From a virus (Duplodnaviria > Caudoviricetes): a stretch of 45,394 nucleotides of DNA. The stretch lies in the IMG/VR virus record IMGVR_UViG_3300044852_000057, positions 1-45,394 of that record; one strand, 5' to 3'. The first letter of the stretch is position 1. Every line of letters begins with the position of its first letter. Positions 1 through 45,394 of this stretch are shown here, in pieces. Both the position numbers and the translations under genes were made by a program. The notes below the pieces were generated by a model that worked only from the letters and a program-made list of their open reading frames with translations, had not been told where the DNA came from and ran no database searches.

Positions 1-112
1 GTGCTTATCGCGCGAAGGCGAGTTATCGTGAAATGGTCAGGCCGGGCAAGGTGGTCGCCGGTCGGGTCCTGACGGGCCGGTCGCCGGCCGACGATGAGGA
101 GTTCCTGGTCGG

Positions 113-313
113 GTGAGCGCGAAGCCGATGCCACCGCACCTCTACGTCGTCGTCGCCGGCAAGACGCACCGGCTCGCGATCGATCCGGTCACCGGCGCGA
201 TGGACCCTCGACCGTGCCGGCTCTCCGAGGCGCAGGTCCTGGCCGCGGTCAAGGCGCACGGCGTGCTCCTCGAGGCGCCGGCGGGCCGCGCGCACCGGTG
301 CGTCGATGGGTAG
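113..313 (+). CDS. small hypothetical protein
   Basis: 66-aa ORF with GAGGAG upstream; overlaps start of terS. Confidence 0.5.
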   Translation: MSAKPMPPHLYVVVAGKTHRLAIDPVTGAMDPRPCRLSEAQVLAAVKAHGVLLEAPAGRAHRCVDG

Positions 314-779
314 GCGCGGGCCGGCGCCGACGCCGACGCCGTTGAAGCTGCTCCGCGGCGAGACCAAGGAGAGCCGGCTCAACCGAGACGCGCCGAAGCC
401 CGACGGCGTCCTCCCTCCGATGCCGCGCGGCATGTCCGTCGTCGCTCGGCGCGTCTGGCGCCGGCAGACGCAGGCCATGCGCCACGTCGGGCTCCTCACC
501 GTCGTCGACGTCGACTCGCTCCGGGCCTACTGCGAGGCGGTCGACCGCTACGTGAGCGCGGCCGAGTTCCTGGCGAGCTCGGGCCCGCTGGTCCGCGGCG
601 CGCGCGGCGGCGACCTCGTGAAGAATCCGCTGCACCAGGTCGTGCGCGACAACGCCATGCTGATCCGGCTCTTCGCTCGGGATCTCGGGTTCCTGCCGTC
701 GGCGCGCGAGGGCATCCACGTCCCTGGCGCCGATGACGATGGCGATGCGTTCGCGGCCTGGGCCGCGGGCGACGGATAG
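306..779 (+). CDS. terS: terminase small subunit, P27 family
   Basis: MGRRGPAPTPTPLKLLRG N-terminus, KNPL and LGFLPSAR motifs typical of P27-family TerS; upstream of TerL. Confidence 0.9.
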   Translation: MGRRGPAPTPTPLKLLRGETKESRLNRDAPKPDGVLPPMPRGMSVVARRVWRRQTQAMRHVGLLTVVDVDSLRAYCEAVDRYVSAAEFLASSGPLVRGARGGDLVKNPLHQVVRDNAMLIRLFARDLGFLPSAREGIHVPGADDDGDAFAAWAAGDG

Positions 780-792
780 GGAGGGCTCACCC

Positions 793-948
793 ATGTTCGA
801 CGCGCTGGCGCTGGTCCTGGCGGCGCTCTGCTTCCTCCTCGCCGCGGTGCGAGTGAAGGTCCTGACGCGGTTCGAGCTCGTGGCGCTCGGGCTCTTCCTC
901 TGGATCCTCCCGGCCGCGCTCCACGCGCTCGCCGGGCTCATTCATTGA
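793..948 (+). CDS. small two-TM membrane protein
   Basis: GGGAGG RBS then ATG 793; two hydrophobic stretches (MFDALALVLAALCFLLAAV; FELVALGLFLWILPAAL). Confidence 0.6.
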   Translation: MFDALALVLAALCFLLAAVRVKVLTRFELVALGLFLWILPAALHALAGLIH

Positions 949-952
949 CCTC

Positions 953-1372
953 GTGACCGTGCGGTCCTCGAGGTCCGTCCCGAGCGGGCCGGGCTCGCGC
1001 GGCGGCCGCTGGCACGACGAGCGATTCCGCAAGGCGTGGTGGCGCACCTACCGCGCGACGCACCCGGCCACGCGTCGGACGCCGACCCGGATCGCGGAGC
1101 GCGCGGCGCGGCCGATGCTGACCGAGGTTCTCGTGTCGCTGCTCCGCGATGACGTCGCCGCGACGTCGCAGCGACGGGTCGCGGCGCGGATCCTCGTCGA
1201 CCATTCGGCGATCTCGAGATGGATGGCCGGCGGGCGCGAGCTATCGGGTGACGCGGTCGACGCGCTCGTCGACCTCTACGGGTTCACCACGATTGCGCGG
1301 CGCGCTCGGGCGCTCTACGCTGTGGCTCGGACGGCGGGTTCGAGTGGCAACCCGGCGCTCGCCGTCCCATGA
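953..1372 (+). CDS. XRE-like HTH protein
   Basis: SQRRVAARILVDHSAISRWMAGGRELS resembles an XRE HTH; ATGA overlap with terL. Confidence 0.6.
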   Translation: MTVRSSRSVPSGPGSRGGRWHDERFRKAWWRTYRATHPATRRTPTRIAERAARPMLTEVLVSLLRDDVAATSQRRVAARILVDHSAISRWMAGGRELSGDAVDALVDLYGFTTIARRARALYAVARTAGSSGNPALAVP

Positions 1373-3174
1373 CCGCGGTCTCGCCGATCGCTCCTCGAGC
1401 TCGAGCTCGAGGGATCCCGCCAGCGCCACCGCACCCGGTCACGGCCTACGCGCTCGACGTCGTGTCCGGTCGGATCATCGCCGGCGAGCTCGTGCGGAAG
1501 GCGTGCGAGCGCCACCTCCGGGACCTGGCCGACGGGCCCGAGCGCGGGCTCCGGTTCGACGTCAAGGCGGCCGACCGCGCGATCGCGTTCTTCCCGCTGC
1601 TCCGGCACTACAAGGGCGAGCTCGGGCCGCAGCCACCGCGGAAGCCGCTCGGCGATCCGATCCGGCTCGAGCCGTGGCAGAAGTTCGTCATCGGGTCGCT
1701 CTTCGGCTGGATGCGCGCCGACGGGACCAGGCGGTTCCGGGCGCTCTACCTCGAGGTGGCGAAGAAGAACGGCAAGACCACGATCGCGGCCGGGATCGCG
1801 CTGCTCCTCGCGTTCTTCGACGGCGAGCCTGGCGCGCAGGTCTACGTCGTCGCGACCAAGCGCGAGCAGGCGAAGATTTGCTGGAACGACGGACGCCAGA
1901 TGGTCATGGCCAACCCGGATTTGAAGCGCCGGCTGGCGACGCTGGCGCTCACCATCTCCGACCTCCGGACGGCGTCCTATTTCCGGCCGCTCGGTCGCGA
2001 CTCGGACACCGGCGAGCAGGGCATCGACGTCCACGGCGCGATCGTCGACGAGCTCCACGTCCTCGAGGACCGCGATTCGATCGACAACATCGAGACCGCG
2101 ACGTCGGCGCGCCGGCAGCCGATGGTGGTCAAGATCACGACGGCCGGCAAGAAGCGCGAGTCCGTCTGGGCCGACGAGCGGGCCGACGCCATCTCCGTCG
2201 CCGAGGGCCGGGCGACCGACGACTCGATGCTCGTGCTCGTCTACTGCCTCGACCACGATGCCGACGGCAATCTCGTCGACGACCCGTTCGACGAGGCCGT
2301 CTGGCCGAAGGCCAATCCCAATCTCGGCGTGAGCGTCAACGTGGCGACGCTCCGTGAGCAGGCCGCGATCGCGCGGCGCTCGCCGGCCAAGCTCGCGGCC
2401 TACCTGCAGCTGCGGATGAACGTCCCGACCGCGATCGGGACGCGGGCGCTCAACATCGAGGAGTGGGACGCCTGCTCCGGCCTGGCGACCGTCACGGATC
2501 CCGACGGGCTCGAGCGCCTCGAGGCCTACGACGAGTGGGAGGAGCGGACGTTCGGGACGTCGCGGACCGGATTTGGCGGGCTCGACCTGGCGTCGGTCCG
2601 GGACCTCACCGCGCTCGTGTTCGTGTCGCGCGCGGCCGATGGCGCGATCGACGTCCGGGCGCGGTTCTGGTGTCCGGAGGAGGGCATCGAGCAGCGCAGC
2701 CGGGTCGACGGCGTGCCGTATGCTGATTGGGTTCGTGACGGGTTCCTCATCGCCACGCCTGGCAACGTCACCGACTACGACTACGTGCAGGCCGAGGCGG
2801 GCGAGCTCGCCGGCGTCCATGAGGTGACCGAGATCGGGTTCGACCGCTGGAATGCAACGCAGCTGGCGACCGACCTCACGTCGGAGGGCGCGACGCTCGT
2901 CGCGATCCCGCAGACCCACGCCGGTCTCGGGCCGGCCTGGAGGGAGCTCGACAAGGCCGTCCTGGAGCGTAAGATTCGGCACGGCGGGCACCCGATCCTC
3001 CGGTGGATGGCCGGCAACGTCGAGGTCGAGACGGATGCGAGCGGCAACCAGAAGCCGTCCAAGCGACTGTCCAAGGAGCGGATCGACGGCATCGTCGCGC
3101 TCGACATGGCGATCGCTCGGCTGATGGCGCACGGCGAAGTCGAGGAGGTGGAGCCGTGGGCGATCGTCCGCTAG
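1369..3174 (+). CDS. terL: terminase large subunit
   Basis: LEPWQKF, Walker A VAKKNGKT, Walker B IVDELH, ITTAG, nuclease GGLDLA and IDGIVA motifs. Confidence 0.97.
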   Translation: MTAVSPIAPRARARGIPPAPPHPVTAYALDVVSGRIIAGELVRKACERHLRDLADGPERGLRFDVKAADRAIAFFPLLRHYKGELGPQPPRKPLGDPIRLEPWQKFVIGSLFGWMRADGTRRFRALYLEVAKKNGKTTIAAGIALLLAFFDGEPGAQVYVVATKREQAKICWNDGRQMVMANPDLKRRLATLALTISDLRTASYFRPLGRDSDTGEQGIDVHGAIVDELHVLEDRDSIDNIETATSARRQPMVVKITTAGKKRESVWADERADAISVAEGRATDDSMLVLVYCLDHDADGNLVDDPFDEAVWPKANPNLGVSVNVATLREQAAIARRSPAKLAAYLQLRMNVPTAIGTRALNIEEWDACSGLATVTDPDGLERLEAYDEWEERTFGTSRTGFGGLDLASVRDLTALVFVSRAADGAIDVRARFWCPEEGIEQRSRVDGVPYADWVRDGFLIATPGNVTDYDYVQAEAGELAGVHEVTEIGFDRWNATQLATDLTSEGATLVAIPQTHAGLGPAWRELDKAVLERKIRHGGHPILRWMAGNVEVETDASGNQKPSKRLSKERIDGIVALDMAIARLMAHGEVEEVEPWAIVR

Positions 3175-3313
3175 ACGCCATCGACACGGCGCTCGAACGT
3201 CTGGCGTCCGGCCGGCGTGCCGCGGCCGCGGACCGCGAGCTCCGGGTCATGCTCCGCTGGAATCTCCGGCGCGCGGTTCGCCGCGCGTTCGAGGCGAGGT
3301 TCCCGTGGCTCGC

Positions 3314-3460
3314 GTGAAGCCAGCGCCGGACCGCTCCGTCGAGGTCCCTCGCGTCGCGTTCCGGGACGCCGAGCATCGGCTCCAGGTCCTCATGGAGCTC
3401 CAGCGGCCGCCGATCGTGCGGATCCGCCGACGTCGCGCGCCGCTCGAGCCTCCGGCGTGA
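3314..3460 (+). CDS. small hypothetical protein (48 aa)
   Basis: GTGA overlaps at both ends (3314-3317, 3457-3460); not in ORF track. Confidence 0.4.
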   Translation: MKPAPDRSVEVPRVAFRDAEHRLQVLMELQRPPIVRIRRRRAPLEPPA

Positions 3461-3738
3461 CCGCTCGAGCTCGCGTCGCTCCTCGAGCGACCGGCCTGGC
3501 GTCGGCTCGGGCCCGGCTCGCCGTGGCGCGCGCCTGGGCCCGACCGCGGCTCCGGTCCGGCGTGGGCATCCTGCCGAAGCTCGCGGTCCTGGCGATCGGC
3601 GCCGTCGCGCTCGCGCTCGTCGTGCTCGGCGTGTCGGATATCTATGCGCCGGCCGGCAAGATCGTGGCCGGCGCCGTCCTCATTGCCATCATCACGTTCG
3701 ATCCGACCCAAACGAGGAAGCTGATATGGCCGCGCTGA
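3457..3738 (+). CDS. small membrane protein preceding portal
   Basis: GTG start coupled to upstream stop; two C-terminal TM segments. Confidence 0.55.
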   Translation: MTARARVAPRATGLASARARLAVARAWARPRLRSGVGILPKLAVLAIGAVALALVVLGVSDIYAPAGKIVAGAVLIAIITFDPTQTRKLIWPR

Positions 3739-5381
3739 TCGAGACCATCGGGCCGCGCTCGAGGCGCGTCGCCGTCGGCGACATCAATTCGTTCGACGCC
3801 TGGGTCGGGCTCTGGGGCCTCGACGGGCTCGGCTCGATCCTTGAGACGACCGTCCCGCGGCAGCAGGAGATCATCGATCCGACGTTCGTCGGGCACGTCG
3901 TCGGCGCCTACCTCCGGAACGCCGTCGTGTTCGCGTGCCTGGCCGTCCGGGCTCGGCTCTTCAGCGAGGCGCGGTTCCAGTTCCAGCAGATGCGCGGCGG
4001 GCGGCCTGGCAACCTCTTCGGCACGCCGGCGCTGTCGGTCCTCGAGCGGCCGGAGCCCGGCAAGAGCACGCGCGACCTGCTCCAGGTGGCGATGCTCGAC
4101 GCCGATATCGGCGGCAACGGGTTCCTCCTCGGGCGCCAGGCCGCGATTCGCCGGCTCCGGCCGGACTGGATGACGATCGCCTACGGGTCGCGGGGCCGGG
4201 CGACCGAGCTCGGGTCGTGGGATCCCGACGCCGAGGTCATCGGCTACGGATACCACCCTGGCGGGTTCTCCTCGGGCGAGCAGGTGATCACGTTCGTGCC
4301 GGAGGAGATCGCGCATTTCGCGCCGACGAAGGACCCGCTGGCGCGCAACCGTGGCGTGTCGATCCTGACGGCCGGCGTCCGGGAGATCATGGCCGACAAC
4401 GGCGCGACGACGTCGAAGCTGTCGTTCTTCGAGAACGCGGCGACGCCGAATATCGCGCTGAAGTTCCCGGCGACGATGTCCAAGGACAAGGCGCTCGAGT
4501 GGATCGAAATCTTCGAGCAGGAGCACCGCGGCGCACGCAATGCGGCTCGGACGGTCTATCTCGGCGCCGGCGTCGAGCCGTTCCCGGTCGGGCTGAACTT
4601 CCAAGAGATGGATTTCGCCAAGGTCCAGGGCAAGGCCGAGACCCGGATCGCGGCGCTGACCGGCATGCATCCCGTCGTCGTCGCGCTGTCGGAGGGCCTC
4701 GCCGGCTCGTCGCTCAACTCCGGCAACTTCGGGTCGGCGGCTCGGCTCGTCGGCGACGCCACGCTCCGACCGCTGTGGGGCGACATCTCGAGCTCCCTCG
4801 AGTCGATCATCCCACCGCTACCTGGCACCCGGCTCTGGTTCGACGACCGCGACATCGCGTTCCTCCGCGAGGACGTCGGCGACCAGGCCGACATCATCCA
4901 GAAGCAGGGCGCGACGATCGGTCAGGCGATCCGCGACGGGTTCACGCCGGCGTCGGCGATCGACGCGGTTGTCTCGGGCGACATGACCCGGCTCGTGCAC
5001 ACCGGGCTCGTGAGCGTTCAGCTGCAGCAGCCGGGCGCGGCTCCGCCGGCGGCGTACCGCGCGAAGCGTGACTTCTGGTCCGTCGAGCCCGCGCTGGACG
5101 AGCTCGGGACGGTTCGCTCGGGCGAGGTCCTCACCGACGTCGCCGGCTCCGACGGGCGATGGGTTCACCATCCGCTCGTGTCGGCCTACCCTTCGCTCTT
5201 CGATGTCGCCGAGGTCTCGGTCCCGGAGACCTCGATCGTGTCGCGTGACGCAATCGTGCGGCGTCGGGCGGCGCTCCTCGGCGATGGCAAGCCGGCCGGC
5301 TACCTGTCGCTCGCGCGATCGCTCGGCGTGTCGGTCTCGACGGTTCGTCGCAGGCTGGCGGAACAGCCCACGACAGCGTGA
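3726..5381 (+). CDS. HK97-family portal protein with C-terminal extension ending in an HTH-like motif
   Basis: [39 protein letters not shown] motifs; position after TerL. Confidence 0.93.
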
Positions 5382-7495
5382 GCAATCCGCGGCTCGCTCG
5401 AGCGATCGGGCTGGGCGCGGTTCGCATCCGTCTGGCGTTCACGCCGGCCGAGGTCGCCGACCTGCAGGCGCGGCTCCTCGTGTCGGCGCACCGGTTCGAG
5501 CTCGCTCGGGATCCCTGGCAGCCGGCGCTCGTCGACCAGGCGGCGGCGGAGGTCACCGCGCTCGAGGCGGCGATCGCCTGGGCCAGCGCACGGCTGGTCT
5601 CCGATACCTACGGGCCGGGATGCTGCGAGCCGGGCCAGGTCTGGGCGCTCGAGGACGAGCTCGTGTTGGTGCGAGCCGTCGACGCCACGCACATCGGCAT
5701 CGAACGAGGGGCGCTCGGCAGCGACGCGGCGGGCCACGATGCCGGCACCGAGCTCGTGCAGGTGCGGCTCCTCGCAGCCGGCGAGCGCGGCGAGCAGGGC
5801 GCCGACGGGTCGGCTGGCGCGCCTGGCGCCGACGGGCACGCTGGTCCCACGGGTCCCGCTGGTGCGACGGGTCCCAAGGGCGATGCGGGCGATGCGGGCG
5901 GCGCGGTCGGTTCCACCGGCGCGACGGGTGCCACCGGGCCGGCTGGTCCCACGGGTGCCACGGCGGCTGTCGGTGCGACCGGACCGACCGGCGCCGACGG
6001 ATCCGCCGGCGCGACCGGCGCCACCGGAGCTCGAGGCGCGACTGGTCCGGCTGGCGCCGACGGTGCGAACGGCGCCACGGGTGCCACCGGACCGTCTGGG
6101 GCCACGGGTGGCACCGGGCCGGCTGGCGCCGACGGAGCCGATGGCGCGGACGGGTTCTCTGCCTATGATCTCGCCGTCATCGGCGGGTTTGTCGGCAACG
6201 AGGCAGCCTGGCGCGCGTCGCTCGTCGGGGCTACCGGGCCAACGGGCGCGAAGGGCGACCAAGGCGATCTCGGTGCGACCGGGCCGACGGGCGCGACCGG
6301 CACCGCCGGCGTGAAGGGCGACCAGGGCGATGTCGGTCCGACCGGTCCGACCGGCTCCGCGGGCTCCGCTGGTGCGCCCGGCAGCCAGGGGCCGGGCGGC
6401 GATCCGCTGTCCGTGGCGGCGGCCTGGCCGGTCGGGTCGCTCTTCCTGTCCGTCGACTCGACCAACCCAGGGACGTCGCTCGGGATCGGGACCTGGATCG
6501 CCTACGCGCAGGGCCAGATGCTCCTCGGGTTCACGCCGGGCGACACCGTCGGGGCGTCCGTCGGCTCGGCGACGCACGGTCATACGGTCACGCAGCCGTC
6601 CGCGCATGCCGCGCTGAGCCACGCCGGCGCGACGGTCGCCGACCACGCCTTCACTCAGCCGGGCGCTCACTCCGACCACGCGGCGCTGTCGCACTCCGCC
6701 CATGCCGGCGCCGCGGTCGGCGACCATGCCTTCACCCAGCCGTCGGCTCACTCGAATCACGTCGTGACCCAGCCGTCGAATCACGTCGTCACGCAGCCGT
6801 CCGGTCACTCGGCGCACGTCGTCACGCAGCCGAACGCGCACGCGTTCACCCAGCCGTCGGCTCACTCGAATCACGTCGTCACGCAGCCGTCCGGTCACTC
6901 GGCGCACGTCGTCACGCAGCCGAACGCGCACGCCGACGTCCTCAACCACGTCCACGGCGAGCAGGTCCAGGGCGGGACGTCTGGGACCACGACCGGGACG
7001 CACGTCATGGGCTCTGCGTCGACGGGCGGCTCGCTCCGGACCGCTGGTCAGTCGACGCTCAACCCGACGTCGGGCGGCGTCGCGAGCCAGGCGCACGCCG
7101 GCGCGGCCGTCGACGCGCACTCGGCGCATGCGGGCACCGCGGTCGACGCGCACTCAGGGCATGCTGGCGGCGCCGTCGACGCGCACGCCGGGACCGCGGT
7201 CGACGCTCACTCGGCGCACTCAGGCGCGGCCGTCGACGCTCACGCGGGCGCGGCCGTCGACGCGCACTCGGCGCACGCCGGCGGCGCCGTGAGCTCCCAC
7301 GTCGTCACGCAGGCGGCGGCGCACTCCGACCACGCGGCGCTGTCGCACTCGGCTCACTCGGGCGGCGCCGTCGACGCGCACGTCGTCGGCCAGGCGAGCC
7401 AGCACGGGAGCCAGGCGCACTCGGGCGCCGCGGTCGACGCCGTGTCCAATCTGCCACCGGCCGTGATCGTCTACATCTGGAAGCGCACGGCCTGA
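5378..7495 (+). CDS. collagen-like fibre with His-rich needle domain (candidate head fibre)
   Basis: G-x-y repeats, [19 protein letters not shown] motif, [11 protein letters not shown]...GTW and [12 protein letters not shown] collar motifs of T4 gp10/gp12-like fibre C-termini. Confidence 0.8.
6581..7441 (+). repeat. mirror-symmetric His-repeat arrays (HxxTQP and HxGxAVDA units)
   Basis: two 116-aa arms (6581-6928, 7094-7441) flanking a 55-aa tip; near-identical tandem DNA units. Confidence 0.9.
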
Positions 7496-7496
7496 A

Positions 7497-7540
7497 TTTG
7501 AGCAGGAGCGGCAGGGCTCCGGCATCTCCGTTTGAGCAGG
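7497..7540 (+). promoter_or_regulatory. direct repeat TTTGAGCAGG x2 upstream of protease gene
   Basis: 10-bp exact repeat at 7497 and 7531 in a rare intergenic gap. Confidence 0.3.
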
Positions 7541-7587
7541 GCTGATCATCTTGCCGTGACCGGCCGTCGTGGAGGACCCTAGACGCC

Positions 7588-8952
7588 ATGCCAGCGAATC
7601 CGACGCACCACACCGACGTCGTCGACGAACCGTGCCAGGCATACATGCCGTTGCCCCGGACCTTGGTGACCGGGCTCGCGAGCGCGGCCTCCTCGGCCGG
7701 ACCGTCCCACGACGCTGCCGGCAATGACCCTGATGGCGACGGCTACCCTGACGCCAAGGCCGATTCGAAGTTCCCGCACCACGAGGTCGATGAGACCTCC
7801 GGCGAGCCTGGCGACGCGAACATGGCCGGCTGCCAGGCGGCGATGGGCCGGATCGACCAGGCCAACATTCCGGCCGGCGACGACGTCGCGGTCCGCGCGC
7901 ATCTCCAGGCGCACATGGACGACATGGCGACCATGCCGGGCGAGCCCGACGCGCCTGGCGCCACGCTTGTCGCGCCGCGGTCCTACGCGCACGTGACCAA
8001 GGCGCTCACCGAGCGGGCGTGGGCCGTCCAGCCGCAGGTCCTGTCCTACATGGTCGAGCTCGTGCGGTTCCGGTCCGACGGCGGGCTGCTGTCGGCCGAC
8101 GAGATCGAGCAGCGCCTGGCGGCCGCCAAGGCACAGAACGGCGAACGCATCGGCGGCGCGCAGGCCGGGTCGGTCGCGGTCATCCCGATGTACGGCCTCA
8201 TCACGCAGCGGGCGACGATGATGTCCGACTTCTCGGGCGGAACGTCCATCGACGAGCTCCGCTCCCTGCTCCGGACCGCGCTCGCGGATCCCACCGTGAC
8301 GGCCGTCGTGTTCGACGTCGACTCGCCGGGCGGGTCCGTCGACGGCGTTCCGGAGTTCGCGGCCGAGCTCCGCTCCGCGCGGGCCGGCTCCAAGCCGGTC
8401 ATCGCGCAGGTCAACACCCTGGCGGCGTCCGCGGCGTATTGGCTCGCGAGCTCGTGCTCCGAGATCGTCTGCACGCCGTCCGGCGAGGTCGGTTCGATCG
8501 GCGTGTTCGCCGCGCACGAGGACCTGTCCAAGGCCGCCGAGATGGAGGGCGTCAAGACGACGCTCGTGTCGGCGGGCCCGTACAAGACCGAGGGCAACCC
8601 GTTCGAGCCGCTCACCGATGAGGCTCGCGCCGCGATCCAGGACCAGGTCGACGCGTTCTACGGCATGTTCGTGGGCGACGTCGCGCGAGGTCGTGGCGTC
8701 GGCGCGGACGTGGTCACCTCGAGCTACGGCCAGGGGCGCACGCTCCTGGCGTCCAAGGCGCGATCGGCCGGCATGGTCGACCGCATCGATACCCTGGAGG
8801 CGACCATTCGTCGGCTCCAGCCACCGAAGGCGGCTCGGCCTGGCGCCGCGTCGCTCCAGATCGCGGCGTCTGCCGCTCGTGCGGCGACTGCCGCGTCCGT
8901 TGGCCGAGCCGATGCGGCTTGGAATCGTCGAATGAGAGGGAAGCGCAAGTGA
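7588..8952 (+). CDS. S49 (SppA/ClpP-like) prohead maturation protease with N-terminal accessory domain
   Basis: DVDSPGGSV, AASAAYWLAS, GSIGV, AGPYKTEGNP motifs; directly upstream of capsid. Confidence 0.93.
   Translation: MPANPTHHTDVVDEPCQAYMPLPRTLVTGLASAASSAGPSHDAAGNDPDGDGYPDAKADSKFPHHEVDETSGEPGDANMAGCQAAMGRIDQANIPAGDDVAVRAHLQAHMDDMATMPGEPDAPGATLVAPRSYAHVTKALTERAWAVQPQVLSYMVELVRFRSDGGLLSADEIEQRLAAAKAQNGERIGGAQAGSVAVIPMYGLITQRATMMSDFSGGTSIDELRSLLRTALADPTVTAVVFDVDSPGGSVDGVPEFAAELRSARAGSKPVIAQVNTLAASAAYWLASSCSEIVCTPSGEVGSIGVFAAHEDLSKAAEMEGVKTTLVSAGPYKTEGNPFEPLTDEARAAIQDQVDAFYGMFVGDVARGRGVGADVVTSSYGQGRTLLASKARSAGMVDRIDTLEATIRRLQPPKAARPGAASLQIAASAARAATAASVGRADAAWNRRMRGKRK
7635..7707. other. in-frame 73-bp micro-inversion within protease gene
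   Basis: flanked by CGTG/CACG; reverse complement restores WDGPAEEAAL...MYAWHD in frame with typical codon usage. Confidence 0.75.
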
Positions 8953-10523
8953 AGGAGCTCCTCCGCTACCAGGGCGCGACGCCGGTCGCCGCGGCCGTCT
9001 ACCGTCCAGCCGGCGTCGGCCTGGCCGGGATGACGCTCCCGGACCTGGGCATCAACACGTACCTCGTCGACCTCGAGTCGCTTCGGGGTCTCGAGGCGCA
9101 CAAGCAGGCGGCCGTGTCGCTGGCCGCTCGACTGACGGAGCTCGACGCCGAGGCCGCCGGTCGCTCGTTCACCGACGAGCAGCGGCAGGAGTTCGAGGAA
9201 ATCTCGGCTCCCGAGACGGGTCTCCTCGCGCGCGTCCAGGCGGCCGTCGACGAGCTCGAGATCCGTGAGCAGACCATCGCCGGCATCGTCGGCGCGGGCG
9301 GCCGCGGCGTCGAGTCGACGACGTTCTCTGCTCCCAATATCCGACGCGTGCCGGACGACCCGTTCGATCTCGTCGCATATCGGCAGCGGGTCCGGTCGAT
9401 CGACGATCTGCCGCAGGCCTACCGCGACGGCGCCATGCGCGTCCTCGAGGGCGCCGTGTTCCCGACCGCGCTGGCGGCCGGCTCGGATCCCGAGAAGCAG
9501 CGCGCTCGTGTCGCGCAGCTGATCGAGCGCCACGCCAAGGAGCGGAACGGCTGGATCTCCGCGCACGTCATCGGGACGAGCTCGCCGGCCTACGTCGAGG
9601 CCTACGCGCAGGCGATGTCCGGGCAGCCGGTCTCGCCGCGGATGATGGCCGTCCTCCAGACCTACGTCGACGCCGACGGTGGCTTCGCCATCCCGACGAT
9701 CATCGACCCGACGTTCATCAACACGTCCGACGGCTCCGTCAACCCGATCCGGCGCATCAGCCGCATCGAGACGACGGTCGGCAAGGACTGGCGCGCGATC
9801 ACGACGGCTGGCGTCGTGGCGGCCTACGTCGGCGAGCGCACCACCACGGGCGCCGCTGATGGCGCACCGACCGACGTCGACGATCCCACCGTCACGCCGG
9901 TCCGGGCCGACGTGTCCGTCGACGCGTCGCTCGAGTACCTCCAGGATTACGGCTCGACCGCACTCCTGGCCGAGCTCGGCACCCTCATCCAGGTGGCGAA
10001 GGACGACCTCGAGGCCGTCAAGTTCTTCCTGGGCGACGGCACCGGCGAGCCCGAGGGCATCGTGTTCGCGATCGACGCGGACGCCGGCTCCCTCGTCGCG
10101 ACCATCACCGACGACGTCTACGCGCTCGAGGACATCGACAAGCTGATCGGCCAGCTGGGCGCGCGGTTCCGCTCGCGGGCCGAGTTCGTGGCCAACCTGG
10201 CCATCCTCCAGCTGTCGCGTGACTTCGGCACGGCCGGCCAGACGGCCGGGACGATCTACGACCCGATCTCCAAGACGCTTCGCGGCTACGCTGCGAGCGA
10301 GGCCAGCGCGATGGACGACGTCGCGACCAACGCCAAGGAGATCCTGCTCTTCGGCGATTTCAGCAAGTTCGTCGTCGTCGACAAGCTCGGGCTCTACTCG
10401 AAGGTCCTCGACTCGAGGGACACCAACGGGCGGCCGACCGGCAATTCGACGATCTACGCGGCCTGGCGGAACAGCACCAAGGTGCTGGTCCTCAACGCGT
10501 TCCGGCTCCTCAAGGTCCAGTAG
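8949..10523 (+). CDS. major capsid protein, HK97 fold, with N-terminal delta/scaffold domain
   Basis: GTG start overlaps protease stop; GGFAIP, NPIRRIS, FFLGDGTGEPEGI, LFGDFSKF motifs. Confidence 0.95.
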   Translation: MKELLRYQGATPVAAAVYRPAGVGLAGMTLPDLGINTYLVDLESLRGLEAHKQAAVSLAARLTELDAEAAGRSFTDEQRQEFEEISAPETGLLARVQAAVDELEIREQTIAGIVGAGGRGVESTTFSAPNIRRVPDDPFDLVAYRQRVRSIDDLPQAYRDGAMRVLEGAVFPTALAAGSDPEKQRARVAQLIERHAKERNGWISAHVIGTSSPAYVEAYAQAMSGQPVSPRMMAVLQTYVDADGGFAIPTIIDPTFINTSDGSVNPIRRISRIETTVGKDWRAITTAGVVAAYVGERTTTGAADGAPTDVDDPTVTPVRADVSVDASLEYLQDYGSTALLAELGTLIQVAKDDLEAVKFFLGDGTGEPEGIVFAIDADAGSLVATITDDVYALEDIDKLIGQLGARFRSRAEFVANLAILQLSRDFGTAGQTAGTIYDPISKTLRGYAASEASAMDDVATNAKEILLFGDFSKFVVVDKLGLYSKVLDSRDTNGRPTGNSTIYAAWRNSTKVLVLNAFRLLKVQ

Positions 10524-10547
10524 CCTCCGGCGCTGGCGTAGGATCAC

Positions 10548-10580
10548 CCGGCCAGGCTCCGAGCGATCGGGCCTGGCCGG
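10548..10580 (+). terminator. GC-rich stem-loop after capsid gene (terminator or processing hairpin)
   Basis: CCGGCCAGGC-t-CCGA-GCGA-TCGG-GCCTGGCCGG; GNRA tetraloop; no strong U-tract. Confidence 0.55.
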
Positions 10581-10602
10581 TTCCCTGAAAGGAGGAGCAC
10601 CG

Positions 10603-10923
10603 GTGGCAGAAAAGAAGCTGAAGCCGCTCATCTACATGGCGCGCACGTCGTTCGTCCGCGGCAGCCGCGTCATCCGTCGAGGCGATTCCGTCCCGGCCGG
10701 CCACCCGTTGATGAAGGGCCGGGAGACCATGTTCGTCCCGTTCCAGCCGACCCACGGCTCGCTCAATTGGAGCGATCCCGAGGCGCCGGCTCCCGAGCCG
10801 ACTCCGGCTCCCACGCCTGCTCCGGACCCGGACCCGTCGCCGGATCCCGCTGGCACCGCCGAGGGCGATACCGATCCGGCCACCGCCGGCGACGGCGCTC
10901 CGGCCGATGCTGGTGACGCGTGA
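10603..10923 (+). CDS. small virion-associated protein with Pro/Asp-rich tail
   Basis: AAAGGAGG RBS, GTG 10603; follows capsid. Confidence 0.65.
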   Translation: MAEKKLKPLIYMARTSFVRGSRVIRRGDSVPAGHPLMKGRETMFVPFQPTHGSLNWSDPEAPAPEPTPAPTPAPDPDPSPDPAGTAEGDTDPATAGDGAPADAGDA

Positions 10924-11267
10924 GCGTTCTCACGAAGCGGGTTCCGATTGTCACCAACGGCTCGGGCGTGTCCGCGGCGTCCGTCAGGCTCGGCGCCGCG
11001 CGCCTGCTGGCGATCGACGTCGCGCTCGGCACGCTGTCGACGCCGGATATCACGATCACCGAGCAGCCGGCCAACGTCGTCGTCATGGCCGTCGCCGGGC
11101 TCGCGGCCAGCACGCGCTACAACCCGTCCGTCGCGCTGACCGGCGACGACGGCGCCGCGGTCGCCGGGGCGTTCGGGCCGTACGTCGCGCTCGGCCGGCT
11201 CGACGTCGCCATCGCCGGCGGCGGCGCCACCAAGATCGGCGAGCTCACGTTCACGTACGAGACCTAA
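10920..11267 (+). CDS. hypothetical beta-rich virion protein (possible decoration protein)
   Basis: GTGA coupling; head-module location. Confidence 0.6.
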   Translation: MSVLTKRVPIVTNGSGVSAASVRLGAARLLAIDVALGTLSTPDITITEQPANVVVMAVAGLAASTRYNPSVALTGDDGAAVAGAFGPYVALGRLDVAIAGGGATKIGELTFTYET

Positions 11268-11331
11268 CAGCCGCTCGAGCGGCCGGCGCGCTGGTCCTGG
11301 CCGCCGGCCGGCTCGGGCCGGAGGACCCTAG

Positions 11332-12150
11332 ATGGTTCACCTCGAGATCGTCGTCGCCGAGACCGCGGAGCTCCTCGCCGGCGGCGCCTACGGGCCCGGC
11401 GCGCTGCTCCGGTGGGAGTCGTCGGCGACGATCGGCGGGTCCTACGTCGAGGGCGGGACCGTGGCGCTCGTCGCCGACGTCGCGCTCTACGACGTCTGGG
11501 ATCCAGCGGGCACGGCCGGTGTCACCTGGTATCGCTGGCGCCTGTCGGACGCCGGCGCGACCACGTTCGGCGCCTACAGCGCGCCGCTCCAGGAGGCCGA
11601 CCACGACGTCTACCTGTCGAGCGCGCAGTTCCGGGCGTTCTTCCCGAGCTCCAATCTCACCGACGAGGCGCTCCAGGTCCTACTCGATGCCGCGGCCGAG
11701 GCGATCGACAAGGAGGCCGGGCCGCTCGGCGATGTCGTGCAGCGGACGCGCGCCGTGGGTCCGCTCGTCATGCTGGCGCGGGTGCCGTCGCTCATCGTGT
11801 CCGTCGTCGAGACCTACGACCACATCGGCGGCCGCGGCGACCTGACGCTCGATCCGGACGACTACGAGATCACCGGCCGTCAGACGGTCCGGCGCCTGAC
11901 GACGGGCCCGAATCCGGCGCTCCGCTGGTATCACCCGACGATCACCTACACGCCGGTCGACGACCGGGCCGACCGGCAGCGGGTGCAGCGGATGCTCGTC
12001 GGGCTCGAGGTCAATGCGCATCCTGGGATGAGCCAGCAGACGATCGGGACCTGGTCCGAGCAATACCGCTCGACCGCCGGCCAGACCTACCAGGAGGAGC
12101 GCGCCGAGATCCTCGGGTCGCTCAACGACGGCGGGCCGGTGGGCCGCTGA
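11332..12150 (+). CDS. head-tail adaptor with extra N-terminal domain
   Basis: GGAGG RBS; YLSSAQFRAF..LTDEALQVLLDAAAEAID and QQTIGTWSEQY resemble adaptor proteins; synteny. Confidence 0.7.
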   Translation: MVHLEIVVAETAELLAGGAYGPGALLRWESSATIGGSYVEGGTVALVADVALYDVWDPAGTAGVTWYRWRLSDAGATTFGAYSAPLQEADHDVYLSSAQFRAFFPSSNLTDEALQVLLDAAAEAIDKEAGPLGDVVQRTRAVGPLVMLARVPSLIVSVVETYDHIGGRGDLTLDPDDYEITGRQTVRRLTTGPNPALRWYHPTITYTPVDDRADRQRVQRMLVGLEVNAHPGMSQQTIGTWSEQYRSTAGQTYQEERAEILGSLNDGGPVGR

Positions 12151-12734
12151 TGGCGATCGAGGATCGCTATCGGCACACGGTCACCATCGTCCGGATGCTC
12201 CCGACGCGCGGCGGCGCGGCCGAGACCGGCGGCGGTCTCGATACGACGCTGACGGCTGACTCCGCGGTCGGCGCGCTCGAGCTCGAGCTCGTCGACGTCG
12301 GGGCGCTGGCGCCGGGCGACTTCCTCCGGATCGGCGACGCCGGCGAGGCCGAGGTCCGCGAGGTCGCCGGCGTCGCGCTCCTCGTCGTGACGCTGGCGGC
12401 GCCGCTCCAGGCGAGCCACGACGCGGGCGACCAGGCGCGCCAGGTCGACGATGCCGGCTCCGTGTCGGTCGATGAGTACGGGCAGCCGGTGGTAGGCGAG
12501 ACGACCGTGGCGACCATCCGCGGACTGATCCAGCCGCGCTCGGCCAAGGAGGTCCAGTTCTCGACGGGCGCCGGTCCGGTCATCGGCAACCACGTTCTCT
12601 ACTGCGGGCTCGTCGCCGGTCTCACGACCGACTGCTGGATCGACTTCGGGACGCGCAAGTTCGAGGTCCTTTCGATCGCCGACGCGGCCGGGCTCGGGCA
12701 CCACCTCGAAGTGGCGCTTCAGGAGATCAAATAG
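12150..12734 (+). CDS. head closure (stopper) protein with inserted repeat module
   Basis: TGATG coupling; RHTVTIVR...DEYGQP...FEVLSI...HHLEVALQE stopper pattern split by ~80-aa insert. Confidence 0.75.
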   Translation: MAIEDRYRHTVTIVRMLPTRGGAAETGGGLDTTLTADSAVGALELELVDVGALAPGDFLRIGDAGEAEVREVAGVALLVVTLAAPLQASHDAGDQARQVDDAGSVSVDEYGQPVVGETTVATIRGLIQPRSAKEVQFSTGAGPVIGNHVLYCGLVAGLTTDCWIDFGTRKFEVLSIADAAGLGHHLEVALQEIK

Positions 12735-13184
12735 ATGGCGCGCGGGGCGTCGGGCGCGCGCCGGATCGAGCTCAACCGGGCGGCGTTCGACGAGATCACG
12801 CTGGCCGTCGCCGACGGCGCGTTCGAGCTCGCCAAGAGCGTCATCGAGGACGCGCAGGTGCCGGATGCCGATCCGATCGGCGTCGGCCTCATTCAGGGCG
12901 GCGGCGTCCTGGCCTACGTCGGCCGGAAGCGTGTCGCCGTGTTCTCCAAGTGGGGTGCTCCCTCCGTCACGAAGCCACGCGGCGTCCGGCTCACCGACTA
13001 CGGCGTGACCGTCATCGGCGGGTTCGGGTTCCCTGGGCGATTCGTCGAGGAGGGCACGATCAAGATGCGGGCCGAGCCGTTCCTCACGCCGATGCTCCAG
13101 TCGGCGCTCCCGCGGGCCGACGTGTTCGTCCGGGCCGCGGTCAAGGCGCACGCGTCCAAGGTCGTGAAGGCGCACCGGTCGTGA
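12735..13184 (+). CDS. HK97 gp10-like neck protein
   Basis: FVEEGTIKMRAEPFLTP motif. Confidence 0.8.
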   Translation: MARGASGARRIELNRAAFDEITLAVADGAFELAKSVIEDAQVPDADPIGVGLIQGGGVLAYVGRKRVAVFSKWGAPSVTKPRGVRLTDYGVTVIGGFGFPGRFVEEGTIKMRAEPFLTPMLQSALPRADVFVRAAVKAHASKVVKAHRS

Positions 13185-13600
13185 TCGATCCGTTCGGGTT
13201 CGTCCTCACGTCGATCCGCGACGACGTCGGCGTGGCCGCGCTGACCACGCGGATCCGGGGCGGCGAGCCGGCCGGCGGCGACGACCCGGACGTCGCGATC
13301 CCGTTCCGGCGGTTCGTGGTCCTCACGCGCCTGGGCCGGCAGCGCCAGAAGCGCCTGCCGATGCAGGAGGTCCGGATCTCGGCGCGCTGCTACGGGACGA
13401 CCTACCAGGACGCGAGCCGGCTGGCCGACGCGGTCTCCGACGCCATGCACGCCAAGGGTCCGCGTATCTCTGGTGGTGGCGTCGGCGTCTGGGTATCATT
13501 CGAGGACGGCGGCGATGGGTCGACCAAGGACCCTGACACCGCGCAGCCATACGAGTCGGTGGTCATCAGCGTCGTCGCGGCGACCACGCCTATCGTCTAG
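13181..13600 (+). CDS. tail terminator/completion protein
   Basis: GTGA coupling; RCYGTTYQDASRLADAV and DPDT motifs; precedes tail tube gene. Confidence 0.7.
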   Translation: MIDPFGFVLTSIRDDVGVAALTTRIRGGEPAGGDDPDVAIPFRRFVVLTRLGRQRQKRLPMQEVRISARCYGTTYQDASRLADAVSDAMHAKGPRISGGGVGVWVSFEDGGDGSTKDPDTAQPYESVVISVVAATTPIV

Positions 13601-13686
13601 AGGTCCTCCATCGGCCGGGCTCAGGTCCGGGCCGTCACCAGCGAAGGCCGCCACGGCGGCCGGCAGCGATTAGGAGCTTGCGAGCC

Positions 13687-14697
13687 ATGACCACGACGAT
13701 TACGCCGGAGGAGCTCTACTTCGGGGCGCCGGCATCGATCACCTACGGCGGCGTCGAGTGCGGCGCGACCATCGATCCTCCCAAGATCGCGTTCGCCGTC
13801 ACGACCTACACGCCGAAGTTCCAAAACGCCAAGGGCCCGGTCAAGGGCACCTCGATCACGACCGAGGTCATCCCGTCGGCCGAGTTCACGGTCAACCAGA
13901 TCACCGCGCAGAAGCTCGCCTGGGCGCTGCCGGGTTCGTCCTCCTCGAGCTCGCCGTCCCTCGGCCAGGTTCGGGCCGGGCTCGTGACCACGCTCGGCGC
14001 GGATCCCGCGCTCGGCGCCACGCTGATCCGGCTGGCGTCCGTCACGACCGTCGCCGATGGCGACTTCATCCAGATCGGGCCGGCCACGACCGAGGCCGAC
14101 ACCGAGGTCGTGCGCGTCGTCGTCGCCGGGACCGCCGGCGCGACCGACACCCAGGTTGAGAACAGCGCCGGCGGCGGGCTGCTCATCGACCACGGCAACG
14201 GCGAGGCCGTCAAGACCGTCACCGGGACGCTCCTCGCGGCTCCGGTCGCGGCCGGCGGGACGACCGTCAAGCTCGACGACATGACCGGCCTGGCGCCGGG
14301 CGATTTCGTCCGGTTCGGCTACGTCGGGCACTACGAGACGCGCGAGCTCGTGACCGTCGGCACCGCCGGCGCTGGCGGCACCGGCGTCACGTTCGCGATC
14401 CCGCTGACCCGCGACCACGCGATGGGCGAGTGGGCGATCGAGGTCACGTCGCTCGGCGCGACGACGATCACCTGGACGGCCGGGCGGATCCCGTCCGACC
14501 AGTACCAGGACCTCGTCCTCGTCGGGCTCGGGCTCGACGGGCGGCAGCTGACCGTGTCGATCTTCGACGCGATGTCGGCCGAGAGCCAGGAGCTCGAGTT
14601 CAGCGACCAGACGGTCTCCGGCCTGAAGGTCAAGTTCGCCGGCAATTACGACCCGGCGACGCCGACGGTGGTGCCGTTCAGCATCGTCCTCGAGTAA
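13687..14697 (+). CDS. major tail (tube) protein with two inserted repeat modules
   Basis: AGGAG RBS; synteny; N- and C-terminal tube-like segments flank two similar ~75-aa inserts. Confidence 0.8.
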   Translation: MTTTITPEELYFGAPASITYGGVECGATIDPPKIAFAVTTYTPKFQNAKGPVKGTSITTEVIPSAEFTVNQITAQKLAWALPGSSSSSSPSLGQVRAGLVTTLGADPALGATLIRLASVTTVADGDFIQIGPATTEADTEVVRVVVAGTAGATDTQVENSAGGGLLIDHGNGEAVKTVTGTLLAAPVAAGGTTVKLDDMTGLAPGDFVRFGYVGHYETRELVTVGTAGAGGTGVTFAIPLTRDHAMGEWAIEVTSLGATTITWTAGRIPSDQYQDLVLVGLGLDGRQLTVSIFDAMSAESQELEFSDQTVSGLKVKFAGNYDPATPTVVPFSIVLE

Positions 14698-14700
14698 GCG

Positions 14701-15195
14701 ATGGGCACCCGAAGCCCGGAGGACGTCCTCGCCGGCGTCCTCCGGATCGCGGTCGGGCGGGACGCGAAGGAGCCGCGTCTGGTCCCGACGCTCCCGATCG
14801 CGGCCAACCGCGAGTGGCAGGCGAGCCTGTCCTCCGGTCCGGCCGCGTTCAACGTCGCCGTCGAGCAGGACGATTGGACGGCCGCGATGGTCGCCGAGTT
14901 CACCGGCCTGTCGATCGACGCGCTCCTCGACGCCGTCGTGTCCTACGACCGCACGGGCGCGCTCGGCGGCCGGGAGTGGCTCGAGGCCAACGCGGATCCG
15001 GCGCAGCTGTACGCGGCGCTGACCCAGATGGCGGAGGTGGCGTTCCCTTTCGCGACCAACGTGCCGATGCTTCTGGCCGCGTTCGTCCTCCGGCGGGTCG
15101 TCGGGTCGGACCCGGCGAGCTCTACGAATGGGCACTCGCCATCTGGGGGATCGACCCGCGGACGCTCCAAGACCGGCTCGACGCAGCGCAGCTGA
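14701..15195 (+). CDS. tail assembly chaperone (gpG-like)
   Basis: between tube and tape measure genes; Ser-rich C-terminus overlapping a -1 frame ORF. Confidence 0.75.
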   Translation: MGTRSPEDVLAGVLRIAVGRDAKEPRLVPTLPIAANREWQASLSSGPAAFNVAVEQDDWTAAMVAEFTGLSIDALLDAVVSYDRTGALGGREWLEANADPAQLYAALTQMAEVAFPFATNVPMLLAAFVLRRVVGSDPASSTNGHSPSGGSTRGRSKTGSTQRS

Positions 15196-15449
15196 CGATG
15201 CTCTGGGAGGCGGGCCAGGCGCGCGTCGCTCGGGAGGCCAAGGAGCGGCTCCGCGAGCGGTTCGTGACGACCCGCGACGCGATCCTGGCGGCCGACGTCG
15301 CCGTCGGGCGGGCCAAGATGACCCGTGGCTCGGCGACGCCGGCCTACGCGCAGGGCGACGCTCCGGAGCGGTCCGTCGCTAGCCAGGACGCGACGATCGC
15401 GCGCCTGGCACGCATGTTCCCTGGCGCGGTCTCGAGGCGGGTCTCGTGA
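15045..15449 (+). CDS. gpT-like extension reached by probable -1 programmed frameshift
   Basis: C CCT TTC slippery heptamer at 15045-15051; -1 frame open to 15449, stop overlaps TMP start. Confidence 0.6.
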   Translation, partial: PFRDQRADASGRVRPPAGRRVGPGELYEWALAIWGIDPRTLQDRLDAAQLTMLWEAGQARVAREAKERLRERFVTTRDAILAADVAVGRAKMTRGSATPAYAQGDAPERSVASQDATIARLARMFPGAVSRRVS

Positions 15450-17896
15450 ACATCGGCGACATCTTCTTTGCGCTCCGGGGCGACGGCGGGCAGCTGCAGA
15501 TCGACGCCAAGAAGGCCGCCGAGGCGGCCGGGATCACCGGCGGGCAGGCGTTCGGCGTGAGCTACGGCTCGAGCCTGAAGCGGGCCGCCGGCGCGGCGCT
15601 CGGCGGCCTGGCCGGGTTCGCGACCGGCGCCGTCCTCGTCGGCGCGCAGCAGCTGGACGCGGCGACGCGCCAGCTGCAGGCCGACACCGGGCTCACCGGC
15701 GAGGCGGCCAAGGCCGCCGAGAAGGACATGGCGTCGATGTACCAGAACAACCTGGCCGGCTTCGACCAGATCGGCGCGACGCTCGGCGCGGTCATCAACG
15801 GGCTGCACCTCGCGGGCAAGGCGGCAGCCGACGAGGCGCAGCGGTTCCTGAAGTTCGAGGAGGCAACCGGCAAGGGCGCCGAGGCCGTCGACGGGATCCG
15901 CGGCGTCCTCGACGCCTGGGACATCGACGTGGCGAAGTCCGGCCAGGTGATGGACGCGCTGGTCGCGAGCCACCAGAAGTACGGGACCAACATCAGCGAG
16001 GACATCGATCTCCTCACCAAGCTGTCGCCGACGTTGAAGGCGGCCAACCTGTCCTGGGAGGACGGGGTGGCGATGCTCAACCTCTTCACCAAGGCCGGCA
16101 TCTCCGCCGAGAAGATCCCGACCGCGCTGACCAAGGCGCTTAAGACCGTCAAGAGCTCGGAGGAGCTCCGGCAGCTGCTCGTCGACATCGGCAACATCGA
16201 GGACCCGTTCATCCGCGCGCAGAAGGCCGCGGCGATCTTCGGCAACCGGGCCGGGCCGCAGCTGGCGCAGGCGCTGGCGCGCGGGTCGCTCGCCGATTTC
16301 GCGATCAACATGGACGAGGCGGCCGGCGCCACCGATCGAGCGGCCGCGGCCGTCGAGTCCGGGTTCGGGGCGCAGTTCACGCTGATCCTCCACAAGGCCG
16401 GCGGCGCGCTCGCCGAGTTCGGGACGCAGTTCGGGCCGCTCCTCATCCTGGCGTCGGTCCTCGGGCCATCGATGATCAAGCTCGTGTCGGGTGCGATCGG
16501 CGGCCTCATCGGCTCACGGCTCGTCGTGGCGGCGTCCGCGGCCGCGGGTGGCGCTATCGGCGGGCTGTATGAGACTGCCTGGCTGGAGGCGGCCTACGGC
16601 GTCGACGCGATCAAGGGCGCGATGGCCGCGGTCGGCAATTCGTCCGTCGTGCAGGCCGGCGCGACGAAGATCGGCACGCTCCTCGGCGGGCGGATGGGCC
16701 TGGCGCTGAAGCTCGGGCTGGTCGCCGCGGCCGCGCTCGCCTGGGTCGAGGTGATCAACACCTACAACGACCAGAAGGCCAAGATCGACGCGCAGGGGAA
16801 GGACATCGGCAAGAGCGTCGGCGAGCAGATCGCGACCGGGACGACGGACGAGCTCATGAAGAGCAAGGCGGCGCTCGAGTCCGGGATCAAGCAGCTGGGC
16901 GGCGTCTGGGACCTCGGCATCTTCAGCAACGACGCGCGGGCCAACCTCCAGCGCCAGCTGGACGCGGTCAACGCGAAGCTGCTCCAGTCGGGCGGCGACA
17001 TCAAGGACGACTGGCGCGCGAACATGGCCGGCATCGTGACCGCGACCGAGGGCGCCGTGCACCCGCTCGGGCGCTCGGCCGACAAGATGGGCGTGGCGCT
17101 CGCGGATCCGCTCCACAAGGCGGCGACGTCGGCGCGCATCTCCGTCGACACGGCGATCGAGTCGATCCTGGCGTACATCAACGATTCGCGGAAGGCGCTG
17201 ACCGAAGCGGCGACCGGTGCAGCCGAGGCGATCTATGGGCCGCTGGTCGCTCGAGCCAACCTCAGCCAGACGGAGCGGGATCTGGCGGAGCAGCGCGGGA
17301 TCGTGAGCTCGAAGAAGTCCACGGCGGCGCAGGTCGCAGACGCGCAGCAGCGGATCATCGAGCTCACCCAGACGAAGGTTGAGCAGCTGGCGCTCCTCGT
17401 GTCCTATGGCGACCAGTCGGCGGCGTCCGCGCTCCAGCATCAGATCGACGTCCTGTCGGCTACCAAGGGGCTCACCGAGGAGCAGCTGCTCTGGCTGCGC
17501 AAGCTCCAGGGCGCGCTCGACGCGGCGACCGGCGACGCGCTGCGGCTCCAGGCGGCGCTCAACGGCGTGATCCGGACGCGGACCCAGAACGGCGTCGAGA
17601 TCGTCGGCCACAAGGCCGCTGGCGGGCCCGTCCGGGCCGGCATGCCGTACATCGTGGGCGAGTACCGGCCGGAGCTCTTCGTCCCGGATACCAACGGGAC
17701 GATCGTGGCGAATCCGTCGGTCGCGTCGGGCCCGGCCGCGGGCGGGCTCCTCGTCAACGGGCTCACCGTTCAGGTCTCGGGCGTCGGCTCGGACGTGTCG
17801 ATCGCCGCGGCTCGGCGGTTCGGCGCCGAGATCCTCGATACGGTCGCCGAGGGCCTCCGCGAGCAGCGGGCGCGATTCGTCGGCGGCGTCCCGTGA
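15446..17896 (+). CDS. tape measure protein (816 aa)
   Basis: long Ala/Gly-rich helical ORF; AAAIFGNRAG core; C-terminal AAGGPV...YIVGE.RPELFVP motif. Confidence 0.92.
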   Translation: MNIGDIFFALRGDGGQLQIDAKKAAEAAGITGGQAFGVSYGSSLKRAAGAALGGLAGFATGAVLVGAQQLDAATRQLQADTGLTGEAAKAAEKDMASMYQNNLAGFDQIGATLGAVINGLHLAGKAAADEAQRFLKFEEATGKGAEAVDGIRGVLDAWDIDVAKSGQVMDALVASHQKYGTNISEDIDLLTKLSPTLKAANLSWEDGVAMLNLFTKAGISAEKIPTALTKALKTVKSSEELRQLLVDIGNIEDPFIRAQKAAAIFGNRAGPQLAQALARGSLADFAINMDEAAGATDRAAAAVESGFGAQFTLILHKAGGALAEFGTQFGPLLILASVLGPSMIKLVSGAIGGLIGSRLVVAASAAAGGAIGGLYETAWLEAAYGVDAIKGAMAAVGNSSVVQAGATKIGTLLGGRMGLALKLGLVAAAALAWVEVINTYNDQKAKIDAQGKDIGKSVGEQIATGTTDELMKSKAALESGIKQLGGVWDLGIFSNDARANLQRQLDAVNAKLLQSGGDIKDDWRANMAGIVTATEGAVHPLGRSADKMGVALADPLHKAATSARISVDTAIESILAYINDSRKALTEAATGAAEAIYGPLVARANLSQTERDLAEQRGIVSSKKSTAAQVADAQQRIIELTQTKVEQLALLVSYGDQSAASALQHQIDVLSATKGLTEEQLLWLRKLQGALDAATGDALRLQAALNGVIRTRTQNGVEIVGHKAAGGPVRAGMPYIVGEYRPELFVPDTNGTIVANPSVASGPAAGGLLVNGLTVQVSGVGSDVSIAAARRFGAEILDTVAEGLREQRARFVGGVP

Positions 17897-18528
17897 CGGC
17901 CGGGTTCATCTCGCTCGGGATCCCTGGCACGGGCGCCGAGACCGGCGGCGGGGCCAACACGACGCTGTCGGCCGACGTCGCGGCTCGGGCGAGCTCGATC
18001 CACGTCGCGTCGGCGACCGGGATCGCGGCGGGCGACTTCCTCCGGATCGGCGACGTCGGCGAGACCGAGATTCGCCAGGTCGACGCGAGCTACGTGGCCG
18101 GGACGACGATCCCGCTGGCGACGCTCCTCGGGCGGGCGCATGACTCGGGCGACCAGGTGCGCGAGGTCGACGACGCCGGCGCGTTCGTCGGCGCCGAGGA
18201 CGTCTGGGACGCCGAGTGGTCCGGGTTCGCCTATGTCAACCACAAGCAGGTGACCGCGCTCCTCGGGACCGGGCTGACGGCGACCGCGAACGCCACGCTC
18301 CAGGAGGGCGCCAAGGGCTATCGCGAGGCGACGCTCGTGTTCACGGCTCCCGACTCGGCGACCAAGGACGCGGTACGCGCGTTCGATGAGTCGAGCGAGG
18401 CGATCGAGTTCACCGACTACGACGCGACGATCCGGAGCGTGCGGGTGCTCACCTTCGAGGCGTCGCTGACGGTGTCCGATCTCTGGCGGGTGTCGGTCCG
18501 GCTCCAAGAGCTCACGGAGCCGGTCTAG
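17893..18528 (+). CDS. distal tail protein-like, with inserted repeat module
   Basis: directly after TMP; insert homologous to the one in the stopper gene. Confidence 0.6.
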   Translation: MTAGFISLGIPGTGAETGGGANTTLSADVAARASSIHVASATGIAAGDFLRIGDVGETEIRQVDASYVAGTTIPLATLLGRAHDSGDQVREVDDAGAFVGAEDVWDAEWSGFAYVNHKQVTALLGTGLTATANATLQEGAKGYREATLVFTAPDSATKDAVRAFDESSEAIEFTDYDATIRSVRVLTFEASLTVSDLWRVSVRLQELTEPV

Positions 18529-21047
18529 TGCGGGCGCTGACGCCGGATCTCGAGGCGATCCTCGTCTCGAGGTTTCAGGCTGGCGCGTCGGGGTTCCGCG
18601 GCCGGATCGAGATCGACGTTCCGATCGCCGGGACGGTCGGCGCCTGCAGCTACGTCGCTGAGGGCGGCGGGTCGCCGACCTCAGCGGATATCTGGGGCGA
18701 CTTCATCGACAACAGCCATAACTTCCACGCTGGCGGCGGCGTCCCGGCTGCGACCGTGACTGCGAGCGGCGGCGGGCTGTTCTTCAGCGACCTCACCTAC
18801 GGGACGTTCGACAACGGCAGCCAGTTCGGGATGAAGTCGAACGTGTTCGCGGATACGACGATCGAGGGACGCTGGGCGATCGATCTCGGCGCGCCGGTGT
18901 CTGTCTGCATCGCGCGGCTCGTGCCGCCAGGCTTCGGGACCTACGACTCCTCCGGCTCGCCGAGCGGGAGCAACGTCGGCCTCGACTACAGCGACGACGG
19001 GGTGACGTGGGTCAACGCGATCCCGGCCATGAACGCGACAGCCGAGTCGGTCGGGATCACCGCGCGCTACTGGTCGCTCCACAACGGTCCGTGGGTCCAC
19101 GCCGGGCTCGGCTACTACCCAGGCTGCGATATCAGCGCGCTCTGTTTCTGGACCAACGCCGTGACGCCTCCGAGCGTCGGCACCGTCGCGGTGCAGCCGA
19201 CCCGGATCTCGATCGACAAGAGCCGGAAGATGGCCGCGCAGCAGATGAGCTTCGAGGTCCTCAACGAGGACGGCGGCCATTCCCGGTTCCCGAGCCAGGA
19301 CACGTTCCTCGAGGACATGGTGGTCCGGGCGTTCGAGTGGTACGGCGACGCGGCCAACGAGGTCCTCGTGTTCACCGGTCTCACCGACAAGCTCATCGAG
19401 CATCGGGATCCGCGGAAGGTCGCGGTCACGTGTCGGTCGATGCTGAAGCGGGCGATCGTGCAGACGTTCTCGACGATCGGGCCGCAGGGCGCCGGCGAGG
19501 CGGGCGCGATTCGGACCGCGGAGAATGGCGTCTACCTCGGCCTCGAGGCCAGCGCGATCGTGACCGATATCGCCGACCGGATGGGCTGGCCAACGGCGAA
19601 GCGGGCCATCCTCCCGACGAGCTTCATGGTCGACGAGTACGTCCTCCCGGATGGCACGTCCTGGGCCGAGTGCATCGCCGGCTCGGATCGCCTAACCGCG
19701 ATGACCGGCTACGAGCTCTTCGATGATGAGGACGGCGTCCTCCATTTCGAGCCGGCTGGCAAGAGCTCGGCGGCCGACTCGGATACTCCGCAGGTGCCGG
19801 ATTACGTGTTCTCTGCCGGCGTCGACCTCATGGCGCTCGACCTCCAGGGCGACGACTACGACGTCAAGACGCGGGTCAAGGTGACCGGGCCGCTGACCAC
19901 CAACAAGCCGGCCTGGGTCGAGACCTGGCATACCAACCGGCTCCGGCGCCCGGTCGGGCTCTTCTACGATCCGGCCGATCCCACCCACCTCTACGTCCTC
20001 GATCGCTCGACGTCCAAGCTCTACAAGCTGCTCCAGAGCGACCGCTCGATCGTGAGCTCCGTGAGCTTCGCCGGCATCAGCTATCCGCTCGGCATCAGCG
20101 GCGATCCGTCGGACGCCTCGATCGTCTGGATCCTCAACGCTCCGTGGAAGTACACCGGCTCGACGTCGGGCAATTCGATCAAGAAGGTCCGGCGCTCCGA
20201 TGGCGCGACGCTCGCGACCTACGCCATCGCCAACGGCCGCTGGACGACCATCAAGGTCTCGGCGTCGTTCATTTGGCTGGCGTCCTGGGATACCGACAAG
20301 GTCCACAAGCATTCCAAGGCCGACGGCTCCTCGATCGCGTCCTACACCGTCGTCTACAACAGCGTCGCGCAGATCAACCCGACCGGCCTGGCGATCGACG
20401 GGACGACCATCCTGGCGTTCTTCTACGGGACGTCGGGCGGCAACCGGTTCCTCCTCGTCGACGAGTCCGACCCGACGACGGTCGACCCGACCAACGCGCT
20501 CGGCGTCACCTCCGGCGTCGTGTCGACGGCCGGGACCAATATCCTCGGCGGCGAGATGGATACCACCACCCACGTCGACCTCTATGCGTGCTCCGACGAT
20601 CTCGGGCTCGTCTGGAAGTTCCACCTTGTCTCGCCGGTCACCAACAACGTGTCGACCGTCGCGGCCGACCAGGAGCTCGAGGACCTGCTCGGGCTCCGGA
20701 GCCAGGCCGAGCCGCGGGTCCACGATCTGCATCCTGGCGACGCGGCGCACCCGTTCGAGATCCGGCGGATGACGCTGGCGCTGAAGCTCGTGACGTCGCT
20801 CGCGCAGGCGACCGAGTCGGCCGTCCGGCAGCTGGCGCAGGTCGACCGGTTCGCGCAGACGCTGGACGCCGGGATCGTCGGCAACCCTGGGATCCAGCTG
20901 CGCGACATGATCGCCGTCGTCGATCCTCCGTCGGGGCTCGACTCGACGCGCTACTGGCTCCTCGATACCTATCGGTCCGAGCTCGACGCGTCGGCCGGGA
21001 CGTTCGTCGGCACCGTGGCGCTGCTCCCGTGGTCGGCGGTCTACTGA
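18528..21047 (+). CDS. tail hub/baseplate protein with discoidin-like and beta-propeller-like inserts
   Basis: VFTGLTD, LFDDEDGVLHF and GNPGIQLRD hub motifs; IDLG...YSDDGVTW...ARYW discoidin-like insert; P.GL/PLGI/PTGL propeller repeats. Confidence 0.7.
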   Translation: MRALTPDLEAILVSRFQAGASGFRGRIEIDVPIAGTVGACSYVAEGGGSPTSADIWGDFIDNSHNFHAGGGVPAATVTASGGGLFFSDLTYGTFDNGSQFGMKSNVFADTTIEGRWAIDLGAPVSVCIARLVPPGFGTYDSSGSPSGSNVGLDYSDDGVTWVNAIPAMNATAESVGITARYWSLHNGPWVHAGLGYYPGCDISALCFWTNAVTPPSVGTVAVQPTRISIDKSRKMAAQQMSFEVLNEDGGHSRFPSQDTFLEDMVVRAFEWYGDAANEVLVFTGLTDKLIEHRDPRKVAVTCRSMLKRAIVQTFSTIGPQGAGEAGAIRTAENGVYLGLEASAIVTDIADRMGWPTAKRAILPTSFMVDEYVLPDGTSWAECIAGSDRLTAMTGYELFDDEDGVLHFEPAGKSSAADSDTPQVPDYVFSAGVDLMALDLQGDDYDVKTRVKVTGPLTTNKPAWVETWHTNRLRRPVGLFYDPADPTHLYVLDRSTSKLYKLLQSDRSIVSSVSFAGISYPLGISGDPSDASIVWILNAPWKYTGSTSGNSIKKVRRSDGATLATYAIANGRWTTIKVSASFIWLASWDTDKVHKHSKADGSSIASYTVVYNSVAQINPTGLAIDGTTILAFFYGTSGGNRFLLVDESDPTTVDPTNALGVTSGVVSTAGTNILGGEMDTTTHVDLYACSDDLGLVWKFHLVSPVTNNVSTVAADQELEDLLGLRSQAEPRVHDLHPGDAAHPFEIRRMTLALKLVTSLAQATESAVRQLAQVDRFAQTLDAGIVGNPGIQLRDMIAVVDPPSGLDSTRYWLLDTYRSELDASAGTFVGTVALLPWSAVY

Positions 21048-21412
21048 TGAGCGTCCGGACCTACATCGTCGAGAGCCTGCTGCCGGGCGGGACCGGCTCG
21101 AGCTCGGGCGGGACGATCGGCGGCGGCGACGTGCTCCTCGACGTCGCGCAGCATGAGCACGACGGCGCGAGCCATACCGGGCTGCTCCCGATCGAGCGGA
21201 TCTCGACGGCCGAGCTCGATACTACGATGGTCGCCGGACCGGATGGGACGGGCGGGCTCACGTTCCGGGCCGGCTCCGCCGACGCGATGGTCCCGTTCTA
21301 TATCCCGGTCGCCTCGACGTTTCGCGTCCCTGTGGATCGTCAGGCGCTCTACCATCACCCCATCGTCGTCGACGGCGCACTCGTCGTCGACGGCCTTCTG
21401 ATCGGAGTCTGA
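21047..21412 (+). CDS. minor tail protein
   Basis: TGATG coupling; C-terminal [11 protein letters not shown] beta motif. Confidence 0.6.
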
Positions 21413-21416
21413 CGAC

Positions 21417-22523
21417 ATGGCGAGCGGCGGCTGGATCGCGCTCCCGGCGAAGGCCGAGGCGGACATCGACACGGCGGACGCCGGCTACGTCAACGTGTTC
21501 TCGGACGCCGACGACAGCGCCAAGCCGGCCTACAAGGACGAGCTCGGCGCTGTTACGTCCCTCCGCGGCTCTACCGGAGGCACCGGTCCGACGGGCGCTA
21601 CCGGTCCGACGGGCGCTACCGGTCCGACGGGCTCGACGGGTGGCACCGGGCCGACCGGGCCGGCGTTCGATGACGTCCAAGCGCACGGCAACGCGGGAGC
21701 CGCGGAAACCTTCGACGTCTCGCTCGCTAACTTCCACACCGCGACGCTCGACGTGAATTGCACGGCAACCTTCGCCGGCGCCGTCAACGGGATCCTCTCC
21801 GTCATGGGGCTGCGCCTCAAGCAGCCGGCCGCCGGCGGACCGACGACGATGACCTGGCCGGGTTCGGTCGTCTGGCCGGATGGCGTCGCGCCGACGCTCC
21901 AGACCGGCGCGAACCTGGTCGATGAGCTCAGCTTCGACACGACCGACGGAGGGACAATCTGGTACGGCCACTATGACCGGCCCGGCCCGACTGGCGCGAC
22001 GGGGCCTACCGGTGTAGCGGGCCCGACCGGACCGACCGGACCGTCCGGCGCCGCGAGCGCCACGGGTTCCACCGGGCCGACCGGTCCGACCGGCCCGACC
22101 GGGCCGACGGGCTCCGGCGCCACCGGGCCGACGGGCCCGACGGGGCCGACGAGCCTCACGACGGCGGACGCCGGCCTCGGCGCCAACGTGGCCGTCGGCG
22201 GCTCTGCCTACACGGACATCATCAGCCTCGCGCTCGGGGCTGGGACGTGGGACGTCTGGGCCTACGCTGACATGGCCGGAGGCGGGACCGGCGGGCAGTA
22301 CTACATCGCGATCACGACCAACGGGAACGCGCAACTCGCACAGTCGTCGGCGAGCTTCGTCGCGAGTCAGGATCAAACGGTCCCGATCTTCGCGCCCGGC
22401 GTGGCGGGCTCTCAGACGATCAAGCTCCGCGTGTTCTCCACGCAAAACGCCAACGCGCAGGGCACCACAGCTATCGGCTCGCCCGGCGGCGGCTCGAAGA
22501 TCCACGCGCTGCGGATCGCCTGA
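21417..22523 (+). CDS. collagen-like tail fibre protein
   Basis: two GPT/GAT repeat tracts flanking a TWP..V.WP.G.AP beta domain. Confidence 0.8.
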
Positions 22524-22586
22524 CCCGTGATCGCAGCGCGCTTCCTCCCTAACCAGATCGGCGGCCGGTACTCGGCAGGAGAAGAT

Positions 22587-23486
22587 ATGGGCACCTACAA
22601 CGCGATCATCGCCGCGAGCGACACGGCCGCCGCGCTCAAGCTCACGGCTACCGCGATCTGCGACGGGACGGCCGACGAGGTCGAGATCAACGCGGCGATC
22701 GCGGCCGGCGTCGGCGTCCCGTACTCGATCCTCCTCCTCCCTGGGACCTATAACATCGCGGCGGCCGTTGACTTTACGGCGCTGACCGCGGCCGGCGGCG
22801 TCTGGATGACCTTCGAAGCGTCCGGATCGGTCATCAAGGCAGCCGCCAACATGGCGACGATGATCAAGCTCGATCCTGGCGCGGGCGGCCAGATCGTGAC
22901 GTGCGCGGATATCCGGCTCGGCAAGCTCGACGGCAACGCGAGCGGCGGCAAGGCCGTCACGCAGGTCGTCAACATGGCCCGCTTCAACGACAACGTCCTC
23001 CGGATCGTCGACATCTTCGACGGCTCCGGGGACGCCTTCCGGGTCAACATGACCGGCGTCGCCGACTTCCCCAACGGCAATAACCTCATCACGATCGGGA
23101 TCATCCACAACTTCGGCGGCACCGGCTTCTACGTGACGGGCGCGTCCGGGACGTACAACTTCCAGGGCAATACCGTCACCGTCGGAGAGGTGATCGCCTG
23201 CAATAACGGGTTCGTAATCGGCGGCGCTGCGAACGACGGGGCGAACTACAACCGCTTCAACCTCGGCGTCGTCGAGCACAACACCCACGCTGGCGTCTAC
23301 GACTATTGCGGCGGGAATATTTGGCTGATCGGCAACACGAACAGCAACGGCGACGAGGGCCTCGGCGCTCCGGCTGGCGTCACGCTCCGGTCGACGATCA
23401 TCACGAACACGACGGACACGATCGTCGCTGCCGTAACCGGGCAGTATTACGTGCTCAACAACGGGCATGTCGTGGGCCAGACGTGA
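22587..23486 (+). CDS. beta-helix (pectin lyase-like) tailspike / depolymerase candidate
   Basis: AGGAG RBS, ATG 22587; CDGTADEVEINAAI, LLPGTYNI, LDGN motifs; Asn/Gly-rich. Confidence 0.7.
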   Translation: MGTYNAIIAASDTAAALKLTATAICDGTADEVEINAAIAAGVGVPYSILLLPGTYNIAAAVDFTALTAAGGVWMTFEASGSVIKAAANMATMIKLDPGAGGQIVTCADIRLGKLDGNASGGKAVTQVVNMARFNDNVLRIVDIFDGSGDAFRVNMTGVADFPNGNNLITIGIIHNFGGTGFYVTGASGTYNFQGNTVTVGEVIACNNGFVIGGAANDGANYNRFNLGVVEHNTHAGVYDYCGGNIWLIGNTNSNGDEGLGAPAGVTLRSTIITNTTDTIVAAVTGQYYVLNNGHVVGQT

Positions 23487-24532
23487 CCTACGGGCTGGTC
23501 GCGATCGTCAAGGACGAGGCCGAGCGGATCGACCGTTTCGTGGAGTCGGTCCGCCCGCTGATCTCGGCGTGGACGATCGTCGACACGGGATCGACCGACG
23601 GGAGCCCGGAGCTCATCCGCAACGGCCTCGCCGGGATCCAGGGTCGGCTCCTCGAGGCGCCGTTCGTCGACTTCGGGACGACTCGCTCGATCGCGTTCGC
23701 CGCGGCGCGCGGGACGGCCGACTGGCTGCTCGCGCTGGACGCCGACATGACGGTCGAGATCGACGCCGAGTTCGAGCCGGATCCCGACGTCGCGGCCTAC
23801 CTCATCCGAATGGGCGACGAGGCGTTCGAGTACCGATTGCCGCTGGTCCTCCGGGGCGATCTCCCCTGGATCAGCCGCGGCGCCGTCCACGAGTACACGT
23901 GCCTCGAGGACGGGTCGCTCGGCCGGCGCGAGCCGACGGACGCCATCCGGATCCGCAACAGCGGCGCGGACCGCTCGAGCCCGGCCAAGACGCGCTGGCA
24001 GGCCGAGCTCCTCGAGGCCGAGCTCGTGCGGGAGCCGGACAATCCTCGGACTACGTTCTACGTGGCACAGACGCTCCGCGAGATCGGCGATGCGCGATCC
24101 CTCGAGCGGGCGGCGGTGCTCTATCGGCGCCGGGCCGAGATGGGCGGTTGGATCGAGGAGTCCTGGTATGCGCGGTTCCGCGCGGCGCTCCTCGAGGTCG
24201 ACTGGCCGGCGCGCCTAGCGGCGCTCCTCGCGGCCTGGGACGCGCGACCGGCGCGGCTCGAGCCGCTCTACCACGTCCTCCGCGAGCTCAACGCTCGGGA
24301 CCAGCACGCCACGGCCTACGCACTCGCGCGGTCGGTCGACCCGTCGTCGCGGCCGGCCGACATTCTGTTCGTCGAGCCGTGGATCTGGACCTACGGCATC
24401 GCGTTCGAGCGGAGCGTCGCGGCCTGGTGGCTCGGCCGGCGCGACGAGTTCGCGCGACTGACGGCCGAGCTCCTCGAGCTCCCGCTGACGCCGGCGATCC
24501 GGGCGGCCGTGGAAGCGAACGCGGCGGCGTGA
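23483..24532 (+). CDS. family 2 glycosyltransferase with TPR-like C-terminus
   Basis: IVKDEAE.I, IVDTGSTDGS, LALDAD (DxD), GAVHE, PDNPRTTFYVAQT motifs. Confidence 0.9.
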   Translation: MTYGLVAIVKDEAERIDRFVESVRPLISAWTIVDTGSTDGSPELIRNGLAGIQGRLLEAPFVDFGTTRSIAFAAARGTADWLLALDADMTVEIDAEFEPDPDVAAYLIRMGDEAFEYRLPLVLRGDLPWISRGAVHEYTCLEDGSLGRREPTDAIRIRNSGADRSSPAKTRWQAELLEAELVREPDNPRTTFYVAQTLREIGDARSLERAAVLYRRRAEMGGWIEESWYARFRAALLEVDWPARLAALLAAWDARPARLEPLYHVLRELNARDQHATAYALARSVDPSSRPADILFVEPWIWTYGIAFERSVAAWWLGRRDEFARLTAELLELPLTPAIRAAVEANAAA

Positions 24533-24738
24533 ATATCCCACCCGAGGTGCTCCTCGCCGCGATCGGCGCGCTGGCGTCGGTCGTCGCGTTCCTGGGCCGC
24601 GACCTCATCAAGCAGAGAGATTCGGCAGTTGCCGGGTGGATGGCGCAGACGGACGCTAATCGACTGATGGCGGAGGGGATCCGGGAGGCGAACCTCGAGC
24701 GGCGCGAACGCCATCGGCTCGGAGAGGAGGCACGATGA
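24529..24738 (+). CDS. small single-TM coiled-coil protein (lysis region)
   Basis: GTGA coupling; N-terminal TM. Confidence 0.55.
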   Translation: MNIPPEVLLAAIGALASVVAFLGRDLIKQRDSAVAGWMAQTDANRLMAEGIREANLERRERHRLGEEAR

Positions 24739-24914
24739 TGCTCCTCGAGCGGATCCGCGCGATTGTCCGTGAGGTCGGTCGGGCTGTCCGGCCGCCGGTT
24801 CTCGTCCATCAGCAGCGGGTCAGCGACGCTACCCTCATCCTCATCCAGCGGGAGCTCGAGGAGCTCCGACGGCTGGAGCATCTAGCGCGGCGAGGCCACA
24901 GGAGGTCCAGGTGA
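24735..24914 (+). CDS. small hypothetical protein (59 aa)
   Basis: GAGGAGG RBS; ATGA and GTGA overlaps at both ends. Confidence 0.5.
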   Translation: MMLLERIRAIVREVGRAVRPPVLVHQQRVSDATLILIQRELEELRRLEHLARRGHRRSR

Positions 24915-25249
24915 GCCCGTTCTACGCGGTCCTGTCGTTCCTCCTCATCGCGCTCTGGCCGATATCGGTCGGGTCGGCCGCGTTCATTTGGCGCCTCTAC
25001 CGCGAGGACCGCCAGGACGGTCGACGCGCGCGACTCCGGCTTTCGCTCGTCCTGGCGGCGACGGGCAGCGCGGGCGCGGCGGTCCAGAGCTTCCTCGCGC
25101 TGGTGACAATCCTCGCGCTCATGGGACGCGGCAACATCGTCCGCGGGCTCCTCCCGGCGGTATTCGCGAGCTTCATCGTCTTGGGCCTGATCCCGATCAC
25201 GAACGCGGCCTACCTTCGGTGGTTGCGCTCGCGGGCTCGCGGCGAGTAG
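24911..25249 (+). CDS. three-TM membrane protein (holin-like)
   Basis: three hydrophobic segments, basic C-terminus; before lysin. Confidence 0.55.
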   Translation: MSPFYAVLSFLLIALWPISVGSAAFIWRLYREDRQDGRRARLRLSLVLAATGSAGAAVQSFLALVTILALMGRGNIVRGLLPAVFASFIVLGLIPITNAAYLRWLRSRARGE

Positions 25250-25285
25250 GCTCCGCGCGACCACCCACACGCAGAGGAGGCTCCC

Positions 25286-26278
25286 GTGCCGACCGATCCC
25301 GACGAGATCGTCCTGACCAACCCGGATGACGGCAGCGAGGCGCCGTTCGGCCTCGGCTCGCTCCACAGCCCACCCGACCCGAAGGACTGGACGGTCGACG
25401 CGCTCTTCGCGCTGTCCGGGCTCGACATGGCCGTCGCTCCGCCGGCGAGCTTCACGTCGCCGTCGCCGTTTCCGCCGATCCTCAACCAGGGCAAGACCGG
25501 GCGCTGCGTCGCGTTCTCCCTGTCGCGGATCAAGGCCTACCAGGACCTCCGCGACACCGGCGCCGTCGACCTCGACGAGGCAACGTTCTTCTTCTCGATC
25601 GGTGGCACCGATGCGACCGGCGCCGTCCCGCGCGTCGGGCTCGAGAAGCTCCGGATGTCGGGCTATCCCGTCGTCGGCAACGCCGGCGCGGCGAGCCTGC
25701 ACCGGATCGACAGCTACTACGCCATCCCGGTCGTTCGCGTCGCGCTCGAGAGCGCGATTGCCACCTTCGGGCCGATCGAGCTATCCGTCGTCTGGCCGTG
25801 GTCGTGGTTCTCACCGGTCAATGGCGTCCTCCCGAAGCCCGGTGCGATCGCCGGCGGCCACGCGATCACGGCGGTCGGCTACACGACCGTCGGGCTGCTC
25901 CTCGACAATTCGTGGGGGCTCGGGTTCGGCCTGTCCGGCCGGGTCACGCTCCCGTGGGCCTACCTCGGCCAAGTGCGCGAGGCGTGGAAGGCGATGGATC
26001 ACCTCGATCCCAAGCCGGCTCCGCCGAAGGGGTTCCGGCTGTCGATCGCGGCCTACGCCAAGGTCGTGCACTACGCGCTCGTCGGCGGCAAGCTCACCGA
26101 CCAGCGGACGTATCCCTGGGGGAAGTCGCCGAGCGGCGCACCGTGCGGGCCGGCGGCTCCGCATCCGGGCGCCGTCCGCGGGTCGGCGATCGTCGCGCCG
26201 GTGCCGAAGGTCGGCGGCGGCGTATTCGCAGGGCGATGGGTCCGAATCGGTTCGGGCGTCACAATCCACGCCGTCTAA
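25286..26278 (+). CDS. papain-like (C1) cysteine peptidase, putative lysin
   Basis: NQGKTGRCVAFS (Q, C), GGHAITAVGY (H), NSWG (N) catalytic motifs; between membrane proteins. Confidence 0.85.
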   Translation: MPTDPDEIVLTNPDDGSEAPFGLGSLHSPPDPKDWTVDALFALSGLDMAVAPPASFTSPSPFPPILNQGKTGRCVAFSLSRIKAYQDLRDTGAVDLDEATFFFSIGGTDATGAVPRVGLEKLRMSGYPVVGNAGAASLHRIDSYYAIPVVRVALESAIATFGPIELSVVWPWSWFSPVNGVLPKPGAIAGGHAITAVGYTTVGLLLDNSWGLGFGLSGRVTLPWAYLGQVREAWKAMDHLDPKPAPPKGFRLSIAAYAKVVHYALVGGKLTDQRTYPWGKSPSGAPCGPAAPHPGAVRGSAIVAPVPKVGGGVFAGRWVRIGSGVTIHAV

Positions 26279-26293
26279 GCAAGGAGGCCATTC

Positions 26294-26689
26294 GTGGTCG
26301 TAACGCTGCCGGATTTCACCGGCCTGTCACTCGTCGCGTTCATCACGCTGCTGGTCATTCTGTCGGCGGCCGACATGCTCTGGAATTCGCTCCTCGCGAT
26401 CGTCCACAAGAACTTCTCGAGCGCCTACGTTGCCGACTTCCTCGTGTCGCATGTGGCGATGCGGGTCGGGCCGATCGCGTTCCTCGAGATCCTCGGCAAC
26501 GGGATCCCGGCAGCCGGGCTCCCGGCGATCCCGGCGGTCTCGGCCGTCGCGGTCCTCGGCCTGGGCGCCTATTTTGTCGAGACCGTGGGCTCGCTCGTGA
26601 CAGCGACCAGGACGACGGTGCCGATCACCACGGATCCGTCCGCACCGGCCGTCGGCGCGACTCCTCCGGCTCCGCCGGCGGGCGGCTGA
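26294..26689 (+). CDS. holin-like membrane protein
   Basis: AAGGAGG RBS; hydrophobic segments; D.L...L.AI..KNFSS pattern of phage holins. Confidence 0.7.
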   Translation: MVVTLPDFTGLSLVAFITLLVILSAADMLWNSLLAIVHKNFSSAYVADFLVSHVAMRVGPIAFLEILGNGIPAAGLPAIPAVSAVAVLGLGAYFVETVGSLVTATRTTVPITTDPSAPAVGATPPAPPAGG

Positions 26690-26780
26690 TCGAAGGCGCG
26701 GCGCATATATCGGGTTGACGGGTCGGCTACCGTTTCGTCGGGCGTTCCCGTTCCTCCGGGGCGGCCGGTGGTAGGTGTCT

Positions 26781-26816
26781 GAAGAGCCGGGCTGCAGCGA
26801 TGCGGTCCGGCTCTTC
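26781..26816. terminator. strong hairpin ending the late operon
   Basis: GAAGAGCCGG-GCTGCA-GCGA-TGCGGT-CCGGCTCTTC. Confidence 0.65.
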
Positions 26817-26848
26817 GGCGTAGATGCGCGGGTCGTGCACGTTCCGAC

Positions 26849-26878
26849 TTGACACGGGGCGTTATACAGGCGTACGGT
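26849..26878 (+). promoter_or_regulatory. sigma70-type promoter for early operon
   Basis: TTGACA-N18-TACGGT, ATG 9 nt downstream. Confidence 0.5.
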
Positions 26879-26887
26879 CCCGCTCCA

Positions 26888-27112
26888 ATGGACGCAGCCA
26901 CCGAGTTTCGCAGCCGTCGCGAGGCGATCGCCGGGCAACCGGCGGTCTCGCTCCGCGAGGTCGCTCGCCGGTCCGGTCTCAATCCCGGCCGGCTGTCGAT
27001 CATCGAGCGCGGCGTCGAGCCGACCTGGGCCGAGCGCGTCCTCATCGACAAGGCGCTCGGCGAGCTCGAGCTCGAGCGGGCGCAGGCCATCCTCGAGGCG
27101 TCGCGGGCATGA
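26888..27112 (+). CDS. Cro-like XRE HTH regulator
   Basis: SLREVARRSGLNPGRLSIIERG. Confidence 0.85.
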   Translation: MDAATEFRSRREAIAGQPAVSLREVARRSGLNPGRLSIIERGVEPTWAERVLIDKALGELELERAQAILEASRA

Positions 27113-27483
27113 CCGCCGACGCTCCCTGCTGTCTCGGGCGCAGCTGTCCGCGCTGTCGGCCGGGCCGCTGATGGGCGTCTGGACGGTCCCGGATCCCGCG
27201 AGCCAGATGGCCGGCGTCCTCATCGTGGCGCTCGGGCTGGCGCTGATGCTTCTCATGCTCACCGCGGCGTCCGGGCGGCCGCGGCCGTGATCCTGCTCCT
27301 CGGCATCGGGCTCGGCTGCCTCGTGCTCGCGCTCGGCGGGCTCGTCGCGCCGCTCCTCGAGCGGATCGAGCTCCCATGATCGGTTGGCTGCTCTGCAGGC
27401 TCGGTCGACACGACGGCGGCGTCGCCGTCGGGCATCTCGTGCTCTGCCGGCGCTCGGGCTGCCGGTTCTATCTCCGGCGCTGA
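27109..27483 (+). CDS. four coupled micro-ORFs (27109-27171, 27171-27290, 27287-27379, 27376-27483)
   Basis: ATGA/TGATG/GTGA overlaps; two Cys-rich and two single-TM peptides. Confidence 0.55.
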
Positions 27484-27552
27484 CTCAGAGACCCCACGCT
27501 CACTCCGGCTCCCGTCTACCACCGGGGCCCGGCTCTTGGAGGACCGCTGCTC

Positions 27553-27765
27553 ATGGCTCATGTCTCTTCGACGCCACCGGAACGCTCTGGCGTCGATCGC
27601 GCCGCTGGCATCGACCAGACCGTGCTGCAGCTAGTGATGCCGCTCGAGGAGGCACGCGAGGTTCTCCGAGATATCGAGGCGGTGCTCGGGCCGACTGACG
27701 GGTTCGACTCCCTGGCACGGCTCCGGGACGCGCTGATCCTGGCGCTCCGGAGGCGGGCCCGATGA
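27553..27765 (+). CDS. hypothetical protein
   Basis: GGAGG RBS. Confidence 0.55.
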   Translation: MAHVSSTPPERSGVDRAAGIDQTVLQLVMPLEEAREVLRDIEAVLGPTDGFDSLARLRDALILALRRRAR

Positions 27766-28088
27766 GCGCCGACTGGACGGCCGTCGACGGCCGGGCGAAT
27801 TCCTCGCCGGCATTCGTGGCGCTCGTCGACGAGGTCGCGCGGCTGATCCGATCGCAGGCGCACACGCTGATTGCCGGCGATGCCGAGAGCGTGGCGCGGC
27901 TGGTCCTCGCGCAGCTGGCGCGCGTCCACGGGCTGCGTCCATCGGCCGACCTCGAGGCGCTGGCCGCCGAGCGGCACCATCTCGGGTTTGCGATCGACAG
28001 CCGGACGGGCACCTACTCGACCGAGTCGGTCCTCGTGAAGCGCGACTGGTATATCCGGCTCATGCTCCTGATCGGGAGCGCCGAATGA
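27762..28088 (+). CDS. hypothetical protein
   Basis: ATGA coupling on both sides. Confidence 0.55.
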   Translation: MSADWTAVDGRANSSPAFVALVDEVARLIRSQAHTLIAGDAESVARLVLAQLARVHGLRPSADLEALAAERHHLGFAIDSRTGTYSTESVLVKRDWYIRLMLLIGSAE

Positions 28089-29089
28089 GCTCGCCGGTCC
28101 TGGCGCGCTCCGACGCCGACGGTCGACGGCTCTACCTCTGGGGCGATCCGCCGGAGGGCTACTGGTCCGTGACGACCATTCTCGACGGCGGGATTCCGAA
28201 GTACCTCGTGCCGTGGGCGGCCAAGGTCATCTGGGACCTCATCGAGGCCGACGTCGCCGGCGTGGGCCCGTATGCCGGCGCGCACCCGATGGTCCGGCGA
28301 TGGGCGAAGGCCGGCCGGCGCGACGTCCTCGAGCGTCAGGCGACGGGCGCGCTCCGCTCGATCAACCCGGCCAAGCTCACCGACCACGAGCTCGCGGGCC
28401 GCTGGATCAAGGGCGCTCCGGACCGGGTCCGCGATGCCGCGGGCGAGCTCGGGACCGAGGTGCACTCCGAGGCCGACCGGCTCGTGCAGCGGCTGGCGCT
28501 CGCGTCCGGCGAGGCGTGGTCCGCGGGTCGGCCGATCCCGGCCTGGCCGACCGAGCTCCACGGCCACATGACCGGGTTCGTCGCATGGCTCGATGCCTGG
28601 CGGCCGCGGTTCCTAGCGACCGAGGCGACCGTGTTCAATCGGACCCAGGCGTTCGCCGGGACGCTCGACGCCATCGTCGAGCTCCGCGCGCGGCAGGTCA
28701 TGCTCGCGCTCGTCGCCGCTGGCACCGCTCCGGAGGACGTCCCTGGATGGCTCCACGACGCGGCAGCGGTCGACGCCTGGGTGACGGTCATCATCGACTA
28801 CAAGAGCGGCAACAAGACCTGGCCGCTCGTCGCGCTGCAGCTGGCGGCCTACTCGCGCGGCGAGTTCGTCGGCCTGCCGGACGGCGTGACGCAGGCGTCG
28901 CTCCCGGCCGTCGACCTGGCGGCCGTGCTCCACCTCACGCCGAAGGGGTTCCGGTTCCGCCGGGTCCGGATCGACGACGAGGTCTGGCGTTCGTTCCTCC
29001 ACGCTCGGGAGGTCTGGCGATGGCAGCGCGAGACCTCGAGGACGGCGTTCCTCGAGGACCTCATCGCGCCGAAGGAGGAGGTTGCCTGA
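28085..29089 (+). CDS. PD-(D/E)XK (RecB/Cas4-like) exonuclease
   Basis: SVTTIL, GTEVH, AGTLD, IIDYKSG, LQLAAY motifs. Confidence 0.88.
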   Translation: MSSPVLARSDADGRRLYLWGDPPEGYWSVTTILDGGIPKYLVPWAAKVIWDLIEADVAGVGPYAGAHPMVRRWAKAGRRDVLERQATGALRSINPAKLTDHELAGRWIKGAPDRVRDAAGELGTEVHSEADRLVQRLALASGEAWSAGRPIPAWPTELHGHMTGFVAWLDAWRPRFLATEATVFNRTQAFAGTLDAIVELRARQVMLALVAAGTAPEDVPGWLHDAAAVDAWVTVIIDYKSGNKTWPLVALQLAAYSRGEFVGLPDGVTQASLPAVDLAAVLHLTPKGFRFRRVRIDDEVWRSFLHAREVWRWQRETSRTAFLEDLIAPKEEVA

Positions 29090-29680
29090 ATGTTGGCTGA
29101 TGATCCCGTCTGGACCACGCGGGCCGCGTTCCGCGACGCGCTGATCGTGAAGCTCCGCCAGCGGGCGAAGGAGCTCGCGCAGCCGATCGAGGGCGGCGCG
29201 CTCGACGGCATCGAGGTCCTGTCGCTCGGCATCCTCGAGTCGGCGCTCCAGGAGCTCGCGGCCGATCCGCTCCCTCCGGCGTCCGAGACTCGGGCCGAGG
29301 TGCGCACGCCGGCGACGCTCGTCGTGTCGGCCATGTGTCCCAAGTGCGACCTGCCGGCCGGCATCGTGCTCGCGATCACGAGCCGGCTCGAGGTCGACGA
29401 TGAGGGCTCGGAATTGAAGCTCCGGGCGAAGGCCAAGGCGCGGACGCATTTCTGCGGCCAGCTGTCGCTCCTCGAGGCGCCGATCGCCGACGGCCAGGAG
29501 GAGCTCCCGGTCGACGACGAGGAGGCCGAGCCGGCCGCTGAGGCCGAGGCCGAGGGCTGTCCGTTCCCTGGATGCGTCCGTCCGGCCGAGCATCGCGGCA
29601 AGCACGACGTCCCGGCGCCGATGCCGGAGTCGGCGGCCGACGACGGAACCGACCTGCCGCGGCCGCGGGTCGTGCATTGA
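29090..29680 (+). CDS. Zn-finger-containing hypothetical protein
   Basis: CPKC, HFC and CPFPGC...H..H motifs. Confidence 0.6.
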   Translation: MLADDPVWTTRAAFRDALIVKLRQRAKELAQPIEGGALDGIEVLSLGILESALQELAADPLPPASETRAEVRTPATLVVSAMCPKCDLPAGIVLAITSRLEVDDEGSELKLRAKAKARTHFCGQLSLLEAPIADGQEELPVDDEEAEPAAEAEAEGCPFPGCVRPAEHRGKHDVPAPMPESAADDGTDLPRPRVVH

Positions 29681-29982
29681 TGCCGGTCCTGCTCATGACC
29701 ATCCGCGTGGCCGACGGCTCCGAGGTGCCGTCGGCCGAGGTCCTCACCGATGATCTCGGCGCGCTGGTGCACACGGCCGGCGCCGAGCACTACGGCCGGT
29801 CCTCGGGCTGCCACCTCCGCGTGTTTCACCGCGACGGATCCGCGGAGCACGACCGCGCGGCGTTCCGGCGGTCGCTCCAGGAGCTCGGCGCCGACGAGGA
29901 GACGCAGGCGCTCCACCTGTCCGAGTGGGACCAGTACCTCCGGCCGGTCGCCGTCATGCATTGGTGGGAGGCCGTGAACTAG
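29680..29982 (+). CDS. hypothetical protein
   Basis: TGATG coupling. Confidence 0.5.
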   Translation: MPVLLMTIRVADGSEVPSAEVLTDDLGALVHTAGAEHYGRSSGCHLRVFHRDGSAEHDRAAFRRSLQELGADEETQALHLSEWDQYLRPVAVMHWWEAVN

Positions 29983-29984
29983 CC

Positions 29985-31031
29985 ATGCCGATCCGCGACC
30001 TACAGCGCCGGCTCCGAGAGATCGGGCGGATTCGGGCGGGCTCGTCGACGACGAAGGGCGGCCGGAAGGTTCCGTCCAAGCTCGAGACCTGGCGGCTCAC
30101 GAGCCCGACGCGCGAGCTCATCGAGGCCGCGGCCGAGCTCTACGGCGGCCACGTCGTTCCCTGGGAGCGTGAGTTCGAGGTGATCACCGAGGTCGCCGTC
30201 CTCGACATCGTGATCCCTCCCGGCCAGAGCTTCACCCAATGGAACGAGCTCTGGGCGGGGGGTGGGTGCGTTCGCCGGTGCGACGGCCAGGTCAACGTCC
30301 TCACCATGACCGAGTGCGCGTGTCCGGCGGATCCGCTGGCGCGGGCCGAGCTCGCCAAGCGCGGCGAGGCGTGCAAGCCCACGAGCCGGCTGTCCGTCAT
30401 GCTCCCGGCGCTCCCGGACCTCGGCGTCTGGCGCCTGGAGAGCCACGGGTTCTACGCGGCCGTCGAGCTCGCCGGCGCGGCCGACGTCCTGGCGATGGCG
30501 ACCTCGGCCGGCCGGCTCATCCCGGCGCGGCTCCGCCTCGAGCAGCGCGAGAAGAAGGTCCCTGGCAGGCCGACCAACCGCTACGCCGTCCCGGTCATCG
30601 AGTTCGTCCAGACGCGCATGGCCGACCTCGAGCTCGACCTGTCGGGCGCCGTCGCTGCTCCGCGACTCGGGGCGGGCAGCGGCGGCCGCCCGCCCGCGCT
30701 CATGGCGCCACGAGCCGACCTCCCGGAGTCGAGCGACTTCAGGGCACCGGTGCCGACCGGCCCGCTCCCGCTGGCCGAGCGGCTCCGGGCCGACGTCGTG
30801 CGATGGGCCGGGCTCGCCGGTCCTCCGACCGACGACCAGCGGACGACCCTGGGCGCGCTCTTCGCCGGCGTGGCCATGCCGGCCGTCGTCGCCGGGATCC
30901 GGATCGCGTTCGAGCATCCGACGCTCGAGTCCGGCGCCGAGGCCGAGTCGATCGTGTCGGTCGCCGCGGCCACCGGGCCCGCGTTCCTGGACGAGTGGGC
31001 GGCGATGGTCGCCGAGGGCGAGCAGGCATGA
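29985..31031 (+). CDS. Gp3-like (recombination directionality factor-like) recombination protein
   Basis: LQRRLREIGRIR.G, RRCDG, CKPTSRLSVML, GVWRLESHGFYAAVEL motifs. Confidence 0.75.
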   Translation: MPIRDLQRRLREIGRIRAGSSTTKGGRKVPSKLETWRLTSPTRELIEAAAELYGGHVVPWEREFEVITEVAVLDIVIPPGQSFTQWNELWAGGGCVRRCDGQVNVLTMTECACPADPLARAELAKRGEACKPTSRLSVMLPALPDLGVWRLESHGFYAAVELAGAADVLAMATSAGRLIPARLRLEQREKKVPGRPTNRYAVPVIEFVQTRMADLELDLSGAVAAPRLGAGSGGRPPALMAPRADLPESSDFRAPVPTGPLPLAERLRADVVRWAGLAGPPTDDQRTTLGALFAGVAMPAVVAGIRIAFEHPTLESGAEAESIVSVAAATGPAFLDEWAAMVAEGEQA

Positions 31032-31291
31032 GCCGCGATCACATCGACGACCCGTCGGAGGCGTCGGCGTTCGCGCTCCGCTCGATCGCCGATTCGCTCG
31101 AGCTCGTCGTGGAGCGCCTGGGCGCGATTCTCGTCGCCGTCGACACGCGGCCGTCGACGAGCAACCACGGCTACGACGTCCCGATCGGCTACTGGTGCTG
31201 CGCGATGGACTGGCGGCTCGGGACGTTCCGCTCGGGCGACTGCATCCTGCCGACGTCCGGGCCGGCTCCCGTCTGGGAGCGGGTGCCATGA
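31028..31291 (+). CDS. hypothetical protein
   Basis: ATGA coupling. Confidence 0.5.
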   Translation: MSRDHIDDPSEASAFALRSIADSLELVVERLGAILVAVDTRPSTSNHGYDVPIGYWCCAMDWRLGTFRSGDCILPTSGPAPVWERVP

Positions 31292-31491
31292 GCGCGATCG
31301 GAGTCGGCGTTCGTCCGGAGGGTCCCACGGTTCGGCGGGTCGACGGCAAGAGCGGTGCAGGCATCGTCCGGCCGTGGGACCGTCGGCTCGAGCCGGATGC
31401 GTCCGTCCCTCCGGTCGACCGCCGACTCGCCGGCCGGCTGTCCGAGGAGGAGCTCTTCTTCGCCTATCGTCGTTCAGGGAGGATGCCGTGA
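31288..31491 (+). CDS. hypothetical protein
   Basis: ATGA/GTGA coupling. Confidence 0.45.
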   Translation: MSAIGVGVRPEGPTVRRVDGKSGAGIVRPWDRRLEPDASVPPVDRRLAGRLSEEELFFAYRRSGRMP

Positions 31492-31970
31492 CGCGCGCCT
31501 ACGCCGAAAGGACCACCGTGTCGACCGATCGATCGCGAGGCGAGATCGAGTCGACGCTCCGGCGCTATGGCGCCGACCAGTTCGTGTCGGGCTGGGACGC
31601 GAGCCGGGCGATGCTCGGGTTCCGCGTCAACGGCCGGCACGTCCGGTTCGAGCTCCCGATGCCGGATCGGTCCTCGGATGAGATTCGTCTGACGCCGTCT
31701 GGAGCCTACGAGCGCACGGCCAAGCAGCAGGACGAGGTATTCGAGGCCGAGGTCCGGCGCCGCTGGCGCGCGCTCAACCTAGCGGTCAAGGCCAAGCTCG
31801 AGGCCGTGCAGACGGGCATCGCGAGCTTCGACGACGAGTTCCTGGCATACCTCGTGCTCCCTGGCAACCAGACCGTCGGGCAGCTGATGGCCGATGGGCG
31901 CCTGGACGCGGCGATCGCGTCCGGCGCCATTCCGATGCTGCTCCCGGACGGGCTCGGCCGGCGGCGATGA
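31488..31970 (+). CDS. conserved phage hypothetical protein
   Basis: YAERTTVS..RS..EIE..LRRYGA and RWRAL.L.VKAKLEAV..GI..F..EFL pattern seen in many phages. Confidence 0.7.
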   Translation: MTRAYAERTTVSTDRSRGEIESTLRRYGADQFVSGWDASRAMLGFRVNGRHVRFELPMPDRSSDEIRLTPSGAYERTAKQQDEVFEAEVRRRWRALNLAVKAKLEAVQTGIASFDDEFLAYLVLPGNQTVGQLMADGRLDAAIASGAIPMLLPDGLGRRR

Positions 31971-32491
31971 GGACCAGGCTGCTCCGGCCGGAGTTCTGGT
32001 CCGACGAGCTCATGGCGTCGCTCCCGCGCGACGTCCGGCTCGTCTACATGGGGCTCTGGAATCTTGCCGACGACGCCGGCTACCTCGAGCGCCGGCCGCG
32101 CGCGATCGCCGCGGCGCTCTTCCCGTATGACGGCATGGCCGAGCGAGAGGCGCTGATCGACGGCGCGCTCGAGCTCCTCGTCCGGGAGGGCCGGGTGCTT
32201 TATCTCGAGTGTCCGATCCATGCGCGGATCCCGACGCTCCCGCGGCACGCGGCGAAGGGCGGCACGAAGGCCACCACGTTCGAGAGCCGGCATCGCACGA
32301 CCTGTCTGTCTGAACGTGTACGTACGGGTCCGGACAAGTCCCGCTCGGGATATGGTTCGGATTCGGGCTCCGGTTCGGATTCGGATTCGGAATCCGCGGG
32401 CGCGCAAGCGCGACTCGGCGACGCGGCGGCGGCGGCTGGTGGGTTCGTCGCCGACCTCGAGGCACATCGGTCACGGAGGGCGAAGGCGTGA
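31967..32491 (+). CDS. replication initiator / replisome organizer N-terminal-domain protein
   Basis: RTRLLRPEFWSDE...RLVYMGLWNLADDAG motif followed by low-complexity linker. Confidence 0.7.
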   Translation: MRTRLLRPEFWSDELMASLPRDVRLVYMGLWNLADDAGYLERRPRAIAAALFPYDGMAEREALIDGALELLVREGRVLYLECPIHARIPTLPRHAAKGGTKATTFESRHRTTCLSERVRTGPDKSRSGYGSDSGSGSDSDSESAGAQARLGDAAAAAGGFVADLEAHRSRRAKA

Positions 32492-32781
32492 GCCGGGTGC
32501 CACCGATCTGCGGGCTCTGCGGCTACGAGTCGGACCAGGAGGTCCGGATGGGGTTCGTCCGATGGACCGAGCCTGGCGATCCGCCGAGGCCGTTCGGGGC
32601 GATGCCGCGGTGCACCGATCGAGCGGCGTGCCGGGCCCGCGTCGAGCGCGCCGGCGAAGCCTGGGAGGTCGCCGACACGGCGGCTGACGTGAAGAAGGCG
32701 CCGGCGGGCACCTCCGTCGTCGTTGTCGCTCAGACCGATCAGCCAGCGCCGGCGCAGGCCGAGGATACACGGCCGTGGTGA
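32488..32781 (+). CDS. small Cys-containing hypothetical protein
   Basis: CGLC and C.DR.AC motifs; GTGA coupling. Confidence 0.5.
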   Translation: MSRVPPICGLCGYESDQEVRMGFVRWTEPGDPPRPFGAMPRCTDRAACRARVERAGEAWEVADTAADVKKAPAGTSVVVVAQTDQPAPAQAEDTRPW

Positions 32782-34457
32782 CGCTCTTCCACCGCGACGC
32801 CTGGCTCGAGCAATATCTCGGCGATGCCGAGGCGGTCCTGGCGTCGCTCCCGGCCGAGAGCGTGCATTGTGTCGTGACGTCACCGCCGTACTGGAATCTC
32901 CGCGACTACGGCGTCGCCGGCCAGCTGGGCCTCGAGCTGACGCCGGAGCTCTACGTCGACCGGCTCGTCGCGATCTTCCGGGAGGTGCGGCGCGTCCTCC
33001 GGTCCGACGGGACCGTATGGCTCAACCTCGGCGACACGTACTCGGCCGGCGGCCGCTCGAGCTACGACCAGGCAACGCCGAATCGCGGCAACCGGGCGTC
33101 GGCTCGCGCGCCGCGGCACTCCGCCGGGCTGAAGCCCAAGGACCTCGTCGGCATTCCCTGGATGGTCGCGTTCGCGCTCCGGGCTGACGGCTGGTATCTC
33201 CGGCGCGACGTCATCTGGTCGAAGCCCAATCCGATGCCGGAGTCGGCCGAGGACCGGCCGTCGACGAGCCACGAATACCTCTTCCTGCTCACGCGCTCCG
33301 AGCGGTACTTCTATGACGCCGAGGCCATTCGGGAGGCCGCGACGTCCGGGCCATCCGACCTTCGCAAGATGGCCGAGGCGCTGCCACGGATCGGCGGGCT
33401 GGTCCTCGAGCAGGACGATCGGCACCTGAAGGCGTCGGCGCGCACGAACGTCGGCCGGAAGCGGTCCGTCGGCGGCGCGCCGCTCCGGATCCCGACGGGC
33501 TGGAATGCTGGCGCGACCGAGGCCGATCGGGATGGCCGATTCGCCGGCGGCGTCGCCGCGGTCGACGCTCGGCCTGGGCGATCGAAGCGGTCCGTCTGGA
33601 CGATCGCGACCGAGCCGTTCCCAGGCGCGCATTTCGCGACCTTCCCGACCAAGCTCGTCGAGCCGTGCATCCTGGCCGGCACCAGCGCGCGCGGCGTCTG
33701 TCCGGCCTGCGGCGCGCCGTGGATCCGCGAGCTCGCCACCGAGTACTCGGCGATCACCGACAACAGCGACGTCGAGGGCGAGGCGCTCGCCGTCGGGCGC
33801 CAGTTCCGGGAGCGGGCGGTTCGCTCGAGCTCAACCACCGGCTGGCGGCCGTCGTGCTCGCACTCGGCCGGGCTCGAGCCCGACGACCTCGACGTGATCG
33901 TGAGTCCGCTCGTGACCGTCCGGGAGGGCGCCGAGGCCGACCCGGTCGACGGCCGGGCCTCCGGGACGCGCCGGCGCGGTCTCGATCGGACCCGGATGGC
34001 CGACGAGGGCCAGCGGCCGATGGCGCGGTTCGAGCAGCGCGCCTATGCGCGCCAGCTGCGGGCGCTGCTCCGGCCGGACCTCGAGGCGCTGGCCGCCGAG
34101 GCCGGGCCGGCGTTCGCGCACTACCTCCGGACCGACCGGGCCGGCGCGCGACCGATCCCCGGCTCCCTCCTCGAGGCCTGGATCGCGCGCGGCGTCCTCG
34201 AGCCCGTGTCGCTCCCGGAGCTCGTCGCCGAGCAGCCCGTGCCGGCGACGGTCCTCGACCCGTTCGGCGGCTCTGGGACGACGGCGCTCGTCGCCGAGCG
34301 CCTGGGCCGGCGGGCGATCCTCATTGATGTCTCGGCCGACTACGCGGCGATGGCGCTCGAGCGCGTCGCGGTCGGCCGGCGTGATGGCTCGGGCGCGGCG
34401 ATCGACATGCCGCTCCCGGCTCCCGACGATTCGCTCTGGGCGGAGGTGGTCTCATGA
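32775..34457 (+). CDS. N4-C/N6-A DNA methyltransferase (beta class) with insertions
   Basis: VTSPPYW catalytic motif, IWSKPNPMPES, HFATFP, LDPFGGSGTT SAM motif. Confidence 0.93.
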   Translation: MVTLFHRDAWLEQYLGDAEAVLASLPAESVHCVVTSPPYWNLRDYGVAGQLGLELTPELYVDRLVAIFREVRRVLRSDGTVWLNLGDTYSAGGRSSYDQATPNRGNRASARAPRHSAGLKPKDLVGIPWMVAFALRADGWYLRRDVIWSKPNPMPESAEDRPSTSHEYLFLLTRSERYFYDAEAIREAATSGPSDLRKMAEALPRIGGLVLEQDDRHLKASARTNVGRKRSVGGAPLRIPTGWNAGATEADRDGRFAGGVAAVDARPGRSKRSVWTIATEPFPGAHFATFPTKLVEPCILAGTSARGVCPACGAPWIRELATEYSAITDNSDVEGEALAVGRQFRERAVRSSSTTGWRPSCSHSAGLEPDDLDVIVSPLVTVREGAEADPVDGRASGTRRRGLDRTRMADEGQRPMARFEQRAYARQLRALLRPDLEALAAEAGPAFAHYLRTDRAGARPIPGSLLEAWIARGVLEPVSLPELVAEQPVPATVLDPFGGSGTTALVAERLGRRAILIDVSADYAAMALERVAVGRRDGSGAAIDMPLPAPDDSLWAEVVS

Positions 34458-34765
34458 GCCGTGGTGATGTCCTGGCCGACGTCTACGAGGAGCGTGACCG
34501 GCAGGAGGCGATCGGGCACCGTAAGCGGGCCGGCGGCATCGACTGGCGCTCGTGCGCGGATCCCCAGATGGCCGGCGGCGATACCACGCGGTTCCTCGTG
34601 CTCGGCGAGGAGGTCGGCGAGGTCGCCAACGCGGTCCTCGAGGCCGGCTACGGCTCGATCGTCGACGACGAGCATCTGCGCGAGGAGCTCGTGCAGGTCG
34701 CGGCCGTCGCGGTCGCCTGGGTCGAGGCGATCGATGCGCGGACCTGGGCGAGGCTGCACCCGTGA
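34454..34765 (+). CDS. MazG-like nucleotide pyrophosphohydrolase
   Basis: LGEEVGEVA and LREELVQVAAVAVAWVE. Confidence 0.8.
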   Translation: MSRGDVLADVYEERDRQEAIGHRKRAGGIDWRSCADPQMAGGDTTRFLVLGEEVGEVANAVLEAGYGSIVDDEHLREELVQVAAVAVAWVEAIDARTWARLHP

Positions 34766-35063
34766 GCCCGCTGCTCCGGGAGGCGATCGACGTCGCGACC
34801 GACCTGGCGTGGCGGCCGATGTCCAACCTGCCGGGCTCCGTCGCATACCTCGAGCGGAAGGAGGCGCACGCGCGGCTCGTCGAGCTCGAGCGCCGGCTCC
34901 GGATGCCATACGAGCCATCCGTCGAGCTCGTCTACGTGATCAAGGCGATCCGGCGGGTCGCTCGAGCGTCATTCTCGAATCGGCGCGGGCCGACGTACTA
35001 CGAGCGACGCGCGGCCGTCCGCGAGCTCCGCGGCTGTCTGGACGTATGGAGGAAGCGCGCTGA
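34762..35063 (+). CDS. hypothetical protein; 3' end uncertain (frame stays open to 35475 over the next gene)
   Basis: GTGA coupling at start; TGATG at 35061-35065 is out of frame. Confidence 0.4.
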
Positions 35064-35488
35064 TGGCCGGCCGGCTCACGGATCTCGAGCGCGCCGATCG
35101 CGCGGTCACGGGCACCGTCCTCCAACAGCAGATCGTCGGCCTGGCCGAGCTCTACGGCTGGACGTGGTGCCATTGGCGGGCGCTGCAGAACAGGCGCGGG
35201 ACCTGGGAGGTGCCGGTGCAGGGGCCGATCGGCAAGGGCTGGCCGGACCTCTTCCTGGCGCGGACCCGCGACCGGCGGATCATCTTCGCCGAGATCAAGC
35301 GCGAGCTCGAGCAGCCGACCGAGGCGCAGACCCAGGTCCTGGCGATGCTCGCGCTCCTCGCCGGCGATCGGGTGACCGACGCGCACCGGTTCGTCCTGGC
35401 CGTGCCGCGGATCGACGTCGTCGTCTGGCGCCCGTCCGACCTCCACGATCCCATCGAGACCTCCAATGTCGCTAGGATGCTGCGATGA
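35063..35488 (+). CDS. VRR-NUC domain nuclease (Holliday junction resolvase-like)
   Basis: GWPDLFL...IFAEIK...TEAQ...VWRP motifs. Confidence 0.85.
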   Translation: MAGRLTDLERADRAVTGTVLQQQIVGLAELYGWTWCHWRALQNRRGTWEVPVQGPIGKGWPDLFLARTRDRRIIFAEIKRELEQPTEAQTQVLAMLALLAGDRVTDAHRFVLAVPRIDVVVWRPSDLHDPIETSNVARMLR

Positions 35489-35682
35489 CCGACGCCAAGG
35501 CGTTCGCCGGCTGGACCGTCCCGGCCGGGTTCGAGCCCGACAACATCGGGCGCTGTCGCTCGTGCTCGGAGCTCATGCTCTGGTGCATCACGCCGGCCGG
35601 CAAGCGGGCGCCGCTCAACCGCGACGGCACGAGCCATTTCGCGACCTGTCCGCAGGCGGCGGCCTGGCGGCGGAAGCCATGA
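35485..35682 (+). CDS. small Zn-binding protein
   Basis: CRSC...GKRAPLN...SHFATCP. Confidence 0.65.
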   Translation: MTDAKAFAGWTVPAGFEPDNIGRCRSCSELMLWCITPAGKRAPLNRDGTSHFATCPQAAAWRRKP

Positions 35683-36077
35683 TCCTCCGGCTCGTCGACG
35701 GGCCCGAGTACCTCGAGCGCCAGGCGCGGATGCGTGACGCGCTCGCGCGGCTCGACCAGGATGCGATGCAGGCCGTGATCGATGAGGTCGAGCCGATCCC
35801 GTTCGTCGTCGGCAGGCGCTACCGGCTCCGGGTGCTCGGCGGCGCGCCGGACGCCGTCCGCGTGGCGCACGTCCGGGACGAGGCCGGCGTCGAGTACCAC
35901 CTCGAGCATCCGCAGGCGACCAAGCCCGAGTTCCTCGAGTTCGAGGCCTTGTTCGCGGAGCGTGTCTACGGGATCCCTGGCCGGCGCTCGCCGGGCTCCG
36001 CGCTGCTCACGCTCGCCGATGGGCGCTCGGCGCTCCTCGCCGACATCGATGTCCTCGAGTGCGAGGAGCTCGGGTGA
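35679..36077 (+). CDS. hypothetical protein
   Basis: ATGA/GTGA coupling. Confidence 0.55.
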   Translation: MILRLVDGPEYLERQARMRDALARLDQDAMQAVIDEVEPIPFVVGRRYRLRVLGGAPDAVRVAHVRDEAGVEYHLEHPQATKPEFLEFEALFAERVYGIPGRRSPGSALLTLADGRSALLADIDVLECEELG

Positions 36078-36623
36078 ACCGCGACCAGGGCGTCGCGTGC
36101 GGGCTCCTCGTCGCGTCGGCGCTCTTCATGCTCGGTCTCATCATCTGGATCGCGTCCTCGGTCATGACTCCGAGGTCCGCTGGAGCTCCAACGGCGGCGC
36201 CATATCTCCCGGCGTCGTCGACCCTCCAGCGGTCCTGGGCGCCATCGCCGGGGGACGGTTCCGACGTCAGCGTGCCGCGCGCGACGTCGGCGGTTGGAGA
36301 GCCGGAGCAGGCTGCGCGGACGATGGTGCCGGTGGTGCTCCCGGTCCGATCGGGTGTCATAGCGTGGGCTGCCGCGGGGCTCGGCTCACGCTACCTGGCG
36401 CTCCCGATCGGACCGGGTCACCGCGTCGAGCTCCGCGGTCCTGGCGGCTGCATCGTCGTGCGCTCGACCGACGCGGGCCCGGCGCTCGTGCTCCAGCGGC
36501 ATGGGCGGATCGCCGACCTCGCCGTCGGGCTCTGGGCGACGATCTCGGGCGTCCCGGCGTCGCGCGGGCTCTTCCGCGGAATCGTGGCGCGAGCTCGTCG
36601 CCGGCGAGGCGGGCTGCGCATGA
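36074..36623 (+). CDS. membrane-anchored RlpA-like double-psi beta-barrel protein, apparent frameshift near 36588
   Basis: N-terminal TM, linker, G.RV...VVRSTDAGP...RIADL motif; alternative frame ends RELVAGEAGCA* at ATGA 36620-36623. Confidence 0.6.
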
Positions 36624-36762
36624 GGTGGGTCCTCCTCGGGCTGGCGCTCATGGCGTGGCCGTTCGGCCGGCGGCCGGTCATCGAGCTCTGCAGCCACGAC
36701 CACGACCGATGCTCGGCGATGCCTGGGCATTTCGGTGGTGGCTCAATTTCAGCCACCCCGGA

Positions 36763-36870
36763 CACCGGGCGCCCCAATGCCTCGGAAGCTTCCGAGTCGG
36801 GCGGGGCCGGGAGCATAGCCGAAGGATTGGATGGTGACGGCGAACCGCCGTTAGCGGGCGGTGCCCGGTG
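36763..36870 (+). ncRNA. candidate multi-stem structured RNA inside IS left end
   Basis: nested pairings CACCGGGCGCC/GGTGCCCGGTG, CCAAT-CCT-CGG/CCG-AGG-ATTGG, GCTTCCG/CGGGAGC, TGACGGCG/CGCCGTTA; G-U pairs favour + strand. Confidence 0.4.
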
Positions 36871-36876
36871 AGCGGT

Positions 36877-37728
36877 CTAGCCGAGGAACGGCCGGAGCAG
36901 CCCGACCACGTCGAGGTCGATGTACCCGCAGATGAGACTCAGCGTCTTCAGCACCGATGTACCGGCTGGTGTGGCCGAGGTGGGCGTGCCGAACGCTATG
37001 TCGATGGCGGTATCGAAGTCCATTTCCATCTCTCTAGTCGGATCAACCGGGAGGAAGGAAGAGGACGCGAGTTTTGTGCGACCGTCCACCACGCCCTGGT
37101 AGACGAACTCCTTCGTACCGCCCGGTCTGAGGGTGCCGACCTTCAGGTTCTTCGTTCCGGGGAACTTCAGGACGAGACCCGAGAACGAACTGACCGTGAC
37201 GTGGATCAGCCGGTGCTTGTCGATGCGCGACAGCTCATGGAGTGCCCAGAGTGGGTGGCTGGTGAACTGTTGCCCTCGGTTATACGGCTGCGCTCGCTCG
37301 ATGACTGCGCGGGCTTCGGGGTGTACTCCCGCGATCTTGTAGAGGCCACCCCCCGGACCGGCGTCGGCAAAGCGCGTGGCGCCCGTTTTCGGTCGCCCAC
37401 GCCGGTCGATGTCACCAAAGATCGGGAACTCGGACGCCTCGCGCACCTCGGCGCTTCTGACGGGCGTGTAGGCGTCGGCCAAGGCATAGGCCAGATGGTC
37501 GAGTCCGCTGCGCATGTTCTGGAGGCAGTCGCCGAGGAGCAGGCTGAACTCGACCGGCGGAGCCTCCGCCTCGATATAGGTCGCCGTGTTGCCGGGATAG
37601 TCCTGATCCGGTTCGTTCGTGATGGTGTAGTGCTTCTGGCCGATCCATTTCTCGATCTTGATGTCGAGCCGACGCAATTGCAGACGCGCCCGACGCAACT
37701 TCAGCAGGGGGAGCGGGTAAGACGTCAT
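36877..37728 (-). CDS. IS cargo: HEPN-like helical protein (283 aa)
   Basis: KLRRA, GDCLQNMRSGLDHLAY, FPI, QPY, LHELSRIDKHR motifs; TACTCT -10 box 6 nt before ATG 37728. Confidence 0.55.
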   Translation of the reverse strand: MTSYPLPLLKLRRARLQLRRLDIKIEKWIGQKHYTITNEPDQDYPGNTATYIEAEAPPVEFSLLLGDCLQNMRSGLDHLAYALADAYTPVRSAEVREASEFPIFGDIDRRGRPKTGATRFADAGPGGGLYKIAGVHPEARAVIERAQPYNRGQQFTSHPLWALHELSRIDKHRLIHVTVSSFSGLVLKFPGTKNLKVGTLRPGGTKEFVYQGVVDGRTKLASSSFLPVDPTREMEMDFDTAIDIAFGTPTSATPAGTSVLKTLSLICGYIDLDVVGLLRPFLG

Positions 37729-37779
37729 GCGTAGAGAGTATGCGCCACCGGTCACGCATGAGCGCGTAGACTGGTCCGC

Positions 37780-38382
37780 ATGGTCCGCGCCGATCGCATC
37801 GCTACTGGTTGGGTGGCTACGTGGATGATCGCCGGCATCATCCTGCTTGTCGCCAACCTGCCGGTTGCGAACGAGCCGATGGCCGCTCAGGGCGAGCTGT
37901 TGGTCCGGATCGCCATGGGGATGATCGGCATTGGTTTTGTGGCGGTAGTAGTGGAAGTGGTCCTGCTTCTCGCGAGCTGGCGTCGCCGACCTCAGCCACC
38001 CGAGTCGTCGCCACTAAATGCAGCCTCGATTCCTTCGTTCTCGCCGGAGATCGAAGCGATGCGGACCGAACTAGCGCAACGCCAGGAAGTGGAGCGTCGC
38101 GAACAGCTCCGCCTCCTTCGCGACGAGATGACTCGGGTTCGCGACAGCTACCTCAACCCCACCCGCGGCGAGGGGTCCGGAGATCCGAAACGGGAGATGG
38201 CGGCTTGGGCCGACGCAGACAACTTCGATCGCAATGTCCGGGGCAACCTGTCCCCGGCGGACCAAATCGAGTACGACCGTCCTGTAGACCCGGCCATGCT
38301 GGCGAATCCGGAATGGCATCGGAACGTCGCGACGTACTACGAAATCAAGCGCCGGCGGATTCGTGGGATTGGGCCGCCCTAG
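37780..38382 (+). CDS. IS cargo: two-TM membrane protein with helical C-terminal domain
   Basis: two N-terminal TMs; TAGACT -10 box 7 nt before ATG; divergent from HEPN-like gene. Confidence 0.65.
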   Translation: MVRADRIATGWVATWMIAGIILLVANLPVANEPMAAQGELLVRIAMGMIGIGFVAVVVEVVLLLASWRRRPQPPESSPLNAASIPSFSPEIEAMRTELAQRQEVERREQLRLLRDEMTRVRDSYLNPTRGEGSGDPKREMAAWADADNFDRNVRGNLSPADQIEYDRPVDPAMLANPEWHRNVATYYEIKRRRIRGIGPP

Positions 38383-39209
38383 TCGATCAACCCCGCGATT
38401 TCGTCACAAGTCCAGACATGATCGGCGATGCCTGCCGCCATCGCGGGCGTTCGGTTCTTGCCGAGCGACTGGTGCGGTCGTCCGAAGTTGTAGTGCATGA
38501 AGTGCAGGCTGACCATCGCCGCGTGGTTCTCGACCTTCTTGGAGAAGGCGTTGGTCAGGCGGGTAAACCGGCGCATCGACATTCGCATCGTCAGGTTCTG
38601 CCGCTCGACATAGGAGGTCGAGATCAGGTCGGGGTCCGGATTACCGTTGACGATGAGCCGCTTTTCCGAGAGGACAACAGGCGGACTAAATCGTCGATCT
38701 TCCTTCGGGTCGGCCCCGTATTCCTTCATGAGCATCGCGTAGTCAACCTGCCCCCGGAACGCCTCGTCCACCGCATCGGGGTAGGCGTGCAGCCCGTCCG
38801 TGGTGAGCTGCACCCGGTTGGCGAGCCGACCGGCGAGATCGACCATGAAGGCCGTTGCCGACTCGGGCGAGTGGTCGCCGACCAGCCACGTCGGGACGAG
38901 CTTGGTATCGGGGTCGATGGCAACCCACGTCCAGACATCGCCGATGCCGTACTCGCCGCGCCGCTCGTCGGGGACCGTCTTGGCCTTCATGCCGACGAAG
39001 GACCAAATCTCGTCGCACTCGATCCGCCGCGAGGCGATGTTCCGGAGCGCCTTGTCCTGGTAGTCGTTGGCCGCAGCGCCGACCTGCACGAGCAGGGTCG
39101 AGATCGTGTTCCGGGCAAAGCCGGTCATCCGTGCGACGGATCGGAGGGAATTGCCCTCGACCAACATCCGGATGATCTGCGCCCGTTCGGCCCTGCTCAA
39201 TCGGTTCAT
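38379..39209 (-). CDS. IS1-family DDE transposase
   Basis: N-terminal HTH (GNSLRSVARMTG), CDEIWSFV, TTDG, STSYVERQNLTMR, RRFTRLTNAFSKK, TPAMAAG. Confidence 0.93.
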   Translation of the reverse strand: MNRLSRAERAQIIRMLVEGNSLRSVARMTGFARNTISTLLVQVGAAANDYQDKALRNIASRRIECDEIWSFVGMKAKTVPDERRGEYGIGDVWTWVAIDPDTKLVPTWLVGDHSPESATAFMVDLAGRLANRVQLTTDGLHAYPDAVDEAFRGQVDYAMLMKEYGADPKEDRRFSPPVVLSEKRLIVNGNPDPDLISTSYVERQNLTMRMSMRRFTRLTNAFSKKVENHAAMVSLHFMHYNFGRPHQSLGKNRTPAMAAGIADHVWTCDEIAGLID

Positions 39210-39275
39210 ACTGACACTATGCGTAAGGGTCGTGCCAACTGTATGGCACAGCCCGGAGCCGAGAGCGGAAAGAAC

Positions 39276-39515
39276 CTAGGAGCGGTTGCCCCAGCGGGCG
39301 AGCGCGGCCTTGCGAGCGCTATCGGCCCGTTCCTCGGGCGTCATGTTCGCGGCGCGCACCTTTCCCCCAACCATGCCACCCTTACGGCCCAACTCGACAG
39401 CAGCCGGGTCCTTGACTCGGGCAGGCGGATCAGGCTCGCGCTGGCCCGTGGCGAAATCGACCACGGCCTTAGCGAGCTGGTTGGGGTCGCGCGGCATTCG
39501 GGAGCGCTTAGGCAT
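39276..39515 (-). CDS. small basic protein upstream of transposase
   Basis: PRDPNQLAK...KDPAAVELGRKGG...ARKAALARW, typical companion of this transposase group. Confidence 0.75.
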   Translation of the reverse strand: MPKRSRMPRDPNQLAKAVVDFATGQREPDPPARVKDPAAVELGRKGGMVGGKVRAANMTPEERADSARKAALARWGNRS

Positions 39516-39618
39516 GCCGGAATCATGGGGCATGCCTCAGGGATCGGTCAAGCGACGGGCGGCTCAAATTGAGCCACTACCGGCATTTCCATGTCAGCGG
39601 GCATCGGGTGCTCTGGCC

Positions 39619-40878
39619 GTGAGCGCGCGGAAGGCGGGCCCGGCCTGGCGATCGCGGATCACAGGCTCGGGCGAGGTCGCTCCAGGCGAGCTCCACGCGA
39701 ATCCTGGCAATTGGAGGACCCATCCAGCCGGCCAGCGCGGCGCGCTCCGCGGCGCGCTCACCGAGGTCGGTTGGGTGCAGCAGATCCTCGTCAACCAGCG
39801 GACCGGCAACGTCGTCGACGGCCATGCGCGGCTCGAGGAGGCGCTCGCGCGCTCCGAGCCGTCCGTGCCGGTGCTCTACGTCGACCTGTCCGAGGCGGAG
39901 GAGGCGCTGGTCCTGGCGACGCTCGATCCCATCGGCGCGATGGCCGAGTCCGACACGGCGGCGCTCGGCGCGCTCCTCGAGCGGGTGAAGGTCGACGACG
40001 CTGATCTCGGCGCGCTGCTAGCGAATCTCGGCGGCGTCGAATCGCGCCGGCCTGGGCTCGTCGATCCCGACGAGCTCCCGGTGCCGCGGGATCCCGACGT
40101 GCAGCCTGGCGAGCTCTGGTCGCTCGGCGAGCATCGGCTCCTCGTCGGCGACGCGACGTCGGCGGGCGACGTGGAGCGGCTGCTTGACGGCTCAGGCATC
40201 GATTGCGTCTGGACGGATCCGCCATATGGCGTCGCCGTCGTCGGCGGGACCGAGGAGAAGCTCACGATCCGGAACGACGACCTGACCGCGGCCGCGACGC
40301 GCGAGCTCATCGCCGGCGCGCTCCGGCTGGCGCCGCTCCGGCCGGGCGGCGTGTTCTACGTCGCCGCTCCCGGCGGGCCGACGCTGCTGGCGTTCCTGCC
40401 GGCACTCGAGGACGCGGCCTGGCGGCTCCGCCAGACGATCGTCTGGGCCAAGGACCGGTTCGTCCTCGGGCACTCCGACTTCCATTACCGGCACGAGAAC
40501 GTCCTCGTCGGCGACGTCGGCGGCCGTGACCAGGAGACGTTCGCGTACGGATGGGCGGCCGGCGCCGCGCACCGGTTCACCGGCGGGCGTCGGCTCGACA
40601 CGCTCTGGGAGATCCCGCGGCCGTCGGCGAGCCGCGACCACCCGACCATGAAGCCGGTCGAGATCGTGGCGCGCTCGCTCGAGTATTCGACCGTCGCCGG
40701 CGAGCTCGTCTACGACCCGTTCGCGGGCTCCGGGACCACGGTCATCGCGGCCGAGCAGCTGGGCCGGCGCGCGCGCGTCCTCGAGATCGACCCGCGGTAC
40801 GCGCAGGTGATCCTCGACCGCTGGCAGGCGTTCACCGGGCTCGTGCCGGAGCTCCTCGAGGGTCCTCCGCCGGCCTGA
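39619..40878 (+). CDS. ParB-like N-terminal domain fused to N6-adenine DNA methyltransferase
   Basis: NWRTHP, VDGHAR ParB-like motifs; TDPPY, HPTMKP, DPFAGSGTT. Confidence 0.92.
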   Translation: MSARKAGPAWRSRITGSGEVAPGELHANPGNWRTHPAGQRGALRGALTEVGWVQQILVNQRTGNVVDGHARLEEALARSEPSVPVLYVDLSEAEEALVLATLDPIGAMAESDTAALGALLERVKVDDADLGALLANLGGVESRRPGLVDPDELPVPRDPDVQPGELWSLGEHRLLVGDATSAGDVERLLDGSGIDCVWTDPPYGVAVVGGTEEKLTIRNDDLTAAATRELIAGALRLAPLRPGGVFYVAAPGGPTLLAFLPALEDAAWRLRQTIVWAKDRFVLGHSDFHYRHENVLVGDVGGRDQETFAYGWAAGAAHRFTGGRRLDTLWEIPRPSASRDHPTMKPVEIVARSLEYSTVAGELVYDPFAGSGTTVIAAEQLGRRARVLEIDPRYAQVILDRWQAFTGLVPELLEGPPPA

Positions 40879-40892
40879 AAAGAAACCCGGCG

Positions 40893-40944
40893 AACGTTGC
40901 GCAAGGGTATTGACAGCCGTATTGCGCAGAGGTAATGTTCGGGC
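40893..40944 (+). promoter_or_regulatory. sigma70 promoter P1 with two TTGCGCA operator boxes, leaderless start
   Basis: TTGACA 40910, 17-nt spacer, TAATGT 40933, ATG 40945; boxes at 40897 and 40922. Confidence 0.8.
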
Positions 40945-41394
40945 ATGGACACCACCACCCATCCCGCTCCGGAGGCTCACTCGATGCGCCACGCCACCAC
41001 GTTCGTCGCCGTCGAGGCCAGCGGGCCCGGCGCCATCGCCGGTTTCGAGCTCCGCTGCGACGCGTGCGGCGTCGTCGGCCGGACCTCCCTCGAGTCGATC
41101 GCGCGGGCCGTCACCTCCGGGCCCGAGGCGCAGTACGCGGCTCCGGATCCGGCCACCGAGCTCGACGACGAGCCCGAGGTCGAGCTCGGCGAGGAGCTCG
41201 CCGAGGCGATCGAGGCGACGCTCGAGTCGTTCGAGACGCTCATCTCCGCGCTCAACTGGGCCGGCGCCGGCAACGACTTCTTCGGCCGGTTCCGGGCCTA
41301 CCACATGGCCGACCTCGAGGGCGCCAACGGCGGATGGCTCGGCGGGCCGTTCCTGGCCGACGCACTCCGGCAGCTGAAGGACGGGCAGTTCTGA
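40945..41394 (+). CDS. acidic small early protein
   Basis: first gene after P1; Glu/Asp-rich; CDAC motif. Confidence 0.7.
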   Translation: MDTTTHPAPEAHSMRHATTFVAVEASGPGAIAGFELRCDACGVVGRTSLESIARAVTSGPEAQYAAPDPATELDDEPEVELGEELAEAIEATLESFETLISALNWAGAGNDFFGRFRAYHMADLEGANGGWLGGPFLADALRQLKDGQF

Positions 41395-41609
41395 TGCTCG
41401 GCGACGAGCGGTACAAGGCGCTGGCGACGCTGGCGCTCCGCGCGGCGCTCGAGGCGCCGATCCACCGGGCGCCGTTCTCAACCGAGGCGCGCGTCCGGTG
41501 GTCGACCATCGAGGCGATCCGCGAGGAGGCCGGCAAGCTCGGCATCGACTGGATGGCCGTCCACCCGGCGGCCGTCACGCGAGCAGCCACCAAGGCTGGC
41601 CGGTCATGA
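41394..41609 (+). CDS. hypothetical protein
   Basis: TGATG coupling. Confidence 0.55.
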   Translation: MLGDERYKALATLALRAALEAPIHRAPFSTEARVRWSTIEAIREEAGKLGIDWMAVHPAAVTRAATKAGRS

Positions 41610-41785
41610 CGCTCGATCGCCGCGAGCATCTCTTCCGGGTGACCTACCCAGACGGCTCGCGCATCGTCGTCCGGTCGCTCCCTGGGCCGGCGCTCGCGGC
41701 GAAGGTCCGGGCCGGCCGGCCTGCCGGCGAGGTCCTCACGATCGTCGACCAGACGGCCGTCGAGTCCGGGTCCTGGCGCCGATGA
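41606..41785 (+). CDS. hypothetical protein
   Basis: ATGA coupling. Confidence 0.5.
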   Translation: MTLDRREHLFRVTYPDGSRIVVRSLPGPALAAKVRAGRPAGEVLTIVDQTAVESGSWRR

Positions 41786-42288
41786 GCGATCACGAGGGCT
41801 GGCGCTGCTCCGGCTGCGCCACGCTCGTCGCCGACGGCTCCGGGTTCCGGGTCACGCTCGACCCGCGGATCCGGCTCGGCTGGTGCCTCGAGTGCGAGGC
41901 GCGACGTCCCTGGAAGGCCGTGGCGGGCCCGGAGCCCGTCGTCGCTGTCAGCGTGCCGGCCAGGGCGCCGGCTGGCGCGTACGAGGCCGGCATCGCGGCG
42001 TCGGAGCTCGCGGCGCGCCACCGCTGGACGTTCCTCGAGCGCCTCCAGGTCGACGGCGCGATTCGGGCCGTCGCCGGGCGTCTGGCCGAGTTCACGGCCG
42101 ACGATGTCTGGTCCGAGCTCGGCGCGGAGTTCCCGGTCACCAAGGGCCTCGCCGGCAGGCTCAACGCGGCCATGCGCGCCGGCCTCATCCGCGCGTCCGG
42201 CCGGGTCACGGTCAGCCGTCGCTCCGGCGACCACGGTCATGCGCAGCGCCTGGGCGTGTGGGTTCCTGGCCGGCGCGGTGCCGAATGA
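41782..42288 (+). CDS. Zn-ribbon plus winged-helix-like protein
   Basis: CSGC/CLEC; FTADDVW...LAGRLNAA...GLI...VW. Confidence 0.6.
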   Translation: MSDHEGWRCSGCATLVADGSGFRVTLDPRIRLGWCLECEARRPWKAVAGPEPVVAVSVPARAPAGAYEAGIAASELAARHRWTFLERLQVDGAIRAVAGRLAEFTADDVWSELGAEFPVTKGLAGRLNAAMRAGLIRASGRVTVSRRSGDHGHAQRLGVWVPGRRGAE

Positions 42289-42289
42289 T

Positions 42290-42341
42290 AACGTTGCGCA
42301 CGGGTATTGACTCCGACGTTGCGCAGGCGTATTCTCCGGGT
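42290..42341 (+). promoter_or_regulatory. sigma70 promoter P2, paralogue of P1
   Basis: TTGACT 42307, 17-nt spacer, TATTCT 42330, ATG 42342; TTGCGCA at 42294 and 42319. Confidence 0.8.
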
Positions 42342-42689
42342 ATGGACACTACCACCCTGGAGGCTCAGATGGCTCGCAAGACGTTCTTCCGCTCCCTCAC
42401 CACCGACGACATCGAGTCCGGCCTGGACTCGCCGGATTTCGAGGGCTACGGCTACCTCGGCGAGCGCGGCCGCCACGGTCGCATCGGCGACATGCAGATC
42501 GGCGACGCGGCGCTCCTCGATCGCGCCAACGAGCTCCGCTGGACGGCCGACGAGCTCGTCGCGTTCGTGGTCTCGAAGGCGGGCCGCTGGTACGCCGACG
42601 AAGTGTTCGGCTCCGGCGTCCGGTCCTCCGTCAACCCGCTGCAGCTGCGCAGCCTGGCCGACCGCGCGATCGTGCGGTACACGAAGTGA
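42342..42689 (+). CDS. small early protein (MDTTT start)
   Basis: first gene after P2. Confidence 0.7.
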   Translation: MDTTTLEAQMARKTFFRSLTTDDIESGLDSPDFEGYGYLGERGRHGRIGDMQIGDAALLDRANELRWTADELVAFVVSKAGRWYADEVFGSGVRSSVNPLQLRSLADRAIVRYTK

Positions 42690-43504
42690 CCGAGCTCGAG
42701 CTCCGGGCGGTCATGGCCGACGAGTCGCGATCCGTCGAGGATCGGCTCGAGGCGGCCGGCCAGGTCGGGGCGCTCGTGGCGAAGGCGCGCGACGTCGAGC
42801 ATGCCGCGAGCCACGGCCGGACGGAGCTCCGCTACGGGCGCGTCGAGCGCCGGCGCGGCTACCGCGGCCAGGTCGTGTGCCTCGACTGCTACTACGGCAA
42901 GGGCGTCCGATGATCGCCGTCGGCGATCTCGTCCTGGTGACGGCTGGCGCCTACGGCGGCCACGAGGGGTCCGTCGAGGCGATGTCCGAGGTCTCGGGCG
43001 CCATCATCGTTCGCCTGGGCCGGTTCTACGCGGCGTTCGGCGCGTCCGAGCTCCACGTCATCGACCGGGCCCGAGGCACCATCGCCGCATCGCCGGCGAC
43101 CGAGGCGGCGGGTTCCGCTGGCAAGACCTACTACGAGTCTGGGAGGGTTCGCTCGTGACTACCACGCAGGCGCCGCTGGCGCCGATCACGATGTCGTTTC
43201 GCGAGGTCCTCGAGTTCGAGGCCGCCAACACCGGGATCGCGTCGATCAAGCTCGTCGACGGGCGCGTGCTCGTCGTGTCTGGGCCGATCGAGTTCGGTCC
43301 TGGCTGGCTGATCGTCCACCACGGCCACGGCGAGGCCGGCGGCCGGGCGATCGTCCCGTTCACCGCGATCCTCGCCGTCAACCTGTCATGAGCGCCAGTC
43401 GGCTCGCGTTCCTCGTGACCGTGCTCGCGTTCGTCATCTTCGCCGCGGCGCTGGCCGTCCGGTTCGTGCCGCTCCTCATCAAGATCAAGGAGGTCCTCCC
43501 GTGA
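42686..43504 (+). CDS. four coupled small ORFs (42686-42913, 42910-43158 KOW/SH3-like, 43155-43391, 43388-43504 single TM)
   Basis: GTGA/ATGA overlaps; VGDLVLVTAGAYGGHEGSV is KOW-like. Confidence 0.55.
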
Positions 43505-43692
43505 TGATCAAGCTGTCGGTCGCTGCCGAGCGCCTGGACACGTCCGGCGCCAACCTCCGGGCGGCCATCGCTCGGGGCTCCCTGGCCGTAACGCGCTGTC
43601 CGTGCGGCCGCGAGTGGATGGTCGAGGAGTCCGAGGTCGAGCGGTTCCGGCGCGAGAACAGGCGCTCGCCGAAGGCCGCGGTGCCGGCGTGA
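43501..43692 (+). CDS. excisionase/MerR-type HTH protein
   Basis: LSVAAERL...LRAAIARGSL...GREWMVEESEVERF; AAGGAGG RBS. Confidence 0.75.
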   Translation: MMIKLSVAAERLDTSGANLRAAIARGSLAVTRCPCGREWMVEESEVERFRRENRRSPKAAVPA

Positions 43693-44117
43693 CCCGGCTC
43701 GCGGTCCGGCGATTCGTCTGCGCGCTCCGGGGCCACCCGATGCTCGCCGGCTGGACGGGCCGATGGCTCTGCGCATGCGGCGCTCGAGGGCTCCGCTGGT
43801 GGTACGGGCCCGGCTCGACCGCGGCTCCGCTCGCCTGGGACGGCTCGCCGCAGGCGCACCCGGTCACGTTCATGGCGATGCTCCGGCGGGAGTCCGATCG
43901 GCTCAGCCGCGAGCTCCTCGACCGGCTGTCGATCGACGGGCTGTCGATCGACGGGCTCCAGGCCGTCTACGGGATCGAGGACATGCCGCTCGCGTCGCTC
44001 GAGCCATACCAGGTGCGATACCTCCGGGCGCTCGGCGGTCCCGTCCTGGCGGGCGTGCCATTGATCGTCGGCGAGTCCGGGCGCGAGACCTTCATTCCTG
44101 GGATGGACCTGTCATGA
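43689..44117 (+). CDS. hypothetical protein with C-terminal TMP-like GGPV motif
   Basis: N-terminal CALRGH...CACG; C-terminal ALGGPVLAGVPLIVGESGRETFIP. Confidence 0.55.
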   Translation: MTRLAVRRFVCALRGHPMLAGWTGRWLCACGARGLRWWYGPGSTAAPLAWDGSPQAHPVTFMAMLRRESDRLSRELLDRLSIDGLSIDGLQAVYGIEDMPLASLEPYQVRYLRALGGPVLAGVPLIVGESGRETFIPGMDLS

Positions 44118-44959
44118 CCAAGCGACCGCGTCGGCGCTGTCTCGTCTGCGGCGCCATCGTCCGGCGTCCTGGCAAGCACGCCAACCACCGTCATCCTGGG
44201 CTCGTGCGGTTCGAGCTCGTGCCGAAGGCCACGGTGCAGGCGTGATCCGGCGTCGGATCACCGATTGGGCCGCGTCGCTCCTCGCCGGGCTCCTCGTGGC
44301 GGCCGTCATCGCCTGGGCCGGCGGGCCGGCCTGGGCTGGCGCCGGGTTCGGGATGCTGGCGTTCTACGTGTTCCGGCTCGGCGACAAGCTCGACATCTGG
44401 CGACGCTGATGCCGACGCTCCGCGACGGCAACAACCGCGTCGTCGTGCACCGGATCGAGGACCGTCCGGCATGGTCCGAGCCTCCGGTCCGGGTCGCTCG
44501 CTCGAGCGCGCCACCGAGGTGCGCCGTCTGTCGGGATCCGCGCGTCCGGGCGGCGCACTACTACCTCGTGTCGATCGAGCTCGTCGACGGGCGCAAGGCC
44601 AGCCGATCGAATGGCGCGATCGATCTGTGCGAGTCGTGCCATGCCGCGGTCACGCGCTCCGCGGCGCTCGTCGGTCGCAGGCGGGCCCGATGATCACCGA
44701 CCGCCGGACCAAGCACCTCCGGATCGAGGCGTCGCTCGAGTTCATCCGCGACGCGGCTGGCCGGCGGATGATCCGCGAGGAGGCCGAGCTCGAGCTCGCC
44801 GCGATCGGGCCACGCCTGGCGCCGCGCGTCTGGCGCATGGCCGAGGTTGAGGAGGGCTGGTACGTGATCCGCGTGTTCGAGGGGGCGCGTGCCGTGGAGG
44901 GGGCGCTCGACTGGCGCGCACGTCGTCGGGCTGGCGAGCCGGGCGTGTTCCTGCCGTAG
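44114..44959 (+). CDS. four coupled small ORFs (44114-44245, 44242-44409 TM, 44409-44693 Zn finger, 44690-44959)
   Basis: start/stop overlaps; CxxC motifs. Confidence 0.5.
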
Positions 44960-45002
44960 CGGGGGTGCTCAGGCGGGGCGGCGTGATGTAGGATCGCGGC
45001 CG

Positions 45003-45056
45003 ATGGCTACCACCACCACGCTGGTCCCGCTCCGCGTCGCCGAGGTCACGTCCTGA
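45003..45056 (+). CDS. 17-aa leader-like peptide MATTTTLVPLRVAEVTS
   Basis: TAGGAT -10-like box at 44989; TGATG coupling to HNH gene. Confidence 0.35.
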   Translation: MATTTTLVPLRVAEVTS

Positions 45057-45394
45057 TGCCTCGGGGGATGCCTCGAGCCTGCACCGTACCGGGGTGTCCG
45101 GCATACGCGGAGGCGGGCGGCCGCTGCAGGATCCACCGACTCGAGCTCGAGCGCACGGTCTACGGTCCTCGGTTCCGGGCCGAGCGGGCGGGGCTCCGGG
45201 CCACCCTCCCGGCGCCGTGCGGCTACGGATGCGGACGGATCCTCGGCGTCGACGACGCCTGGGTCGCCGCGCACCGGGTCGATGGTGACCCGACGAGCGG
45301 CGTGTTCGTCGCATGCGTCGACTGCAACCAGGCAGCGCGGCGGGATGGGAGGGGGGGTGGGTCCGGACGTGGTTCCGTGTCGGCGCTCGCGAGC
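45056..45394 (+). CDS. HNH-like endonuclease (packaging-associated), runs off window end
   Basis: MPRACTVPGC...RCRIH N-terminus; CGYGC...AHRVDG...CVDCN; absent from ORF track because it has no stop in the window. Confidence 0.75.
   Translation, partial: MPRGMPRACTVPGCPAYAEAGGRCRIHRLELERTVYGPRFRAERAGLRATLPAPCGYGCGRILGVDDAWVAAHRVDGDPTSGVFVACVDCNQAARRDGRGGGSGRGSVSALAS

Follow-up and report, generated by a model that had tools for sequence, protein, structure and literature searches.

Introduction

In the known collar-needle tips of phage fibres, a six-stranded barrel is formed by chains that double back, and histidines arranged as HxH doublets bind metals (PMC12609058, PMC6957217, PMC11705849, PMC6116203, PMC3004832). 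The needle of T4 gp37 is an insertion in a collar of the gp10/gp12 type, with two stem arms of 50 residues and seven irons, and in it an essential glycine, Gly921, packs against Phe970 in another subunit (PMC6957217). The buried iron held by six histidines (His6) has been proposed as a reference point for folding (PMC6116203).

The protein described here, probably a virion fibre of an uncultured phage, joins a collagen stalk to a collar of the gp10 type, into which two long arms of tandem repeats and a small tip are inserted. The arms very probably pair antiparallel and in register, a view that rests on the covariation of sequences across two sets of relatives. The histidines that punctuate the arms are single and not paired as doublets.

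The fibre gene and its domains

The window, by which the whole virus record of 45,394 bases is meant, is arranged like an HK97-type siphophage, with genes for terminase, portal, S49 protease, major capsid protein and a tape-measure-type protein in this order. The fibre gene stands between the portal and protease genes, with the following features.

3726..5381, + strand: portal gene, upstream neighbour (PF04860, E 1e-29)
5378..7495, + strand: fibre gene, 705 aa, with a GTG start overlapping the portal stop
5378..5773 (residues ~1-132), + strand: small N-terminal domain with a helical-looking insert (HMM match, phrog_1101)
5780..6406 (residues 135-343), + strand: collagen G-X-Y stalk (PF01391, E 7e-20, 71 bits against a cut-off of 27.2)
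6419..6574 (residues 348-399), + strand: collar N-half of the T4 gp10 C-terminal type (PF21939 Gp10_C, E 9e-13)
6575..6583, + strand: classic HxH, H400/H402, at the needle base (from the sequence)
6581..6928, + strand: outgoing arm, 116 aa, 19 His-started units, A5BA353BA3AA3AA3A3A (from the sequence)
6776..6933, + strand: two exact 68-nt copies (6776-6843 and 6866-6933), in the outgoing arm only (from the sequence)
6929..7093, + strand: tip, 55 aa (H518-A572), with HxH H524/H526 (from the sequence)
7094..7441, + strand: return arm, 116 aa (H573-A688), B3B3BB3BB3BA353BA5B (from the sequence)
7442..7492 (residues 689-705), + strand: collar C-terminal strand (alignment to T4 gp10, pLDDT 86-92)
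7588..8952, + strand: S49 prohead protease gene, downstream neighbour (PF01343, E 5e-36)

The collar N-half scored 49.8 bits against PF21939, passing the curated cut-off of 27, and was also matched by profile to PDB 2fkk (E 1e-5). The C-terminal strand, which alone lies below significance, was aligned to the C-terminus of T4 gp10 in the same structure (2fkk). The 61 collagen triplets of the stalk form four runs, of 14, 6, 21 and 20. The N-terminal domain, presumed to be a virion-attachment domain, matched phrog_1101 at E 0.0015, and an HMM built from 29 of 204 homologues matched at 5558-5767 (E 6e-12); residues 1-133 gave zero matches in Pfam, and an Atlas search pointed to PF11133 (head fibre) with a feature score of 0.89, taken as a lead only. 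No sigma-70 promoter or terminator consensus was found around the fibre gene. The major capsid gene follows the protease gene and ends at 10523 (PF05065, E 6e-21), and a separate collagen fibre gene lies in the tail module (21417-22523).

Several neighbouring features were noted in passing. The protease ORF begins with about 130 additional residues rich in His and Asp (7588-7975), missing from a 61%-identical prophage protease (L034); this extension was possibly inserted along with the fibre gene. Small domains resembling the fibre N-terminal domain are, by eye, seemingly inserted elsewhere, at ~12230-12500, 13987-14319 and 17959-18072, their hosts being a head-completion protein, a tail tube protein (twice) and the gene 3' of the tape measure; profile matches were weak (E 0.036-1.4), with none for the head-completion copy (~12230-12500). 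Four further genes lie at 23306-24532, 29925-31031, 32775-34457 and 39286-40878: one resembling glycosyltransferase family 2, which follows the tail genes, one for a Gp3-like recombination directionality factor, and two for N6/N4 DNA methylases. Glycosyltransferase genes likewise adjoin the needle gene in two related loci (L012, L022).

A complementary mirror in the two arms

Counted from H402 (6581), the His-started intervals of the outgoing arm are 8,5,8,8,3,5,3,8,8,3,8,8,3,8,8,3,8,3,8, which sum to 116 aa, and those of the return arm are their exact reverse. The 8-residue units are of two types, A and B, and the return string of tokens is the outgoing string reversed with A and B swapped. 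Only 1 in 116,396,280 orderings of the return tokens gives this mirror; for the lengths alone the figure is 1 in 2,116,296. The original prediction had described histidine spacing mirrored over 19 units, in arms of 116 aa around a 55-aa tip, with every A opposite a B and every B opposite an A, and recomputation returned exactly this. The arms had also been called unusually long, and indeed, of 182 scored proteins, only P0003 equals their 116 aa and none exceeds it.

The 19 His pairs share a single register with a position sum of 1091, and the second-best register still holds 14 pairs because the units are repetitive. The last return unit has no closing His, and H402, itself part of the HxH H400/H402, stands opposite V689. 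Both A units of the return arm lack the Pro. An inverted repeat in the DNA was rejected as the source of the mirror, since none of 20 nt or more was found, as the original prediction had maintained.

The pairing rule across the family

Homologue searches yielded 71 proteins and 22 viral loci. The first set had 94 entries including the window, from which eight were dropped (five open or truncated, three with multiple needles), leaving 86 proteins of 54 architectures. A first, loose tokeniser took tip residues for B units and found 20 of 58 exact mirrors; its rule was tightened once and then frozen before a held-out set was scored. This second set consisted of 133 new proteins from a profile search, of which 37 were dropped (24 without an 8-residue unit, nine without the collar N-half, three with fewer than two units and one without the C-half), so that 96 proteins of 59 architectures could be scored.

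Exact complement mirrors were found in 34 of the 54 architectures of set one (45 of 86 proteins), and 41 of 54 lay within one edit; these counts take in related sequences and are not independent events, which the use of distinct architectures and the cross-protein control mostly offset. When the outgoing arm of one protein was set against the return arm of another, 5 of 2,862 combinations matched, and the maximum reached in 100,000 permutations was 6. Mirrors of the same type (A opposite A, B opposite B) occurred in none of the 54 architectures. Facing 8-residue units were A:B in 175 cases, B:B in one and A:A in none, and arm lengths ranged from 8 to 116 aa, with outgoing and return lengths correlated at r 0.95. 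Under the frozen rule, 28 of the 59 held-out architectures (64 of 96 proteins) were exact and 43 of 59 within one edit, against 42 of 3,422 cross-protein pairs and a permutation maximum of 8; the arm-length r was 0.92. The arms thus co-vary in length and in A/B order across homologues, as expected of the out-and-back arms paired in register that had been proposed, and do not vary independently.

By the automatic rule, 20 of 54 architectures in set one and 31 of 59 in the held-out set were not exact, some of them through tokeniser misses at the ends. True exceptions are L003, L007 and P0018/L005, which have an additional 3+A block beside the tip, and P0053, with eight B units against six A. Units of unequal length also stand opposite each other, as 10:12 (P0021, in three of three cases) and 7:6 (four proteins), and the matched quantity is therefore the His-to-His segment and not the residue count. 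Such 10:12 and 7:6 pairs, and HxH modules nested in ladders, were seen in P0021, P0024, P0076, P0081, P0105 and P0133.

In set one, 83% of A units contain Pro and 93% of B units contain Gly. The switch from B to A was direct in 64 cases, and that from A to B passed through a 5-residue unit in 70 and was direct in one. Switches were looser in the held-out set: B to A direct in 57 and through a 3-residue unit in 8, A to B through a 5-residue unit in 46 and direct in 7. In some proteins, two or three collar-plus-ladder modules follow one another, and each seems to be self-mirrored (P0067, L022:4615-7320, P0058). Others have inverted polarity, with B going out and A returning (P0031, P0050, P0053, P0066, P0071, P0128); the first five of these end without the usual collar strand, and the ladder may thus function without a collar.

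Covariation of facing residues

Coupling was scored in 162 facing pairs, drawn from the 34 exact architectures, and was strongest between position 3 of A and position 4 of B. In 57 of 59 cases, a Phe at A3 had a Gly opposite it at B4, and in 57 of 61 a Gly had a Phe; the maximum in within-protein shuffles was 42. In the window, Gly stands opposite each of the three Phe units and opposite none of the other eight. The held-out set gave 21/25 and 21/22 for the same two counts, and Phe/Gly tables at two fixed homologous positions read 17/1/0/5 and 19/1/0/26. This exchange of a large residue with a small one fits direct packing and points to a real contact. The original prediction of arms paired in register thus gains from the facing residues as well as from the family-wide mirror.

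Single histidines and the proposed metal sites

The needle encoded in the window has 38 single histidines, in register, and only two HxH doublets (H400/H402 and H524/H526). In the family, 4 HxH occur among 891 arm histidines, and 51 of 54 tips retain an HxH. In T4 gp37, used as a control, 14 of 14 needle histidines belong to HxH doublets, and none lies opposite a His when the register is taken from the stem boundaries. The original prediction had invoked metal sites of the gp37/gp12 style, which does not carry over: those sites are HxH doublets on one strand, the ladder histidines are single, and any metal site here must therefore be built in another way.

Collagen and collar together make a trimer likely. 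Putative metal sites would draw one outgoing and one returning His from each chain of the trimer, giving about 19 cross-strand sites in addition to the two classic HxH sites. Sites of this kind are predicted with reasonable probability. If each takes one His from each of six strands, it would follow that the spacing of the histidines and not the sequence is mirrored; the spacing mirror fixes the register only to a constant offset, and we infer from it that His faces His. Sites three residues apart would place metals about 1 nm from each other, nearer than in gp37.

The same in-register hairpin could also hold histidines that hydrogen-bond or stack, perhaps as a pH-sensitive zipper, that form smaller metal sites, for instance of three histidines all from one type of arm, or that chelate along one strand as His-x-x-His. 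The spacing of three residues is tighter than any in gp37, and with Pro in A units and Gly in B units the strands would not be regular beta strands, both of which suit this explanation. It appears unlikely, however, given that His stays the first residue even between facing units of different length, that classic HxH modules occur nested within these needles and delimit the ladder, and that the buried histidines of related fibres bind Fe or Zn.

Tips, genomic placement and host

The 179 tips compared form 39 clusters, and the tip family of the window has 35 members, carried on arms of 8 to 116 aa, which fits a variable spacer with an exchangeable binding tip. This bears on whether the ladder serves for metal display or scavenging, either as Trojan-horse iron or by concentrating metal in sediment, its length being selected for metal load. 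Up to 21 sites per trimer are predicted, against 7 in gp37, the Trojan-horse idea has been published for HxH fibres (PMC11705849), and the only public run listed with the gene is a sediment metagenome, possibly the source sample (RNA runs listed: none). We nevertheless hold the metal-load explanation to be quite improbable: six-His axial sites would be buried, a poor fit with the display suggested in the original prediction, and one tip family on arms of such different lengths, together with at least 39 tip clusters, speaks for the spacer with an exchangeable tip.

In 19 of the 22 viral loci, neighbouring genes were scanned. The gene abuts the portal gene in seven, lies about 0.5 kb or one gene past it in three and elsewhere in the head module in three, for 13 of 19 in the head module in all; three are in the tail module and three unplaced. 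Portal, protease and capsid proteins that share 60, 61 and 51% identity with those of the window occur in a related prophage, whose genome belongs to the same class as a Limnocylindrales record; this prophage has no gene between portal and protease, which probably makes the fibre an accessory. From gene order and a weak Atlas lead, there is about an even chance that the fibre is attached at the head or neck. A needle reaching through a thick envelope, the other function first proposed, is a poor match for a gene that lies in the head module.

The host likely belongs to the Chloroflexota. The four genome matches are three Chloroflexota records, of a tail-fused type, and one Calditrichaeota record; the ladder occurs in 3 of the 401 genomes of the class of G001, the inspected ones being of the tail-fused type. 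A conserved subfamily in Chloroflexota genomes, with the ladder fused behind a PF14594 tail protein, comprises L014, L024-L026 and about 20 proteins of ~645 aa.

Structure prediction and searches

AlphaFold2 monomer models of window residues 345-705 (alignment of 44 rows) and of the shorter L010 needle (27 rows) both gave a confident collar and a low-confidence ladder. For the window the pLDDT was 76-92 over residues 345-384 and 86-92 for the C-terminal strand; mean ladder values were 53.6 and 59.0 in the two models, with almost no strand structure. A prediction of the trimer with zinc (score 0.10, mark 0.42) is evidence neither way. Foldseek searches with these low-confidence models reached E<=0.001 neither in the PDB, where T4 gp10 came nearest (E 0.29), nor among viral models, and VIA-align gave Z 2.3-2.4 over 36-37 collar residues only; the ladder models carry no information on the novelty of the fold.

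By sequence, the ladder has no solved relative, and a search of 50,697 cultured-phage records found no match to it. Taken alone (6560-7492), it matched 0 PHROG families, and the only clusters from the ESM Atlas were of the Gp10_C and collar kinds. In the literature covered, mostly open papers, no account of a ladder of single histidines across strands was found.

The A3/B4 couple sits three residues off the direct antiparallel partner, and a contact between chains, or a staggered one, is needed. Pairing of A and B arms in trans, with other chains or neighbouring fibres in domain-swapped or lattice assemblies, would accommodate this offset, and covariation is blind to whether a contact lies within or between chains. 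The collar halves flank the ladder and must meet, though, and length matching within one gene is most simply explained by a fold-back, which leaves assembly in trans very improbable.

How the arms change length

The original prediction located a tandem duplication in the outgoing arm at about 6730-6930, which was pinned to 6776-6843 and 6866-6933, identical over 68 nt at a spacing of 90. The outgoing duplicate is identical at 66 of 66 nt and 22 of 22 codons, whereas the return segments opposite agree at 52 of 66 nt and show six synonymous and four non-synonymous differences; the two arms were therefore not copied together, and single-event co-duplication is ruled out. Of the earlier proposal that the arms expand in register, the covariation of lengths across relatives stands and a single joint event does not. 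In a public sediment run, possibly the source sample, the duplication contig had a depth of 30.9 against 13.7-16.4 in its neighbours, and a junction contig was present. Both argue against an assembly artefact as the source of the duplication, and the two copies look real.

The exact outgoing copies represent a recent duplication or conversion. The likely route to matched arms is separate slippage or recombination, or later conversion of one arm, filtered by selection for register, and the exceptions with one additional block may be tolerated bulges or intermediates. That DNA repeats, chance or mis-assembly produced the mirror, as low-complexity tandem repeats in both arms and the 14 pairs of the second-best register might suggest, is a negligible prospect and refuted by the mirrors of set one, the Phe/Gly covariation and the held-out set: there is no inverted repeat, facing copies diverged differently, the cross-protein and permutation controls were far exceeded in two sets, and the duplication is at two-copy depth.

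A proposed mechanism

The predicted best explanation overall, and a fairly likely one, is a trimeric collar-needle fibre with in-register fold-back arms and six-His metal sites. Each chain would leave the gp10-type collar, run 116 residues to a swappable tip and return antiparallel in register, and facing outgoing and return histidines of the three chains would form six-His metal sites along a stiff stalk. A and B would be two differently shaped strands of one rung, with the Phe of A packing at the Gly of B. A strand would pass from the A role to the B role mainly through the 5-residue unit, in the self-complementary context A-3-5-3-B; the reverse switch, from B to A, would be direct. The metals would stiffen the needle and give its folding reference points, and would not be displayed cargo.

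Arm length would shift by slippage or recombination in one arm and be kept only if the other arm matches; an unmatched change would be lost because an unpaired His leaves a site incomplete. Scaled from the gp37 needle (about 150 A), the ladder would be roughly 29-35 nm long. The collagen stalk would add about 50 nm, from its rise per residue. A needle of some 30 nm on this stalk would most likely stand on the head or neck and hold the tip clear of the particle, and the tip probably binds a receptor or surface.

The chances seem balanced for a more detailed version, a natural counterpart of base pairing in protein, in which an alphabet of A:B, 3:3, 5:5, 10:12 and 7:6 pairs (with F:G and V:A/T sub-types) would zip the arms into a trimeric wire of about 20 metals that changes length unit by unit, in a plug-in fibre of the head or neck with some hosts in the Chloroflexota.

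If the proposed sites are real, they are a second metal-site design in phage fibres, and surveys of virion iron that count HxH miss it (2 sites by HxH against about 21). The ladder also offers a repeat-protein family with a pairing rule that is readable from sequence and testable. It makes testable both buried metals as folding reference points and length change in coupled repeats, and is a candidate scaffold for stiff nanorods or for metal arrays whose length can be programmed.

Comparison with known fibres

The C-terminal domain of T4 gp10 (PF21939) has both collar halves, and relatives of the fibre also have a PF07484 collar; the difference is the insertion of about 290 residues of ladder and tip. 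With the collagen-stalked phage fibres (phrog_6320, phrog_5073) the fibre shares a G-X-Y stalk followed by a terminal domain, although matches of this type rest mainly on collagen. The fibres of T4 gp12 and R-pyocin are trimers that bury an octahedral metal site of the His6 kind (PMC3004832, PMC6116203); they have one HxH site without a repeat ladder, and gp12 is described as a knitted trimer and not a needle.

The closest likeness is to the tip of T4 gp37 (collar D10 and needle D11, PDB 2XGF), where the needle is likewise inserted between collar halves of the gp10/gp12 type. As in the gp37 and Bas63 tips, a chain that very probably doubles back has equal stem arms and a small distal tip (PMC6957217, PMC12609058). 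A probable Gly-Phe contact across the arms and HxH at base and tip recall the published gp37 details as well. Matched antiparallel arms of the gp37 type are indicated by the covariation of sequences, and HxH doublets do not run along the needle as they do in gp37. Judged by its sequence, the fibre is one that works like the gp37 collar-needle but fails the HxH pattern. It differs further in its arms, which are 116 rather than 50 aa long and made of complementary tandem repeats, in its collagen stalk and in the place of its gene in the head module.
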